Source: an uncultured Gammaproteobacteria bacterium (lineage in GTDB: Bacteria; Patescibacteriota; Patescibacteriia; Magasanikbacterales; UBA922). From it: a stretch of 64,000 nt of DNA. Numbering within the stretch: the stretch's first letter is position 1; each line of letters begins with the position of its first letter. The notes under the pieces are model-generated. The model was not told the DNA's origin and ran no database searches. It saw nothing but the letters and a program-made list of their open reading frames with translations. A program made the position numbers and the translations under genes. Shown one piece after another: positions 1 to 64,000 of the stretch. Where the stretch lies: NCBI GenBank assembly GCA_964612105.1, contig CAZTEU010000003.1:67050-131049 (forward strand), given 5' to 3'.

Positions 1-1008
1 GAAAAATGGTGCTGAGAAAGGAAATAATGCCTCAGGCTCGCTATGTAAAGCAAAATATATATATTCATCTTTTTCGCTGACCTTATTGTATAGATCTTTA
101 TACCCTCGTATGATTCTTCCTTTTCTAACAACCTTGTCCCATAACTCTACCCAAGGCTTTATTGTGGAATAATCATCCCTATCTTTATTTACGTTTCTAA
201 TGTAATCAATGTGTGACTTAAAGAACCAATATATAGATTTCCCTATTTTATCTACACGCAAGAAGCTAAAATGATGTTTTACAGAGCTAGAATCAGCAGT
301 AAACTTGTCAATTGCTTCCGAATCTTTTAGATAATAAAAAGGTTTAGTTTGGAAAGAGTGTAAGAAGTCCTCTGCTTTCTTATAATATTCTATATTTACA
401 GAATTATTTTTGTTGTTTTTCATTTCCTCAATTGTATCTTTTAAGTAGGTGTGCACTTTATATCTTTGACTTATTGTCTGCACATTCCCAACACGTGGCT
501 CAAATAGTAGAAGAGTTTTTATTCCTTTTTTCTTAGCTATCTCGTACAGTAAGTAACTACCCAAATTACCAACTATTGAAAATAATATAAAATCTGGTTT
601 TTCTTTTTCTATAAATTTAAGCACAGCCTTTGCTGTCACCTGAAATATTTTTATTAGGTCCTCATGGGAATACTCGGAAGTGTTGGAAGGGTATGCCCTA
701 CGTAGTAAATTAAATCTCAAAATGCGATCCAATAGTACATATGGCCAAAGATTAGGTAAACCATACTCTTTTTTAAAGTCCTTCAAAAACTGCAAATCAA
801 TTTCTTCATTCTTATATTTATTATAAACATCTTCCTCAAGTAAAAGATTTGTATATTCTATTTCTTTTTGCTTTGTTAGAAAATTATAACTCGACCGTGT
901 CGTAACATACGCACAGAACTCATCTACTCCATACTGTTCCTTTAAGAGTTTGACCATCTCATGGCCCAGGAACGCGAAGCGTCTTTGAAGAAGAAAACAT
1001 GCTTTCAT
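1..1008 (-). CDS. Hypothetical polysaccharide-biosynthesis-associated protein. It is partial: the start codon is in the window and the 3' end runs off the window edge.
   Basis: The ATG is at 1006-1008 on the minus strand and the reading frame stays open to position 1 (MKACFLLQRRFAFLGHEMVKLLKEQYGVDEF...). It is missing from the ORF track only because it is truncated. A weak resemblance to capsule-polysaccharide biosynthesis (KpsS/LpsZ-type) proteins is a guess. Confidence 0.45.
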   Translation of the reverse strand, partial: MKACFLLQRRFAFLGHEMVKLLKEQYGVDEFCAYVTTRSSYNFLTKQKEIEYTNLLLEEDVYNKYKNEEIDLQFLKDFKKEYGLPNLWPYVLLDRILRFNLLRRAYPSNTSEYSHEDLIKIFQVTAKAVLKFIEKEKPDFILFSIVGNLGSYLLYEIAKKKGIKTLLLFEPRVGNVQTISQRYKVHTYLKDTIEEMKNNKNNSVNIEYYKKAEDFLHSFQTKPFYYLKDSEAIDKFTADSSSVKHHFSFLRVDKIGKSIYWFFKSHIDYIRNVNKDRDDYSTIKPWVELWDKVVRKGRIIRGYKDLYNKVSEKDEYIYFALHSEPEALFPFSAPFF

Positions 1009-1014
1009 AATATC

Positions 1015-2220
1015 TTAATAGTCTTTTTTTATATCATTTAGTAGATTTTTCATTGCATTATTCCATCTACTTACTTGCCACCTGTGGTTCATTTCATCCT
1101 CAGATAATCTTTCAGAGCAACTCATAGACAGATTTCTTCTTAGTTCATCACTATCTCCCAATTTTTCTATCTTATCTGCCAAATCAATATGATTGTTATC
1201 CTCAAAATACAACGCGCTAGGACCTGCAACCCAGGACAAGCCACCGCCACCCGGCAAAATCGAAGGTAGTCCAAAAGCCAGCGCGTAGGATAGTGATACG
1301 GAAGTTAGTTCAGACCTCCACCTAGCTTGAATAAAAATGTCTGCTTTTTTGTAAAACTCAAAAACCTCTTCTTTTTTAACCCATCCTGGAAATTCAACAA
1401 ACCTATCTAGATCTAAATCTCTAACCATTCGTTCTATATTTTCCTTCTCAGGACCATCTCCTCCTAAAATTAGTCTGTACTTTTCCTTATTTTTTATCTC
1501 TGAAAACGCCTTTATTAGCAAGTCAAAACCTTTTCCAGGTGCCATTCTACTTGAGTAATAGAGAGTTATTGGTCTATTTTGCAATCCTTTCTCCAGGTAA
1601 CTGGTATCAGTTATATTATTTTCTTTCCTTATTCTCCCATAATCTATTGGATCTCCAGTGATAAGAGGTTGATTACTTTTGTTTAGCCCAAATCTTTTAT
1701 AGGCGCTTTCTAGAAACGGATTCGTATACAAAAATATATCTATACCTTTTGCAAAAGGTATCATAAGATATTTCTCAACGTACCATCTTAATTTTTCTTT
1801 TATGATAGAATAGTAGTTTTTGTTGTGAACACTAAAAAAACTGGATACATTTTTTGTCCAGCAAGACAATTCTCTGTTGAATAAAGCAGATACGGGACAC
1901 AACCCACCAGTCTTCCTATAAAAACCAGCTCCGTATAAAAATATATGACCATCTACATGGAAAAAATCTGCATCTTTTTCATATTTTTTTAGAATCTTAT
2001 AAATACCTTTTTGAATTCCTAATAAATGTGCGGAGTCTATTTGTTCCTCTATTAGTTTATAAGGTAAAGGCTCCTTTATATCATTCAAGTCTGAAAAGGT
2101 AGTAATGACTGATACTTCATTTCCTAGTTCACCAAGTGTTCTAATCATTAGATCAAATTCCTCAACTGACCCGCCCGAAGTGGAAAAATTTAACTTAGTA
2201 GTTATAAAAAATATTCTCAT
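1015..2220 (-). CDS. Glycosyltransferase family 4 (GT-B, Glycos_transf_1 C-terminal domain).
   Basis: The C-terminal region ...GGDGPEKENIERMVRDLDLDRFVEFPGWVKKEEV...SELTSVSLSYALAFGLPSI... is typical of GT4/GT1 enzymes. Confidence 0.75.
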   Translation of the reverse strand: MRIFFITTKLNFSTSGGSVEEFDLMIRTLGELGNEVSVITTFSDLNDIKEPLPYKLIEEQIDSAHLLGIQKGIYKILKKYEKDADFFHVDGHIFLYGAGFYRKTGGLCPVSALFNRELSCWTKNVSSFFSVHNKNYYSIIKEKLRWYVEKYLMIPFAKGIDIFLYTNPFLESAYKRFGLNKSNQPLITGDPIDYGRIRKENNITDTSYLEKGLQNRPITLYYSSRMAPGKGFDLLIKAFSEIKNKEKYRLILGGDGPEKENIERMVRDLDLDRFVEFPGWVKKEEVFEFYKKADIFIQARWRSELTSVSLSYALAFGLPSILPGGGGLSWVAGPSALYFEDNNHIDLADKIEKLGDSDELRRNLSMSCSERLSEDEMNHRWQVSRWNNAMKNLLNDIKKDY

Positions 2221-2232
2221 AAACTATCAAAG

Positions 2233-3252
2233 TCAAATATTTTTCATTTCAATTTGTTTGTTAATCCAGGGTATTACTTCATCTAAGATATCACTTAGTG
2301 AGGTTTCTGCAGTAAATCCAAGAAGGTTCTTTGCTTTGTCTGTTGCAGGTATCCTATTTTGCACATCATATGTGTAAGCTTTGTCGCTTACATATGAAAA
2401 ATTTTTGTGTGGAGATATCTTTTTCCAAATTAATTCTGCTAATGTAAGCACATCTGTAGACACATCTGTCGACAAATTAAAATCCTGATTTGTAGCAGCC
2501 TCTTTTTCAACACAAAGTCTTATACCCCTGGCTAGATCACCCCCATATGTATAATGTCTAATTTGATTTCCTTTGCCCAGTATATGTAAGGGATCTTGCC
2601 CTTTAAGTATTTTTTGTACCAAGTCTGGAACAACGTGACTCATCGCCAATGTTACATTACCTGATTTTATTTCTTTGTTGGAAAGCGCTCTTTTTTCTCC
2701 AACTCCAACACAATTAAATGGTCTAACAATTGTATATGGTAACCCGTATTGTTCTTGTGCACCTTTGGCAAAATACTCACAAGATAGTTTCTGAAATCCA
2801 TAGGTTGAGAGAGGAGGGGGGCATTTTAGCTGTTCCCCCTCTGGGGTTGGAAATACATCTGTACTCTCAAAGACCATAGAAGACGAGATTACATTAATCT
2901 TCTTTAATTTCTTATTTTTATACGCGTCAATAGCAACATCAAAAGTAGATGCCATTATCTTTTCATTTTCTGCCAAAAGATCATATGCAAATTCATGAAA
3001 ATAAGAAATTCCACCAATCATTGCCGCGAGTGCAATCACCTGATCACAATCTGAAATAAGGTCTGACATAAGAGCCACATCCTTAGCATCTCCAACAACT
3101 AGCTTATAGTTAGGATGAGAATCATAACTTTTTTCTACTTTACCGTATTTACTATAATTATCTATTCCAACAATCTCGTGACCATTGTCTAACAACTCTT
3201 GGACTAAATATCCAGCAATAAAACCAGCCGATCCAGTAACCAATATCTTCAT
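2233..3252 (-). CDS. NAD-dependent nucleotide-sugar epimerase/dehydratase (extended SDR).
   Basis: N-terminal Rossmann motif VTGSAGFIAGYL and a YxxxK catalytic motif (YGFQK). Confidence 0.75.
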   Translation of the reverse strand: MKILVTGSAGFIAGYLVQELLDNGHEIVGIDNYSKYGKVEKSYDSHPNYKLVVGDAKDVALMSDLISDCDQVIALAAMIGGISYFHEFAYDLLAENEKIMASTFDVAIDAYKNKKLKKINVISSSMVFESTDVFPTPEGEQLKCPPPLSTYGFQKLSCEYFAKGAQEQYGLPYTIVRPFNCVGVGEKRALSNKEIKSGNVTLAMSHVVPDLVQKILKGQDPLHILGKGNQIRHYTYGGDLARGIRLCVEKEAATNQDFNLSTDVSTDVLTLAELIWKKISPHKNFSYVSDKAYTYDVQNRIPATDKAKNLLGFTAETSLSDILDEVIPWINKQIEMKNI

Positions 3253-3260
3253 ATTGTATA

Positions 3261-4511
3261 TTATATAATTGAGTCTTCTTGTGTTTTGAAAATAAATCCT
3301 CTACCCCAATAATTCCAAACGTCTACAAATTGTTTGTTGGTATAACGGTATAGGTCTATATGTTTATACATATTGTGTGGTACACCAAGTATTATCACAT
3401 CTGAATCTCTTAATACCTGATCAAGTGAGCAAAACTCTGGACTTTCAAAAAATGGATCATGGCACAATACATTATCAGATGACATTAGAGCAACTTTTCT
3501 TAATTTGAAAGACAAACTATCCCGAATATCATCACTCTCTGCCTTAAAGGTCATTCCTAATATTCCAATGCTTTTATTCTTGATTGACCCCCCATTATTT
3601 TTCTTTATCTGTTCTATAATGAAATTTGGCAGACCTTCGTTAACAAGCATTGCGGAGTGTCCGAGCATGAAATTATTGTTGGTGAAAGCGGACAATTGCA
3701 TTGTATCTTTGAGTAAACAAGGACCAGCTGAAAATCCAGGCTTTGGAATGTTTTTTGCACGATCATAGTCTACAGTCATTATTTCATATATTTTGTGGTA
3801 ATCCAAATCATATGATGAAGCACTCATAAAGAACTGGTTTGCAACAGCAAAAGTAATATATCTCCAAGCATTACAGAATAGCTTTGATAGTTCAGCCTCC
3901 ATTGGTTTAGCATGAACTATTCTTGCATTTGTAATTCTTTTGAATAGTTTAGAAACGGTTTGAGTTGTTTGAGGATCAAATGCAGAAACAATCTGTGGAA
4001 GTTTTTTTATTTCTTCTAAAGCCTTACCTTCTACTATCCTTTCTGGACAGAATGAAACTCTTACTCTTTTTCCTTTATCATTAAAGTAACTTTGCAAACG
4101 TTCTGACGTGCCAGGATACACAGTGCTTCGTAGTATAAGTATTTGCTCATCATTAAAGTAAGGAAAATATTCATCCATTGTGCTTAATATCCCATGAAAA
4201 TTTGGATTCAAATACTCATCTATAGGAGTTCCAATTACAGTTATTATAGCATTACTCCTAGTTATTGCACTTGGATCAGTTTCACAAAATAATTTATTAT
4301 CTTCTAACACCTTATTCAAAGCATCCTCCCCACCTTCTTCCTTAAAAGGAAATACTCCAGAACTTATTTTGTCTAATACATCCTTATTTGTATCCAGTAA
4401 AACTGTCTTTACTCCAGAATTTGCAAAAGCAACCCCAAGAGGGAGTCCGATATGACCACCCCCACCTATAATACATACATCGTATTTTTCTTTTATATCA
4501 TTTTGAAACAT
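3261..4511 (-). CDS. Nucleotide-sugar dehydrogenase (UDP-glucose/UDP-ManNAc/GDP-mannose 6-dehydrogenase family).
   Basis: N-terminal IIGGGGHIGLPLG Rossmann motif, a CPERIVEGKA motif, and a catalytic Cys in GFSAGPCLLKD. Confidence 0.75.
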   Translation of the reverse strand: MFQNDIKEKYDVCIIGGGGHIGLPLGVAFANSGVKTVLLDTNKDVLDKISSGVFPFKEEGGEDALNKVLEDNKLFCETDPSAITRSNAIITVIGTPIDEYLNPNFHGILSTMDEYFPYFNDEQILILRSTVYPGTSERLQSYFNDKGKRVRVSFCPERIVEGKALEEIKKLPQIVSAFDPQTTQTVSKLFKRITNARIVHAKPMEAELSKLFCNAWRYITFAVANQFFMSASSYDLDYHKIYEIMTVDYDRAKNIPKPGFSAGPCLLKDTMQLSAFTNNNFMLGHSAMLVNEGLPNFIIEQIKKNNGGSIKNKSIGILGMTFKAESDDIRDSLSFKLRKVALMSSDNVLCHDPFFESPEFCSLDQVLRDSDVIILGVPHNMYKHIDLYRYTNKQFVDVWNYWGRGFIFKTQEDSII

Positions 4512-4520
4512 AGCTGTAAT

Positions 4521-4549
4521 ACTCTACCATAGTGATATTGACTAGTCAA
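4521..4549 (-). promoter_or_regulatory. Putative sigma70-type promoter for the dehydrogenase operon. It contains the perfect 12-bp palindrome TTGACTAGTCAA.
   Basis: On the minus strand the sequence reads TTGACT, 17 nt, TAGAGT, 9 nt, ATG. The -35 element lies inside the palindrome TTGACTAGTCAA (plus coordinates 4538-4549). Confidence 0.3.
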
Positions 4550-4634
4550 CAGACAAGCCAGCAAGGTATTATTGCTTAATTATCAGCAAAGAAATGTAAG
4601 ATTCTTGTCAACTTATTATAAAATGAGGTAATAT

Positions 4635-5741
4635 TTACGACAAGTTAGAATTAACTATACGATTTGCAATGTCTCTTGCTGCTTGCACCGATGTAACAAT
4701 TTTACCCTCAAATACAGACCAACAACCTCTTCCATGTTCGGTAATAGCGGTAACTCTTGCATCAGTCTCTTTTGATTGTTTTAATATTGGTAAAACTGCA
4801 AACATGGAGCGTATATATTTAGACTTGGCTAAAACAGGAATATAATGACTATTTGCTTCTACCATTTCTTCAAATCTAGTAGACAAGGATGCAATATATT
4901 CACTGGACCAAGGAACACCTTCTTTTGAGTATTTTGTTTCAATTATTGAGCGGGAAACATCACCTAGAGTATAAAATCCTGTGTGTCCAAATGGCACAAT
5001 TGTAACAAAGTCACCGTCCATTATAGTCACCGCTTGCTTAATATCAGTCGAGAGCTCTATTATCGGCAACTCCTTTAACCTAAACTCAAGTTCGATTGAT
5101 GGAAAACCAAGCCAGTTTTTCATTAAATTTTGATTTGCATATGTTGCGTTAACAACGTAATCAAAAACTTCCTCTCTTTTTACTCCTAAATTTGAAATGG
5201 TCAAAACTTTCTTTTCTGTTCCATCTTCAAATCTAGCATTTACAACTTTTGAAGACAGGTTTAGAGCAACAGAACTCTTGCTTCCTAACATTTCTTTTGC
5301 CATTTTTTTCAGCTTGTAAATATCGTACACCGGTTCATTTGTAAGAATACATATACCTACGGTATCTCTGTTCAACATAACATCTTTTGGGTATTCAACG
5401 TTATATTGCAAAGTCATGTCATCACAAAATTTTATAAATTCATCAGGGCTAACTTTTGATCCCTCCTTTGCAACAGCGTAATATGAAGGGATGTCTTCAA
5501 CTATTGCATCCTGCCACCGTGAACGAAAACTGTCTTGTGCATTAAGGCACTGTTTTACAGTCTCGCTACTTCTTGGATAGTGGAAACCATAATGGTGTCT
5601 ATACTGGTTAGCATAAGTACCTTTTTTCATCACATCATCTTCTTGTTCAAAAACAACAACATTAAAGTTGTTTGATAATTCAAGAGCACAGCTCACTCCA
5701 AATATACCTGCTCCAATTATTGCAACTCTGGGTTTACTCAT
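4635..5741 (-). CDS. FAD-dependent oxidoreductase (DAO-like).
   Basis: N-terminal VAIIGAGIFGVSCA dinucleotide-binding motif and a C-terminal GKIVTSVQAARDIA motif. Confidence 0.6.
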   Translation of the reverse strand: MSKPRVAIIGAGIFGVSCALELSNNFNVVVFEQEDDVMKKGTYANQYRHHYGFHYPRSSETVKQCLNAQDSFRSRWQDAIVEDIPSYYAVAKEGSKVSPDEFIKFCDDMTLQYNVEYPKDVMLNRDTVGICILTNEPVYDIYKLKKMAKEMLGSKSSVALNLSSKVVNARFEDGTEKKVLTISNLGVKREEVFDYVVNATYANQNLMKNWLGFPSIELEFRLKELPIIELSTDIKQAVTIMDGDFVTIVPFGHTGFYTLGDVSRSIIETKYSKEGVPWSSEYIASLSTRFEEMVEANSHYIPVLAKSKYIRSMFAVLPILKQSKETDARVTAITEHGRGCWSVFEGKIVTSVQAARDIANRIVNSNLS

Positions 5742-6703
5742 ATATCTTCATATTTTATTTCTATATTTTCACGCATGGACTTTTCTGCATGCGCAGCTAT
5801 GTTTACGATACGCGTACCCAATAAACCATTTGGGTATTCAGTTTTCTCGCCTTTTAATACTTTTACAAAGTAATCCAACTCAACCATAAGAGGCATTTCT
5901 TCTAATACTTTTATTTTTTCTTTAGTTTTATCTTTTTCAATTACAATTTCTTGTAATATCAAATCTACATAAATAATTTTATCTGAAAAATATACTGACA
6001 CTTTTCGTACTTTTGGTGACATATTCCAACTAAGCCTAACCCTACCTTGCAAACCTGATGGATATTCCAAAATAGTTTCTACATCATCCTCAAAATTAGA
6101 ATCTTCACGCATCTTTTCTCCTTTTGCACTAATTATATTTGGAACTTCTTCAAATAAATAATCAATTATATCAAAACCATGTAAATCAGAGTATAAAACT
6201 CCGCAATCTCTTGTAACTTTTTCTGGTGTATCGCCTAATACACACTCTACGGAATACGGTTTTGTGCTACTATTTTTTATTATTTCTTTTAATTTTATAA
6301 TTGATGGATGAAATCTATAAATATGCCCTAAAAATAAAATACGCCTTTCTTTATTGGCTATTCCGTGTAATTCCAATCCATCTTCTGTAGATAATGCAAT
6401 TGGTTTTTCCAAAAAAACATTAGTAAATTTTAAACATTTTTTTACCAAATCTTTGTGGGTAGACGGAGGTGTTACTATGTCTACCGCATCTACATGTTTC
6501 AACAAATCATCTGTTAGTGTATCAAAAAATTTTACTCCGACATCTTGCGCTTTTTTTTTACCTTTTTCGCTATGAATCACCACACCCACGAACTCTATAC
6601 CCCCCTTATTGCTAATCTCTTGTAAATCTCTAAGATGATGTGTGCCAAAATGCCCAATTCCTACAAGAAGGATGCGTGGTTTATTTATTTTTGATAACTT
6701 CAT
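5738..6703 (-). CDS. Gfo/Idh/MocA-family NAD(P)-dependent oxidoreductase (sugar dehydrogenase).
   Basis: ILLVGIGHFGTHHL Rossmann motif, an EKP motif, and a C-terminal alpha/beta domain. It overlaps the upstream gene by 4 bp. Confidence 0.65.
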   Translation of the reverse strand: MKLSKINKPRILLVGIGHFGTHHLRDLQEISNKGGIEFVGVVIHSEKGKKKAQDVGVKFFDTLTDDLLKHVDAVDIVTPPSTHKDLVKKCLKFTNVFLEKPIALSTEDGLELHGIANKERRILFLGHIYRFHPSIIKLKEIIKNSSTKPYSVECVLGDTPEKVTRDCGVLYSDLHGFDIIDYLFEEVPNIISAKGEKMREDSNFEDDVETILEYPSGLQGRVRLSWNMSPKVRKVSVYFSDKIIYVDLILQEIVIEKDKTKEKIKVLEEMPLMVELDYFVKVLKGEKTEYPNGLLGTRIVNIAAHAEKSMRENIEIKYEDI

Positions 6704-7643
6704 AAATCATGTATTGGCTACGATCTTGCTGTCCATAATAAATACGAAGTAAAATTTCTGCCACAAATCCAATCATAAACAATAATACAGTTAGTATTAT
6801 TAACATTGTTCCTATAAGAGGCAAAGGGGTGTCACTAAAATTTCTTATATGCACAAACTTTAAAACTATAGCACTTACAAAAGAAGCTGTTCCCAAAAAA
6901 AGCGATACAATAGACAGCGTACCAAAAAACCTAAGCGGTTTTGCAAAATAATTCAATAAAAATTTAATACTTATTAAATCAAAAAATACAAAAATCATTT
7001 CACCTATAGAATGCTTTGATTTTCCATGTTTGCGCTCACTATGTAACACAGGAACTTCCGCAATACGAGCTCCCCTATCGTGCGCAAATACTGGCATAAA
7101 AATAAACGTTTCACCAAGAAGTTGTATACCTTCCACAAACTCTCTCCTATATCCTTTTAGGGAACAGCTAAAATCATGCAAATTCACTCCAGTAATACGC
7201 GCAACAAGCCAGTTGGAAATCCTAGAAAAAATCCTACGACTAATCGAGTCGTGCCTATCTTTTCTCCAACCCACCACTGTCCCATAACCTTCTTTTAGTT
7301 TTTCAAAAATCTTGGTTATATCCTCTGGAGACATTTGCAAATCACTGTCAATTGTTATAATAAAATCACCATTGGCAATTTGAAAACCAGCATCAACTGC
7401 TGCGTTTTGCCCAAAATTTCTTGAAAACAAGACTGCTTTTATTGGTCTTAATTCTGACAAAATTTTACGAGATCCATCTTTTGAGCCGTCATCAACTGCT
7501 ATAATTTCATAAGGCTCTCCTATACTATCCAAAACACGCACCAATCGACTGTGCAATTCTCGTAAATTGCCCTCTTCATTGTAAACTGGAAAAATTACAG
7601 AAATCATATATTCAAGAAATAAGTGTAAGATTAATCGGGTCAA
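6681..7643 (-). CDS. GT2 polyprenyl-phosphate sugar transferase (DPM-synthase/ArnC/GtrB-like) with C-terminal TM helices.
   Basis: VIFPVYNEEGNL...IIAVDDGSKDGS and an IDSDLQ motif, followed by two C-terminal hydrophobic helices. The true start is probably the internal Met at ~7607 (MISVIFPVYNEE). Confidence 0.75.
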   Translation of the reverse strand: MTRLILHLFLEYMISVIFPVYNEEGNLRELHSRLVRVLDSIGEPYEIIAVDDGSKDGSRKILSELRPIKAVLFSRNFGQNAAVDAGFQIANGDFIITIDSDLQMSPEDITKIFEKLKEGYGTVVGWRKDRHDSISRRIFSRISNWLVARITGVNLHDFSCSLKGYRREFVEGIQLLGETFIFMPVFAHDRGARIAEVPVLHSERKHGKSKHSIGEMIFVFFDLISIKFLLNYFAKPLRFFGTLSIVSLFLGTASFVSAIVLKFVHIRNFSDTPLPLIGTMLIILTVLLFMIGFVAEILLRIYYGQQDRSQYMIYEVIKNK

Positions 7644-8301
7644 TTTTGTCTATCTCATCTGGAGATAAAAATGGAGGTCTTTGTCTACCGTAAACAGCGT
7701 ATACATCGTGATCTTTAACAAATCCATTCATTAAGTCAGTTAGATAGTACTCCCCGTTTTTGTGCTTGACCATAGGATACTTAAAAATATCACTGCTAAC
7801 CACCATTATGCCTGCTGCACATATATCAGATGTTGGGTTTTCTGGTTTCTCAATTACTTCTGTTATTCTTCCTTCCATGTCAATTTCTGCTATACCTGAC
7901 TGTTTGGGGTCTGGGGATCTGCTACACAACCAGCTATATTCTTTGTTTATACACTCATCAATTTCTCCCTTGCTTGGTAGTTCATCTCCATATATGATTA
8001 TAAACCTTTCGCCTTCCTGAAATAAGTCTTTTGCTAGCATAAGTGCAGTAGCAGTGCCTGTAAGATTTTCTTGCCTAACATATCTTATTTTTTTACCCTG
8101 ATAGCAACCCCCAAGATGCGTTCTCATTTTGTCTTCCATATAGCCCACCACCATTATAACTGTGTCTACCTCGTTCGGAAGTGCATCAAAGATGTAATCA
8201 ATTATCGGTTGATTCCCTATTCTTAGTAATGATTTTGGTACGTTTTGTGTTAGTGGTAGCATTCTTTTTCCTATGCCTGCTGCTAAAATGATCGCTCTCA
8301 T
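7612..8301 (-). CDS. Sugar-1-phosphate nucleotidyltransferase (NTP_transferase, short form).
   Basis: MRAIILAAGIGKRMLPLTQNVPKSLL is the canonical G-x-G-x-R nucleotidyltransferase motif. Confidence 0.75.
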   Translation of the reverse strand: MRAIILAAGIGKRMLPLTQNVPKSLLRIGNQPIIDYIFDALPNEVDTVIMVVGYMEDKMRTHLGGCYQGKKIRYVRQENLTGTATALMLAKDLFQEGERFIIIYGDELPSKGEIDECINKEYSWLCSRSPDPKQSGIAEIDMEGRITEVIEKPENPTSDICAAGIMVVSSDIFKYPMVKHKNGEYYLTDLMNGFVKDHDVYAVYGRQRPPFLSPDEIDKIDPINLTLIS

Positions 8302-8379
8302 ACTAATAAGAATTCATAAAATATATGAACATATCCTACCACCAACATACTATTATGTCAATGTATTATTGGTGTTTGT

Positions 8380-10143
8380 TTAGGGAAGAAATTGATAAAT
8401 AAATATACCATTATTACTATAAACCTCACTCAAATTAGGTAAATCATTTAAAATATCTTCTTTTAATCTTCCTTCCGACAAAACATAGTCTATCTTAAAT
8501 ACTGATAATTCTGTGTAGAAATCTTGTTTTAGAAATTCTACATATTGTCCTGGCAACTCAGACAAACGCTTGTCTAGTTTGAGATCTGGGAAGCCTAAGG
8601 TTCTCTGCAACTGATATTGAAGAGAGCTAGATGCCTCATCCCTATTTTCTTCTATATATCTATTAATATCGGCCCCATCAACACCACGAATGCGGAGTAG
8701 TGACAAGTATCTGTGATAGAAATCATCAGGATTAGTTAATACTGATTGATTCTCAGTAGAATAATAAGAATTACAATGAGTAAATGCGGGTATTAAGTTG
8801 CTCCACCTATCCCCGCCCAAATCAGTGGAGAGTACTGCGCACTCTTTTTCAACACTGTTAAAGAAACTAAAGATCTCTGTGTGTGATTGCAATCTAGAAA
8901 ATTCGGAATATCTATTACTGTATGCACTCATTTGCTGATAAACAGCAAGAAAAGAGGAAGTGGCTAATACCAAGAGAACTATGGTTAGTGTTATTTTCTT
9001 AAACTTTTCATAATATATGTTACGCATTATTAGCATTATTGAAATATAAGAAAAAGGAATAGTATAGAACACATAGTGATAGTACCAAACCTCCACACCT
9101 GTAATTATCTGCTGATTATAAACAATAATACTACTTAACAACAACACTAATGAAACCCACCACCAGTATGGAAATGGTTTTTTTATTATTTTTGCATAAT
9201 ATCCATATATTGAGGAAAGCGTGAAAAACAACAACGAAGCGACAACAAATTTATTTATATGAGGGGTACGCGTAAAAAACATACCTATTCTCGCGGCTGC
9301 TTCAGGGTACCATTCTATTTTAGACGCTTGAATATTATTAATCCAATATCCTAATGAAAACATTATTCCCAAAAATAGGATCAATAGATAATTCAAAATT
9401 AGATTCCAATCTTTATTTAATAAAGCTCTTAAACTAAACAATCCCAAAACAACAAAAGCTAGTGTCCAACTAAAGACATAGCTTGCCATCATTATTGCAA
9501 GTGAAGCTCCAGATAGTAACACCCACCTCTTTTTCTTATTATGTAGGTTAATTCTATTTAAGCAATATAAAAAGAAAAAAAGTAAAATAGCTCCAGAGAC
9601 AGGATTTACTGGTCGTGTCCAAATTAAAAAACCTTGTGGAGACGAAACCCCCTTAATATATGAAATGATTGAACCGTAATCAACCAAATCAAAACCAAAA
9701 ACAATCAGTATTCCTGATGTCACTGCGAATATAACATTAAGAGCTCCTTCTCTTTTATTTTTTACTTTTACCAAATCATAAAAAAAGATATAAATAGCAA
9801 AAAAAAGCAATAGAGGGAAAATAAATTTACCTATTAAAATTGAGGTAACCAGTGATATACCAAAAAAAACCGGTATTGTGTACATCTTAAACAAAGTAGA
9901 AGGTAGTAGAGGAATTTTATCCTTATACTCAAAAAAAGGCATTGAAGCTACTTTTGTATGACCATCTAAAACTTCTTGCATAATAGCGATATACGCATCC
10001 TCGTTTGGTGTAGCAAGCATGTGAATCCCTCTATAATTATCACCAAGACTATATATGAAGAAAAATTGAGGAAGTATACAAACAAGACCAACAAAAAAAG
10101 ATGTAATTATCCCAACCTTATGCTTTTTTATATAACTACTCAT
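8380..10143 (-). CDS. Polytopic membrane protein, GT-C-like glycosyltransferase (GT39/PMT/ArnT-related) with a C-terminal soluble domain.
   Basis: About 11 predicted TM helices plus a roughly 180-aa hydrophilic C-terminus. The first loop carries an acidic E-D-A-Y motif (PNEDAYIAIMQE) that resembles the ArnT/PMT DE-x-x-Y motif. Confidence 0.45.
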   Translation of the reverse strand: MSSYIKKHKVGIITSFFVGLVCILPQFFFIYSLGDNYRGIHMLATPNEDAYIAIMQEVLDGHTKVASMPFFEYKDKIPLLPSTLFKMYTIPVFFGISLVTSILIGKFIFPLLLFFAIYIFFYDLVKVKNKREGALNVIFAVTSGILIVFGFDLVDYGSIISYIKGVSSPQGFLIWTRPVNPVSGAILLFFFLYCLNRINLHNKKKRWVLLSGASLAIMMASYVFSWTLAFVVLGLFSLRALLNKDWNLILNYLLILFLGIMFSLGYWINNIQASKIEWYPEAAARIGMFFTRTPHINKFVVASLLFFTLSSIYGYYAKIIKKPFPYWWWVSLVLLLSSIIVYNQQIITGVEVWYYHYVFYTIPFSYISIMLIMRNIYYEKFKKITLTIVLLVLATSSFLAVYQQMSAYSNRYSEFSRLQSHTEIFSFFNSVEKECAVLSTDLGGDRWSNLIPAFTHCNSYYSTENQSVLTNPDDFYHRYLSLLRIRGVDGADINRYIEENRDEASSSLQYQLQRTLGFPDLKLDKRLSELPGQYVEFLKQDFYTELSVFKIDYVLSEGRLKEDILNDLPNLSEVYSNNGIFIYQFLP

Positions 10144-10855
10144 TTACCTGTGTTTTAGTAACCAAAACGTGAAAACTATTAAAATATAGAGGTCTTAATA
10201 TAATATAATAAATGGGTAGTAGTATTTTTGAAAATAATTTATATTTTTTTGATATTTTATCAGCCCTAATATCTATCAGATTAAAACCACAACTTTTAAG
10301 AAGCTGCTTCACTTCTTTATATGTGTAGTAGTGCATTGTTAACAATTTCTGACGACCTGCTTCACCATCATCCTTTTGTTTTCCAAGCAATTTTAACACT
10401 CTCTCAGACCATGTTCGTGGCATCCAATTTATAAAATATGTGTGATAGTGATAATCATATACACCAAATCTATTATGAAAGCTTATGTATGCTTTTGCAT
10501 TTGGCATTAATACACGATAGATTTCTCTGCATACCATTTCTGGATTCTCCACATGTTCAGTAATTTCAGAAGCATTCGCAAAAGAAAATATATTATTTTC
10601 ATAAGGCAATTCTTCTGCTCTTCCCTCAACAACTGACACTTTTAGGTCTTCCTCAACTATGCGTTCGTTTATTTTTTCAATATAACTAGGATTTATTTCA
10701 ACTCCAAAAACCTCAAATCCCTTTTTGCTCATTTCACACAAAAAAACACCTTTTCCAGCCCCCACATCAAGTATTCTGTCTCCTGGAACAATAAATCCTG
10801 AACAATATTCGTAATGATTCATAAAAAAACTATGAAAGCCATTCTTTGAAATCAC
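10136..10855 (-). CDS. Class I SAM-dependent methyltransferase.
   Basis: Motif I ILDVGAGKGVF followed by an acidic residue at the end of strand 2. Confidence 0.65.
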   Translation of the reverse strand: MISKNGFHSFFMNHYEYCSGFIVPGDRILDVGAGKGVFLCEMSKKGFEVFGVEINPSYIEKINERIVEEDLKVSVVEGRAEELPYENNIFSFANASEITEHVENPEMVCREIYRVLMPNAKAYISFHNRFGVYDYHYHTYFINWMPRTWSERVLKLLGKQKDDGEAGRQKLLTMHYYTYKEVKQLLKSCGFNLIDIRADKISKKYKLFSKILLPIYYIILRPLYFNSFHVLVTKTQVNE

Positions 10856-11564
10856 CCAAGAATTGTTCTACGACTTGATCAGTTTTATAATGTTTCATCA
10901 TTTCTGGGAAAAACTTTGGAGGGACTGTAACTATATGAGCCCCAGCAACACCAGCATCACGAATATCAATTACACCTCTTATGCTACCTACAATTATCTC
11001 GCAATCTAATCCAGCATCGTCTATAGCCTTCCTTACTGTTTTAGTAACCTCAAAAGGATCGAAGTCACTCTTATCTACAACTCTATTTTCAAGCATCGCC
11101 TCTCTTTGGTCTTTCATTGTTTCTTGTATGCCCCCATCACTTATTCTCCCCCAAAATATGCTGACGTACTTTGCCCCAGCATGTGCAGCCATAATTGCCT
11201 GCATTGGTGTCATGCACGCTGTGCAATTTACAGATATACCCATTTCTTTAAGTCTTGCGATAGTTTCTAGCTCAGCCCACCCTACTTGAATCTTAATGCT
11301 TATTTGTGGATAATTAAATAACTTTACAAACTCTTGCGCCTGTCTCAATATTTCATCTTTATCAGTTGAAAATACTTCAACACTAAGATGGGCACCGGGT
11401 TTGTGCTGATTGATAAGTGCTATTATTTTTTTAATGTGTTCTTCAAAAGAGGATTTTGGCTCTTTTGAAAGCAAAGATGGATTAGTTGTAACACCGCTAG
11501 CAAAACCTTTTTTAAGACCAGGTTCAATATCAGACAGACTTGCAGAATCAATAAATATTTTCAT
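10830..11564 (-). CDS. tal: Transaldolase / fructose-6-phosphate aldolase family (type 3B).
   Basis: MKIFIDSA...GVTTNPSLL... plus the SIKIQV Schiff-base lysine region. Collinear with E. coli Fsa/TalC. Confidence 0.75.
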   Translation of the reverse strand: MKIFIDSASLSDIEPGLKKGFASGVTTNPSLLSKEPKSSFEEHIKKIIALINQHKPGAHLSVEVFSTDKDEILRQAQEFVKLFNYPQISIKIQVGWAELETIARLKEMGISVNCTACMTPMQAIMAAHAGAKYVSIFWGRISDGGIQETMKDQREAMLENRVVDKSDFDPFEVTKTVRKAIDDAGLDCEIIVGSIRGVIDIRDAGVAGAHIVTVPPKFFPEMMKHYKTDQVVEQFLGDFKEWLS

Positions 11565-11588
11565 ACACTTTTTAAAAAATATATGTTC

Positions 11589-11618
11589 ATAATATCAAAA
11601 TAAATGAGGTCTTGTCAA
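11589..11618 (-). promoter_or_regulatory. Internal sigma70-type promoter upstream of tal.
   Basis: Minus strand reads TTGACA, 18 nt, TATTAT, 24 nt, ATG. The -10 context TATTATGAAC recurs at 46205-46215. Confidence 0.45.
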
Positions 11619-11623
11619 AGACA

Positions 11624-12196
11624 CTAACCAATAATTCCAAATACCTCAAATAATGAGTAGACCCTATAATCACTATCTACTTGTTGATTATATTCAGTAT
11701 TTATTATAATTGATTTGCATCCAACAGCTTTTGCAGCACCTACATCTGATATTGTATCACCTAAAAAAAATGAAGATTTTATATCTATGTCCCACTTATC
11801 CATAGCTTCTTCAAGCATGCCTGGTTTTGGTTTTTTACAATTACACATGTCCTTTCTGCCATGAGGGCAGACAAATATATCATCGAATGGAATTTTTCTA
11901 ACCTCTGACATTATGAGTTCATGATCCTCTTTTGAAAGAAGGCCGTATGAAATGTCTGGTTGATTTGTAACTAATATACATAGAAACCCCCTTTTTTTTA
12001 AATCTTTTACAAAGTCTAACACACCTTCTTTGGGTTTAAACTCCGTGTAAGAATATGGGGCAGTGTAGCGAACCTTTTTTTTAAGCACAAAAAAATCGTC
12101 TCCACGATCTATTACGTCATTTACTATACCATCTCTATCAAGAAATATGGCTGGTTTTTTTATACTCATGTATTCTTTCTTTAAGTCCAAATACAA
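11624..12196 (-). CDS. gmhB: D-glycero-D-manno-heptose 1,7-bisphosphate phosphatase (HAD-IIIA).
   Basis: FLDRDGIVN HAD motif I and a C-x-H...C-x-C-(K)KP-x-PGM zinc/substrate loop (CPHGRKDMCNCKKPKPGM). The likely start is the internal Met MSIKKPAIFLDRDG. Confidence 0.75.
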   Translation of the reverse strand: MYLDLKKEYMSIKKPAIFLDRDGIVNDVIDRGDDFFVLKKKVRYTAPYSYTEFKPKEGVLDFVKDLKKRGFLCILVTNQPDISYGLLSKEDHELIMSEVRKIPFDDIFVCPHGRKDMCNCKKPKPGMLEEAMDKWDIDIKSSFFLGDTISDVGAAKAVGCKSIIINTEYNQQVDSDYRVYSLFEVFGIIG

Positions 12197-12779
12197 CTAA
12201 GTGATTTAGCACAACATGCATACCCTCTACTAGTGGAGTTGAGTTAGCAGGAACAACCACACCCACATCAACCATATTCTTCATTGGACCCCCATCAAAA
12301 CCAGAGAACCCTATTGTCTTTCCTCCACGATCCTTTATATATTGAAGCCCTTTAAGCAAGTTTTGTGACCACTGACCAGCAACATCATTTCCACTTCCTC
12401 CATGAACACTGAAAGCAATTCCCACACTCCCTTTTTCGTAATATGTAGCTAGTTGGTTTGTATAAATATTTTCCCAACCCCAATCATTAACCAAAGCGCT
12501 TACAAGTGGTATATTATCAACAAGAGCAATGGCTTTTATTCCGCGATCTTCTGGTTTTTCACAGATTGTTTTTGCTAAATCAGCAGCTAGGTGAGTTGCG
12601 GTCGATGCTGACCCCCCATTTCCCATTATAAATACGTAATTGTTGTTTTTCCATGCTTCAAATAAAACATCTACAGCTTCATCTAATTGTCTACAATAAT
12701 CCGCTGCTATCATGGATGTAACCCCTGAAACCTTCATTAAAAATGAGTTTGCAAATGATTCATTTTGTGATTGAAACAT
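12138..12779 (-). CDS. gmhA: Phosphoheptose (sedoheptulose-7-phosphate) isomerase, SIS domain.
   Basis: IMGNGGSASTATHLAADL is the GmhA-type SIS motif. Adjacent to gmhB. Confidence 0.75.
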   Translation of the reverse strand: MFQSQNESFANSFLMKVSGVTSMIAADYCRQLDEAVDVLFEAWKNNNYVFIMGNGGSASTATHLAADLAKTICEKPEDRGIKAIALVDNIPLVSALVNDWGWENIYTNQLATYYEKGSVGIAFSVHGGSGNDVAGQWSQNLLKGLQYIKDRGGKTIGFSGFDGGPMKNMVDVGVVVPANSTPLVEGMHVVLNHLVVFGLKERIHEYKKTSHIS

Positions 12780-12780
12780 A

Positions 12781-13350
12781 CTAATTATATTTTACTAAAG
12801 ATTGTATATTATCATGTCTTAACCTATCTCTCCCAGACATTAATTCCATTTCCACAACGAAAGAAATACCTAGAATATCAATTCCATTCCTTTTTATCAA
12901 TTTTTCAACAGCAGACATTGTTCCGCCGGTTGCGAGAATATCATCTACTATAACAACTTTTTTATCTTCATATAAATAGTCGGTACCTATCTCAATTACA
13001 TTGGAAGCGTACTCATAACTATACTCTTCTTTATCTGTAGGAGGTGGTAGCTTTCCTTTCTTCCTAACCATTGCAACACCCGCACCAAGCTCGTATGCTA
13101 AAGCTGATGCAATAACAAAACCTCTCGCCTCAACACCAACAATTATATCAATTGGCTGTCCACGATAAGGCTCAGCCATTTTCTTTATCATCTCAGAAAA
13201 AGCAACTGAATCAGCCAATAAGGGTGATATATCATAACAGTCTATACCAGGTCTGGGCCAATCCTCTATTATTTTAATTTTTGACTTTAAATCACTTACC
13301 ATAATATATATAGGTAGAAACACTCTAGCAAAATATCTATCTAGTGTCAA
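12781..13350 (-). CDS. apt: Adenine phosphoribosyltransferase.
   Basis: PRPP-binding motif VVIVDDILATGGT and the IKIIEDWPRPGI N-terminus. The likely start is the internal Met near 13303. Confidence 0.8.
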   Translation of the reverse strand: MTLDRYFARVFLPIYIMVSDLKSKIKIIEDWPRPGIDCYDISPLLADSVAFSEMIKKMAEPYRGQPIDIIVGVEARGFVIASALAYELGAGVAMVRKKGKLPPPTDKEEYSYEYASNVIEIGTDYLYEDKKVVIVDDILATGGTMSAVEKLIKRNGIDILGISFVVEMELMSGRDRLRHDNIQSLVKYN

Positions 13351-13377
13351 ACCTCAATTACATGTATTTTTTACCTA

Positions 13378-14679
13378 TCATTTCCTTCCTGTACCAAAGT
13401 ACTTTAAACCAGCCTCTTTTATTATTAATTCTTTACTTTTAAGAAAATTCCTAGTATCAAAAAAAACAAACGGCTCATGCATCACACTTTTGAGAGTAGA
13501 AAAATCTATTGACTCAAATTCAGGCCATGCTGTCACTAACATTAGTGCATCACAATCTTTAGCCATCTCAATAGCACTCGTAGATAAATCTTGTCCCGTC
13601 TCCTCATGAAAAACTTTTCTGTCTGCCATCGGATCAAAAGCAGAAATACTAGCACCCAAACTGATTAGTTCAGTAATAATTTCCATAGATAGTGAGCGAC
13701 GGAGTGTTGAAGTTCCAGGTTTGTAAGTAATTCCAAGCACTCCTATTTTAGAGTTATTTATTGGCTTCTGAATCATTTTTTCTATTTTTTTTATTACATC
13801 CTTCCTTCTACCTTCATTAGTAGCTAGCACACCGTTTACAACTTTAATTTCAATTTCATTTTCATTTGCCATATTAGACAAGGTTTTCAAGTCCCTCATA
13901 AGTGTTCCTCCTGAGAAACCCAAACTAGAATCAAGATAGGCCTCTCTTCCTATTCTTGCATCACTTCTTAGAGCTTCTGCAACCTCAGTGACATCTGCTC
14001 CAACTTTTTCACACACGTCAGATATGTTATATATGAATGACAAAGAAGTGGCTAGAAATGCGTTTAGTGCATGCTTTATCATTTCAGCAGAAGCTATTTT
14101 TACAATATGACGCGCACCTCCTATACCATCAAACAATTCAGTCATCTTTTCTTCAGCTCTTTTAGAGTTAACACCAAACACAACTCGTTCTGGATTGGAG
14201 AAACACTCCATAGCATTTCCAAGACGAAGATTTTCTGGAGTGTATGCAGGTTCACATAGACTATCTGGATTGCTCTTTTTTATTTCATGAAATAGTTTTT
14301 CAGTTGTACCTACAGGCACCTGACTTGTGACAACAAACAGTGCATCTCTTTTAATATAAGTTGAAATTTCTTTTGTTATCTCAAACAATACCGAAACATC
14401 GGGTTCGTCGTTCTCATCTACAGGTGTATCAACAGCAAGAACAACAACATCACTCCCCTCTAAATCTTTGTATTGTGTGGACCACCTTAACAAACCATTT
14501 TCTGTTTGCTCTCTTATAATCTCCTCAAGACCCGGCTCTTTTAGTGGAGGTATTCCTTTTTTCAAATTGTTTATCGTATCTACGTTTGTGTCTATACCTA
14601 TAACTTCATGGCCCAGGTTAGCCAATCCAGCAGACACGACTTCACCCAAGTGCCACAATCCAACAACAGAAACACGCAT
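13378..14679 (-). CDS. Nucleotide-sugar dehydrogenase (UDP-glucose 6-dehydrogenase family); second copy.
   Basis: MRVSVVGLWHLGEVVSAGLANLGHEV N-terminus and a three-domain architecture. Paralogous to the gene at 3261-4511. Confidence 0.7.
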   Translation of the reverse strand: MRVSVVGLWHLGEVVSAGLANLGHEVIGIDTNVDTINNLKKGIPPLKEPGLEEIIREQTENGLLRWSTQYKDLEGSDVVVLAVDTPVDENDEPDVSVLFEITKEISTYIKRDALFVVTSQVPVGTTEKLFHEIKKSNPDSLCEPAYTPENLRLGNAMECFSNPERVVFGVNSKRAEEKMTELFDGIGGARHIVKIASAEMIKHALNAFLATSLSFIYNISDVCEKVGADVTEVAEALRSDARIGREAYLDSSLGFSGGTLMRDLKTLSNMANENEIEIKVVNGVLATNEGRRKDVIKKIEKMIQKPINNSKIGVLGITYKPGTSTLRRSLSMEIITELISLGASISAFDPMADRKVFHEETGQDLSTSAIEMAKDCDALMLVTAWPEFESIDFSTLKSVMHEPFVFFDTRNFLKSKELIIKEAGLKYFGTGRK

Positions 14680-14706
14680 ATATTTTATTTAATTATTTCT
14701 AGTGTG

Positions 14707-15888
14707 TTATTTCTTTTGCAAAATATGTTGCTTGCGTAGACTATCATAAGTTGCATGTAAGTATTTTTTTACATCTTCAAACTGTTTTATCCAATCTATA
14801 TAATATTTAACTGATCCACGCAATGCCACTTTCGGAGACCATCCAATACTTTTTATCTTATCAATATTCATTATTGAATGCCTGCAATCCCCTACCCTAT
14901 ATCTGTTTTCCAAAGATGGGTTAAATTCTATCCCTATATTCATGGCAACTTCTTTGGCCAAATCAATCACTTTTGTACCTTTTCCACTACCTATATTGAA
15001 TACTTCGAAATTTATTAAATCCTCCTCTAAAATCTTTAAATGAGCTTCTGCAACATCTCTTACATCAACGAAATCACGAAGTTGTTGTGCATCTTCATTC
15101 ATTTCAATAGCTTCACCATTCAATGCAAATACTGAGAAGGCTCTTAGTGCACCTGAGTAAAAATGTCTGAATGATTGCCTAGCCCCAAGAACGATACTAT
15201 ATCTTAAAACAACACTGGGTATCCCGTAACGCTTTCCTAAATTTAGAATCAGGTTTTCACTTGCAAGTTTTGATATTCCATATGGAGTTTGTGGATTTAA
15301 AAGATCATCCTCTTTTTCTTCCACTGGCTCCATTATACTGTGACACTTATTACATTTATGCTCCCAAAAATGATTAGACAAATCCTCTTCTAATCTAAAG
15401 TCAGGATAAATTATTCCATGTGTTCTGCACTTGTACTTTCCTACACCATACACTGATTGTGAGGATGCGGTAATTATTTTTTTAATATTTATATTATCCT
15501 CTACTATTAATTCAAACAATAATCCAATACTTTCTACATTGGTTCTTATATACTTAGCAAAATCTAAATGATAATCCATATAAGAAGCAAGGTGTATCAC
15601 AGCATCCACACCCTCAAGCGCTTTTTTCCAGTCACTCTTCTTTGATACATCACCACGAACAAATTCGGCACGACTATTAACCCATGCTGGGGTTTCCCCA
15701 TTGTGGGTTGGGGGCTCTAGTGAGTCTAAAATTCTTACATCATAGCCTGCATTTATCATTACATCAACAACGTGAGAGCCAATAAAACCCGCACCTCCTG
15801 TAACAAGTATTTTTTTAAATTTGTGATTCATCTGTTTTTTTATATGCGCTCTCAACAATGTTGAGTACAGCCAATCCATCCTTTCCAC
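14707..15888 (-). CDS. NAD-dependent epimerase/dehydratase family protein with a Cys/His-containing insertion.
   Basis: ILVTGGAGFIGSHVVD Rossmann motif and a YGISK catalytic motif. An unusual insert HFWEHKCNKCHS sits between them. The likely start is MNHKFKKILVTGG near 15828. Confidence 0.65.
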   Translation of the reverse strand: MERMDWLYSTLLRAHIKKQMNHKFKKILVTGGAGFIGSHVVDVMINAGYDVRILDSLEPPTHNGETPAWVNSRAEFVRGDVSKKSDWKKALEGVDAVIHLASYMDYHLDFAKYIRTNVESIGLLFELIVEDNINIKKIITASSQSVYGVGKYKCRTHGIIYPDFRLEEDLSNHFWEHKCNKCHSIMEPVEEKEDDLLNPQTPYGISKLASENLILNLGKRYGIPSVVLRYSIVLGARQSFRHFYSGALRAFSVFALNGEAIEMNEDAQQLRDFVDVRDVAEAHLKILEEDLINFEVFNIGSGKGTKVIDLAKEVAMNIGIEFNPSLENRYRVGDCRHSIMNIDKIKSIGWSPKVALRGSVKYYIDWIKQFEDVKKYLHATYDSLRKQHILQKK

Positions 15889-16840
15889 AGGGTGAAGGAT
15901 CTCTTTCTTTTTCTATAGAAGTAACAAACTCATCAAGCTCTCTTAGTAGAGAATTATCGGCATTTGAATCACACTCTATAGTTTCTTCACTTACCTCTCC
16001 ACTTTCTCCTCTTAACCCGACGGTAAGCAACTCTTTTCCACCATATTTTCTTCCAGCCCCATTCACAATACAATACCCTTTAGTTCCATATATTTCCAAA
16101 AAGAATATTGGCTTCCATTGAATAATACTAACATTTAATGAGGCTATCTGTTGATTGTTGTTCTTTAGAAGCAAAAAGGCGCTTTCTTCCACTTCCGTAT
16201 TCCAATATATAGAGTTCATAGAACTACTAACACCATACAAATCTGAGTTATCAAGAAACCAGTTTGCTAAATCAATTACATGAACACCTTGATCCATCAG
16301 CGCTCCCCCTCCCGATATCTCCTTATTCATTCGCCACTCCTTATCATAGTTTGATCTTCCTGCATGACCGTGACGTATTCTCATAAAACACAGCTTTCCT
16401 ATGTCCTGACTATCTAGAACTTTTTTTGCACGGGATATTGCATCAAAAAATCTATAGTTATACCCAATCATGAAGCGTAGATTTTTTTCATTTGCAATAT
16501 GCACAAGTTCCTTCATCTGAGCAGAATTACATGATCCAGGTTTTTCTGTTAATACGTGCTTGTTTGAAAGAAGAGCCTTTTTTGTGTAGTCAAATAAATA
16601 CGAGTGTGGAGTAACAATAACAACTCCATCAATATCACAAGCTCCAAAAATGTTATCACTCTGGGAGCTTACAAATTTAGCATTATACTTGTTGGCAAGA
16701 TCTTCTCCAGAATTTTTGTCTATATCAACAACACAAACTAATTCTGTATTACTATTTTCACTAATTATTTTGGCCCAGCGCGTACCCATTCTTCCTGCAC
16801 CCACTAAACAGATTTTTGTTGGGTTTGGTTTACCACTCAT
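15815..16840 (-). CDS. Gfo/Idh/MocA-family oxidoreductase.
   Basis: ICLVGAGRMGTRWAKII Rossmann motif, an EKP motif, and a C-terminal domain. Confidence 0.7.
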   Translation of the reverse strand: MSGKPNPTKICLVGAGRMGTRWAKIISENSNTELVCVVDIDKNSGEDLANKYNAKFVSSQSDNIFGACDIDGVVIVTPHSYLFDYTKKALLSNKHVLTEKPGSCNSAQMKELVHIANEKNLRFMIGYNYRFFDAISRAKKVLDSQDIGKLCFMRIRHGHAGRSNYDKEWRMNKEISGGGALMDQGVHVIDLANWFLDNSDLYGVSSSMNSIYWNTEVEESAFLLLKNNNQQIASLNVSIIQWKPIFFLEIYGTKGYCIVNGAGRKYGGKELLTVGLRGESGEVSEETIECDSNADNSLLRELDEFVTSIEKERDPSPCGKDGLAVLNIVESAYKKTDESQI

Positions 16841-17681
16841 ATCCTCTGTCGTTTGGTTTTATTCTTCTGGGTGTATAAATATCCTTAGACTCCATAATTT
16901 CACTCTTGTGTCTTTCTATTATTTCCTCACTATCCCATCTTGCAGCAAATAACTTACCTGTTATACCGTCTGACTCATTTGAACAAAGAAACATAACAAA
17001 TTCTGATGCTCTTTCTGGCCCAAAAGTCTCTGATACCCCAGCTATCTGATCCATTGCTTGTCTATATTTCTCTTTCCCAACCCTATCTTCTCCTGCTTTT
17101 ATTAAGTCTCTTACAAAACCTGAGTTTACTAGTCCTGGATATATTGCATTCACCATAATGTTGTCATCAGACAACTCTTCAGAAAGAGACTCATTTAATC
17201 TTAAGACAGCTCCTTTTGAGCAGACATACGATGTAAATCCAGACATTGGACCTTCTCCCCCACCCGCAAAAAGAATAATTCTTGGGCTTTCCGATTTTCT
17301 CAATAAATTAATAGCATATTTCACAGAAATAACAGTCCCAAACAAATTAACCTCGATTGCCTTCATCCAATTTTCAGGATCTATTTGCTCTACTAATCCT
17401 ATTTCTCCATATATCCCAGCTGCCGTAACTAATATATCAAGTTTTCCAAAATTGTCTTGCACATAATTAAATAAACCTTGCATCTGTTCTGGGATCGCTA
17501 CGTCAGCCTTATATGTTGTAACACTTCCTTCTGGATATTTTTTTTTAATTTCTTCTAGTTTATCCTCAGACCTACCACAAGCAATAACCTTACACCCTTC
17601 AGAAATAAAAGACTCCGCAATTTTACCACCAATAACGCCGGTCGCTCCCGTAATAACAGCTATTTTATTATTTAGCTTCAT
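16830..17681 (-). CDS. Short-chain dehydrogenase/reductase (classical SDR).
   Basis: IAVITGATGVIGGKIA (TGxxxGxG) and a YxxxK motif (YVCSK). Confidence 0.7.
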   Translation of the reverse strand: MKLNNKIAVITGATGVIGGKIAESFISEGCKVIACGRSEDKLEEIKKKYPEGSVTTYKADVAIPEQMQGLFNYVQDNFGKLDILVTAAGIYGEIGLVEQIDPENWMKAIEVNLFGTVISVKYAINLLRKSESPRIILFAGGGEGPMSGFTSYVCSKGAVLRLNESLSEELSDDNIMVNAIYPGLVNSGFVRDLIKAGEDRVGKEKYRQAMDQIAGVSETFGPERASEFVMFLCSNESDGITGKLFAARWDSEEIIERHKSEIMESKDIYTPRRIKPNDRGYEW

Positions 17682-18688
17682 ATTGTATTAAAACCTCTGG
17701 GTCTATGTAGTAGTACCTGAGTACCACCAGCATCAACCCTATACTTCATTTCTCTACAGCCATAATTACTAAAAATTTTCCTTACAGCGGTTTGTGACCC
17801 ATCTCTGCAATATACTAAGAAGAACCCTCCACCACCCGCTCCAACAATTTTTCCACCAATAGCACCGGCGAGCCGAATCTTTGAGTAAATATCATCGAAT
17901 AGTGGATTGCTCATTTTATCAGACATCTTTTTCTTTAATACCCAATGCTCATGTAACAAATCTCCAAACGAATCTAGCTCATTACTTTCAAAAGCATTCA
18001 GTATGTTTCTGCCAATTTTCTTTGTCTGATGTTTCAAGTCTATTGAAACCTCATTATTAGATTTTAAATCCTGCTGTTGTTCTGCAAGAACAGACACACT
18101 AGATCTCTGAACACCAGTGTAAAAAAGTAGTGTATTCCTTTCAAACTCCTCTTGTGATGAACGCGAAACTCTTGCAGGGCTAACTTTTACAAATCCATTT
18201 TTATCAATATCCAGGATACAGAAATTACCAAAAGCTGCCAAGTAAAAATCTTGTTTTCCATCTGGTAATCCCAAATCTTCTGTAGCAATTGAAAAAGCTT
18301 CTTCGGCTATCTGTTGCCTTGATACATTTTCACCTTTAATTGTATGAAGTCCATTTAGTAACCCAACAAGATAACTAGCAGAACTACCAAGTCCAGTTCC
18401 TTGGGATATATCTGCCATAGAAGAAATCTCTATCATCTTCACTAAACCAGTCCTTTGAAGCGCAGCGCGTGCGATTTTGTGTTTTAGGTCTGAAATTCTA
18501 CCCACCTCTTCGCTTTCGCTATATTTAAGACGAATTTTGTCATCCCCGGGAGGTCTATTTATCCCTACATACATGTATAGATTTACTGTTACTGAAAAAA
18601 TAAAACCACCATGTTGCTCATAATACGCTGGCAAGTCTGTAGATCCACCACCAAGTGGAATTCTAAACGGTGTCCTTGTTAGTATCAT
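17678..18688 (-). CDS. hddA: GHMP-family sugar kinase, D-glycero-D-manno-heptose-7-phosphate kinase-like (COG2605).
   Basis: N-terminal RTPFRIPLGGGSTD motif and a GHMP ATP-binding loop GTGLGSSASYLVGLL. Its context is gmhA/gmhB and a nucleotidyltransferase. Confidence 0.6.
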   Translation of the reverse strand: MILTRTPFRIPLGGGSTDLPAYYEQHGGFIFSVTVNLYMYVGINRPPGDDKIRLKYSESEEVGRISDLKHKIARAALQRTGLVKMIEISSMADISQGTGLGSSASYLVGLLNGLHTIKGENVSRQQIAEEAFSIATEDLGLPDGKQDFYLAAFGNFCILDIDKNGFVKVSPARVSRSSQEEFERNTLLFYTGVQRSSVSVLAEQQQDLKSNNEVSIDLKHQTKKIGRNILNAFESNELDSFGDLLHEHWVLKKKMSDKMSNPLFDDIYSKIRLAGAIGGKIVGAGGGGFFLVYCRDGSQTAVRKIFSNYGCREMKYRVDAGGTQVLLHRPRGFNTI

Positions 18689-19371
18689 ATTTGTTTTTTA
18701 GAGAGAATTTGCTCTATCCTACTTACATCTTCTGGAGTTGTAAAGCTCCCAACCTTATTATCTGTTATTACAGAAAAAACAACATTATCTTGCACATAGG
18801 AATCAAGCATATCAGTAAGATGATATTCATCATTCACACCCTTATCTGCAATATACTCAAATATATTATCTTTCAAAACCATAACTCCATCTGATATTAA
18901 AGTTTTTCCACTTATTTTAGGTTTTTCGAATATTTTCTTTATCCTTAAATCTTTATCCAAAGAAACAACTCCATGCTTCCAAGGGTCACTCACCTCCCAG
19001 CAAAGTATACTAGATTCGTGCTCTAAGCATGCGCGTATGTCTTCTTTGTCTACAATTTCGTCTCCATAGATAAACAAAAATCTTTTGTTTTTTATATGTT
19101 TACTAGCAGAAAGAAAACTGTGGGCAGTTCCTTTTTCTGAGCCCTGCGCGTATATTATTTTTTTTCCGAAAAAAGAGTCTCCGCAATGATTCTTAATAAC
19201 ATCAGCAAGATAATCTACTACAAGAATTACTTCGTCTACACTCTCTGGTAAAGCCTGAAAGGTGTGGTCTAAAACTGATTTTCCTAAAATTTTAATAAGT
19301 GGTTTTGGTGTCGTTTTAGTAAGTGGGAGCATCCTTACTCCCCGACCTGCCGCCAAGATTACAGCCTGCAT
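18685..19371 (-). CDS. hddC: Sugar-1-phosphate nucleotidyltransferase (candidate heptose-1-phosphate guanylyltransferase).
   Basis: MQAVILAAGRGVRMLPLTKTTPKPL. It is a paralogue of 7612-8301 and overlaps the kinase gene by 4 bp. Confidence 0.55.
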   Translation of the reverse strand: MQAVILAAGRGVRMLPLTKTTPKPLIKILGKSVLDHTFQALPESVDEVILVVDYLADVIKNHCGDSFFGKKIIYAQGSEKGTAHSFLSASKHIKNKRFLFIYGDEIVDKEDIRACLEHESSILCWEVSDPWKHGVVSLDKDLRIKKIFEKPKISGKTLISDGVMVLKDNIFEYIADKGVNDEYHLTDMLDSYVQDNVVFSVITDNKVGSFTTPEDVSRIEQILSKKQI

Positions 19372-19376
19372 ATATA

Positions 19377-20312
19377 TTAGTATCCTCTATCTGTATTAAT
19401 TACTTTTTTGATTACGTATGGTCTTTTATTTCCACCCTCAAAATACACTCTGAGAATCAGTTCTGCTAAAAATCCTAGCATGAAGAAAATCATTCCAGCA
19501 AGCACAAAAAATACAGCTAATATTGGAAGTGGAGTTTGTCCTAGATTCCTTAGAGATACAACCTTAAGATAAATTGAAACTATCCCTGCTATACTTCCAA
19601 GGAAAATTGAGAAAACACCTACACCACCAAAAAAAACAAGCGGGCGACCTGTCATATTAACTATAAATTTTATTGTTAACAAATCAAAAATGTCCTTCAC
19701 AGCTTTCATAAAATAGTGTTTTGAAACACCAAACTGTCTTGCGTGGTGCTTTACGGGTATTTCTGCAACTCTTGCACCTCGTCCATATAAATATGCTGGA
19801 AGGAATACATGCATTTCACCGTACAGATGGACCTGCTGTATTATATCTCTTCTATAAGCCTTCAGAGCACAGGCAGAGTCATTTAAATACAGACCACTTA
19901 CCTTTCCAGTTAGCCAATTTGCTAGTTTAGATAGAATTCTACGCCCAAAAGAGTCTTTCCTGCTTTTTCTCCACCCAGAAACCACATCAAATCCCTCGTC
20001 TATTTTCTTTATGAGTTCTGGAATATCTTCTGGATCGTTCTGTAAATCTCCATCCATAGTTATTATTATATCGCCTTGAGCATGATGTATTCCAGCATCT
20101 AGAGCTGAAGTTTGACCAAAATCCATTGATAACATAATTATGGTTATGTTTTTTAAGGATTCAAGTTTTTTTACAGTATTATCCGTAGACCCATCATCAA
20201 CAAAAATTACCTCATAAGACTGGTGTAAATTATGCATGACTGAGGTAATTTTCCCATGAAGAATCTGCACATTTTCCTCCTCATTGTATACTGGAATAAC
20301 TATAGAAATCAT
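19377..20312 (-). CDS. GT2 polyprenyl-phosphate sugar transferase with C-terminal TM helices (paralogue of 6681-7643).
   Basis: ISIVIPVYNEEENV...VIFVDDGSTDNT and a MDGDLQ motif, followed by two C-terminal TM helices. Confidence 0.75.
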   Translation of the reverse strand: MISIVIPVYNEEENVQILHGKITSVMHNLHQSYEVIFVDDGSTDNTVKKLESLKNITIIMLSMDFGQTSALDAGIHHAQGDIIITMDGDLQNDPEDIPELIKKIDEGFDVVSGWRKSRKDSFGRRILSKLANWLTGKVSGLYLNDSACALKAYRRDIIQQVHLYGEMHVFLPAYLYGRGARVAEIPVKHHARQFGVSKHYFMKAVKDIFDLLTIKFIVNMTGRPLVFFGGVGVFSIFLGSIAGIVSIYLKVVSLRNLGQTPLPILAVFFVLAGMIFFMLGFLAELILRVYFEGGNKRPYVIKKVINTDRGY

Positions 20313-20414
20313 AATATATCTATCATTTCAGCTTATTTTCGTGTAAAATAAGCAATTTCTTAACATTCGACACAGCAATTATAACAATAAGACACGATAT
20401 GTCAACACTGTCGA

Positions 20415-21149
20415 CTAACTGTTAATTTGTCCTTTTTTCACTCCAAAGCATATGAGACTTATGCCCAATGGAGTATATATACGCTTTTCTACCCTTAATA
20501 TAACTTTTAGCAAACTACTTACCAGACCAGAAGAGCCATCTCCTATTGGATACGATTTGCGCAAGAATTTGCTGTATAACCAGCATACTGGAATTAGTGA
20601 AAAGGCAAAATATCTAATTTTTTTAATTTCAATATTACCTGAGCACTCAGCTAATTCTGCAAGAGACCTCCTTGAGTATCTCCTAAAATGCCCTAGCGAC
20701 TCATCGTGCATACCAAACAACGAAGGCATTGCGGGGACAGCGGTAATTATTATTCCTCCAGGTCTAACAAGTGAGGAAAGTTTGGACATTGCATTCTTAT
20801 CATCTTCTATATGCTCTAACACATCTGTAGTTATTACACAGTCAAATTTTTGATTAGGACTATAAGACTCTATTGAGTCTACAAAAAAGACATTATTTTC
20901 TTTATCATTCATTTTTTTTGCCTTCTCCTTCGCAAGACATATATATTCTTCAGACGGGTCTATTCCTGTTACGGTGTGCCCAAATTTTGACAAAAGAAAT
21001 GATAAATCACCTGCCCCGCACCCAGCATTTAATATACTCATTCTCCTGTCCCTTAATAAGTCTAATATTAGGTCATATTTTATCTGCGCATAAAAATCAT
21101 TGTCTCGACTCTTTAGATCATCGTACTGATATTGATTGAAGTAACTCAT
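20415..21149 (-). CDS. Class I SAM-dependent methyltransferase.
   Basis: ILNAGCGAGDLSFLL motif I and a DCVITTDVLEHI motif. Confidence 0.65.
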   Translation of the reverse strand: MSYFNQYQYDDLKSRDNDFYAQIKYDLILDLLRDRRMSILNAGCGAGDLSFLLSKFGHTVTGIDPSEEYICLAKEKAKKMNDKENNVFFVDSIESYSPNQKFDCVITTDVLEHIEDDKNAMSKLSSLVRPGGIIITAVPAMPSLFGMHDESLGHFRRYSRRSLAELAECSGNIEIKKIRYFAFSLIPVCWLYSKFLRKSYPIGDGSSGLVSSLLKVILRVEKRIYTPLGISLICFGVKKGQINS

Positions 21150-21160
21150 ATTCTATTAAT

Positions 21161-22648
21161 TTACCAGTATGTATAAAACAATATTTGTAACACAACAGAC
21201 TGAAACCAAAGCAATGACAAGAATAAGCCTAACTGCCTACTAGATAAGCTTTTAACCATTCTTGCAATTGGGAATAAGAAAAATGGAATAACGAACATCC
21301 ACAATCTCATTAATTCACCTTGAAAAACACCTATTAACAAAAGAAATAACAAGAATACGAAACCAGTGTTTATTATACTTCCTCTGTCAGAATAAAATAG
21401 TTTTAACTTACTAAAAAATAGTACTGTTGTTGCAATACCTATTGATACAAAAAAATCAACAATATTTATTGAAAAATAAGTAAAATATATTTTTAGAGAT
21501 TCAAAATTGCTTTGTACTGCCCCTTGGTTACCGGCTAGAGAAGACTGAAAATTCTCTATTATTGAAAATCCAGACCACAGATATAGAAAAACATAAAATA
21601 ATATAAAAACAGCCACAGTTGTGAAAACTCTTTTAATGAGCTCTTCCTTTTTAACATCTTTATTTTGGTAATACAAATAAATAAAATACAAAAATACGGG
21701 CGCAAGTAGTAGGAATAAGAAATTTGAGAATAGAGATAGTGCTGCAGATAATCCAGCCAGACCAGAGAGTACGGTAGACTTATTCCACCCAGCAGTAGCC
21801 AGATAAATAGTCACCCAAACCAATAGCATAAATACAGGCTCCATTGATGTGGCGCTCATTAAGACCATACTCGGAATGAAAATAAAAACCTGCAATGTCC
21901 GCCTTACGGTTTCTTCGCTAAAGTATTCTTTTAACAAAAAATACAATGGCCATATTGTTAGACCCCCCAGTATTATTACAAATATGGACATACTAAGATA
22001 GTTGTAACCAAATATTTTATATGGTAAATACAGAAAAAGAGTATATCCTGGAGGATGTGTTATTGTGTGTTCTGCCAATTCAGGAAGTAAATCTATGTAA
22101 CTCCCTAAGAAACCTTTAGTTGATTCTATTTGTAACACGTTACCACTGTACTCCCAATGAGTCCTAGTAAATGGATCGATCAGGCTGTCCACTCCCGAGC
22201 GGATACTAGCAACCCCAATTGATGAAAGAGTAAAAAAAGTGAACAACACAAGAAGAAAGTGTTGCCTCCTAAGTTTTTCAACTTTATCTCTATATTTTAA
22301 GAAAAGGAAGAATAGTGTACAAGTAGCAATAAAACAAATTATATTATTTGCTTTTGGAGACGCTAACGCATAAAAAATAACCCTATCTGCAATATATCCT
22401 GTGTATTTAAGTGATATAAACACTTTCACAGCTATAACAACTGCAATAGAAAGCATAGCTACAATACCCATTCTTCTAAAGAATATTTCTTTTTTAGAAA
22501 ATAAATAATAAAAAAGAAGAAATACCAAAAAAAATACAAATGCTACTGTTGTACCTTGTGCGAAAGTGTCTGCTTTTAGAATAATCGCATCCAAAGTATT
22601 TTGTTCAAAATACTTAGAGAGATTTTCCATGATGTAACTGTACAACAT
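21161..22648 (-). CDS. Polytopic membrane protein, probable GT-C-like glycosyltransferase.
   Basis: At least 11 hydrophobic helices. The loop motif HTITHPPGY resembles the HPPL motif of GT39-type enzymes. Confidence 0.35.
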   Translation of the reverse strand: MLYSYIMENLSKYFEQNTLDAIILKADTFAQGTTVAFVFFLVFLLFYYLFSKKEIFFRRMGIVAMLSIAVVIAVKVFISLKYTGYIADRVIFYALASPKANNIICFIATCTLFFLFLKYRDKVEKLRRQHFLLVLFTFFTLSSIGVASIRSGVDSLIDPFTRTHWEYSGNVLQIESTKGFLGSYIDLLPELAEHTITHPPGYTLFLYLPYKIFGYNYLSMSIFVIILGGLTIWPLYFLLKEYFSEETVRRTLQVFIFIPSMVLMSATSMEPVFMLLVWVTIYLATAGWNKSTVLSGLAGLSAALSLFSNFLFLLLAPVFLYFIYLYYQNKDVKKEELIKRVFTTVAVFILFYVFLYLWSGFSIIENFQSSLAGNQGAVQSNFESLKIYFTYFSINIVDFFVSIGIATTVLFFSKLKLFYSDRGSIINTGFVFLLFLLLIGVFQGELMRLWMFVIPFFLFPIARMVKSLSSRQLGLFLSLLWFQSVVLQILFYTYW

Positions 22649-22652
22649 ATAT

Positions 22653-23789
22653 TTAGACTATTGCTACTAGTATGAGCTTAGCCCTTTCATTCCAAGAATA
22701 CTTTTTAACTTCTCGTTTTGCTGTTTCACCAATATTTTTTCTATGCTCAGGTGAAAGTGATAATGCCTTATCAATAACACTTGCAAGATCTTTATAATCG
22801 TCTGGCTTGCAGAACAAAGCTGTTTCTTCATTAAGAACTTCTTTTAGTGCAGGAACATCTGTAGATATAATTAATGTTCCAGACGCCATGTATTCAAATA
22901 ATTTTAATGGAGATGTATAGCGTGAACCTATTTTTGTTTTTGCACTGTTTGGCAACACAAGAAAATCTGAACTAACCAGCCAATGAGGTATTTCGCTATA
23001 AGGTCTGCGTCCAACAATATGAATATTTTCTTGTGAAAATTCCTTTCTATACTTCTTAACATCTTCGTCTGTTCCTCCGACAAAATATGCATGAATATCA
23101 GATGGAAGAGACTGTACGGCTTTTGCAAAGTCTCTTGCACCTTTCCAACCATAAAGGTGGCCACTGTATAAAACTATTTTTTGATCCTTTGGTAGATTTA
23201 GCACCTCTCTAGATTCATTTTGAGATAACTTCTCATTAAATAGCTCCATGTTAACCCCATCACGAGCTACACTTATTTTTTTATCTTCAATTCCAAGTTT
23301 TATTATGTCTTCTCTTATAGCATCACTTATTGTAATGAGTTTTTTACTTCTCTTCCAAGCATACTTATGCATCCACAACCCACTTTCTGGAATTGTATGC
23401 ACCTCATACTGAACATTTTTTCTTATAAACGACACTAGTATGGCTATTAATGCATCACGAGTGTAATAGAAAGTTGCCTTTTTAATTACTACATAGAACA
23501 GTATGTGTAAAGCAAAACTTATTCTCTGTAGCCAGAACGACATTGCTTTACCAATAGGAAGAAATAATAAATCTATACAAATCTTTCTCTTTATTGAAAA
23601 AGATTTTTCCTTTATTCCATAAAACTGGAAAGGTTCTTTTTTTATTGGGTTCACCCTTCGTGGAATAACCAGAGAGACACTAACACCCTGTTTTGCAAAA
23701 GCATCACACATATTCATTATCTGAATACCATGTGCTTTTTCTGTAGGTATTCGCGCATTTGCTATGTACATCAGAGTCTTTCTCTCCAT
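22653..23789 (-). CDS. Glycosyltransferase family 4.
   Basis: C-terminal EYMASGTLIISTDVPALKEVL Glycos_transf_1 motif. Confidence 0.7.
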   Translation of the reverse strand: MERKTLMYIANARIPTEKAHGIQIMNMCDAFAKQGVSVSLVIPRRVNPIKKEPFQFYGIKEKSFSIKRKICIDLLFLPIGKAMSFWLQRISFALHILFYVVIKKATFYYTRDALIAILVSFIRKNVQYEVHTIPESGLWMHKYAWKRSKKLITISDAIREDIIKLGIEDKKISVARDGVNMELFNEKLSQNESREVLNLPKDQKIVLYSGHLYGWKGARDFAKAVQSLPSDIHAYFVGGTDEDVKKYRKEFSQENIHIVGRRPYSEIPHWLVSSDFLVLPNSAKTKIGSRYTSPLKLFEYMASGTLIISTDVPALKEVLNEETALFCKPDDYKDLASVIDKALSLSPEHRKNIGETAKREVKKYSWNERAKLILVAIV

Positions 23790-23790
23790 A

Positions 23791-24483
23791 TTATTTCTTT
23801 AGTATGAAAAATAATCCTAATGCAAATCTGTCCTTTTCTATTCCTGGTTTAATCTTGTAAATAATCCAATCAAGTGCTCTTACAACAGGTAGTTTTAGGA
23901 TAATAATTACACGAGGTAATATTGGCTCTAAACGAAAAAGTGCAGCTGAGAAAGGACCTTTTCCAATTGTTATTATTTTAGCTGAACTAAAATCAGCCTC
24001 TTTGGAAATTCTTTCTAATGATTCTTTAGTGAATCTCCAATAGTCATGTGGATCCGGATGATACCCCACAAGAAAAGGCACAGAACCAATAACCTCTCCC
24101 CCAGGTTTCAACACACGCTTTGTCTCTTTTAGGACATGTCTAAAATCATAAATATGTTCTAGTACATTAAACAGAAGAACAGTATCTAATGAATTGTTTT
24201 GTACAGGCAATTGGTCATTTTCTAGATCGATATTTGTACCCTCTTCTGATTTATCAAAACCAAGATCTAGTGCTTTTATTTTTACACCTTCTTTTTTCTT
24301 AAAAAAACGATGGTAGCTTGCTAAGTTTACTCCACTCCCAACATCAAAAACCTCTCCTTTGAGGGAGTAATTTGAACAAACCTTGTTCATCAGTATTCTA
24401 TAACTGTCTTTTCCTCGTAAAATCTCTTTTAGTGTAACCCACATATTATTAAGAAATATCAAAAGAATTATACCATAATACAA
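23791..24483 (-). CDS. SAM-dependent methyltransferase (Methyltransf_11-like).
   Basis: VFDVGSGVN motif I and LKPGGEVIGSVPF. The likely start is an internal Met. Confidence 0.55.
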   Translation of the reverse strand: MYYGIILLIFLNNMWVTLKEILRGKDSYRILMNKVCSNYSLKGEVFDVGSGVNLASYHRFFKKKEGVKIKALDLGFDKSEEGTNIDLENDQLPVQNNSLDTVLLFNVLEHIYDFRHVLKETKRVLKPGGEVIGSVPFLVGYHPDPHDYWRFTKESLERISKEADFSSAKIITIGKGPFSAALFRLEPILPRVIIILKLPVVRALDWIIYKIKPGIEKDRFALGLFFILKK

Positions 24484-26323
24484 AAGTAACTACCGCCCAA
24501 ACTGTATTTAAATGATAACCTTTTCCAGATTTATGCTCCTCCCACAATTTTATTATATTTTCCTGATCTAAATATTTCATTGCTGGACTGTCTGACAATA
24601 ATATTTCTTCTACAGGTTGTTTAAAATCATCTCTCATCCATTTTGCCATTGGACTAAACCAGCCACGCTTTGGTTGATATCTCATGTGTTTAGGTAAATA
24701 GTCTTTTATTGCATTACCCCATATATCTTTTCCTTGAAATGAACTTGGTTTATTAAATGAAAGATGCATCATCCACTTTGTTGGAATTTGAGCAGAAAAA
24801 TTTACCAGATCCTCATCCAAAATTGGCACCCTTTGCTCCAAACCGAATGACATGGTCATTGCGTCTGTACGAAATAGTGATTCATCAATCAACCAGCTTT
24901 GCCTATCCACCTGCATAAATTTTTTTACAAAGTCGTCGTCCTGAGTACTTTTTACATTTGCAAAATATTCTTCCTTGAAATGACCTCTCAGTAAACCTTT
25001 TTTAACAATGTCTTTATTCAACAATGCAGAAACCTTTTCCTGAGACTGAGATAATAAAGCTAGAACTCTATCTAAATCATTATCAATACTTATTTTATTA
25101 ACTAGTTGCTCATTCCCAGTTTTATTTAAAGCATATTCAAAGGTTTTTCTTATCAGACCTGGAATTTTCTTATATTTACTAAGAAGAAAGCTGTAATAAT
25201 ACCTAGGATACCCACCAAACAGCTCATCTCCTCCATCTCCCCCTAAAACCACCGCAACAGACCTTTTTGCCTCCTTGGAGAGTAAATGCTGTGCAATCGC
25301 TGTAGGGTTGAAATTTGGCTCTCCTAGGTGCCTAATTACACTAGGTAGAGCCTCTAATGCTGATTCTGGGCTCATTGTAACCTCATTATGCTCCGTACCA
25401 TAATATTCCGCTGTTTTTTTGGCTAGAACAGCATCTGTATTGAACTTCTCATTATGCTCTTTGTTTACATCAAATTTAATGGAATATGTCTTTGAGGGCT
25501 TATTGTGAAGCTTGGATGTGGCCCCAAGTACTGCTGTAGAGTCCATACCTCCACTTAGAAACACTCCAACAGGTCTATCTGATACTAGTTGCCTACTAAC
25601 TGACTTATCGAATATATTCCTTAATTTCTCTTTTGTGTCATTATATGAAAGTTTAGTGTCAATCAGAGATGGCTCTTTCCAGTATTTTTTAATTTCAGTA
25701 TCTCCATTTTTCCCCACCCTCATTAGGTGGCCGGCTGGAAGTTTCTTTATATCCTCAAACATCGTTAGTGGAGAAGGAATATAATAAAGAGATAGGTACA
25801 TATTCAGCGCATCTGTATCAACAGAACGCTTAATAGGGTGTTCTAAGATTCCTTTTATTTCTGAGGAGAATATAGTTTTTTCACCATCATTAAAATAGTA
25901 AAGAGGTTTTATTCCCATTGGATCTCGGACTAACCACAGATCTTGTGAGCGAGTATCAAAAATGGCAAACGCAAACATTCCTTTTAGATAATTAACACAT
26001 TCTATCCCCCACTTTTTATAAGCAGCTAGTATTACTTCTGTATCACTTTTTGTAGAAAAAGAATATTCCAAAGACAGCTGTTCTCTTAATTCTGGAAAGT
26101 TATATATCTCTCCATTATATGTTATTACAATCTTTTTTTCGTTGTCCCACATTGGCTGATTAGCCTCTTCTGATAAATCAATTATTGATAAACGATTATG
26201 TCCCAAACTTACCCCATGTCCACACCAAAAAGAAGAAGCATCGGGTCCACGATGTTTTGTAGTGAGATTCATTTTCTGTATAATCTCAGAGTTTTCAAAT
26301 GTAAATCCGTTTATTGCACACAT
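24449..26323 (-). CDS. asnB: Asparagine synthase (glutamine-hydrolysing)-type amidotransferase, AsnB/WbpS-like.
   Basis: N-terminal MCAINGF with the nucleophile Cys2, a class-II GATase domain, and a synthetase domain carrying the PP-loop SGGMDS. Confidence 0.75.
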   Translation of the reverse strand: MCAINGFTFENSEIIQKMNLTTKHRGPDASSFWCGHGVSLGHNRLSIIDLSEEANQPMWDNEKKIVITYNGEIYNFPELREQLSLEYSFSTKSDTEVILAAYKKWGIECVNYLKGMFAFAIFDTRSQDLWLVRDPMGIKPLYYFNDGEKTIFSSEIKGILEHPIKRSVDTDALNMYLSLYYIPSPLTMFEDIKKLPAGHLMRVGKNGDTEIKKYWKEPSLIDTKLSYNDTKEKLRNIFDKSVSRQLVSDRPVGVFLSGGMDSTAVLGATSKLHNKPSKTYSIKFDVNKEHNEKFNTDAVLAKKTAEYYGTEHNEVTMSPESALEALPSVIRHLGEPNFNPTAIAQHLLSKEAKRSVAVVLGGDGGDELFGGYPRYYYSFLLSKYKKIPGLIRKTFEYALNKTGNEQLVNKISIDNDLDRVLALLSQSQEKVSALLNKDIVKKGLLRGHFKEEYFANVKSTQDDDFVKKFMQVDRQSWLIDESLFRTDAMTMSFGLEQRVPILDEDLVNFSAQIPTKWMMHLSFNKPSSFQGKDIWGNAIKDYLPKHMRYQPKRGWFSPMAKWMRDDFKQPVEEILLSDSPAMKYLDQENIIKLWEEHKSGKGYHLNTVWAVVTFVLWYNSFDIS

Positions 26324-26324
26324 A

Positions 26325-27059
26325 TTAATAGTGCTTAGTGTGATATGCGTATCTAATACGAATAATGTCGTATATCATTCTGATTGTGTCCACTACTATT
26401 CTGACACTACTTTCTTTTGTGTGATTAAGAGAAACAGAGACAGGTGATATTTTTTTATTGTTTGCATGAGCAACCATAAATAATTCTATATCGAACGCAA
26501 AACGATTAACAATAGATGACTCTACTACCTTCTGTGCAAAACCCTCCTTCATCATCTTAAAACCACATTGAGTATCTTTAACATCTGTCGGGGTAATTGC
26601 ACGAACAATGTTTGAAAAAAACTTCCTTCCAATTTTTCTTACTATCCCATAATCCTGTTCTGGTTCTGAATCAGCATGATGCCTTGATCCGTAGACCATA
26701 GACAGATCTGCATTATCATTTAATTTATTATATGTAGAATTAAATATTCCCATACCGTAAGGAAGATCTATATCTGTAAAACCAACGTATTTTGCATTTG
26801 CAAAACTTATTCCTTTTTTGAGAGCAAAACCCTTACCTTTGTTTGATTCCAGATTAATTACGCTTATAAAAGAAAGATTAGATGTTAAGTTGACCAGTTT
26901 AGAATAAGAATCATCAGTACTTCCATCATTTACAAAAATTATTTGCAAATTACCAACAAAATTACCCCTAAACTGGATTAGAGACTGTACAGATTCCCCT
27001 AAGGAGTCCTCAGCATTATATACTGGAACTATTATAGCTAGTTCGTATTTACCTTCCAT
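26325..27059 (-). CDS. Glycosyltransferase family 2 (soluble).
   Basis: LAIIVPVYNAEDSL...IFVNDGSTDDS and a DIDL motif. Confidence 0.7.
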   Translation of the reverse strand: MEGKYELAIIVPVYNAEDSLGESVQSLIQFRGNFVGNLQIIFVNDGSTDDSYSKLVNLTSNLSFISVINLESNKGKGFALKKGISFANAKYVGFTDIDLPYGMGIFNSTYNKLNDNADLSMVYGSRHHADSEPEQDYGIVRKIGRKFFSNIVRAITPTDVKDTQCGFKMMKEGFAQKVVESSIVNRFAFDIELFMVAHANNKKISPVSVSLNHTKESSVRIVVDTIRMIYDIIRIRYAYHTKHY

Positions 27060-28473
27060 ATTTATTTGCCTTATATATTCTGTACTTTCCTATATTCTTT
27101 TCGTAGTTGTAATTAAGATCAAGTGTGCTGAATAGTCCATCAATTTTTACATTTCCCAAACCTGAACCAACTATAAGATATGCGAATGATCTTGAAGTGT
27201 GTTCCTTTACAATATTATTCACACCAAAATGTAGTTCTTTATTTATTTGTAAGTACTGATAAGTATTGAAGTCTGACAGCACAAAATTCGCAGAAGGTGA
27301 GTTAATTAACAAAATGTCGTGGTGCTTAGGCACATTATTCTCTACATATTGCAGTAGGTTTTCTGTATCAAAGGAGAGATAGATAGATGAATTAGATTGC
27401 TTAATAAGTAATATTGATTGTGAAATTAGCAAAAGTATAAAAATTACAGTCGCAAACTTTTTACTTATTACCTTGTACAGCCCCCATGGAAATATAATAA
27501 ATAGTAGTAGGTGTGACGGGAAGAAATATCTATACCATCCTGGGGTTTTTATGTACCACAAAATGTTAAATACAATAAAGGAAACAATAGCAACGTGAGA
27601 AAATTTTAATTTTTTTTCATCTTTCCATACTTTAGCTAATGCCCAAAAAATTATTAAAAATAGAAACATGAAATGAATCGGAGTAGATTCAGAAATAAAT
27701 CTATATATGTTGGATAGCACTAGCGGAAGGAAAGATGATTCAGCATATGAATTTGCATAATATCCTATCGTAGTTTTAATACCACCTATTGACCACTCCG
27801 GTAATACAGAGAGTCCCCAAAACAGCATTGGTAAAAACAAGCCTACACAAATGTGCCATATTCTCTTTATGAACTTTACATCTGTCTTATCACTAATTAA
27901 TAGTGCTATTAATAATGCTGGAAGTACCAAAACAAAGAACGGCTTAGTAGCAATACTTAGCCCAAACAATAATCCGGCTATAATGTATTTATATTTTGTT
28001 CTAAAAAACTCAACAATGTATAAACCAGAGATAAAAAATAGTAGACCAGGAACTTCTCCCAGAACCGCTTTTCCATTGCCATACAGCGGAAGAAAAGTAA
28101 TGGTTAATAGAACACTATATATTGCGCACTTCTTTCCATGAAGTTTTTTTGACAGAATATAAACCATCAAAACAAACATCCACAAAAACAAAATCATTGG
28201 AGCTCGTGCAGCCATAAAATTATTTCCAAATAGTTTTATAGAAAGTGCAACTGGTAAAAGTACAGGGTAATTGGTAGTTATTAGGAATGACCTCTCCTCA
28301 ACAAATTCCCCTGGCTCTACAGACAAAGAGTAAACTCCTGATTCTACTAAACCTTGTGCAATTCCAATGTTTAATCCCTCATCAAACCAAGTGGCTGGCC
28401 TAATCCAAAACTGCCAAAGTGATACAACAGCAAACAATATGGCAACAATGAGTATAGCTTTATTGTTCTTCAT
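27049..28473 (-). CDS. GT-C-like polytopic membrane glycosyltransferase (GT39/ArnT-related).
   Basis: Roughly 12 TM helices. The first loop carries FDEGLNIGIAQ (DE motif) directly after TM1. Confidence 0.5.
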   Translation of the reverse strand: MKNNKAILIVAILFAVVSLWQFWIRPATWFDEGLNIGIAQGLVESGVYSLSVEPGEFVEERSFLITTNYPVLLPVALSIKLFGNNFMAARAPMILFLWMFVLMVYILSKKLHGKKCAIYSVLLTITFLPLYGNGKAVLGEVPGLLFFISGLYIVEFFRTKYKYIIAGLLFGLSIATKPFFVLVLPALLIALLISDKTDVKFIKRIWHICVGLFLPMLFWGLSVLPEWSIGGIKTTIGYYANSYAESSFLPLVLSNIYRFISESTPIHFMFLFLIIFWALAKVWKDEKKLKFSHVAIVSFIVFNILWYIKTPGWYRYFFPSHLLLFIIFPWGLYKVISKKFATVIFILLLISQSILLIKQSNSSIYLSFDTENLLQYVENNVPKHHDILLINSPSANFVLSDFNTYQYLQINKELHFGVNNIVKEHTSRSFAYLIVGSGLGNVKIDGLFSTLDLNYNYEKNIGKYRIYKANKYGR

Positions 28474-28476
28474 AGT

Positions 28477-29811
28477 TTATAAAAAAATAGAAATGTGACT
28501 TTGTATAACAGGCCAGAAAAGAATTACATCTAATAAACATATTATGAAAAAGAAGCCAAGTACATATAGTTGCACTCTTTTTTCTTCCTTACTAAGGCCA
28601 TGTATAAGTCTTGTTATACAATACGCACCAAACAAGGCTAGGAACGGATATATCTGAAACCTATACCGTGAAGCTACTACTGTAGGGATAAGAGGAATTG
28701 GAGCAGTAATTGCAAGTGCCAATAGATAATATATTAAACTTTCTTTTCTTCTAAAAAGTAACACTGCACCACATGCTCCAGATACAAATAGCACAACTAT
28801 TGATACTAATGAGCTTGCAACAAATATTAATTGCTGTAGTCCTGTTTGGTAGAACCAAAAACCCATTGGTCTAATTAAACTAGTATATCTCACGACCCTT
28901 ATTAAAGATAATTTTATAAAGCGAACAGGTTGTGTGGTTATGATATTAAAAAATTCAGCTCTAGACCTTTCCTTTAGTTGTAAAAAGCCTTCCTTTTCTG
29001 TGTAGGTAGTTAGAGGATTAAAGCCTCCAGAAATCTGACCGCCATCCGCAGTAGAGATATTACCAACCCATAAATTATATTCCCCTATTAATGTTGTCGG
29101 AATGAATTGGTGATAAACTGAGTAATTCCTAATAATCCATGGTGAAAGAACTAGTGTGCATGCGAAAATAAACAAAATGGCACGATTCATTTGTCTCTTA
29201 GTAATCCACATGAACAGGAATATTGGAGCAAAGAGTAACAAGGGAGGTCGTGTGAGAATTCCTATACCAGTAAGTACACCGAGAAGCAGTGCGTAATATA
29301 GAGACCTGTTCTTGTTGTAACTTAATACAAATACATACATTATTAGTATAGTAAAAAACAAGTATAGGGTCTCTGTCATTATCATTGCAGAAATTTCTAT
29401 AAGATCAGGATGCAGCCCAAACAGAGCTGTTGCCAATAGTGCTATCGTGTCTCGCCCACGATATCCACGGAACACAATTCTTGCAGTTAAGAAAAGTAAC
29501 AAAGCAGATAGCCCATGAAGTATAGCTTGAATAATCCACACAGCCTCATATGAGTGACCAAAAACAGCATATATTCCGGCAAGAAAGAATTCATAACCGG
29601 GACCAGCTCTAACTATTGAGGTATCAAATAACAAAGGAACATTAAGATTTTCACGAAAACCAGAGCCATTTAGTATATTCATTGCTATATTATCGTACGC
29701 CTGTGCATCAACCACAGGAGCAATTTGATGTACGAAAGAATACACTAATGGAATAAGTGTAGATAGTAATAAAATTGCTACTAAAAATACTTTTACTCTT
29801 TTATTCATCAC
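28477..29811 (-). CDS. GT-C-like polytopic membrane glycosyltransferase.
   Basis: Multi-TM topology. The first loop carries VDAQAYDNIA (D-x-x-x-Y-D). Sits next to a GT2 gene. Confidence 0.45.
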   Translation of the reverse strand: MMNKRVKVFLVAILLLSTLIPLVYSFVHQIAPVVDAQAYDNIAMNILNGSGFRENLNVPLLFDTSIVRAGPGYEFFLAGIYAVFGHSYEAVWIIQAILHGLSALLLFLTARIVFRGYRGRDTIALLATALFGLHPDLIEISAMIMTETLYLFFTILIMYVFVLSYNKNRSLYYALLLGVLTGIGILTRPPLLLFAPIFLFMWITKRQMNRAILFIFACTLVLSPWIIRNYSVYHQFIPTTLIGEYNLWVGNISTADGGQISGGFNPLTTYTEKEGFLQLKERSRAEFFNIITTQPVRFIKLSLIRVVRYTSLIRPMGFWFYQTGLQQLIFVASSLVSIVVLFVSGACGAVLLFRRKESLIYYLLALAITAPIPLIPTVVASRYRFQIYPFLALFGAYCITRLIHGLSKEEKRVQLYVLGFFFIICLLDVILFWPVIQSHISIFL

Positions 29812-29814
29812 TAT

Positions 29815-30513
29815 TTATTTGAACACATTAAATTTAAAAATTGCCCAGATAGCACTAAAGCCGTCCTTCCATCCAATCTTCTTTCCTTCAGCGTATGTGC
29901 GTCCATGGTAAGAAATACCCACTTCGTAAACTCTAAGTTTCTTTTTCGCAACTCTTGCAGTAATTTCTGGTTCAATAGTAAACCTGTTTGATTTTAATTC
30001 TGGAAGAATTGCATCCATAGCCTTGCGAGAAAACATTTTATAACAAGTTTCCATGTCAGTAAGATTCAAATCAGTCATCATGTTTGAATACACTGTAAGC
30101 AACTTGTTTCCAACATAGTGCCAAAAAAATAGCACTCTATGAGGACGATTGCCGACAAAACGAGAACCATACACAACATCTGCGTTACCTGCTAAGAGTG
30201 GTTCAAGTAATACTGAAAAATCCTCTGGATTATATTCTAAATCTGCATCTTGTATTACAATGTAATCTCCAGTAGCACTTGCAAACCCTGTACGCAGAGC
30301 TGCACCCTTTCCTCTGTTCTCTGAATGATATAGTACCTTATACTGCTGAGGAAGCTCTCTTAGTATTTCTCTTGTGCCATCCGTTGAATAATCATCTACA
30401 ATTATAATCTCTTTCCTAAAATCAGGAATGTGAACAGACTCAACAGACTGTATAACTTTTTTAATTGTCTTGCATTCGTTATATGCAGGGATAATTACTG
30501 AAAGTGTTTTCAT
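29815..30513 (-). CDS. Glycosyltransferase family 2 (DPG-synthase-like, soluble).
   Basis: LSVIIPAYNECKTI...IIVDDYSTDGT and a QDADLEY motif. Confidence 0.7.
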   Translation of the reverse strand: MKTLSVIIPAYNECKTIKKVIQSVESVHIPDFRKEIIIVDDYSTDGTREILRELPQQYKVLYHSENRGKGAALRTGFASATGDYIVIQDADLEYNPEDFSVLLEPLLAGNADVVYGSRFVGNRPHRVLFFWHYVGNKLLTVYSNMMTDLNLTDMETCYKMFSRKAMDAILPELKSNRFTIEPEITARVAKKKLRVYEVGISYHGRTYAEGKKIGWKDGFSAIWAIFKFNVFK

Positions 30514-30520
30514 ATGCTTT

Positions 30521-31558
30521 CTATCTAAAATACGAAATAATCTTGTTAATTAGTACAGGTAGGGAATGTCTTTCAATGACAGCTTTTCTACCTTCTTTAT
30601 TCCGCGGGATTATACCACGAGAGTGTATTTTTTCAATACCTGCAGATAATTCACTAATTTTTCCTTCTATGGCTAAAATGCCAGGATATTTATCATCATA
30701 TGCTTTACTGGTGGTAACTACATACATTCCACCCAACAATGCTTCTAAAACAACCTTGTCTACACTCCCTGTTTCACTGGTATGTAGTAGAATATCGTGC
30801 TTAGCGTAGACTTCTGGAATAGCTCTGTATGGTAAACCTCCCAAAAAAGACACCTTGTCATTGATATTTAATTCTTCTGATAATTTCTTTAAAATCTGAA
30901 GATATTCCTCACCATCATCTGTAATTGGATCTCCTACCACAGACAAATGAATATCTACCTCAGGATTTCTTAATACATATTCCGATATTGCCTTTAGAAT
31001 CAAATCTAACCTCTTTGTTGGTTCTATTCTACCAATACTTAATAGTCGCAATCCGCTTTCACCTTCATTGTGCTGACTAAACAACTCTGGAAACGACTCT
31101 GTATCAATTCCATGCCCAACAATAATACTTTTCTCTGTTTTTAGTCTAAAACTTTCTTTTGAAGCACTAAATACATTCGTAGCGAAGAAAGTGGCTACAC
31201 GAAGCCTCAATGTTACAGACTTATGTGTATACCAAAGTAAAACTTTTTTCCTTTGTAGTCTCCAGAGCCAACCCGCAAGCATTAGATACTCTACGTTCAT
31301 GTGTACTAAAACACTGTCATAAGATTTTGTACTAAAAACATATTTATAAAAGCGCCATAAATAAACAAGTCTACCTTTACCATCCTCTTTTCCAAGAGAT
31401 AGTACAGTTACATTGTCTGGTAAATCGTAATTTCCTTTTTTAAGACAAATCAGAGTAAGTTTGTCTACCCGTTTTGCAATCTCTTCTATCCATGTATGAA
31501 AAAATCCTAGATTAGAATCATCTTTATCAACTATTTGTGTTACTAAAAGTAAGTGCAT
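30521..31558 (-). CDS. Glycosyltransferase family 4.
   Basis: Glycos_transf_1-type C-terminus (HTSETGSVDKVVLEALLGGMYVVTT). Confidence 0.65.
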   Translation of the reverse strand: MHLLLVTQIVDKDDSNLGFFHTWIEEIAKRVDKLTLICLKKGNYDLPDNVTVLSLGKEDGKGRLVYLWRFYKYVFSTKSYDSVLVHMNVEYLMLAGWLWRLQRKKVLLWYTHKSVTLRLRVATFFATNVFSASKESFRLKTEKSIIVGHGIDTESFPELFSQHNEGESGLRLLSIGRIEPTKRLDLILKAISEYVLRNPEVDIHLSVVGDPITDDGEEYLQILKKLSEELNINDKVSFLGGLPYRAIPEVYAKHDILLHTSETGSVDKVVLEALLGGMYVVTTSKAYDDKYPGILAIEGKISELSAGIEKIHSRGIIPRNKEGRKAVIERHSLPVLINKIISYFR

Positions 31559-31559
31559 A

Positions 31560-32777
31560 CTACTTCATTATTCTATTTAGTCCTAGTAATACAATATCAT
31601 CAATTTCCTTTCTGGAAAACATTTTATGCGAAAGATCTTTTGCATTTTTTGCTAGTTTTTCTCTTAGTGAGAAATTTTGCATAGATATTAGTGCTTTTAC
31701 AAAATCATTTACAGTTGTGGCGGTTAATAGATGTACATTATTTTCAAAAGGATAGTCTGCAATACCTCTAGGTGATGCGATTGTAGGCAAACCTCGCGCT
31801 AATGATTCAAATATCTTTTGTTGCATACCTGCACCATACAGAGAGGGTACAATTGCAATATCTATTTTATTGAGTTCCAAAAGAAAGTCATCAACATACC
31901 CTCTAAAAACTATATTTTCTGATTCATATTTAACTAGCTCCTCTGGAACCTTTCCTCCAAAAATATTGAACACATATTTTTTGTCTGTTACCTCTTTAAC
32001 TCTTGGCGCTATTTCCTTAAGAATAAACTCTAGAGCTTTTCTATTATGGGATACATTATAAGTTGATCCCATAAATAATACTTGTAAAACATTTGAATCT
32101 TTCAACTCTACTGATTCATCATTTAAGATTTTTGGCATGCTTCGGAGAGGAAGATTAATTATACCTTTTTTTCTACAAACTTTTTTATATAATTTTTTTT
32201 CTTTTGGTGTAATGGAAAAATAAGTGTCTGATTTCTTACACGTAATGTACTCTGTTATAAATTTAGGTATAAATTTTAAATAGTTAATAATATTTCTCCC
32301 ATCCTCTTCTAAAAAATGAACAGCTTCAAAGTTAATTGATCTGGTAATCACAGGTATATTTTTTTTTCGTGCAATATTATACAAAGGCCAAAGGTAAGTG
32401 TAGTCAAACCACACTGCGTCTGGTTTCCAATTTTCTATTTGTTCTCTAAAAGAGGATTGAATAGCAGGGTCTGTATATTCAAACGAGGAACCATCCCAGT
32501 ATGGTGGCCAAAAAATTCTTTTAACTAACCTGATTATCTTTTTAAGCCCTTTGGTATTTCTCAAATATCTATAAGGTACAAGGTGTATTGGTATATCGAA
32601 TTTTTCAGAAAAGGAATTAATTTTTTCTCTATCCTGAAAATCAAAAACCTTAGAGATAACATGTACTTCATATCCGAGTCTTTTAAGCTGTTTAATTCCT
32701 TCAAGCCTATCTTGCTCACAAGCACCAGCGCTTGGTATAGGAAATCTTGGGGTTACAAGAAGTACCTTTTTCGACAT
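31560..32777 (-). CDS. Glycosyltransferase family 4.
   Basis: GT-B fold. The C-terminus reads VPSLYGAGMQQKIFESLARGLPTIAS. Confidence 0.65.
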   Translation of the reverse strand: MSKKVLLVTPRFPIPSAGACEQDRLEGIKQLKRLGYEVHVISKVFDFQDREKINSFSEKFDIPIHLVPYRYLRNTKGLKKIIRLVKRIFWPPYWDGSSFEYTDPAIQSSFREQIENWKPDAVWFDYTYLWPLYNIARKKNIPVITRSINFEAVHFLEEDGRNIINYLKFIPKFITEYITCKKSDTYFSITPKEKKLYKKVCRKKGIINLPLRSMPKILNDESVELKDSNVLQVLFMGSTYNVSHNRKALEFILKEIAPRVKEVTDKKYVFNIFGGKVPEELVKYESENIVFRGYVDDFLLELNKIDIAIVPSLYGAGMQQKIFESLARGLPTIASPRGIADYPFENNVHLLTATTVNDFVKALISMQNFSLREKLAKNAKDLSHKMFSRKEIDDIVLLGLNRIMK

Positions 32778-32782
32778 ATGAG

Positions 32783-33754
32783 TTAACTTATTGACTCAAG
32801 ATCAGCATCTACCATGATGTGAACTAGTTCTTTAAATGATACTTTTGGCTCCCACCCAAGTTTTTCTTTTGCCTTACTATAGTCTCCTAACAATAGGTCT
32901 ACTTCTGCTGGGCGCAAAAATCTTTTATCAAAACCTACATGATTCTGCCAATTAAGATTTACATAAGAGAATGCTTCTTCCAAAAATTCCCTAACTGAAT
33001 GAAGTTCTCCTGTAGCAATTACATAATCATCTGGCTTATCTTGTTGTAACATTAACCACATTGCTTCTACAAAATCTTTTGCATATCCCCAGTCACGCTG
33101 AGCGTCCAAGTTCCCAAGTACAATCTTATCCCTCTTTCCCTTGACTATTTCAGCAACACCTTTTGTAATTTTTTTTGTTACAAAATTTTCTCCACGCCTT
33201 GGTGATTCATGATTGAATAGTATTCCAGAACAGGCAAAAATTCCGTAACTCTCTCTGTAGTTTATTGTTTGGTGATGGGCAAACACCTTTGAGCAGGCGT
33301 ACGGACTGCGGGGATACAAGTGAGTGTTCTCATTCTGTGGTTTTTCTTTGACTTTTCCAAACATTTCACTACTTGATGCTTGATAAAATTTTGTATTACA
33401 CCCAATATCTCTTATAACTTCCAAGATTCTTAAAGCTCCAACAGCTGTAATATCTGTTGTATATAATGGTAAATCAAAACTAATCCTAACGTGCGACTGC
33501 GCAGCTAGATTATAAACCTCATCTGGCTTAATCTTATAAATCAATCTATAAATACTACTGAAGTCAGCAAGGTCTCCGTAGTGCAGAAATAATTGTTTAT
33601 TTAGATATTTATCATACATGTGCTCTAATCGACCCCTTTTCATTGTGCTAGATCGTCTCACAATCCCATGTACCTCATACCCCTTCTCCAATAAAAATTC
33701 TGATAGGTAAGAACCATCCTGCCCTGTTATTCCAGTGATTATTGCTTTCTTCAT
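32783..33754 (-). CDS. gmd: GDP-mannose 4,6-dehydratase.
   Basis: [26 protein letters not shown] is the hallmark GMD N-terminus. Also YACSK and a HESPRRG motif. Confidence 0.85.
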
Positions 33755-34668
33755 AAATATAATTCTTTAAAATACACGAACATATCATTTAACATTTGCT
33801 TGTACTCTATTGTTATTTCCCAACCAGTATATTTTTTCAGAAGTTCTGCAGTTCCGTAAGTATCCAAAATATCATCTTTATTTATATAGTTCTCATTTAG
33901 AACAATCTCCAAATCTTCTAATTGAGCATGAACCTTAGCATACTTTATAACGTCTTTCAAGGATATGGATTCTCCTCTACACACGTTGCAAAAAATACCA
34001 AACTCCTCCTGTTCAATTAGCATTCTATACGCACATACTACATCTCTTACATCTGTTATATCCCTACTAATGTCCACATTACCTATTTCCAAAAAATCTC
34101 TCTTACCAAGCTTGATTTCTATAATATGTTTTATTATTTTAGGAATAACATATATATCCGACTGCCCTGACCCTGTATGGTTGAAACTCCTAGCTGTGTT
34201 AATACTTAATATTTTAGAGTACCCTTTTATTACCTCCTCTTGTTTTATACGAGACTTTGCATAAACACCCGTACCATTTAAAGGATGGTTTTCATCAATA
34301 GGTAAATATTTGGGAGTGCCATACACATAAGAAGATCCAGCTACTATAATTTTAGGCTTGTTCTTTAATCTTAGCGCAGCTTCAAACAGGTTCTTTGTGC
34401 CATTTACATTTACATTCTCTGTTAGTTCTGGGTTTTTAGATGCTAACCGTGGTGAGCTAACTCCTGCTAAGTGAAAAATGTGTGTTGGATTACAGTCTAA
34501 TAGCACCTTACTTAAGGTTGAAAAATTTGTAATATCTGCACAATAGTATCCTACCTTTTTGATCTCACTCTTATCAACACCAAACACAATATATCCATTT
34601 CTTTCAAGTTCTGCTCTTAAATATGGACCAACAAAGCCCGATATACCTGTTATTAAAGCTCTTTTCAT
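33751..34668 (-). CDS. rmd: GDP-4-keto-6-deoxy-D-mannose reductase-like NAD(P)-dependent reductase/epimerase.
   Basis: [12 protein letters not shown] Rossmann motif and YAKSR. It overlaps gmd by 4 bp. Confidence 0.55.
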
Positions 34669-35660
34669 ATACCAAACAGAATATTTTTTATTTCCTTCAT
34701 GAATCCACCGTATAGATCAGAGGATACAATTTTTACAATATTACTTTTTTTCAGTTCGTGGTTAGCAATTCCCACATCACTCATAATAACAGCAGTACCA
34801 GCGACACTCGCCTCCATTGCAGTTAGACCATAACCCTCACTCAAACTTGGTATTAGCAAGCAGTCTGAAGTTTTTATGTAACTTATTGGGTCATTTGTCC
34901 ACCCTTCAAATTTAATATTATCCTCCAAACCAAGTCTACGCACCTTTTCCTTAATCTTTTTCTTTTCAGATCCATCCCCTACCACTAAAAGTAGGATTTT
35001 GTTATTTTTTTCAACAATTGTCCCAAATAAATCGATCAATAAATTAATGTTTTTTATTTTCTCAACTCTTCCAAGCGCTAGGAATATTTTACTGTATCCA
35101 ACATATTTTTTTCGAAGATTAATTCCTACTTTATGATTTCTTATTTTGTCGACATCAACATGTATTGGTTTGAGATTAATTTTCTTATCTTCTGTACCCA
35201 TTTCTACAAGACTCTTCTTTATCCTTTGACTAACAACACGTAGCTTATCAGCCCTTCTTACTATGCTTTTTCCTATTCTGTATCTTACTGGGTACTTATT
35301 TTTATAATAACTAGAATCAAAGAAATCACCGTGTAGTTGCACCTCTAAATGTCTTTTCGTAAGTTTTTTAATAATATACCCAGCAAGTCCAGTAAAAAAT
35401 GGATCCTGTGTTGTAATATTATCTATATTATTGCATTTTATAATACTATTTCCATATCTTAAAAGAGAGAAAAATTGCAAGACTTTAATTCCTCCAGTTG
35501 ATTGCACATGAACAGTACTGCTTAGATCAACTTGAGTTTTTTTTCTGTTGGGTATCAGAATATATAGTTCATCAGTTTTTCCGTACTCAACCATCCGCTT
35601 AGCAACACCAGAGTCCTTATCTAATATCTTATTGTCCAAGCTAATCATTAGAATTTTCAT
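34665..35660 (-). CDS. Glycosyltransferase family 4.
   Basis: PSLSEGYGLTAMEASVAGTAVIMSDVG. 4-bp overlaps on both sides. Confidence 0.65.
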   Translation of the reverse strand: MKILMISLDNKILDKDSGVAKRMVEYGKTDELYILIPNRKKTQVDLSSTVHVQSTGGIKVLQFFSLLRYGNSIIKCNNIDNITTQDPFFTGLAGYIIKKLTKRHLEVQLHGDFFDSSYYKNKYPVRYRIGKSIVRRADKLRVVSQRIKKSLVEMGTEDKKINLKPIHVDVDKIRNHKVGINLRKKYVGYSKIFLALGRVEKIKNINLLIDLFGTIVEKNNKILLLVVGDGSEKKKIKEKVRRLGLEDNIKFEGWTNDPISYIKTSDCLLIPSLSEGYGLTAMEASVAGTAVIMSDVGIANHELKKSNIVKIVSSDLYGGFMKEIKNILFGI

Positions 35661-36772
35661 ATTCCAGAAATTATTCTAAGTGTATCTTTATAAGCGTCTC
35701 TAAATGAGTAATTGTAGTTTACTTTATTTAGATTCATTTTTATTTTTTCATACTCCTCAGAGTCAAATATTGAGTTAATTGCTTGTGTCATATCGGTACC
35801 ATCATGAGGATTGAAAGTAATTATTTTATCCTTTATCCAGTCATAACCAATTTCTTCTGAAGAAACAAATGGGGTGCCAATTGAAATACAGTCCAACATT
35901 GTGTTTGGGCTTATATCTGTCAAGCTTGGAAAGATCGCTCCGTGACACGTAGAAAAGATGTTCCACAGCTCACTTCTTGAAACTTTGTCCTTAAAAACAA
36001 TGTTACCAATATTTTTAGACTTTACTATTTCCTCTGCTTTACTTCTTACATCTCCATTTCCAATTACCACAAGTCTAAATCCTTCGCTATTCGAATTAAT
36101 AAAGGATTCTATAAGTCGTAATACATTGTTTTTTTCTATTGCCCGCCCCGCAAAGATTAGGTCATTATTTCTTTTACCGTACTTTACGTCACTTGGAACA
36201 TCTGGAGTTGGGTTTTGTACATATGACACTTTTTCTGTTGAGAATTTATAGTACTCAGCAAATATTTCACTTTGAAATTTTGTTGTAAAAATCAAACCTG
36301 TTGCTCTAGAAAAAACAAAACGTATAATGTTGAAACGTATCTTGTCTTTTTTATGTATGCCTTTTTTGTAATAGTCACGAAGTGATACAGCTTCTCCAGT
36401 TATACTTAAATATCTTTCCCATATAAAATCTCCACCAATTCTTATAAAGAATTTTTTTCTTCTTATAAGATTTACAACTGTAGATGGAATCCCAGCACTC
36501 ATATGATCAAAAGAATATATAACATCAGCATCTTTTGTCATTGTGAATAGAGCTTTAAAATACCTAAAATAATTACTTATTGTATTAGTGCGTTTTATTC
36601 TCTTAATTGGGAAATTGAAGTTTTCATCTCCGTTGTAAGTGGTAACATCTGAATAAGTAATAACTGAAACAGAGTGACCTTCGTTTAAAAACTCTTTTGC
36701 TATGTTTGGAACATAAGTTGCAGGACCTCCAATTTCCGGTGCAAAAATTCCAGTTGCGATTACAATTTTCAT
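35657..36772 (-). CDS. Glycosyltransferase family 4.
   Basis: N-terminal IATGIFAPEIGGPATY and a GT-B fold. Confidence 0.65.
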   Translation of the reverse strand: MKIVIATGIFAPEIGGPATYVPNIAKEFLNEGHSVSVITYSDVTTYNGDENFNFPIKRIKRTNTISNYFRYFKALFTMTKDADVIYSFDHMSAGIPSTVVNLIRRKKFFIRIGGDFIWERYLSITGEAVSLRDYYKKGIHKKDKIRFNIIRFVFSRATGLIFTTKFQSEIFAEYYKFSTEKVSYVQNPTPDVPSDVKYGKRNNDLIFAGRAIEKNNVLRLIESFINSNSEGFRLVVIGNGDVRSKAEEIVKSKNIGNIVFKDKVSRSELWNIFSTCHGAIFPSLTDISPNTMLDCISIGTPFVSSEEIGYDWIKDKIITFNPHDGTDMTQAINSIFDSEEYEKIKMNLNKVNYNYSFRDAYKDTLRIISGI

Positions 36773-37890
36773 AGTTCATTAAATATTTTATTCATTTGTG
36801 TTGCCACACCACCCCAAGAATATTTGTCTTCTATAACTTGTTTTCCTTTTTTAATTATTTTATCTCTTATATCCCCATTCTCCAGCAGAACTCCAATCTT
36901 TTCTGCAATATCTTTAGGATTCTCAATCTCACAAAATAATCCAGTCTCATTATCTTCTAGAAAATCTGGAATTCCACCAACCTTTGTTGCAACAACAGGA
37001 ACACCTGAGGCCATAGATTCTAAAAACGCACTGCCTAGACCTTCTGAAAGACTGGGACGACAGAAGGCTCCTGCAAGTGATAAATATTTTGGTACATCTT
37101 CGTATGCAATTGATCCTAAAAAATGAACTCTGTTATTAATTCCTAGATTACTACTCACTTTTATTAATTCATTTTTTAACTGACCATCTCCAATAATAAC
37201 TAAATGCACGTCTTTTGGTAAGAATTGCATTGACTCAACCAAACTTCTTACTCCATTCTTTTTTACAAGTCTGGAAACTGTTATTATTAATTTATTTTTA
37301 TCTGGTAAATTTAATTTTCCTCTTAATTGTTCAGTCTCTTCAGAACTAATATTAAAATCATCCAAGACTACTCCGTTCGGTACAATTCTTATTTCGGATT
37401 GTGCACCCATTTTTTTTGCCCAATTTCCAAGATGATTACTTATTGCTTGCACCTTATCAGCTTTGCTAAATATTTGTTTAAACCATGGCCAAATAAACAA
37501 TGCGCGCAGATAAATGTGACCTAGACTGTCCCCTTCTTGAATTGTTAATAAGAATTTGGTTTTAGGATATTTCTTCTTGAAACGCAATCCTGCAAGCCCT
37601 CCATGACTGGCCATTACAGACCAGACTATTTTTGCATCTGGCGCTATCTTCTTTGCCTGCTTATATCCAGAAAAGATTAGCTTAAATTTGTCTAAGAATG
37701 AGCCGTTTCCCACTCTATAGATATGAATATTATCATGTTTTTCATATGCAGGCAATTTAGAATCTAGACGTGCTGTAAACACAAAAAAATCATACTGTGG
37801 AAGTCGTGTCATAACTTGTTCCGCTGCAATTTCTGCACCTCCTATAAAAGGAGAGAATGCTGTCGTAAATACAATTATTTTCTGTTTCAT
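36769..37890 (-). CDS. Glycosyltransferase family 4.
   Basis: GGAEIAAEQ N-terminus and PSLSEGLGSAFLESMASGVPVVATKVGGIPD. Confidence 0.7.
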   Translation of the reverse strand: MKQKIIVFTTAFSPFIGGAEIAAEQVMTRLPQYDFFVFTARLDSKLPAYEKHDNIHIYRVGNGSFLDKFKLIFSGYKQAKKIAPDAKIVWSVMASHGGLAGLRFKKKYPKTKFLLTIQEGDSLGHIYLRALFIWPWFKQIFSKADKVQAISNHLGNWAKKMGAQSEIRIVPNGVVLDDFNISSEETEQLRGKLNLPDKNKLIITVSRLVKKNGVRSLVESMQFLPKDVHLVIIGDGQLKNELIKVSSNLGINNRVHFLGSIAYEDVPKYLSLAGAFCRPSLSEGLGSAFLESMASGVPVVATKVGGIPDFLEDNETGLFCEIENPKDIAEKIGVLLENGDIRDKIIKKGKQVIEDKYSWGGVATQMNKIFNEL

Positions 37891-39548
37891 AGTAAATCGA
37901 TTGTATATATTAGAAATGTTGTATTTCCTTCTAAATCTTTTACAGCTTCTGGTGTAATCTCTTCACTAAGCAATGATTCTTCAATATATTTACCCACCTC
38001 TGTAGTAATGCTGTTTCCTTCGCGGGGTGCGTACTCTGTTGCTTTTATGAAATATACACGTTCAAATACTAGATCATTTATAATCTTAACAAACTCTGTA
38101 GTAGATATAACAGGAATATTGTGGTAAAACCTGCGACGTTTAAAAGGCCATAGTTCAGCAAACCAGTCTATATCATCATCATAAATAATCATGTGTTTAA
38201 AAACCTTTTCATTTTCCTGATCGATTTCTTCTGGAACATACTTGCTTAATCTATCGCTTTTCTCTTTTATTACAGTGTATGCATCTATAACAGGAAGAAC
38301 TGAATTCTCTTTGATGATTTCGTCTAGTTTTGTATCGAGTTGGTGCACTCCCTTGTTCTCACTTCTAGCATCAGATATTGTCCAACCAGCATATCCTCCA
38401 CTACCAACTACCACATGGCTCTGGACTAATGAAAAGAGTAAATAAACTACAAATAGTAGTACTACTGGGTACTTATATATATTTAGAATTTTTTTGTTTT
38501 TTAATAACGATGCTATCAAAACACCGACTGGAATAGCTAGAAATGGTGTATAAAGATCTAGATGATATGTCCCAGCACCAGTAAGAGAGAAAAGTATAGT
38601 AAGATACACCAGACCAAATAAAATCATCCGGGACACATTTTTCCTCTGCTTAAAAAGATAAGCAATCCCAAGGAATGATACAATTAAATAAGGATAAAGC
38701 GTTGTCTTACCTAAACCAACTATTATTGATACTATGCTTGAAAGAGAAAAACTGGCTCCGCTTGATTGCCACGGAGAATCTAGCCCAAATAAACGAGAAA
38801 ACTGATAGTCAAAATGTCCTGTTGTTTTATACATTAATATGTTGTAGACAATTACTGGTGAAAGAACCAATAGAGTAACTATTGCGGAATAATATAATTT
38901 CTTGTTTTTAAAAATACTTCTCTTTACTATTGCAAAACATGTAATATAAGTTGGAATAAGGAACATTGAGTTGTATTTCGCCAAAAGCGCAAGACCTAGA
39001 AATAGTCCAAACTTCCACCAATACTTTTCCTCTTTAAGAAATCTTAGAAAGTACAAAATACTCAACGAAATAAATAGTACAACGATAGATTCCATATATG
39101 CTGTTCTACCTGTCCATATAAATAAACTATTGAGCCCTAAAAACATTGAGCTTAGTAATGCAGCTTTTTTGTTATAATTTTCCTCAACAATTTTATAAAC
39201 AACAATAATAGTAAGTAGAGAAGCAATAATATACGGTAGTTTTGCAAAAAATATGCTTTCGTGTAATGAAAGAAATACGTGTTGAATAAAGAAAACAAGT
39301 GGTGGGTGGTCATGAAATGATAAATTTGACCACCATGGATAATTATCAAGCCAATTTAATGGTGTGGTCTGCTTCGTAGAAAACATGAAGTCTATATATC
39401 CAATTCCTCTTATTGTGTAATGCGAATCATCCCCAAGTAGGTCCACATAAGATACTTTATACAACAAGAAAAATGCGCTGATAAGTAATATAGCTACTAG
39501 GAATTTTTGTGACTTAACAAACGCTGTAAGACGTTTTGCGAAATGCAT
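37887..39548 (-). CDS. GT-C polytopic membrane glycosyltransferase, GT39/PMT/ArnT-like.
   Basis: Multi-TM N-terminal region plus a soluble C-terminal domain. The first loop carries GDDSHYTIRGIG, followed by HDHPPL. This is a PMT-type DE...HPPL signature. Confidence 0.55.
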   Translation of the reverse strand: MHFAKRLTAFVKSQKFLVAILLISAFFLLYKVSYVDLLGDDSHYTIRGIGYIDFMFSTKQTTPLNWLDNYPWWSNLSFHDHPPLVFFIQHVFLSLHESIFFAKLPYIIASLLTIIVVYKIVEENYNKKAALLSSMFLGLNSLFIWTGRTAYMESIVVLFISLSILYFLRFLKEEKYWWKFGLFLGLALLAKYNSMFLIPTYITCFAIVKRSIFKNKKLYYSAIVTLLVLSPVIVYNILMYKTTGHFDYQFSRLFGLDSPWQSSGASFSLSSIVSIIVGLGKTTLYPYLIVSFLGIAYLFKQRKNVSRMILFGLVYLTILFSLTGAGTYHLDLYTPFLAIPVGVLIASLLKNKKILNIYKYPVVLLFVVYLLFSLVQSHVVVGSGGYAGWTISDARSENKGVHQLDTKLDEIIKENSVLPVIDAYTVIKEKSDRLSKYVPEEIDQENEKVFKHMIIYDDDIDWFAELWPFKRRRFYHNIPVISTTEFVKIINDLVFERVYFIKATEYAPREGNSITTEVGKYIEESLLSEEITPEAVKDLEGNTTFLIYTIDLL

Positions 39549-39550
39549 AC

Positions 39551-40495
39551 CTATAGACGGGTTCTAAAGTTTTCAACTGTTTTTTCTAATCCTGTTTGTA
39601 ATTTGGTTGTAGGTTGCCAATTCAATATTTTTTTTGCAAGTGATATGTCTGGACGCCGTCTTTTTGGATCATCTTCCGGAAGCTCCTTATGTGTAAGCTT
39701 ACTTTTTGACTTTGTAATCCTGATAATTTCTTCAGCTAGTTGCTTTATTGTATATTCTTCAGGATTTCCAAGATTAACTGGTCCTTGGACTTCAGCAGAA
39801 GTGTTCATCATTTTAATTATTGCGTCTACTAAATCATCTACAAAACAAAAGCTACGAGTTTGAGAACCGTCTCCATAAATTGTAATATCCTCATTATTTA
39901 AAGCCTGTACTATAAAATTTGAAACAACACGTCCGTCATGAAAAGCCATTCTGGGTCCGTATGTATTGAAAATACGTATAACCTTAATCTCCATCCCATG
40001 CATCCTATAATAATCAAAACATAAGGTTTCTGAACAGCGCTTCCCCTCATCATAACATGCGCGCGGTCCTGTTGTACTCACACTTCCTCGATAATCTTCT
40101 GTTTGCGGATGCACTTCCGGGTCTCCATACACTTCAGAAGTTGATGCTTGTAATATTCTTGCATTATGCTTATGAGCCAAACCAAGCATATTTATCATAC
40201 CTATAGTATTTGCTTTAATTGTACGCACTGGATTCATCTGATAATGAACAGGACTTGCAGGACAAGCTAAATTATATATCTGGTCGATTTTCTCTTCAAT
40301 AAAAAGAGGGTCAATAATATCATGGTCAAGAAGTACAAAATTTTCATTATCCAAAAGATGAGCTATATTTTCCTTCAAACCTGTAAAAAAATTATCTACA
40401 CAAATAACACGATTTCCCTCTTCTAGAAGACGCTCAGAAAGGTGTGAGCCTATAAAGCCTGACCCACCAGTAATTACTATTGTTTTCATACTCAA
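39551..40495 (-). CDS. uxs: UDP-glucuronate decarboxylase (UDP-xylose synthase).
   Basis: [38 protein letters not shown] and YDEGKR. Near-collinear with UXS/ArnA-decarboxylase-domain proteins. Confidence 0.8.
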
Positions 40496-40540
40496 TTTTT
40501 AACTAAAATATCAATAATTTACCCAATTATTGTCATAAAT

Positions 40541-40569
40541 ATAATACAGAAAAATGACCACTTTGTCAA
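40541..40569 (-). promoter_or_regulatory. Sigma70-type promoter upstream of uxs.
   Basis: Minus strand reads TTGACA, 17 nt, TATTAT, about 50-nt leader, ATG. Near-consensus hexamers. Confidence 0.5.
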
Positions 40570-40577
40570 TGAAGTAA

Positions 40578-42293
40578 CTAGAAGAGATATATATTGAAAG
40601 CGTCTTTCCCTGTAGAGTCTTTTATTATCTCAATGTTGTGAGAAATCGACTCTATTCTCTCCTTAATTTTATTATGCGTATCATCTGATGAGTACTTGTA
40701 TTGGAAATCAAACTGTTCAATCTCCACTTTATTATTTTCATAATTCTCTGGACGTACAGCTGAGATGTAAATGAATGATTCAACGCCCTGATTTCTAAAG
40801 TATTCATCTAGCTTATTTCCAGTTATATTATAAAATTTTCTGTCTGTCATAATAGGCCACCCATCATAAATACTGTGCCTGTCTAACCCCCAAAGTCTAG
40901 CTAGTGTATTAATACGGTGATCGTATATAATCATCAGGTTTTTTGGTGTATATCCTGTATCCTTCTTGCTTTCAACTCGTTCTTTTTGTAATTTTGTCAA
41001 AAACTCATAGTTTGGTTGCCCAAAGAATGCTGGAACACTTTCCTTAAGGGTATCACCTATATAATTATTGAGCTGATTAAATCCATAATTTTGTGTTTCT
41101 ACTACTGTTCCAGCATAGGCTACATACTTACTTCCATATCTTTGTGTTAAGTGAAAACTATTAATAGAGAAAAGTAGTTCAACAAATATAAATAAAAATA
41201 GAAGAAATATACCAAGCTTTTTTTTCTTAGATACTATATATTCAAAAAACAGAGCAACTATAAATACTAACCAAGGAAGTGCAACGGTAACGAACCTATA
41301 TGTTGATCCTATTGGCAGAATAAATATATAAGTAGCTAAGAGTGATGAAAGAAGAAATATTGCAAACTTATTATTATTTTTTATTGAAAAGTAGCCCAGC
41401 AGTGAAGCAGAGACTACGGAAAGGAAGTTAAAAATCTGGCTGTTTGCATAATATAATACTGTAAAAAATCTTTTCGCTCGATCCATTACTGAGCCTACAT
41501 TATCTCTACCCAACCTAACTTTCCAGTTTGGAGTTTCTTGGTTTAATAATGCAGAAAATTGGAAGTCAAAATGTCCTATTAATTTGTATAATTGAATATT
41601 ATAAATCAATATTGGAAGAGTTATTGCAAAACTAATAAGAGAGCCTTTCCAGAACCATTTAATATTGTGGAATTTCTTTTTATAGACAAATGAGTATAGT
41701 AGCAATACAGGCACAATTATTCCTACCGTGTACTTAGTTAGTATCCCCAAACCAAGACTGGTCCCCCACCCAAACCAATACCATTTGTTTTTATTATCTA
41801 GTGCCTGTATCCAAAACCAAAGTATTAACAAAATAAAGAACAGTGCTGTACCATCTTGTATTCCCACTCTAGATACCCACACATGATACGACTGGATTGC
41901 TATAATAGACCCTGCAATTAGACCAAACCTGCTAGAGTGTAGTTTCTTACCTATTGCATAAACAAGATAGACAGATGCTATACCAGTGAGTACAGCTGGT
42001 AATCTAACTGCAAAAATAGTCTCACCAATTGCCTTTATACTGACATGTTCTATAAGAAAGAAAAGAATTGGATGATCATGATATGAGAGTCTCCCCCACC
42101 AAGGCACTGTTGACAACCACTCCCAAGGTGTGGTTTGATGAGTAGCCGCAACATAATCCATTAGTTCGACAGATCTTATTGCATATAGCACTTCGTCTGT
42201 ATAGCTATCATGAAAAGTTATATTAGCAAAGCGCAATATAGATGCGATAATCAATATTGAAAATAATATATATAGCGTGGTTCTTTTTCTCAT
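40578..42293 (-). CDS. GT-C polytopic membrane glycosyltransferase, ArnT/PMT-like.
   Basis: The first loop carries TDEVLYAIRSVELMD (compare ArnT DEARYAEISREM), then HDHPIL. About 13 TM helices plus a roughly 200-aa C-terminal domain. Confidence 0.6.
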   Translation of the reverse strand: MRKRTTLYILFSILIIASILRFANITFHDSYTDEVLYAIRSVELMDYVAATHQTTPWEWLSTVPWWGRLSYHDHPILFFLIEHVSIKAIGETIFAVRLPAVLTGIASVYLVYAIGKKLHSSRFGLIAGSIIAIQSYHVWVSRVGIQDGTALFFILLILWFWIQALDNKNKWYWFGWGTSLGLGILTKYTVGIIVPVLLLYSFVYKKKFHNIKWFWKGSLISFAITLPILIYNIQLYKLIGHFDFQFSALLNQETPNWKVRLGRDNVGSVMDRAKRFFTVLYYANSQIFNFLSVVSASLLGYFSIKNNNKFAIFLLSSLLATYIFILPIGSTYRFVTVALPWLVFIVALFFEYIVSKKKKLGIFLLFLFIFVELLFSINSFHLTQRYGSKYVAYAGTVVETQNYGFNQLNNYIGDTLKESVPAFFGQPNYEFLTKLQKERVESKKDTGYTPKNLMIIYDHRINTLARLWGLDRHSIYDGWPIMTDRKFYNITGNKLDEYFRNQGVESFIYISAVRPENYENNKVEIEQFDFQYKYSSDDTHNKIKERIESISHNIEIIKDSTGKDAFNIYLF

Positions 42294-42317
42294 ATTTAAA
42301 TAATTATATCATAATCA

Positions 42318-42346
42318 TTGAATAGCGGATAAAAAGCTCGTATACT
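42318..42346 (+). promoter_or_regulatory. Promoter for the plus-strand GT4 gene (divergent region).
   Basis: TTGAAT, 17 nt, TATACT. The hexamer ends 6 nt before the ATG at 42353, so the mRNA is probably leaderless. Confidence 0.4.
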
Positions 42347-42352
42347 AGTAAT

Positions 42353-43504
42353 ATGATAAAGACAAATAACAAAATATTATACGTAATTACACAAGGTGGT
42401 CCTTGGGGTGGTGCACAGAAATACGTATATACATTATCTAAAAACATACCCAATGGCATGGATGCTATTGTTGCTGTTGGAGAAAGCAACAGAAATCAAG
42501 ATCTACAAAAAAAATTAGTATCAAATAACATTGAGGTAATTAATCTTAAAAACCTGGAAAGAAATATTTCGATTGTTAAAGACTGGAAAACAATAGTGGA
42601 GCTTAGGAAATTATATAAAACTATAAAACCACACATTGTTCATCTTAACAGCTCTAAGGCTGGGGTTTTAGGAAGTGTTGCATCAATAGGACTTAAGGAT
42701 AAACCAAAAATTGTATATACAGTTCATGGGTGGGTTTTTAATGAACCAATGGGAAGTATTAGACAGATAATATATAAATTTGCAGAAAAAATTAGTGCTA
42801 CACTAAAGGACTCTATAATTACTTTGTCAGAATATGAAAAAAAGCAGGCTATTACTAAGTTGGGTATTAGTATAGAAAAAATACATAAAATACCAATCGG
42901 TGTTGCAAAACAAGACTATTTACCCAAAGATGAAGCTCGTTCAAAAATTATAAATACAGACTATAATCAGGATGAGGTTTTGATTGTTTCAATTGCAAAC
43001 GCTTTTAAGACAAAAGGATTAGACACTCTTATAAAGGCTACAGAAAAACTATTAACCAATAACATAAAAATCAGAGTGTTCATTATTGGTGATGGTCCTG
43101 AGCTTGCAAACCTTAAAAAATTATCTGCATCATTAGGTGTTAATAATTCAGTACACTTCTTAGGCTTTATAGAAAATGCATCAAACTTACTGATGGCTTT
43201 TGACCTGTTTGTTCTTCCATCAAAAAAAGAAGGGCTACCGTACGTAGCACTAGAAGCCAAGCAGGCGGGTGTGCCTATAATTACAACTGCAGTTGGTGGT
43301 TTACCAACTATTATAGAAAATAAAAAAAATGGCTTGTTAATTAAGCCAGGAAGCTCAGAGAATCTCGCAAATGCAATAAAATATGCATGCTCACATATGA
43401 ACGAAATGAAGAGTATGTCATCTACAGCAAAAGACGAATCTGAAAGTTATTCAGAACAAGATATGATTAGAAAAACTTATAATTTATACAATAAGCACCT
43501 CTAG
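42353..43504 (+). CDS. Glycosyltransferase family 4 (plus strand).
   Basis: N-terminal GGPWGGAQKYV and a C-terminal EGLPYVALEAKQAGVPIITTAVGGLP motif. Confidence 0.7.
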   Translation: MIKTNNKILYVITQGGPWGGAQKYVYTLSKNIPNGMDAIVAVGESNRNQDLQKKLVSNNIEVINLKNLERNISIVKDWKTIVELRKLYKTIKPHIVHLNSSKAGVLGSVASIGLKDKPKIVYTVHGWVFNEPMGSIRQIIYKFAEKISATLKDSIITLSEYEKKQAITKLGISIEKIHKIPIGVAKQDYLPKDEARSKIINTDYNQDEVLIVSIANAFKTKGLDTLIKATEKLLTNNIKIRVFIIGDGPELANLKKLSASLGVNNSVHFLGFIENASNLLMAFDLFVLPSKKEGLPYVALEAKQAGVPIITTAVGGLPTIIENKKNGLLIKPGSSENLANAIKYACSHMNEMKSMSSTAKDESESYSEQDMIRKTYNLYNKHL

Positions 43505-45516
43505 TTCTCAGTTGGTAGATATTCACCAACTATCTTTTTTCCTTCTTCATTAAACTTTACACCTTCATCCACAGCCCTCATTGTGGCTTCTTTAGCCAAG
43601 CCTGTCTGCCCCATCGTTTTATAGATTAATACGAGTCTCCACCAGCTCTCACTTATTTTTGGATTTAACTCTGTTGATTTTTCTATGGTGTTAATTGCCT
43701 CTTCTGCATTGTTTAACTGCATTTCAACACCAGCAAGAGTGTAGTAAAGCTGTTGTCTTTTTGGAGAATACTCTATTGCCTCCTCCATGGTTTTCTTTGC
43801 TTCTAGTAACATAGAAGGTTCTCTTGTAACACCAGTTATCATTTGTGAAAGTTGAGTCTGTTGTAAATGAATCCTAATATCACCGGGATGTAATCTTCTA
43901 TTATTATTCAATTCAGAATGAGCCAATCTAGCTAGTTTCACAGCTTTTTCACCATGACCATGAGTTACGTAATTTTTAAAGGTATTATTCATAGATCTTC
44001 CAAAGTCTATTCTCATGTCATCAATATGTGGAGTGTATATGCCTGTGGCATGTTCATATGCACTAACAACATCTTTGTTGTTGTATATTGACCTTATAAG
44101 ATCTAGAGTAGCCATATTAGCCCTAGCAGGGTACACATTTGTTATTAAGATAATACACCCGACACAAACCACAACCAATACTTGTACAAGTGAATCAGCA
44201 TGGAAACGAGTGTTTTCTGTTTCTTCTTTTTTGTTTATTAATGAGTTTATTAGTGCTAGAAAAAAGAAAAAGTAAATATATGATGTTGGATTTTCAAATA
44301 CAAACAATTGTTGAGTATAATGAAACACAAAATACCCTACAGCAGCTGCAAAAATATGTACATCTATTTTTTTTCTTACAAATGCACGCCATGCAAATAA
44401 AATTGGCACTACAAATAGTGCTAGATAAGCAAATAACCCTACTGTGCCTTGCACAGCGATTGCATTGATTGTTGCACTATGCGCATTGTCAAACCAAGTT
44501 TCAGTATAGCCAAATTTTAGCAGTTGGGGATTGTAATATTTATTAAAGGCATAATAGTAATTATTTGGACCCCATCCAAATACCGGACGCTCTTTCCAGG
44601 CATCCATTGCGATTGACCAAGCCATCAGACGTGGGTTGCTATTTTTATCAAGCTTAATATTTACAAGTCTGCCTACAGTTGGGATTTTTTGTACAAAACT
44701 GGAGCCTCTAAAGTAAAAAGAAGTTCCAAGCCCAAGAATTCCAACAATTAGTCCCGCAATAAAAATAGAACGTATAATACTATTTTTGTTAATGTTTTTA
44801 ACATATACCCAACCCATAGCTACCACCCCCAAGACAAATCCTATTAGTACCCCCCTGGTTCCACTTATTAAAAGACCAATAATTCCAATCAGGCCGCAGA
44901 TAATCGAATAATATTTCCAATTATTATTTTTCTCTTTTGCATATAGTAACCAACCAACCAGAGACAGAAATGCACCATATGCACCATAGTATATTGCATT
45001 TCCCAATGTAGCAGACACACGGTCAGAGCCTCTGTTGAGTAAGAACTCAGGACTAACTTTCTGTATCATTCCAATAATCATAACCATAGAACCAGCACCA
45101 AGAAATATCCTAAGTAAATATCTCCAGTCAGACCATTTCGTAAAAATAGAAGTCGCTACAAAGTAGTAGATCGCATAGTGACATATTGTAAAAAAACCTA
45201 ACATTCTCTCGTGATTGTCCCACAGGCTTTTGTAACTGTCTACACCAACTATAGTAGAGATCAAGAAACTTAGAAGATAAAAAATTACAGCAAGTGTAAT
45301 TGGTGTCTTCTTAATTGAGTATCTTTTTACGTCTCCCAAAAGTAGAAGAATATATACTCCAAGCATTATTAATACAACACTACGGAATATTAGTATCTTT
45401 GGAACTATGAAAGGGAAAATGAATTTGTCAGGAAGAATAATAAGAGGAATAAAGAAACTTAAAGCAATAGACCATTTTATTACTTGTTCTAATATTTTTC
45501 TCATAATTTTATTCAA
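43501..45516 (-). CDS. O-antigen ligase/polymerase-domain (Wzy_C) membrane protein fused to a C-terminal TPR domain.
   Basis: About 10 TM helices. GTRGVLIGFVLG and a FDNAHSATINAI loop are PF04932-like. The C-terminal roughly 200 aa are TPR-like repeats. Its stop overlaps the GT4 stop convergently by 4 bp. Confidence 0.5.
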   Translation of the reverse strand: MNKIMRKILEQVIKWSIALSFFIPLIILPDKFIFPFIVPKILIFRSVVLIMLGVYILLLLGDVKRYSIKKTPITLAVIFYLLSFLISTIVGVDSYKSLWDNHERMLGFFTICHYAIYYFVATSIFTKWSDWRYLLRIFLGAGSMVMIIGMIQKVSPEFLLNRGSDRVSATLGNAIYYGAYGAFLSLVGWLLYAKEKNNNWKYYSIICGLIGIIGLLISGTRGVLIGFVLGVVAMGWVYVKNINKNSIIRSIFIAGLIVGILGLGTSFYFRGSSFVQKIPTVGRLVNIKLDKNSNPRLMAWSIAMDAWKERPVFGWGPNNYYYAFNKYYNPQLLKFGYTETWFDNAHSATINAIAVQGTVGLFAYLALFVVPILFAWRAFVRKKIDVHIFAAAVGYFVFHYTQQLFVFENPTSYIYFFFFLALINSLINKKEETENTRFHADSLVQVLVVVCVGCIILITNVYPARANMATLDLIRSIYNNKDVVSAYEHATGIYTPHIDDMRIDFGRSMNNTFKNYVTHGHGEKAVKLARLAHSELNNNRRLHPGDIRIHLQQTQLSQMITGVTREPSMLLEAKKTMEEAIEYSPKRQQLYYTLAGVEMQLNNAEEAINTIEKSTELNPKISESWWRLVLIYKTMGQTGLAKEATMRAVDEGVKFNEEGKKIVGEYLPTEN

Positions 45517-46186
45517 TTATACTTCCCCACCTTTCTTGAAAAGCTTTGTTTTCTGGATATCTTTGTAGAAGTTCGCCTACAAATTCTTTGGTTTTTTCTA
45601 TTTGGTTTGTGTCTTCGTAATAACCTATAGCAGCCAATAATACATCTACATCTCTTTCTGTATTTTCTAGACCTTCAAGAAGCGTTTTTTCTGCGGAAAT
45701 ATTATTATCTAAATTATTTTTTTGTAATTTAGATAAGGTTATGTATAAGCTAGGATTAACAAGATTATTTTCAATGGCAAGATTGTAAAATTCTTCAGCT
45801 TTTACATAATTCTTTAGATTAACCCTGTATGTTTCAGCAATGTTTGTATAACCTAAAATATTTTGTGGATTAAGCACAATAGACTGCCTGTAAGCTAGTA
45901 TTGAATTGTCAAAATCACCAATCATGCTGTAAACATTTCCAACAGCAATCCATGATGTCCAGCTATCTGGAGTTTTTTCATATTTTTGCTTCGTGAGTTC
46001 TATATCATTCTCCATTCTTAGTACTATATCCTTGTCTATATCTTGAGGTATTTGTACATTATAGAACGGGTCATTAATTAACCTACTCATCTCATCAGAA
46101 TTCTTTTCCTTCAATAGATAAAATGCTGAGACTACAATCACTAGTAGAATAAGGATTATGGTTTTATTTCTTGTCTTTGGTTTCAT
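45509..46186 (-). CDS. TPR-repeat protein with an N-terminal membrane anchor.
   Basis: N-terminal hydrophobic helix, then TPR-like repeats (...AYRQSIVLNPQNILGY...). Confidence 0.6.
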   Translation of the reverse strand: MKPKTRNKTIILILLVIVVSAFYLLKEKNSDEMSRLINDPFYNVQIPQDIDKDIVLRMENDIELTKQKYEKTPDSWTSWIAVGNVYSMIGDFDNSILAYRQSIVLNPQNILGYTNIAETYRVNLKNYVKAEEFYNLAIENNLVNPSLYITLSKLQKNNLDNNISAEKTLLEGLENTERDVDVLLAAIGYYEDTNQIEKTKEFVGELLQRYPENKAFQERWGSIIE

Positions 46187-46238
46187 ATATATTATTAAAA
46201 CTACTCGTTCATAATAGCAAAAAAATCATTACAACACA

Positions 46239-46272
46239 AACCCCCCTCTGGGCATACGCCTAAAGGGGGGTT
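46239..46272 (-). terminator. GC-rich hairpin terminator downstream of the giant surface-protein gene.
   Basis: 9-bp stem AACCCCCCT/AGGGGGGTT with a 16-nt loop. On the minus strand it is followed by a U-rich stretch (UGUGUUGUAAUGAUUUUUUU). The stem's GC content is in sharp contrast to the AT-rich genome. Confidence 0.45.
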
Positions 46273-46329
46273 GTTCATTTCTGTTCTAACTACCAACTCA
46301 ATACAGAAGCTGAACCTTATGTCTAAAGA

Positions 46330-49300
46330 CTAAAGGCTAACTACGCTTGCTGTAGATGAGGTTGAGTTAAGACCTGATACTAGATAACCATTTACCCAGT
46401 CTTCTGTTGTGGTAGCGTGTCCGCCAGCACTACGATCTGACCAAATAAAGTCATCATTCGCATCTGCGTCTACTACGGTGGTAGTATCCATTAGAGAGTC
46501 TGCTTCTATGTGTGCGGCAGCATCACCAGCCATAACTGTTGAGATTGAGTCTCCAGATGAGGCTCCGCTCACAACACCACGAAGTATGTATGTCTTTGTA
46601 GCTCCGTCAGCTACTGTTCTTTCCTTAATGGTACCATTTCCAACTTCTCCAGTTGTTTCGTTAATTGTAGCCTGAAGGTATGAGAAGTTTTGACCTTGCG
46701 CTAGGGTTTCAGTAAACAACTGTACCTCGTTGTTTGAATCAGTAACATCATATAGATCTACTGAAGCAACGGTTACACTTGTTGTTGTAATACCGAATAC
46801 AAACTTAGCCAAGCCGATGTCACCATCAGATGCAGTAACTTTGAACTTGTACAAGTCAACTGTACCATTTGACAATGTGCTTCCAACTGAAAGTTTTGTA
46901 ACTGTTGGAAGTGCTTGATACATGTAGTGAGTTAGTCCTGTAGGAGCACTTGCACCTATGACCTCAGTTGTTCCAGAACCTGATTGGGCACCTTTAGCTG
47001 TAATGTCGCCAGCATTGTTGATCTTAAGACCAAGTCTGTGACCACCAACTGTTACGGCCTGTTGTGTACCAATACTGGACAAGTCTGCCTTCAAGTGAAG
47101 TTTGTGACCAGATGTATTGTCAATATCAACAATAAATGCTCCATCATCAAATTCAATTAATGGCTTTGTACTTGTAGGCACTGTTGATCCAACAATTACA
47201 CCTGCATCATCCTCGAAGTATAGTCTTGTATAGTCTGAGAATGAAGAACTGCTTGTGTCTGTTACGTTCATTGTTAGATAGATCTTATCAAGCTCTACAT
47301 CTTCTGTTGAAGTTGCATAGAAGTTGAATGTTGCTAGCTCAACACCTTTAGTTCCAGCTGCGAACAATCTTGCAGATGGGTTTGAGGCATCAAGACCAAC
47401 TTCAACTGTACCACCAGCAGAACCAATTGTAAGTGTTTGTCCAGCTGCAGTATCTATAACTTCAGTAACTGTATCACCAGTTGTAACACCACTAGCTGTA
47501 ACCCAGTTAGTAGTTGATACAGCAAATGTGTGGTTTGAGTTAACTCCTGTTACAGCACCACCAGCAACATCTGCTCTAAATACAGCTTTTACTTTCTTAC
47601 CAGCTTTAATAGTAAACTGATCAGATCCACTTAGGTTGTAAGTGAATGTTTCTTCGCCGTTTGCAGTTGCGTTGGATCCACTGTTTGTTTCTCCAAGAGC
47701 TTCTAGTGTTCCTGAACTGTCAAAACTATCTCCATCTTTGTCAACAAAGATTCGGATGTTTTGCATGTCGATTGTCTTAGCTGTTGAACCTGTACTGTCA
47801 GTAACTTTCACCTGAGTAACTTTAATATCCTCTGATGAACCTGAAGCATCGAATAGTACGTGAGCCACATCAACATCGTTGGTGCCGGCTGCAAGTGTTC
47901 TTGCTGCAGGAGTTGTTAGTGTTGTAATACGCAATGCACCGGATTTAACGGTCAATGTATTAGCACTAATAACAGCTTGTGGTAGGGCGTAAGTTCCTAA
48001 AGTAATTGTTTCGCTACTGCTTGAACCTTCAGCATCAAAGTTTGATGTGTTAGCCATGTCAATAGCAAGTGTTACTTGATCATCAGCAGATGCATCACTA
48101 CTTATATTACCTTTAGCAATAACAACTGTATCACCAACTGGTAATGTGAATGAATCTGTAGATGTAGCATAACCAACTAATCCACCACTTGTAACCTCAG
48201 TCAAGTCTACACCACTTGTAAGTGCTTTTCCATCTTTGGTGTACAAGACAATATTATCATACTCATCTGGGTCACCTGTAACAGTTGTACCTTTAACAAC
48301 AATGGTGTTAACAGTAACAGGCTCTCCTTGAACTTTAAAGTTCCAAGAGCCAAGTTCTACACCAGATGCGTTGTCAGGAACATTTCCTGCTTGTACATCA
48401 TTTGTCTTAGACACTGTTATTTTTCCTTGTGAAACAGTAACTGTGTTAGTTAATTCGTCAGCACTGTTTGTTGGGGTTGCGTAGTATCCATACTTAAGAT
48501 CTTTTACAAGAAGATCTGTTGTACGACGTAGATCAAGATCTATTGTTCTTGTAGATCCATCCACGATGTCACCGTAAACTGAGAAGCTCTTTGTAGCTCC
48601 TTTTTTAATCATACAACTGTCACCACAACCTGATAGGTCGAAGGTTACATATTTGTCTTTCATCATACCTGTTGCAACTGTGTTGCTCTGGTATGTAAGT
48701 TTCCAGTTTTGTACGTCATCGTTGTCAGCTGATCCACCGTTGTACAATCTTAGTTGTTCTACTTGGAAGTCATTTGTTGCAACCTGCAAATCAAGATTTG
48801 CAAAGTTTACTCCAGTATCACCAATTTGCTCGGTTACTGTACCAACTTGTGCACCTTCACTCAATGTGGCTGTTCCTAGTACAACACTTGCATTTGTCTG
48901 AACTGCATTTCCAACTAGTGGAAGAGTTCCAACAACAGTTGAATCTGTTGTAACTGACTGAAGTGCCAACTTTGGATAGTTACCTCCTGCTAGACCAGAA
49001 GCCATATCAGCAACAAGTGTGTATGACTTTGTTGTTCCTGCAGGAATGACAATATCTTGACCGAAGTTTACAATACTGTCAGAGTTTAGAGTCTTTCCAA
49101 GTGTATCAACAAGAAGACCTTCATTATCTACCATGTTAATTTTACTGAAATCTCCGTCAATTGATGGAGATCCGTTGCGTTTTACTTGCAAAGAATCAAT
49201 TGTAACATCACCACCTGTAGCAGTGAAGTTAACCTTTGTGAATGCAACTCGTGCTGCATTCTTCACAGCAAAAGTTCCTGCTGGAGTGTCAGATGCAAGA

Positions 49301-50079
49301 GCAACTGTCAAAGTTCCTGTTGAACCTGAGCTTGGGCTACTTGATCCTGAACTTGCTCCACCAGCCATTTGTGATGGGTTGTTTGCAACACTAGCTGATG
49401 TGACTGTTTCGCTTGCCATTGAAACACTAGCGAATACGCCTGCAGAAACTTCGCGGACGTCACCACTTGCAACACTTGAAAGTGTTCCGTCAACTTCTTT
49501 AAGTTCCCCGTCTACAACTTCGTAGACTTTAGCGTCACCAGCTTTTGTAACAAGCATTCCGTTGTGAGGTTTTGACTCAGAAACTTCTGAACCAACTGAG
49601 TAGTTAGCATCAAACACATCTGGAAGGTCGCGGACAAGTTTTGCCCAACCGCTTCCGTAAAGTGCTGCTGCAACTGCCTCACTAGCAATCTTGTGTTTCA
49701 TGTTGTTAGGTCCAACTGCATACACGTTTGGTGAAATTACAGTTTTAACTAAACGAGATCCTGGACGGTAGTTTACACCACCACCACTTGGATAGTTATC
49801 AACACAAGTGTTATCAATTACTTGTACTCCAGAATAGTCTGTGTACCAAGTTTTGTATACCTCCGCATTTGGGAAGTACATACGTTTCATATCTGGGTTA
49901 ACCAGATACACTGCTGAATTGTTAGCAACTTTGAACAAGTCACCTGAATTCAGTGTTGGACAAGTAGCGGCATTTGCTACCAATGGAACTAGAGCTGCTA
50001 CACCCATGCTCCACATAATGGTAAGAACCACTACTGACCACGTAAACGCATCCTTTGAGATTCGTAATACGTTGCTCAT
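46330..50079 (-). CDS. Giant secreted/cell-surface protein of 1249 aa, Thr/Ser/Gly/Val-rich with tandem beta-rich modules. Candidate S-layer or adhesin glycoprotein.
   Basis: N-terminal signal/anchor (WSVVVLTIMWSMGVAALVPLVANAA), a roughly 200-aa N-terminal domain with 3 Cys, then over 1000 aa with no Cys, about 30% Ser+Thr and many N-x-S/T sites. It has its own promoter and terminator. Confidence 0.6.
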   Translation of the reverse strand: MSNVLRISKDAFTWSVVVLTIMWSMGVAALVPLVANAATCPTLNSGDLFKVANNSAVYLVNPDMKRMYFPNAEVYKTWYTDYSGVQVIDNTCVDNYPSGGGVNYRPGSRLVKTVISPNVYAVGPNNMKHKIASEAVAAALYGSGWAKLVRDLPDVFDANYSVGSEVSESKPHNGMLVTKAGDAKVYEVVDGELKEVDGTLSSVASGDVREVSAGVFASVSMASETVTSASVANNPSQMAGGASSGSSSPSSGSTGTLTVALASDTPAGTFAVKNAARVAFTKVNFTATGGDVTIDSLQVKRNGSPSIDGDFSKINMVDNEGLLVDTLGKTLNSDSIVNFGQDIVIPAGTTKSYTLVADMASGLAGGNYPKLALQSVTTDSTVVGTLPLVGNAVQTNASVVLGTATLSEGAQVGTVTEQIGDTGVNFANLDLQVATNDFQVEQLRLYNGGSADNDDVQNWKLTYQSNTVATGMMKDKYVTFDLSGCGDSCMIKKGATKSFSVYGDIVDGSTRTIDLDLRRTTDLLVKDLKYGYYATPTNSADELTNTVTVSQGKITVSKTNDVQAGNVPDNASGVELGSWNFKVQGEPVTVNTIVVKGTTVTGDPDEYDNIVLYTKDGKALTSGVDLTEVTSGGLVGYATSTDSFTLPVGDTVVIAKGNISSDASADDQVTLAIDMANTSNFDAEGSSSSETITLGTYALPQAVISANTLTVKSGALRITTLTTPAARTLAAGTNDVDVAHVLFDASGSSEDIKVTQVKVTDSTGSTAKTIDMQNIRIFVDKDGDSFDSSGTLEALGETNSGSNATANGEETFTYNLSGSDQFTIKAGKKVKAVFRADVAGGAVTGVNSNHTFAVSTTNWVTASGVTTGDTVTEVIDTAAGQTLTIGSAGGTVEVGLDASNPSARLFAAGTKGVELATFNFYATSTEDVELDKIYLTMNVTDTSSSSFSDYTRLYFEDDAGVIVGSTVPTSTKPLIEFDDGAFIVDIDNTSGHKLHLKADLSSIGTQQAVTVGGHRLGLKINNAGDITAKGAQSGSGTTEVIGASAPTGLTHYMYQALPTVTKLSVGSTLSNGTVDLYKFKVTASDGDIGLAKFVFGITTTSVTVASVDLYDVTDSNNEVQLFTETLAQGQNFSYLQATINETTGEVGNGTIKERTVADGATKTYILRGVVSGASSGDSISTVMAGDAAAHIEADSLMDTTTVVDADANDDFIWSDRSAGGHATTTEDWVNGYLVSGLNSTSSTASVVSL

Positions 50080-50114
50080 AATTTATATCTTTGTCATTTA
50101 CCTAGCGCGCGTAC

Positions 50115-50143
50115 TTTATAAAGATGAGTACGGTCTATGTAAA
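50115..50143 (-). promoter_or_regulatory. Sigma70-type promoter of the giant surface-protein gene.
   Basis: Minus strand reads TTTACA, 17 nt, TATAAA, about 30-nt leader, ATG at 50079. Confidence 0.4.
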
Positions 50144-50160
50144 TAACTATTATCTACAGA

Positions 50161-50310
50161 CATGTAACGACTCGTATCGAGCCTCGACCTTGGGCTACAT
50201 GGTTGCCTCGACACACGAGGCCTGCTCCCATGTACTGTATGGCATTCTACCCTGAACCACTCTCGACCTCTACTACCAGAGGTTCAGGGCATTAGCCATA
50301 CAATATCCTG
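50161..50310. other. GC-enriched, highly structured intergenic element; candidate structured ncRNA. Its identity is unresolved.
   Basis: Local GC is about 50% against the roughly 33% background. A nested long hairpin spans 50236-50302, built from a perfect 9-bp stem CCCTGAACC/GGTTCAGGG inside an 8-bp stem TGTATGGC/GCCATACA. A second hairpin GCCTCG-ACACA-CGAGGC lies at 50205-50221. It lies upstream of the giant-gene promoter and outside any ORF. Confidence 0.2.
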
Positions 50311-50390
50311 GGAATGAATATTGTTGTGCTCTCCTTTATTGACAAGCACAGTTCTATCCCGACAAGTCGAGAAAGGGCTGTGTTTACCAA

Positions 50391-51692
50391 CTATTCTATG
50401 TCACTTTCATTATTTTCGCTCTCTACTGGAGCTTGTACAGGGTCTACCACTTCTTCCAATTCATTATTTATTTCTTTGGTCTTCTTAATAGCATCCTTTA
50501 CCTCAACAACAGCCTGAGCTGTCTCAGTATTAACCTCTTGAGCTTCTTGTGCTTTATGAATAGCATCAAGAAGATTGTTGTTCTCAACCAGCTCTTGAGC
50601 CTGCTGTATAATCTCCCCCGCTCTCTCTACTGTTTCATCGACCTTATCTACAACCTCCACTATCTTATCTTTTATATCTTCGAGATTCTCAGCTTCTTTG
50701 ACTTGATCTTTTTCTGAGTCAGTTGCCATTGTTGATGATGCCAAAAGAGTCTCTTTTAAATCCTCTAATACTTCTTCATTTATTTCACTTTCACTTGTAG
50801 TTTTCTCCACAGCCTCAGCGTCTGGCTTTATTTCATCTTTAATAGTGTCCTTTACTTCCTGTACTGATACAGACAATTCTGCAATTGTTTCAGCAACAAG
50901 CTCTGCAACATCCTCATTGGATGACTCACTGTCTTCTTTTTCCACATCCTCATCTAATTGTTTAACAACTTTTTCTATAACATCAAGCTCCGCAGCCTTC
51001 ACCAGTGATGTTGCCTCAGCAACTTCTTTCACCAAAGAACCTGTATCTGTCTCGTCATTACCCCCTTCTATTTCTTTAGTAACCTCAATTAATTCTTTTT
51101 TAATTTCCTGAGTAGCTTTTGTAAGATCTTTAGCTACGCTGACAGCTTCAGAGAGGCTGGTATTATTTACTTCTTTCGCGCTTTCCTTCGCAGACTCTAT
51201 AGATTTTTTGAGCTTTACTACAGTCTTCTGTGCTCGCTCTGCCTTGTCTTCGCCCTCGTTATTTTCAACTATTTTTTTTGTCTCTTCAGATCTACGTGAT
51301 GCAAATTCAAGATGAAGCTTAGTTTCTACAACCTTATCTCGTGAAACTGTAGCAAGTGCAACTTGAGTTTTTTCTGTAGCAATCTTTACTCCGTACAAAA
51401 CCTCGCCTGGTAAACTATCATATGAAGCATTTACCCCAACAATCCAACCACCAACCGTCATAATACTAATCATGATCATTGCCATAGCCGGACGAGCAGC
51501 ATGTGCAATAGATTCAGGAATAAACCAAGATACTAATTCTTTTGCTGGAACAGACCTCTTGGACTCAGTTACATTATTAGTTATTTGTCTCAAAAGACGG
51601 TTACGAGTGTTATCAACCCAAACATGGTCGGGTTTTAACCGGCCATTATAATCTTTCAAAGATTTAAGTTGTTCTATGAGTTGTTTACTCAT
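50391..51692 (-). CDS. Membrane-anchored acidic coiled-coil protein; putative anti-sigma factor partner (DUF5667-like architecture).
   Basis: About 65-aa cytoplasmic N-terminus, a single TM helix (AMAMIMISIMTVGGWIVGV), then about 340 aa of extremely E/K/D-rich helical sequence. It overlaps the sigma-factor gene by 8 bp. Confidence 0.45.
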   Translation of the reverse strand: MSKQLIEQLKSLKDYNGRLKPDHVWVDNTRNRLLRQITNNVTESKRSVPAKELVSWFIPESIAHAARPAMAMIMISIMTVGGWIVGVNASYDSLPGEVLYGVKIATEKTQVALATVSRDKVVETKLHLEFASRRSEETKKIVENNEGEDKAERAQKTVVKLKKSIESAKESAKEVNNTSLSEAVSVAKDLTKATQEIKKELIEVTKEIEGGNDETDTGSLVKEVAEATSLVKAAELDVIEKVVKQLDEDVEKEDSESSNEDVAELVAETIAELSVSVQEVKDTIKDEIKPDAEAVEKTTSESEINEEVLEDLKETLLASSTMATDSEKDQVKEAENLEDIKDKIVEVVDKVDETVERAGEIIQQAQELVENNNLLDAIHKAQEAQEVNTETAQAVVEVKDAIKKTKEINNELEEVVDPVQAPVESENNESDIE

Positions 51693-52266
51693 GTGAGTCT
51701 TGTGTGATTCTTTTTAATACTTTTAGTGCTCTGTGTAATGTAACTCGCACATTTGAACCAGACTTTTCAGTTATGTGAGCAATCTCAGATATAGACAAGT
51801 CATCCACATACCTGAGCACAATTACCTCTTGGTACTCATTTTTTAGCTTCTTAATCTGCTGAAGTAGAGCTTGTGTATTTTGATGTAGCTCTATCTCATT
51901 TATTAGAGTATTTTCACGAGCGTACTCTTTTACTTGATCCAGACTACACTCTTTGGTCTTGGCACGTTTTCTATAAACATCCACAACAGCATTACGCGCA
52001 ATTCGGTAGACTAAGCCACTAAAGCTTCTTGTTCTTTTGTTTGAATGATCTATTAAATAGTTCCACGTTTTGAGGAAGACTTCGCTTGTAATATCTTCAG
52101 CCTCTTCTCTATTTGATAGCTTCAGATAAACAAACCTATAAATTTTATCAACATACTTATCGTACAGCTCTGCGAAGGCATCCGGATCTCTCTTAGCTTG
52201 AGCACGATATATAAGTATTTGTTCACTAATATTTTTCCTCATAATAGAAGACGCAGAAGTTACCAA
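51685..52266 (-). CDS. RNA polymerase sigma-70-family (ECF-type) sigma factor.
   Basis: Region 2 (FAELYDKYVDKIYRFVYLKLSNREEAEDITSEVFLKTWNY) and a region-4 HTH (LSISEIAHITEKSGSNVRVTLHRALKVLK). The true start is probably the ATG at 52242 (MRKNISEQ); the track start is a TTG. Confidence 0.75.
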   Translation of the reverse strand: MVTSASSIMRKNISEQILIYRAQAKRDPDAFAELYDKYVDKIYRFVYLKLSNREEAEDITSEVFLKTWNYLIDHSNKRTRSFSGLVYRIARNAVVDVYRKRAKTKECSLDQVKEYARENTLINEIELHQNTQALLQQIKKLKNEYQEVIVLRYVDDLSISEIAHITEKSGSNVRVTLHRALKVLKRITQDSHE

Positions 52267-52275
52267 AATGTTACA
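52250..52275 (-). promoter_or_regulatory. ECF-type promoter (GTAAC-N16-CGTC) directly upstream of the sigma-factor gene; probably autoregulated and leaderless.
   Basis: Minus strand reads TGTAAC, 16 nt, CGTC, 7 nt, ATG. This spacing and the AAC...CGT core match ECF sigma promoters. Confidence 0.35.
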
Positions 52276-52514
52276 CTTTTAATAAACTACCAATCACAAT
52301 TACTTGAACACAAAACAAAGCTTTCAAAAAAACGTCCATATTATCCTTTATTATAGCAAAATTTCAGCATAAGTACAGTAGACCACGAATATCTAATCGG
52401 CGACTATTATAGTGAAATAATGCATGAAAGTCAAGTGTAGAAGTACACAAAAAAATATTGGTAATTTACTAAAGGGCAAAAAAGCACATATGCTTAATAA
52501 GAATTACTATTCTA

Positions 52515-52535
52515 TTTGTATAGACTATTGTATAC
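52515..52535. promoter_or_regulatory. Palindromic operator copy A (degenerate).
   Basis: TTTGTATAGACTATTGTATAC is an imperfect version of the 24-bp palindrome repeated at 52583 and 52671. Confidence 0.35.
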
Positions 52536-52582
52536 TTTCTTTACGTTTATTAGGTTATTTTAGCCAATTTACTATACGGGTG

Positions 52583-52606
52583 TTTGTATAGAGTAGTGTA
52601 TACAAA
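52583..52606. promoter_or_regulatory. Palindromic operator copy B.
   Basis: TTTGTATAGAGTAGTGTATACAAA. The half-sites TTTGTATA/TATACAAA are perfect reverse complements. Confidence 0.45.
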
Positions 52607-52642
52607 CTAACACAATAGAGACACAGTATTATTGTGTATTTA

Positions 52643-52671
52643 TTGACAAGTTTAGCCAAAAATGATACTGT
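52643..52671 (+). promoter_or_regulatory. Promoter of the HTH regulator gene, bracketed by operator copies B and C.
   Basis: TTGACA at 52643-52648, 15-17 nt spacer, then GATACT/TACTGT. Operator C starts right after the -10 element. Confidence 0.35.
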
Positions 52672-52694
52672 TTGTATAGATTAGTGTATACAAA
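52671..52694. promoter_or_regulatory. Palindromic operator copy C, abutting the HTH gene start codon.
   Basis: TTTGTATAGATTAGTGTATACAAA ends 2 nt before the ATG at 52697. It differs from copy B at 2 of 24 positions. Confidence 0.45.
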
Positions 52695-52696
52695 TT

Positions 52697-53014
52697 ATGA
52701 ATATAGAGGAAAAGGAAATTGTTAGATTATCTGTCTCAGAGGCAGCAAGATTGTTTGGAGTGAACGCTCAGACAATAAGACGTGCAATAAAAGACCAGGA
52801 AATTACCTACATTGTTGTGGGTGGAAGATATAAGATTAATTTTGAAAGTCTTGTGCGTTGGTCACAAAGAAAGACTACGGTGCAGAATAAAATGAATACT
52901 CGAGGAATTGGACAATATGTTGGAAAATGGAGAATTAAGAACACTCTTTATTCCCCAAGTAAAAAATCTGTTCCGAAAAAACCTGAGGATGATAATTCCT
53001 CAGAACAGAAATAA
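52697..53014 (+). CDS. Excisionase/MerR-superfamily HTH DNA-binding protein (HTH_17-like), 105 aa.
   Basis: LSVSEAARLFGVNAQTIRRAIKDQEITYIVVGGRYKI is the canonical excisionase-family HTH. The basic C-terminal tail is atypical. Confidence 0.6.
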   Translation: MNIEEKEIVRLSVSEAARLFGVNAQTIRRAIKDQEITYIVVGGRYKINFESLVRWSQRKTTVQNKMNTRGIGQYVGKWRIKNTLYSPSKKSVPKKPEDDNSSEQK

Positions 53015-53015
53015 T

Positions 53016-53037
53016 CCGCCTTCTGGCGGTTTTTTTT
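53016..53037 (+). terminator. Rho-independent terminator.
   Basis: CCGCC-TTCT-GGCGG hairpin followed by T8, 2 nt after the stop codon. Confidence 0.65.
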
Positions 53038-53049
53038 ATCACACTATCG

Positions 53050-53058
53050 TGGTATTAT
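53050..53058 (+). promoter_or_regulatory. Extended -10 promoter (TGgTATTAT) for the downstream membrane protein; leaderless.
   Basis: TGGTATTAT ends 6 nt before the ATG at 53065. No clear -35 element. Confidence 0.3.
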
Positions 53059-53064
53059 AGTGTT

Positions 53065-54918
53065 ATGAAATTCGTAGAAAAGTATCTCAATAGGCACCAT
53101 TTTTTTAATAGTCCACATAAATGGTTTTTTTCTTTTCTATCTTCTCCTATTCACTTTGCAGAACTGCACTACAAGAAAAAATATCATCTAAGCTTTGTTC
53201 ACGCAAAGAAATTGTTCTTCTTTGACATGGTTCTTTTATGTACTGTACTCGTCCTATCCTCACTTACTATATTTTGGTTTTCTTATGATCCTACTGTACT
53301 TGGTGATATTGGTTTGAACATATCATCTCCTCAATCTCGCATTGCGTCAGGTGAACATGTGGATTTTGCAATCAATTTTGAAAATACCAGTGGCTCATTG
53401 TTAGTTGATTCGTCAATTGCACTGCTACTCCCAGAAAGCTTTATCCTTGATATATCAAGTCTCTCAAAAAACTATCCTTTTTCTAATACTTCTAAATCTT
53501 TCAGCGTTGGAGATCTACATCCAGGCGCAAACGGAAAGATTACTCTGTCTGGATGGTTTTATGGTGAGCCGGAAATACAGGAACGAATTACCGCAAGACT
53601 TTCTTATTTACAAGAAAAGCGTGATGTAAGAGAATTTAAAGATGCTACAATATTGCAAACACCTAGAGGTTCGCTGATTAAGGCATCTATAAATATGCCT
53701 GACTCAATACTATCGTCAGGAGAAATTGATTTTAATATTAATCTATCAGGAGAAATTACAGATCAGATTGACTCTATATCACTTAATATATCAAATTCAA
53801 ACTTTAAACTGTCTTCACATTCAAAACCCTCGCAAGGATTAGTGGAAAAAGGGGTGTGGATAATTCCTATAGATGAAGGACAAACGAGTATAAATGCAAA
53901 AATGTCTGGAAAATTATCATATAGTGTAGTAAATAATCAACAAACTAGCACATACACAGTTACCCCAAAAATAGTTCTTCAAAATAAGCCTTTTCTACAA
54001 GTTCCAGTAACGAAGAGTCTTGGTGTAGTAAATCCAAAAATGTCTCTTTCTGGATTGTGGATAAGCGGACAAACTGCACATCCAGGTGATATAACTAAAT
54101 TAAAAATAAAGGTACAAAACACTGGACACATAAAGCTAGTGGATGGATCTATATCTTTTGATGTGCCAGATCAAGTAGATGTTGTGAAACTTATTGATAA
54201 TAATGTTGGCCTGTATAGCAACCAAACATATACTGTAACTGCAGGACACAACGCTGGACTCAAATCAATTGGTCCAGGAGAAATAAAAGAGGTCATTTTA
54301 GAGATACCTATTAAAAATAATATTTTAGAGGGAGAGAACATAGAAATAAAAATAGACCCTAAATTAGAGGCGCAAATTCCATCAATGTCTGGAACTAAGT
54401 ACAACACTCAGTCCAGCATTCCAGAAGTTAGAGTGTCTACAGATTTGGCACTTGGTGGCTCGCTTATGTACTACACGGGTGATGGAGAGCAAATAGGTAG
54501 AGGTCCGTTACCTCCACAAGTTGGAAAACAAACAACATACTGGGCAACAATCTCAGTTAAAAATACCACAAACAAACTAGAATATCTTCAATTTATAGCA
54601 GAATTATCAGATAGGGCAATCTGGCTAGACAAATCAAGTGTAAGTCATGGAAAAACGCTTCATTATGACAGTAAAACCCATTCTGTAACCTGGTCTCTTC
54701 CGGAGATGAGCACCCACGACATTGCTGGGATATATATGGGTATAGGCTATATCCCAACTCCTGAAGATATTGGAAATACACCTGTATTAATAAAACATAT
54801 TGCTACCCGAGGTGTTGATACTTTTGTAGATGAAAACATCAAAAAGACCTTATCATCAATAGACATATCACTAAAAGGTGACCAAAAAGCACAGAAAAGA
54901 GGGGTTGCTGTACAATAG
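53065..54918 (+). CDS. Hypothetical membrane-anchored extracellular protein with beta-rich repeats.
   Basis: Cytoplasmic N-terminus, one TM helix (MVLLCTVLVLSSLTIFWF), then about 540 aa hydrophilic and rich in S/T/N/G/I. No recognizable catalytic motif. Confidence 0.5.
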   Translation: MKFVEKYLNRHHFFNSPHKWFFSFLSSPIHFAELHYKKKYHLSFVHAKKLFFFDMVLLCTVLVLSSLTIFWFSYDPTVLGDIGLNISSPQSRIASGEHVDFAINFENTSGSLLVDSSIALLLPESFILDISSLSKNYPFSNTSKSFSVGDLHPGANGKITLSGWFYGEPEIQERITARLSYLQEKRDVREFKDATILQTPRGSLIKASINMPDSILSSGEIDFNINLSGEITDQIDSISLNISNSNFKLSSHSKPSQGLVEKGVWIIPIDEGQTSINAKMSGKLSYSVVNNQQTSTYTVTPKIVLQNKPFLQVPVTKSLGVVNPKMSLSGLWISGQTAHPGDITKLKIKVQNTGHIKLVDGSISFDVPDQVDVVKLIDNNVGLYSNQTYTVTAGHNAGLKSIGPGEIKEVILEIPIKNNILEGENIEIKIDPKLEAQIPSMSGTKYNTQSSIPEVRVSTDLALGGSLMYYTGDGEQIGRGPLPPQVGKQTTYWATISVKNTTNKLEYLQFIAELSDRAIWLDKSSVSHGKTLHYDSKTHSVTWSLPEMSTHDIAGIYMGIGYIPTPEDIGNTPVLIKHIATRGVDTFVDENIKKTLSSIDISLKGDQKAQKRGVAVQ

Positions 54919-54942
54919 AGATCACTTTAGAGAGTCTAAAAA

Positions 54943-54965
54943 AGCCCATAAAATGGGCTTTTTTA
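54943..54965 (+). terminator. Rho-independent terminator.
   Basis: AGCCCAT-AAA-ATGGGCT hairpin followed by T6. Confidence 0.65.
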
Positions 54966-54979
54966 GGTACTTCATTGGC

Positions 54980-55008
54980 TTGACAAAAGGTCTATTTTAT
55001 GGTACAAT
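54980..55008 (+). promoter_or_regulatory. Sigma70-type promoter.
   Basis: TTGACA, 17 nt, TACAAT. Near-consensus. Confidence 0.55.
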
Positions 55009-55011
55009 TAT

Positions 55012-56196
55012 GTGTCAATATATATACCAAATATGCGTATAGCAATGATAGGTCAAAAAGGAATGCCAGCTAGATTTGGGGGTGTCGAAAGACATGTCCA
55101 TGAGTTGTCTGTGCGATTAAATAAAGCCGGACATGAGGTTACTGTATATGGAAGAGCTTGGTACACTGATACACACAACAAGCTTGTTGAAGGTGTTTAT
55201 TCTAAAATATTACCAACAATTCATACAAAACACCTAGATGCCATTTCTAACTCCTTCTTTTCTACAATTGATGCGGTTATAAATCGCTATGATGTAATAC
55301 ACTACCACGGAGTTGGTCCATCTTTGCTTTCATGGATTCCAAGACTATTCGCACCGGAAATTAAAGTTGTAACAACCTTCCACACAATTGATAGGAAATT
55401 AAAGAAGTGGGGACCAATAGCTAGACTTTTCTTGTGGATAGGAGAGTACACTGCTTGTAGGTTTGCTCACAATACTATTACTGTTTCAGAAACACTTACT
55501 CAGTATGCTAGAGACGTATATAATCGTGATACTAACTATATACCAAACGGAGTTCCTCAATATTCTAAAGCTAAAAAGACAGGCAGTCTGAAAGAATGGA
55601 ACCTAGATTCTGGAGAGTACTTCCTAATGGTCGCACGTCTAATACCAGATAAGGGTGTCCATTACCTTATTAGAGCCTTTTGCCAGCTCCAAGATAAATA
55701 CCCTAAGAAACTTGGAAAAAAGAAGTTGGTTATTGTTGGAGATGGGCATTATACCGATAAATATGTGAATGCAATAAAGGATATGGCTGAGGAGAACCAA
55801 AGAATCGTATTTACTGGATTTCAGACAGGGGATGCACTGGCAGAGCTATACAGCCATGCAATGGTGGTAATTAACCCATCAGACCAGGAAGGAATGCCCT
55901 TGTCTGTATTAGAAGCAATGGCATATGGAGTTCCTGTAATATTGTCAGATATTGCAGAGCACAAAGAATTTGCCCTAGAACCTGAGCTGTTATTCCGAAG
56001 AGGAAAACCACAATCATTAGTAAAAAGTCTCTTATATATTCTAGAAGCAAAGAAGTCTGCACTACAAAAACTGTCTAAGAGATCAAGCGAAAGAATGAGA
56101 GATGGACATGACTGGGATAAGATTGCAAAGCAAACAATAGCTGTATATCAAGACCCAATAATACACGTCCACGAAACACCAATACTACCTGTATAA
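55012..56196 (+). CDS. Glycosyltransferase family 4.
   Basis: RIAMIGQKGMPARFGGVERHV N-terminus and SDQEGMPLSVLEAMAYGVPVILSDI. The likely true start is the ATG at 55033 (MRIAMIG). Confidence 0.7.
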   Translation: MSIYIPNMRIAMIGQKGMPARFGGVERHVHELSVRLNKAGHEVTVYGRAWYTDTHNKLVEGVYSKILPTIHTKHLDAISNSFFSTIDAVINRYDVIHYHGVGPSLLSWIPRLFAPEIKVVTTFHTIDRKLKKWGPIARLFLWIGEYTACRFAHNTITVSETLTQYARDVYNRDTNYIPNGVPQYSKAKKTGSLKEWNLDSGEYFLMVARLIPDKGVHYLIRAFCQLQDKYPKKLGKKKLVIVGDGHYTDKYVNAIKDMAEENQRIVFTGFQTGDALAELYSHAMVVINPSDQEGMPLSVLEAMAYGVPVILSDIAEHKEFALEPELLFRRGKPQSLVKSLLYILEAKKSALQKLSKRSSERMRDGHDWDKIAKQTIAVYQDPIIHVHETPILPV

Positions 56197-56198
56197 TA

Positions 56199-56225
56199 AA
56201 AACCCGGTTTACACCAGGTTTTTTA
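56199..56225. terminator. Putative bidirectional terminator between convergent genes.
   Basis: A-tract, imperfect hairpin (AAACC...GGTTT), T-tract. Symmetric, so usable on both strands. Confidence 0.3.
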
Positions 56226-56253
56226 GTAAATAAATTCCAATTATTAGCATCTG

Positions 56254-58230
56254 TTATATTCCACTAGAAAATACAATTATATCCTCAACACCATCAAAAT
56301 CAACATCAGCTGTGTCTAAACTCACACCCCCATAAATCAAGGAAGTGTATGCTGTGAACTTATTTAAAAGCTTACCAAGATTATTAAAAATTTTGATGAT
56401 AGGGGACTTACCATAGCCAGGACCTGTAATTATTTCATTAATTCCATCACCATTCACGTCTCCCGTTGCTATATTAACGCCACTTCTATATGAATAATCA
56501 TAAGCAAACCAAGAACGCACTTTAGATAGATCCTTGGTATATGTTATCACTTCCGCTCTCCTCCCCTTACCTACCCCAACAAGAATCTGAGAGTTTTGAT
56601 CATTTACAGCTACAGAATAACCCCCACTATATCTTCTACCGACTGGATACCAGTTATCTGTCAATAAGACCCCATCATAGCTATATATTTTAATAGGCAA
56701 AGTATAACCTTCATTTGGGGCTACAATAATTTCCTTTTTTCCATCCTCATTTATATCAGCTACAGTAATTTGTAGCTGTCCTGAAAATCTAACTGAGTAT
56801 GGGTAGAAACGTGCATATGGCTGATTATCATGACGCCACACAAATAATTGATTGTTTGTTGCTACAACTAGATCTTTTCTCCCATTTCCATTAATATCTG
56901 TACGAACTATTGTATCTGAACCATCATATGTGCTATCTGAGAGAAAGAGTCCATTTCTAACACGAGAACCATCAAATCTACGGAAGCGAGAAAAGTCACC
57001 ATTTATTACGCGCACATCCTCTAGTTTTTCAACTGGTTTAAGTAGTATTATTCCGTCCTCAGGACTAAGTGTAATTTCTGATGTAATTGAACCGTCATTA
57101 ACAACTGAATCTTGGCTTCCATGTACCTTTTCCATGTCTACTCCAAGCTCAATTTTTTCCTCTTTTTCGGAACTATTTACGACAACGATTCCATTGTCAA
57201 AATCTCTTTTCCAAAGTCCGGTATCAAAATTTGGACTATTCCAATATTCTCTTGTTGCATCCCCTCTTGCAATTCCAAGATCTACATTGTACTCATCATA
57301 CCACCATATTTGTCCATGACTCTTATCTCCAAAATCATATGAGTAAAAACCATCAGAAAGCAAGGCACTTGTAAGGCCATACCTCATTCTCTTATAATTC
57401 TCACTATCACCTGTATTGTTTGTGTTTGCATTTATAATACTCCAAGGTCCATTTCCACTATATCTTTGCATTGCATAGTCCCATGAAAAATTGTTGAAGT
57501 TCTCAAACAACTGTCCGTCTAACTCTTTCTTATATTCTAGGGTCGTACCATTTCCAACAATAATGATATCCCCCGCTCTTTTGCGTGTCTCGTTATAGAT
57601 ATAACGCATACCACCCCGCCACCTTTCGTCTGGCCTGCTATCTTTAAAACCATTACCATTAAAATCAATCCGATTTGTATTTGCAAAATATGTAATATTA
57701 TCCCAAGCATTGTCATAAAAAACACCATCCCACAGTCCAGTACTAAGTAAATCGTTTACAACAAAATCTACTAGGTAATTATTCCATCTTTTTCCATTTC
57801 TTATTGGGGAGTCATTTGTAACATTTAACAGGTCTGTTTCTGGCCACCAACTTAGTTTATTCCCAGAAGTTCCGCGCAAATACCAATCATTATCAATACC
57901 ACTTACTAGTTTTCTTCTCATCATACTATATGAAACATGTGCATCCTGACGAATTTCCTGGGGGGTGATATATACTAATATTACGATGTCCGGATTCCAC
58001 TGCCTCATTTTTTTAATGAGTTCTGGACGACGCTCCTGAATCTCCATATCCAGTATAACTAAATCCCATGCTGAGAGAGACTTTGCTCGCTTTTCATCTA
58101 AATCCCAAGAAAGGTACACATTTGCCCTCCTTGGAAAATTCTGATGTGGTTCATTAACTGCTATGGCATTTTCTGGTATTAAAAAAACAAGCAGAAAAGC
58201 AACACAGATTATAAACCTATTTGATATCAT
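56254..58230 (-). CDS. Secreted protein: N-terminal putative glycoside-hydrolase-like (GHL, TIM-barrel) domain plus C-terminal FG-GAP/VCBS beta-propeller repeats.
   Basis: Signal peptide (FIICVAFLLVFLIPENAIA). The N-terminal region is rich in conserved W/D/N. The C-terminus has at least 4 repeats of D-x-N/D-G-D/N-G-x-x-E/D-I/L-I/V (DINGNGRKDLVV, ADINEDGKKEIIV, GDVNGDGINEIIT, ADVDFDGVEDIIV). Confidence 0.45.
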   Translation of the reverse strand: MISNRFIICVAFLLVFLIPENAIAVNEPHQNFPRRANVYLSWDLDEKRAKSLSAWDLVILDMEIQERRPELIKKMRQWNPDIVILVYITPQEIRQDAHVSYSMMRRKLVSGIDNDWYLRGTSGNKLSWWPETDLLNVTNDSPIRNGKRWNNYLVDFVVNDLLSTGLWDGVFYDNAWDNITYFANTNRIDFNGNGFKDSRPDERWRGGMRYIYNETRKRAGDIIIVGNGTTLEYKKELDGQLFENFNNFSWDYAMQRYSGNGPWSIINANTNNTGDSENYKRMRYGLTSALLSDGFYSYDFGDKSHGQIWWYDEYNVDLGIARGDATREYWNSPNFDTGLWKRDFDNGIVVVNSSEKEEKIELGVDMEKVHGSQDSVVNDGSITSEITLSPEDGIILLKPVEKLEDVRVINGDFSRFRRFDGSRVRNGLFLSDSTYDGSDTIVRTDINGNGRKDLVVATNNQLFVWRHDNQPYARFYPYSVRFSGQLQITVADINEDGKKEIIVAPNEGYTLPIKIYSYDGVLLTDNWYPVGRRYSGGYSVAVNDQNSQILVGVGKGRRAEVITYTKDLSKVRSWFAYDYSYRSGVNIATGDVNGDGINEIITGPGYGKSPIIKIFNNLGKLLNKFTAYTSLIYGGVSLDTADVDFDGVEDIIVFSSGI

Positions 58231-59444
58231 AATTTCTTATACAGTGCTTCAATTGCACTCACATGATCTTCTGAATTATTCTTTCGTACAACTTCCTTAC
58301 TCAGCTTTAAGCCTCGTATCCTCCTTTTTTCTGACCCAGAAATGTACCATAATTTTATTTTTTTTGCAAGATCCGCAGGGTCATTTGGACTAACGAGCAT
58401 GTCTTTTGGAAGAAGCTCTGGTATGCCCCCTATCTTACTGGCCACAACTATTTTACCCATAGATTTTGCCTCTAGGATACTAAGAGGTGCGTTCTCATAC
58501 CATATTGACGGAGCCACCATAATACGTGCACTTTTCAAATAATTCACCAATTTATTTCCAGTCTGGAAACCAACCATCTTAACATTTGTAATTTTATCTT
58601 TTTTTATCTTATTTTTTAGTTCACTTTCTAGTGGACCAGTTCCAACTATTGTATGAGGAATGTCTGAGTTTAATTTTGCAGATTCTAATAGCACATCTAG
58701 ACCCTTCTCTTCCGAAAGCCTCCCAACAAACAACACCCTGTCCCCTTCCTTGTTTGAATATTTAAATCTGTCTGTATTAACAGGGTTTGTAATATGTACA
58801 AATTTCTTTCTATCCCATCCATGTTTAACACATAGATTAAGCATAAATTCACTTGGTGCAATAAATTTATCTATATACTTTTCATAGTACTTCATTATCT
58901 TATGATTCCAAATCATGGAAGCAACACTGACTGCACTTTGTACTCTACTATCTTTTACACACTTATTCCCTATACAAGACAAGTATAGCCCTTTAGCATC
59001 TTCCTCATGTACCTCTCCATGATGGAATAAACTGTAATTTGGGCATATTAACTTGTAGTCATGTAGGGTCATCACCACCTTAAGACCATATTTTTTCGCT
59101 ATTGGCAAAATAGATGGAGAAATATGATGATATATGTTATGAATATGCAAAACATTCGGTTTATACTCCCTAACTAAACGTTCGAATTGCTTTCTTGCTT
59201 GATTAGAATAAAAAAAATGAGTTAGCGCTATGGCTTTTTCTTTATATCCCAACTTACTTGGGTCTGAAAGATTAAAATAATCTACAAAATATTTTTTTTG
59301 AGGAGAGCTAAGAGATTCCTTTTGCTTGCATGAGAATGGAAATACCTCATGATTACGTTCTTTGAGCAAATCAGAAAGCTCCAACATATAGTTGGATGCC
59401 CCATCTCTCTTCCAGAAGTATTTGTGTGCTTGGACAATCTTCAT
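58227..59444 (-). CDS. Glycosyltransferase family 4.
   Basis: GT-B fold with a C-terminal APSIWYENAPLSILEAKSMGKIVVASKIGGIPE motif. Confidence 0.65.
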   Translation of the reverse strand: MKIVQAHKYFWKRDGASNYMLELSDLLKERNHEVFPFSCKQKESLSSPQKKYFVDYFNLSDPSKLGYKEKAIALTHFFYSNQARKQFERLVREYKPNVLHIHNIYHHISPSILPIAKKYGLKVVMTLHDYKLICPNYSLFHHGEVHEEDAKGLYLSCIGNKCVKDSRVQSAVSVASMIWNHKIMKYYEKYIDKFIAPSEFMLNLCVKHGWDRKKFVHITNPVNTDRFKYSNKEGDRVLFVGRLSEEKGLDVLLESAKLNSDIPHTIVGTGPLESELKNKIKKDKITNVKMVGFQTGNKLVNYLKSARIMVAPSIWYENAPLSILEAKSMGKIVVASKIGGIPELLPKDMLVSPNDPADLAKKIKLWYISGSEKRRIRGLKLSKEVVRKNNSEDHVSAIEALYKKL

Positions 59445-60559
59445 CTACTTTTAATTATCTTGTTATAGATATTCTCATAACTCTCAACCATTTTATCCAT
59501 TCCAAACTCCTTCCCAGCTTTCACACGTGCTCTATTTGCAATGCCTTTTCCAATTTCTGGATGTTCAAAAATATTTTTTAGAGCACTCTTTATTTCCTTT
59601 ACACTTCTAGCCTTAACAAGAAATCCATTTTTTTCATTATCTACCATCTCAGGAATACCTCCTGTTCTTGAGGCTATAATCAAACGCTCAGAAGCCATAC
59701 CTTCCATCACAACCCTACCTAGTCCTTCCCAGTGAGAAGGCACAAGTAGAACATCTGTTTTGCTGTATACGTCTTGTACATTTTTTGTACTCTTATGAAT
59801 ATTTACTCTTCCAGACAATCCGAAAGATAAAATTTTCTTTTCTATCTTTTTTTTGTCCTCTCCATCCCCCACTATATCTAATTTCCATGGATAATCTTTA
59901 AGTTGTTTCAATGCTTTTAGGGCTGTTATGTGGCCTTTTTGAGAACTCAATCTACCTACAATTAATAACCTCAAGTCTTTCTCAAAGTTTGGGATACTTT
60001 TTATAGATAAAAACTTTGATAAATCAATTCCATACCTAATCACGTCTATATTCTTACTAATTCCATATGATTTCTTCATGAAAGATTGTATAGCCTTCGA
60101 TGGGCAAGAATATGCTTTACTGTAATTCTTTATATGTCGTTTTATTATTTTTTTTATAAACCCCTCACCAACATTTATATTATGCTCTGTAGTAACAACA
60201 GGTATTCCGACTTTGTAAGCAGAAACTCTTGCCCAAAAATCCCCACCAAATAAGTTTGTATGGACTATGTCTGGTTTTATTCTCTTAAATACCCTTTCTA
60301 AGTCATTAAACAGGTGTAAACTCACCTTGCCTTTTTTTGGGACAACAACAATATCTGCATTTTTAACTTCTGACCCAAGTGGATTATTGTTAGACAAGGT
60401 AATAATTGTAGAACAAAATTTCTTCCTGTCCAGATTATTAACCAAATCAACAACAAAACGCTCTGCACCTCCAAAACTAAGTGTTGGTATTACGTGTACA
60501 ATATGTATTTTTTTATTCATATATTTTTCTGGCTTGCAGAACAGAAGCAGACGCAACAC
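59441..60559 (-). CDS. Glycosyltransferase family 4.
   Basis: IVHVIPTLSFGGAERFV N-terminus and PSHWEGLGRVVMEGMASERLIIASRTGGIPE. The likely start is MNKKIHIV near 60520. Confidence 0.7.
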   Translation of the reverse strand: MLRLLLFCKPEKYMNKKIHIVHVIPTLSFGGAERFVVDLVNNLDRKKFCSTIITLSNNNPLGSEVKNADIVVVPKKGKVSLHLFNDLERVFKRIKPDIVHTNLFGGDFWARVSAYKVGIPVVTTEHNINVGEGFIKKIIKRHIKNYSKAYSCPSKAIQSFMKKSYGISKNIDVIRYGIDLSKFLSIKSIPNFEKDLRLLIVGRLSSQKGHITALKALKQLKDYPWKLDIVGDGEDKKKIEKKILSFGLSGRVNIHKSTKNVQDVYSKTDVLLVPSHWEGLGRVVMEGMASERLIIASRTGGIPEMVDNEKNGFLVKARSVKEIKSALKNIFEHPEIGKGIANRARVKAGKEFGMDKMVESYENIYNKIIKSR

Positions 60560-61988
60560 CCAAAGGTAACCACATCACACTGTTAAAATATGAAGTGTTA
60601 AATAGTTGGAAAACCACAGCTCCCACAACAGTTAGGAGCATTATTGAGACATACCTATCTCTCCTATATTTATATAGAAGTAAAATATTCCAAATTAGGA
60701 AACTAACAAAAAGTATTAAACCAACATAGCCCTCTTCTAAAATTATTTTTTGTATAAAACCATGGCCGTCTAATGGGTCACCGTAATCCAAACGATATAT
60801 ATAGCTGTCACCAAGCACTGTTAGAAAAGTACCTGGACCAAAACCTTCTACTGGCCTAAGTGTTGAATAAAAAAATGCTGCTTTTGTTGCCCCAACTCTT
60901 GCAGATGTAGAACTTTTAACAATACTTGTTGAGAAAAATATGAATAATAATAGAGCTAGAGGTATAACAAACAGACCAATTGAAAGAACCATTCTAGGAA
61001 GTTGGCCAATTAGTTTCTTTGCGTGTGACCTATAAATAAGAATAAATAATATTGTTTGTATTACTAATGCAATCCACGCTGCTCTGGAGAAAGTAAGCAG
61101 AGTAGATATAATCATAAGAACAGAACCATAAGCAAATATCTGTTTGTGTAGCTTTGTGTGAGACCTAAGTGCTAGCATTACACCAATTGGAATTATTGCA
61201 ACCAAAACTTCCGCTATTTGATTATGATTATATCCAAGTGGAGAAAACCCCTTAATCCCAAAAGGTACTACACGCATCCACCCAATATGATCCACAAGTA
61301 TTAGTGATAGTAGTCCAAAAATTGCTATTGCCACACCTGTAAAAAACCAGATGTACAAGGTTCTGCGAAGTATTTTGCGTGTCCTAACAATGAGAATTGG
61401 AGCAATCCAATATGCCAAGAAAACAAACAAAATCGGACGTAGCAAGTACTTCATACTAGCGAAAGTAAGACCTTCGTATGCACCTAGTGAAGAGTACATC
61501 CCAAAACAAAGAAAAAGTACGTATATAGCTAGACCAATAAATATTTTTGGAAGAATTTTTCTTATCTGCTTATTGTAAGCACCAAAAATAGTGCTTAATG
61601 TTATACTGACTAACAACAGAATAGATATAAAGTCCACAAGTGGAGCGTTAATACTTCCAAGTATCCAAACGTCTTTTAGCTGTTCATATCTAGAGAAATC
61701 AACTAGCCAACCATGAAATAGTCCCGAAAATGCAACTGCATAGAAGCACCAATCCTGATGCAAAATACATATAGTTAAAACACCAAGAAGCACAGGCACA
61801 ATTACTGCTAATGGATATATATGCCATAAAGCTATTGTTACAAATACTAACAAAAGACTTGTTAGTAGTGTTATACGAAAAGAATATCCAGTTGAGTTGG
61901 TAGGTTTAAGAAAATTGGTTTTTTTCATATCAGTTTCGATGTGAGTATAGCTTAATTTCAGTGTTTTTTCAAATAAAAAAACTGCCAT
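60513..61988 (-). CDS. O-antigen ligase/polymerase-like (Wzy_C) polytopic membrane protein.
   Basis: At least 10 TM helices and an FSRAAWIALVIQ motif typical of the Wzy_C loop. Confidence 0.4.
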   Translation of the reverse strand: MAVFLFEKTLKLSYTHIETDMKKTNFLKPTNSTGYSFRITLLTSLLLVFVTIALWHIYPLAVIVPVLLGVLTICILHQDWCFYAVAFSGLFHGWLVDFSRYEQLKDVWILGSINAPLVDFISILLLVSITLSTIFGAYNKQIRKILPKIFIGLAIYVLFLCFGMYSSLGAYEGLTFASMKYLLRPILFVFLAYWIAPILIVRTRKILRRTLYIWFFTGVAIAIFGLLSLILVDHIGWMRVVPFGIKGFSPLGYNHNQIAEVLVAIIPIGVMLALRSHTKLHKQIFAYGSVLMIISTLLTFSRAAWIALVIQTILFILIYRSHAKKLIGQLPRMVLSIGLFVIPLALLLFIFFSTSIVKSSTSARVGATKAAFFYSTLRPVEGFGPGTFLTVLGDSYIYRLDYGDPLDGHGFIQKIILEEGYVGLILFVSFLIWNILLLYKYRRDRYVSIMLLTVVGAVVFQLFNTSYFNSVMWLPLGVASASVLQARKIYE

Positions 61989-62193
61989 ATTTGGCGGTTT
62001 TTTATTTAGGTTTTACCCCGTGTCACTGATCACTTTTTGTAAAATGGTCAATGTTCGGGGCCCGGTCGCATGGATTGCATGCGACCGGGCGGAAACTAGA
62101 GCACTATCGTCCCGAAGGACATTAGATTTCATAGTACCCCCTCTGCGTATTCATTCGCGGAGTGGAGGGGGATTTTCCCGAGAGAAAACAAAG

Positions 62194-64000
62194 CTACTTG
62201 GCGGCCGGAGGTTCGAACGCCTTGAAGGTGATGTCAAGCCCGTTCGCACCGTTGGACTTGTACGAATCACCCATGTTGAAGGACTGGGTAAGCCCCTCGA
62301 GGCTTGCGGAGATCGACGTGCCGTGGCTGACTTGGCCATGAACTGCGTCTTTTCCAATACCCCAGCCGATAGCTTGCGCGTAGAAGTCCGTTGGGTCATC
62401 CTCCATGGGATAGAGGAACAGCTGGAGCTTGTCACAGACCAGCGTGTGAGAACCCTTGGGAATCATCATTTCCAGTGTCACAGTAGGTGATGTCTGATTG
62501 CTGCACACCAAATTGCTGTTGCAACGCTTCGGCGCAAGCGCTTTGGTATAGATGGGAGCTTCCACCCCATCAACCGAGTGCTTCTTGCTCATGTTCCAGA
62601 GAGGGAGGTTCTCCCCGCTTGGACCGGTGATCGAGCACGTACCTGAGATGACGACGCTTTTCGCCAACTTGTGCTGGTTGTACTCCCAGAGTGCGTTGGT
62701 GGTTTTCCATGCCACCGACACCTTCACCTTTTCAGTGCAGTTGGGCTTCGCATCGTGGATGCATTTGCCCGACTTGCAGGTGTCAGTGGTGCACTCCTTC
62801 CCGTCAGTGCAGGTCAGAGAGTCATCCGACACATTCGTGCATTTGGCCTTGGTCTTGTCAGCCGGGTCAGGGCCACAGGAGTCCTTGGTGCAGGAATTGT
62901 TGTCGTCGCAGGTCAGCGTCGGATTCTTCGACGGGCAGTTGCCAGTCTCAAGAATGCAGACGTTGTCCAACGTGCAGGGGTCGTTGTCGTCGCAGGTCTT
63001 GGTGTTCTTCGCCTGGTCGCACTTCCCCGACTTGCAGTTGTCCCCGCTGGTGCAGAGATCCCCGTCATCGCACTTGGAGCCATCCTGGACGGCCTTGTTG
63101 ACGCACTTGCCAGTCTTGGAGTCACAGGAATCGGTGGTGCAGACATTGCTGTCGTCGCAAGACGCCAGCTTGGTCACGCATTTCCCGTCCTTGCAAACAT
63201 CCTCGACCGTGCACAGGTTGTCATCCGAGCACGCAGCGGAGTTGTTGGCATTGACACACCCCTTGACCTTGTCACAGGTGTCGGTGGTGCAATCGTTACC
63301 ATCCGAGCACGCAGCCGGCGAACCGGCCTTGCACTCACCCGCCTTGCAGGAGTCTTTGACCGTGCAGGCATCGCCATCGGAACAGGCGTTGGCATCGTTG
63401 TTGGTGAACTTGCAACCCGTCTTGGAATTGCAGGAGTCATCGGTGCAGGGGTTGTTGTCGTTGCAAACGACCTTCTCCCCCGACCCGCATTTGGCCTGCT
63501 TGTCGCATTTCTCGTTCACCGTGCAGGCGTCGGCATCGTCGCACTGGGCGACATCAGCCTCAACCTTCACAACGTAGACGCATTTGCCGTCCTTGGCGTT
63601 GCAGGAGTCCTTGGTGCACTGGTTGTCATCGTTGCAATTCTTGCCAGAGCTTTCGCACTGACCAGCCTTGCAAACATCGACAGTGCAGGCATCGCCATCC
63701 GTGCAGCTGTTCTTGTCGTTGACCTTGTACTGGCAGGTGCCAGTCTTCGGGTCGCAGCTGTCATCGGTGCAGGACTTGCTGTCGTCGCAAGTGGCCTTGG
63801 CGCCGGGGGCGCACTTACCATCCTTGCAAACATCAGCCTGCGTGCACTTGTCACCATCATCGCAGGCGACCGTGTTGGCCGTCCACACGCAACCTTTCTT
63901 GGGGTCACAGGTGTCATTGGTGCAGGGGTTCTTGTCGTCGCACTTGGACGTGTCGATGACGTGGGTGCAACCGGTCTTGGGATCGCAGTTGTCGGTGGTG
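62194..64000 (-). CDS. Cys-rich tandem-repeat protein (CxDxxxCTxDxCxxGxC-type, myxo_disulf_rpt/DUF4215-like) with a C-terminal non-repeat domain of about 200 aa. It is partial: the N-terminus lies beyond the window.
   Basis: More than 20 repeats such as CTDDSCDPKTGTC / CSDGDACTVKDSCKAGEC. The frame stays open through 64000 (...TTDNCDPKTGCTHVIDTSKCDDKNPCTNDTCDPKKGC...). GC is about 60% with GC3-biased codons (TGC, GAC, AAG, ACC), unlike the rest of the window. Confidence 0.7.
   Translation of the reverse strand, partial: TTDNCDPKTGCTHVIDTSKCDDKNPCTNDTCDPKKGCVWTANTVACDDGDKCTQADVCKDGKCAPGAKATCDDSKSCTDDSCDPKTGTCQYKVNDKNSCTDGDACTVDVCKAGQCESSGKNCNDDNQCTKDSCNAKDGKCVYVVKVEADVAQCDDADACTVNEKCDKQAKCGSGEKVVCNDNNPCTDDSCNSKTGCKFTNNDANACSDGDACTVKDSCKAGECKAGSPAACSDGNDCTTDTCDKVKGCVNANNSAACSDDNLCTVEDVCKDGKCVTKLASCDDSNVCTTDSCDSKTGKCVNKAVQDGSKCDDGDLCTSGDNCKSGKCDQAKNTKTCDDNDPCTLDNVCILETGNCPSKNPTLTCDDNNSCTKDSCGPDPADKTKAKCTNVSDDSLTCTDGKECTTDTCKSGKCIHDAKPNCTEKVKVSVAWKTTNALWEYNQHKLAKSVVISGTCSITGPSGENLPLWNMSKKHSVDGVEAPIYTKALAPKRCNSNLVCSNQTSPTVTLEMMIPKGSHTLVCDKLQLFLYPMEDDPTDFYAQAIGWGIGKDAVHGQVSHGTSISASLEGLTQSFNMGDSYKSNGANGLDITFKAFEPPAAK

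What the first reader, a model, noticed from the sequence alone, without database searches (positions are those of the whole stretch)
52515..52699. Three copies of a 24-bp palindromic operator upstream of, and abutting the start codon of, an excisionase-family HTH gene
TTTGTATAGAGTAGTGTATACAAA (52583-52606) and TTTGTATAGATTAGTGTATACAAA (52671-52694) are near-identical copies. A degenerate third copy lies at 52515-52535. Copies B and C bracket a TTGACA-type promoter, and copy C ends 2 nt before the ATG. The arrangement is like a phage CI/Cro-type or autoregulated switch operator array with possibly cooperative sites. A separate 8-bp inverted repeat ACACAATA...TATTGTGT (52610-52638) lies between copies B and C. 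The downstream 105-aa protein has a textbook excisionase/MerR-type HTH with a basic tail. No integrase is nearby, so this is more likely a stand-alone autoregulated transcription factor controlling the following surface-protein gene(s) than a mobile-element excision module.
Basis: seen in the sequence. Interest (0 to 1): 0.6.

Follow-up and report, generated by a model that had tools for sequence, protein, structure and literature searches.

The report
Self-regulating HTH gene; sites beside DnaA boxes
The three palindromes are real, conserved binding sites through which a small DNA-binding protein of Magasanikbacteria probably shuts off its own gene, and the same palindrome also sits right next to DnaA-box clusters near the replication origin, which hints at a role in replication control.

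Summary
A matrix built only from orthologous loci scores the three copies 35.0, 34.7 and 26.9 bits. The next best site in the 64-kb window scores 5.9.

The 105-aa protein has an HTH_17 ("excisionase-type") winged helix. It is 70-85% identical across at least 361 species genomes, almost all titled Candidatus Magasanikbacteria or Patescibacteria. It always lies in the same chromosomal neighbourhood: surface protein, DUF5667 and ECF sigma on one side, DUF11 on the other. No relative was found in viral contigs, so it is not a mobile-element excisionase.

The palindrome ttTGTATAnACTAGTnTATACAaa is about 630-fold enriched upstream of the orthologues, usually in 2-3 copies. The proximal copy follows a conserved TTGACA/extended -10 promoter and ends 3-4 nt before the ATG. 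This is the classic layout of negative autoregulation.

No site lies there, and that gene has its own promoter.

New finding: away from the HTH gene, the same 20-mer occurs almost only at two origin-proximal loci. There it abuts arrays of perfect DnaA boxes. One locus also carries parS sites. The other lies 6.5-11 kb from dnaA. A role in replication or DnaA control is plausible but untested.

The parts
52515..52538 (.). Operator O3 (copy A), distal and degenerate. The 20-bp core is 52517-52536, TGTATAGACTATTGTATACT.
   Evidence: Scores 26.9 bits against the orthologue-derived matrix, versus a maximum of 16.3 in shuffles. The 68-bp distance to O2 falls in the conserved 63-69-bp class.
52583..52606 (.). 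Operator O2 (copy B), a perfect 8-N8-8 palindrome. Its centre lies about 84 bp upstream of the predicted transcription start.
   Evidence: Scores 35.0 bits. Distal sites are conserved in the orthologous loci.
52643..52648 (+). -35 hexamer TTGACA of the HTH gene promoter.
   Evidence: Read from the sequence. TTGACA is conserved at the same position relative to the proximal operator in 35 orthologous loci. The 8-mer TTGACAAA is present in 49 of 74 intergenic regions.
52663..52671 (+). Extended -10 element TGaTACTGT, 17 bp after the -35. The predicted transcription start is near 52677-52679 (inferred).
   Evidence: Read from the sequence. A TGn-extended -10 directly precedes the proximal operator in the orthologues. 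The simple consensus scan did not list it, because TACTGT matches only 4 of 6 positions.
52671..52694 (.). Operator O1 (copy C). It overlaps the last base of the -10, the predicted transcription start and nearly the whole 5' leader, and ends 2 nt before the ATG.
   Evidence: Scores 34.7 bits. In 35 orthologous loci the proximal site starts 20-26 nt before the ATG, most often exactly 23 nt.
52697..53014 (+). Gene for the 105-aa HTH_17 winged-helix protein. Its core (residues 10-90) is nearly invariant, including the C-terminal GIGQYVxKWKIxNTLYSPS.
   Evidence: In the AlphaFold model the winged helix has pLDDT of about 80-86 and the tail below 50. The nearest folds are GlnR, Pukovnik Xis, RacA, BldC and pSK1 Par.
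53016..53038 (+). Intrinsic terminator (CCGCCTTCTGGCGG followed by a run of T). It makes the HTH gene monocistronic.
52245..52276 (-). Context: ECF-type promoter (GTGTAACA-N15-CGTCTTCTA) directly before the ATG (52242) of the divergent ECF sigma gene. It lies about 240 bp from O3, so it does not obviously depend on the operators.
   Evidence: Sequence. Both motifs are present in 43-46 of 74 orthologous intergenic regions.

Best explanation
The three palindromes are the operator array of the adjacent gene. That gene encodes a small winged-helix (HTH_17) DNA-binding protein that is highly conserved in Candidatus Magasanikbacteria.

The protein most likely binds each 20-24-bp palindrome (ttTGTATAnACTAGTnTATACAaa) as a dimer. 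O1 lies directly after the extended -10 and covers the transcription start and the short leader, which has no Shine-Dalgarno sequence. Occupancy of O1 should therefore block RNA polymerase and repress the protein's own synthesis. O2 and O3, about 88 and 156 bp upstream, probably raise local occupancy or act cooperatively by looping. The result would be a stable level of the protein.

The protein's other high-scoring sites are not in front of the neighbouring surface-protein genes. They lie at two origin-proximal loci, where the palindrome abuts arrays of consensus DnaA boxes:
(a) downstream of tRNA-Arg(CCT)/tRNA-Ala(CGC) next to rmuC, followed by AT-rich DNA and 2-3 parS sites;
(b) flanking DnaA boxes upstream of the promoter of an unknown ~330-nt RNA and a dksA-like/lspA/comM operon, 6.5-11 kb from dnaA.

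The autoregulatory loop would thus set the dose of a factor that acts beside DnaA.

Shown: the sites, their conservation and positions, the gene neighbourhood, and the co-occurrence with DnaA boxes and parS. Inferred: that this protein is the binder, that it represses, and any effect on DnaA or replication.
For: Sites and statistics in the window.

Family: more than 1,696 homologue clusters at 70-85% identity. 361 GTDB species genomes encode it, and most informative titles among the 80 loci fetched read Candidatus Magasanikbacteria.

Conservation of the sites:
- 106 perfect TGTATA-N8-TATACA sites lie in 26.7 kb of upstream regions, against 4 in 637 kb of the rest. 74 of 81 loci have at least one site with at most 1 mismatch, and 33 have at least three.
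- The proximal site is fixed 20-26 nt (mostly 23) before the ATG, directly after TTGACA-17-TGn(-10).
- O3-O2 spacing clusters at 63-69 bp; the window has 68.
- The arms are invariant in sequence, with no compensatory changes. This fits protein-DNA recognition, not an RNA stem.

Fold: MerR/Xis-like winged helix.

Sites elsewhere:
- A metagenome scan with TGTATASACTAGTSTATACA returned 120 loci. 38 of them are HTH promoters.
- In the other 82 loci, exact DnaA boxes occur at 3.70 per kb within 150 bp of palindromes against 0.11 per kb elsewhere. 67 of the 82 loci have at least one.
- 47 of 51 parS-like sites (at most 2 mismatches) lie within 700 bp of a palindrome.
- Fixed juxtaposition TTATCCACA-gtt-TGTATA.
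- Of the 82 loci, 28 are class a, 27 class b and 3 both. The remaining 24 are mostly short contigs, and 17 of them have DnaA boxes.
- dnaA lies 6.5-11 kb from class-b sites.
- One NCBI contig (PFBV01000003.1) carries the HTH gene, the class-b palindrome and dnaN-dnaA.
- The EF-G and ComM genes next to the sites have best named hits in Magasanikbacteria.
Against: No binding or expression data exist. That this protein is the binder rests on the position of the sites at its own promoter and on taxonomic co-occurrence.

The ECF sigma gene is also always adjacent. A different, unidentified protein could bind the palindrome.

The dnaA-dnaN intergenic regions of the same genomes have their own relaxed DnaA-box clusters without palindromes. 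The palindrome-linked clusters may therefore not be the origin itself.

GC-skew tests were inconclusive: 12 of 17 loci in the expected direction, and slope changes without a clean minimum.

O2-O1 spacing varies between species (26-215 bp, median 92). This argues against a rigid cooperative geometry.

The conserved C-terminal third is modelled with low confidence, so the oligomeric state is unknown.
Confidence: 0.75

Rival explanations
1. The protein is a purely local regulator. It autoregulates and controls the conserved neighbouring cell-surface genes (the ECF sigma/DUF5667/giant surface protein operon and the DUF11 gene). The DnaA-box-adjacent palindromes would then be unrelated or secondary.
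For: The gene order surface protein, DUF5667, ECF sigma | HTH, DUF11 is conserved in about 65-75 of 80 species. O2 and O3 lie in the shared intergenic region.
Against: No site lies in front of the DUF11 gene. A terminator and a separate promoter lie between it and the HTH gene. No other site occurs in the 64-kb window or in 637 kb of flanks. The sigma operon has its own conserved ECF-type promoter about 240 bp from O3. The palindrome has a second, equally conserved set of locations.
Confidence: 0.15
2. The palindrome is bound by another, unidentified protein (for example a partner of DnaA or ParB). The HTH gene would merely be one of that protein's targets.
For: No direct evidence links the protein to the site. 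The motif occurs at loci that encode no HTH relative.
Against: Placing 2-3 sites at a regulator's own promoter, with one site fixed over the transcription start in dozens of species, is the usual signature of autoregulation. The recognition helix (QTIRRA) is invariant, and so are the palindrome arms. The fold is that of proteins that bind palindromes as dimers, such as GlnR and RacA.
Confidence: 0.08
3. This is an excisionase (recombination directionality factor) of an integrated mobile element, and the repeats are its arm-type binding sites.
For: The domain matches HTH_17 and TIGR01764 'excisionase family' above their cut-offs. There are weak PHROG matches to excisionases. Pukovnik Xis and RdfS are among the nearest folds.
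Against: No integrase is among the neighbours examined. The chromosomal context is the same in about 70 species. The protein is 70-85% identical across 361 species. IMG/VR holds no relative and no copy of the palindrome. The repeats are palindromes around a promoter, not direct repeats next to an attachment core.
Confidence: 0.01
4. The palindromes act at the RNA level, as hairpins in the leader that attenuate or terminate.
For: Copy C is partly transcribed. The 24-mers can fold into weak hairpins (-5.0 to -5.6 kcal/mol).
Against: O2 and O3 lie upstream of the promoter. The arms are conserved in sequence without covariation. The predicted transcript starts inside the left arm, so the hairpin could not form. 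Rfam has no match. The same motif occurs next to DnaA boxes outside any obvious transcript.
Confidence: 0.02

Closest known systems
Negatively autoregulated repressors with several operators at their own promoter (lambda CI/Cro OR1-3; Fis at the fis promoter)
   Same: Three copies of one palindromic site lie around the regulator's own promoter. One copy covers the -10 and the transcription start. Auxiliary copies lie upstream.
   Different: The fold is a winged helix of the MerR/Xis type, not the lambda-repressor-like HTH. The operators are 68 and 88 bp apart, not adjacent. There is no second repressor gene and no divergent switch promoter. The divergent gene is an ECF sigma factor with its own promoter.
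GlnR/TnrA (small MerR-family regulators of Bacillus; top Foldseek match 4r4e)
   Same: A small winged-helix protein followed by a helix. It binds TGT...ACA-type palindromes (TGTNA-N7-TNACA, from my own knowledge). GlnR autoregulates its own operon.
   Different: The site here is 3 bp longer (TGTATA-N8-TATACA). There is no detectable sequence similarity: the PDB profile search found nothing at E below 0.3. The C-terminal extension is different and is conserved only within this family. The Foldseek E-value is only 5e-3.
RacA of Bacillus subtilis (MerR-like winged helix that binds origin-proximal 'ram' palindromes) and the pSK1 Par centromere-binding domain
   Same: The winged-helix fold is similar. 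Sequence-specific palindromic sites are concentrated in the origin and parS region of the chromosome.
   Different: RacA has a long coiled coil and binds GC-rich 14-bp sites at about 25 positions (from my own knowledge). This protein is 105 aa with a short conserved tail. Its sites are AT-rich 20-24-mers at only two or three loci, and they abut DnaA boxes.
BldC of Streptomyces (HTH_17/MerR-like developmental regulator)
   Same: A small stand-alone protein with an Xis/MerR-like winged helix that acts as a chromosomal transcription factor rather than an excisionase. It is among the nearest folds (6ama, 6amk).
   Different: BldC binds direct repeats as head-to-tail multimers (from my own knowledge). 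Here the sites are inverted repeats. However, the 8-mer TGTATACA is itself palindromic and occurs twice, 12 bp apart, so direct-repeat reading cannot be excluded.
Accessory factors at DnaA-box clusters: IHF/Fis at E. coli oriC, datA and DARS2; CtrA at the Caulobacter origin; Spo0A at the B. subtilis oriC
   Same: A sequence-specific protein has sites interleaved with or abutting DnaA boxes. Like CtrA and Fis, it also regulates its own promoter.
   Different: The protein family is unrelated. No functional data exist. The canonical dnaA-dnaN box clusters of these genomes lack the palindrome.
Phage and ICE excisionases (Xis, RdfS, TorI; HTH_17 / TIGR01764)
   Same: The DNA-binding domain belongs to the same family by HMM and by fold.
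   Different: There is no integrase, no mobile context and no viral relatives. The gene is conserved vertically with fixed neighbours.

Membership tests
HTH_17 (PF12728) / TIGR01764 excisionase-family DNA-binding domain | The domain HMM scores above its curated cut-off. | tested here: met
   PF12728 scores 42.9 bits (cut-off 27). TIGR01764 scores 40.1 bits (cut-off 28.8).
Excisionase / recombination directionality factor | Encoded next to an integrase inside a mobile element or prophage. | tested here: not met
   The neighbours are an ECF sigma factor, DUF5667, a surface protein, DUF11, a GT4 glycosyltransferase and a GHL15 protein. The same neighbourhood is found in about 70 species.
Excisionase / recombination directionality factor | Relatives occur in phage or other mobile-element sequences. 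| tested here: not met
   No relative was found in 2.9 million IMG/VR contigs. The palindrome is absent there too.
MerR-family transcriptional activators | The MerR HMM scores above its cut-off, and a C-terminal effector domain is present. | tested here: not met
   PF00376 scores 17.2 bits against a cut-off of 28.2. The protein is only 105 aa and has no effector domain.
MerR-family transcriptional activators | The operator lies inside an over-long (19-20 bp) -35/-10 spacer. | tested here: not met
   The spacer is 17 bp and contains no palindrome. The sites lie downstream and upstream of the promoter.
Lambda CI/Cro-type switch | A lambda-repressor-like HTH protein pair with three adjacent operators between two divergent promoters. 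| tested here: not met
   The fold is a winged helix. The operators are 68 and 88 bp apart. The divergent gene is an ECF sigma factor with an ECF-type promoter.
Negatively autoregulated repressor | A conserved binding site overlaps the regulator's own -10 and transcription start. | tested here: met
   O1 directly follows the extended -10 in the window and in 35 orthologous loci.
Negatively autoregulated repressor | The protein binds the site and lowers its own transcription. | not testable with these tools
   This needs gel-shift or footprinting and reporter assays.
Factor associated with the origin or with DnaA-box clusters (functional class; examples IHF/Fis, CtrA, Spo0A) | Specific sites are interleaved with or abut DnaA boxes in the origin region. 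| tested here: met
   DnaA boxes are 34-fold enriched within 150 bp of the palindromes, in 67 of 82 loci. The spacing TTATCCACA-gtt-TGTATA is fixed. parS sites lie nearby. dnaA lies 6.5-11 kb away.
Factor associated with the origin or with DnaA-box clusters (functional class) | The locus is the replication origin or a DnaA-regulatory locus, and the factor changes initiation. | tested here: inconclusive
   GC skew is ambiguous. The dnaA-dnaN intergenic regions have their own box clusters without palindromes. Function cannot be tested here.
RacA-like chromosome anchoring protein | An N-terminal MerR-like winged helix plus a long C-terminal coiled coil, with many GC-rich 'ram' sites. | tested here: not met
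   The fold of the winged helix is similar. But the protein is 105 aa with one helix and a low-confidence tail. The sites are AT-rich and occur at only two or three loci.

The most novel reading that the evidence does not exclude
The protein is a Magasanikbacteria-specific partner of DnaA. It binds a palindrome that abuts the last DnaA box of origin-proximal box arrays. At one locus the palindrome lies between the boxes and AT-rich DNA with parS sites. At the other it lies between the boxes and the promoter of an unknown RNA.

In that position it could gate replication initiation or DnaA availability, as IHF/Fis do at oriC, datA and DARS2, or CtrA and Spo0A do at their origins. Its dose would be fixed by the three-operator autoregulatory loop seen in this window. 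That would make an excisionase-fold protein a core cell-cycle factor of a CPR lineage.
Probability: 0.4. Interest if true: 0.85.

Novelty: new variant of a known kind. Interest (0 to 1): 0.68.

Why it matters
Almost nothing is known about gene regulation or replication control in Patescibacteria (CPR), because most of them are uncultivated.

This analysis gives a nearly complete, testable cis-regulatory picture for one lineage-wide factor. It includes a defined 24-bp site, a conserved promoter-operator layout, and a very short list of genomic targets.

The targets point away from the annotated "excisionase" role and from the neighbouring surface genes. They point towards DnaA-box arrays and parS. 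If confirmed, this would:
- identify a new type of origin or DnaA accessory protein;
- help locate origins in Magasanikbacteria genomes;
- show that part of the large "excisionase family DNA-binding protein" annotation class in CPR genomes consists of core chromosomal regulators.

All key predictions can be tested in vitro with recombinant protein and synthetic DNA, without culturing the organism.

Tried and rejected
- Rfam scans of the operator region and of the unknown RNA regions found no credible family.
- A profile search of PDB sequences found no relative at E below 0.3.
- Foldseek gave only fold-level matches, all with E above 1e-3.
- The AlphaFold model of the conserved C-terminal third has low confidence, so nothing was inferred from it.
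- Literature searches found nothing on this family, the motif, DUF5667 or CPR origins.
- Look-ups anchored on EF-G in two long contigs found no palindromes there. EF-G adjacency is therefore not general.
- GC-skew tests, both left-versus-right and cumulative, were ambiguous and are not used as evidence.
- Four contigs of the same species from other samples have identical intergenic regions, so they give no footprinting information.
- The inverted repeat at 52610-52637 was rejected as chance-level and not conserved.
- A core match at 28601 was rejected because it scores below background with the full matrix.
- The excisionase and RNA-hairpin readings were rejected (see rival explanations).
The hit it gave was strong (44% identity over 454 residues). 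Precomputed Pfam annotations confirmed dnaA genes independently at other loci.
Full report
OBSERVATION

- B: 52583-52606, TTTGTATAGAGTAGTGTATACAAA.
- C: 52671-52694, TTTGTATAGATTAGTGTATACAAA.
- A: 52515-52538, TTTGTATAGACTATTGTATACTTT. It has one mismatch in the 20-bp core 52517-52536.

Two perfect 24-mers are found where 100 shuffles give none. I built a weight matrix only from sites in orthologous loci of other species. It scores B, C and A at 35.0, 34.7 and 26.9 bits. The next best position in the 64-kb window scores 5.9, and the best score in 20 shuffled windows is 16.3. All three copies are therefore real, and the window has no fourth site.

TTGACA (52643-52648), a 17-bp spacer and the TG-extended -10 TGaTACTGT (52663-52671) lie between B and C. 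C ends 2 nt before the ATG at 52697. The extra inverted repeat at 52610-52637 exists, but is at chance level (about 30% of random sequences). It is not visible in the orthologous promoters.

THE GENE

ORF 52697-53014 encodes 105 aa. It matches Pfam HTH_17 and NCBIfam TIGR01764 (the "excisionase family" DNA-binding domain) above their cut-offs, and the MerR model only below its cut-off. An intrinsic terminator follows at 53016-53038, so the gene is monocistronic.

The protein is unusually conserved.
- More than 1,696 clusters match it, the best 120 at 68-99% identity.
- A scan of one genome per GTDB species found it in 361 species. Among the 80 loci fetched, most informative record titles read Candidatus Magasanikbacteria or Patescibacteria. 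About thirty carry a generic 'uncultured Gammaproteobacteria' title on co-assembly MAGs. I take that title to be a submission default, which I could not check.
- Residues 10-90 are nearly invariant. This includes the recognition helix QTIRRA and a C-terminal stretch GIGQYVxKWKIxNTLYSPS that belongs to no known domain.

The AlphaFold model gives a confident winged helix (residues 10-60, pLDDT about 80-86) and a low-confidence tail. The nearest solved folds are GlnR, mycobacteriophage Pukovnik Xis, RacA, BldC, RdfS and the pSK1 Par DNA-binding domain, all at weak E-values. No solved structure is related by sequence.

NOT A MOBILE ELEMENT

Across the 80 fetched species loci the gene order is the same: giant surface protein, DUF5667 protein and ECF sigma factor on one strand, then divergently the HTH gene and a DUF11 membrane protein, often followed by a GT4 glycosyltransferase. 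No integrase is among the neighbours. No relative of the protein and no copy of the palindrome occurs in 2.9 million viral contigs.

THE OPERATORS ARE CONSERVED

TGTATA-N8-TATACA occurs 106 times without mismatch in the 26.7 kb immediately upstream of the orthologues. It occurs 4 times in the remaining 637 kb of those loci, about a 630-fold difference. 74 of 81 loci have at least one site with at most one mismatch, and 33 have three or more.

The consensus from 169 sites is ttTGTATAnACTAGTnTATACAaa. The arms are more than 92% invariant and the variation is confined to four inner positions. That is sequence conservation without covariation, as expected for a protein-binding site. The most common form, TGTATACACTAGTGTATACA, is a perfect 20-bp palindrome. 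In it the 8-mer TGTATACA, itself palindromic, occurs twice, 12 bp apart.

In 35 loci the proximal site starts 20-26 nt (most often exactly 23) before the ATG. It directly follows a conserved TTGACA-17-TGn(-10) promoter. The spacing O3-O2 clusters at 63-69 bp (also 32-33 and 79-82). O2-O1 is broader, with a median of 92. The window's 68 and 88 are typical.

This genome hardly uses Shine-Dalgarno sequences: 2 of 40 genes have one. The lack of one between O1 and the ATG is therefore normal.

MECHANISM AT THIS LOCUS

The predicted transcription start (about 52677-52679) lies inside the left half of O1. A protein bound there would occlude the -10/+1 region. This is the standard geometry of negative autoregulation. 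O2 and O3 probably add cooperativity or local concentration. These steps are inferred, not shown.

WHAT THE PROTEIN DOES NOT APPEAR TO CONTROL

The downstream DUF11 gene is separated by the terminator. It has its own TGgTATTAT element ending 6 nt before its ATG, which suggests a leaderless transcript. No palindrome lies there in any species.

The divergent ECF sigma gene has a conserved ECF-type promoter, GTGTAACA-N15-CGTCTTCTA, directly before its ATG (window 52276-52245 on the minus strand). It is found in 43-46 of 74 species and lies about 240 bp from O3. The conserved gene neighbourhood therefore remains unexplained by the site distribution.

OTHER GENOMIC TARGETS

I scanned the metagenome collection for TGTATASACTAGTSTATACA.
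- 38 loci are HTH promoters.
- 82 loci have no HTH relative within the flanks.

In those 82 loci:
- Exact DnaA boxes (TTATNCACA) occur at 3.70 per kb within 150 bp of a palindrome and 0.11 per kb elsewhere. 67 loci have at least one.
- HTH promoters show only a weak excess, 0.44-0.46 against 0.12-0.16 per kb.
- Over all 120 loci of the scan, 47 of 51 parS-like sites (TGTTNCACGTGAAACA, at most 2 mismatches, 13 of them perfect) lie within 700 bp of a palindrome.

Two architectures account for nearly all of these loci.

Class a (28 loci): tRNA-Arg(CCT), tRNA-Ala(CGC), terminator, then a head-to-tail array of 3-4 DnaA boxes about 12 bp apart (TGTGGATAA...TGGGTATAA...GGGGATAAT). The palindrome follows directly, then AT-rich DNA (70% against a 60% average) and 2-3 parS sites. 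rmuC and a TPR membrane-protein gene lie alongside.

Class b (27 loci): one palindrome abuts DnaA boxes with fixed spacing (TTATCCACA-gtt-TGTATA). A second palindrome lies 100-135 bp away. Its distance to the strong TTGACA/TATAAT promoter varies: 3-7 nt in many loci, about 70-80 nt in L108, L205 and L209. The transcript is an unannotated, structured RNA of about 330 nt with its own terminator. A dksA-like/lspA/comM operon follows.

Three loci carry both classes 2-6 kb apart. The 24 unclassified loci are mostly short contigs, and 17 of them have DnaA boxes.

LINK TO THE ORIGIN REGION AND TO THE SAME GENOMES

- dnaA lies 6.5 kb from the class-b palindromes in L136.
- dnaN-dnaA lie 8-11 kb from them in L205/L206 and L209.
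- NCBI contig PFBV01000003.1 (a Candidatus Magasanikbacteria genome, GCA_002778465.1) carries four features: the HTH gene at about 73 kb, EF-G at about 193 kb, the class-b palindrome at about 275 kb and dnaA at about 286 kb. One genome thus has both kinds of site.
- EF-G and ComM encoded next to class-b sites have their best named hits in Magasanikbacteria.

CAVEATS

- The dnaA-dnaN intergenic regions of these genomes have their own clusters of relaxed DnaA boxes without palindromes.
- GC skew over the 10-20 kb available is ambiguous.
- I therefore cannot say whether the palindrome-linked clusters are parts of the origin, or extra DnaA-binding loci comparable to datA, DARS or the Bacillus DnaA-box clusters, or DnaA-regulated promoters.
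- That the HTH protein binds the palindrome is an inference from the layout of its own promoter and from co-distribution.

COMPARISON WITH KNOWN SYSTEMS

By domain the protein belongs to HTH_17/TIGR01764. It fails the defining features of three families:
- excisionases (no integrase, no mobile context);
- MerR activators (HMM below cut-off, no effector domain, operator not in the promoter spacer);
- a CI/Cro switch (different fold, operators far apart, no partner repressor).

It works like a multi-operator autoregulated repressor. Its secondary targets resemble the behaviour of factors that sit beside DnaA boxes (IHF/Fis, CtrA, Spo0A), or of the MerR-like origin-region binder RacA. It is not a member of those families.

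VERDICT

The autoregulated-factor reading is supported, and control of the surface gene is not. The unexpected result is the strict association of the same palindrome with DnaA-box arrays and parS.

My confidence:
- autoregulatory operator array: about 0.85;
- the same protein binds the DnaA-box-adjacent palindromes: about 0.7;
- a real role in replication or DnaA control: about 0.4.

Noticed in passing
L205 8768-9090; L209 7247-7640; L108 about 3577-4030; also L100, L101, L116, L117, L145, L156, L172, L185, L200: An unannotated, structured RNA of about 330 nt, with its own TTGACA/TATAAT promoter and intrinsic terminator, lies between the class-b palindromes and the dksA-like gene. 19 of 38 predicted pairs show compensatory changes. 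It matches no Rfam family.
   Followed up: partly
window 52245-52276 (minus strand): A conserved ECF-type promoter, GTGTAACA-N15-CGTCTTCTA, ends 2 nt before the ATG (52242) of the ECF sigma gene. This suggests an autoregulated transcript that is leaderless or nearly so. Both motifs are present in 43-46 of 74 orthologous loci.
   Followed up: partly
window 53046-53067: The DUF11 gene (53065-54918) is preceded by TGgTATTAT, which ends 6 nt before its ATG. This looks like an extended -10 promoter giving a leaderless mRNA.
   Followed up: no
whole window (40 ATG-start ORFs): Only 2 of 40 genes have a Shine-Dalgarno-like sequence upstream. Translation initiation in this organism seems largely independent of Shine-Dalgarno sequences.
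   Followed up: partly
window 52559-52567 and 52651-52659; many related loci: The 8-mer TTAGCCAA/TTGGCTAA is about 10-fold enriched within 80 bp of the palindromes, at both HTH promoters and DnaA-box loci. It often forms TTGGCTA-N-TAGCCAA dyads. In the window one copy lies inside the promoter spacer. This may be the site of a second factor.
   Followed up: partly
L193 3842-4097: Four tandem units of about 78-80 bp, each carrying a perfect palindrome, fill the spacer between tRNA-Arg(CCT) and tRNA-Ala(CGC). A fifth palindrome follows the DnaA boxes downstream.
   Followed up: no
L082 1930-1949, L106 8003-8022, L149 397-416: In some genomes a palindrome lies in the short spacer between the tRNA-Arg(CCT) and tRNA-Ala(CGC) genes, about 20 nt from each. 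There is no room for a separate promoter.
   Followed up: no
L205 19912-20097; L209 17323-17386; L136 1485-1514 and 3031-3226: The dnaA-dnaN intergenic regions (and, in L136, the region upstream of dnaA) carry clusters of near-consensus DnaA boxes without any palindrome. These genomes therefore have at least three separate DnaA-box clusters within about 15 kb.
   Followed up: partly
window 52697-53011, residues 62-105: The C-terminal GIGQYVxKWKIxNTLYSPS is nearly invariant across species but is modelled as disordered (pLDDT below 50). It may fold only on a partner or on DNA.
   Followed up: no
window 1015-46186: An almost unbroken run of about 45 kb of genes on the minus strand lies upstream of the surface-protein operon. 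They look like a glycan or cell-envelope biosynthesis cluster. Only the GT4 and GHL15 genes further downstream were checked.
   Followed up: no
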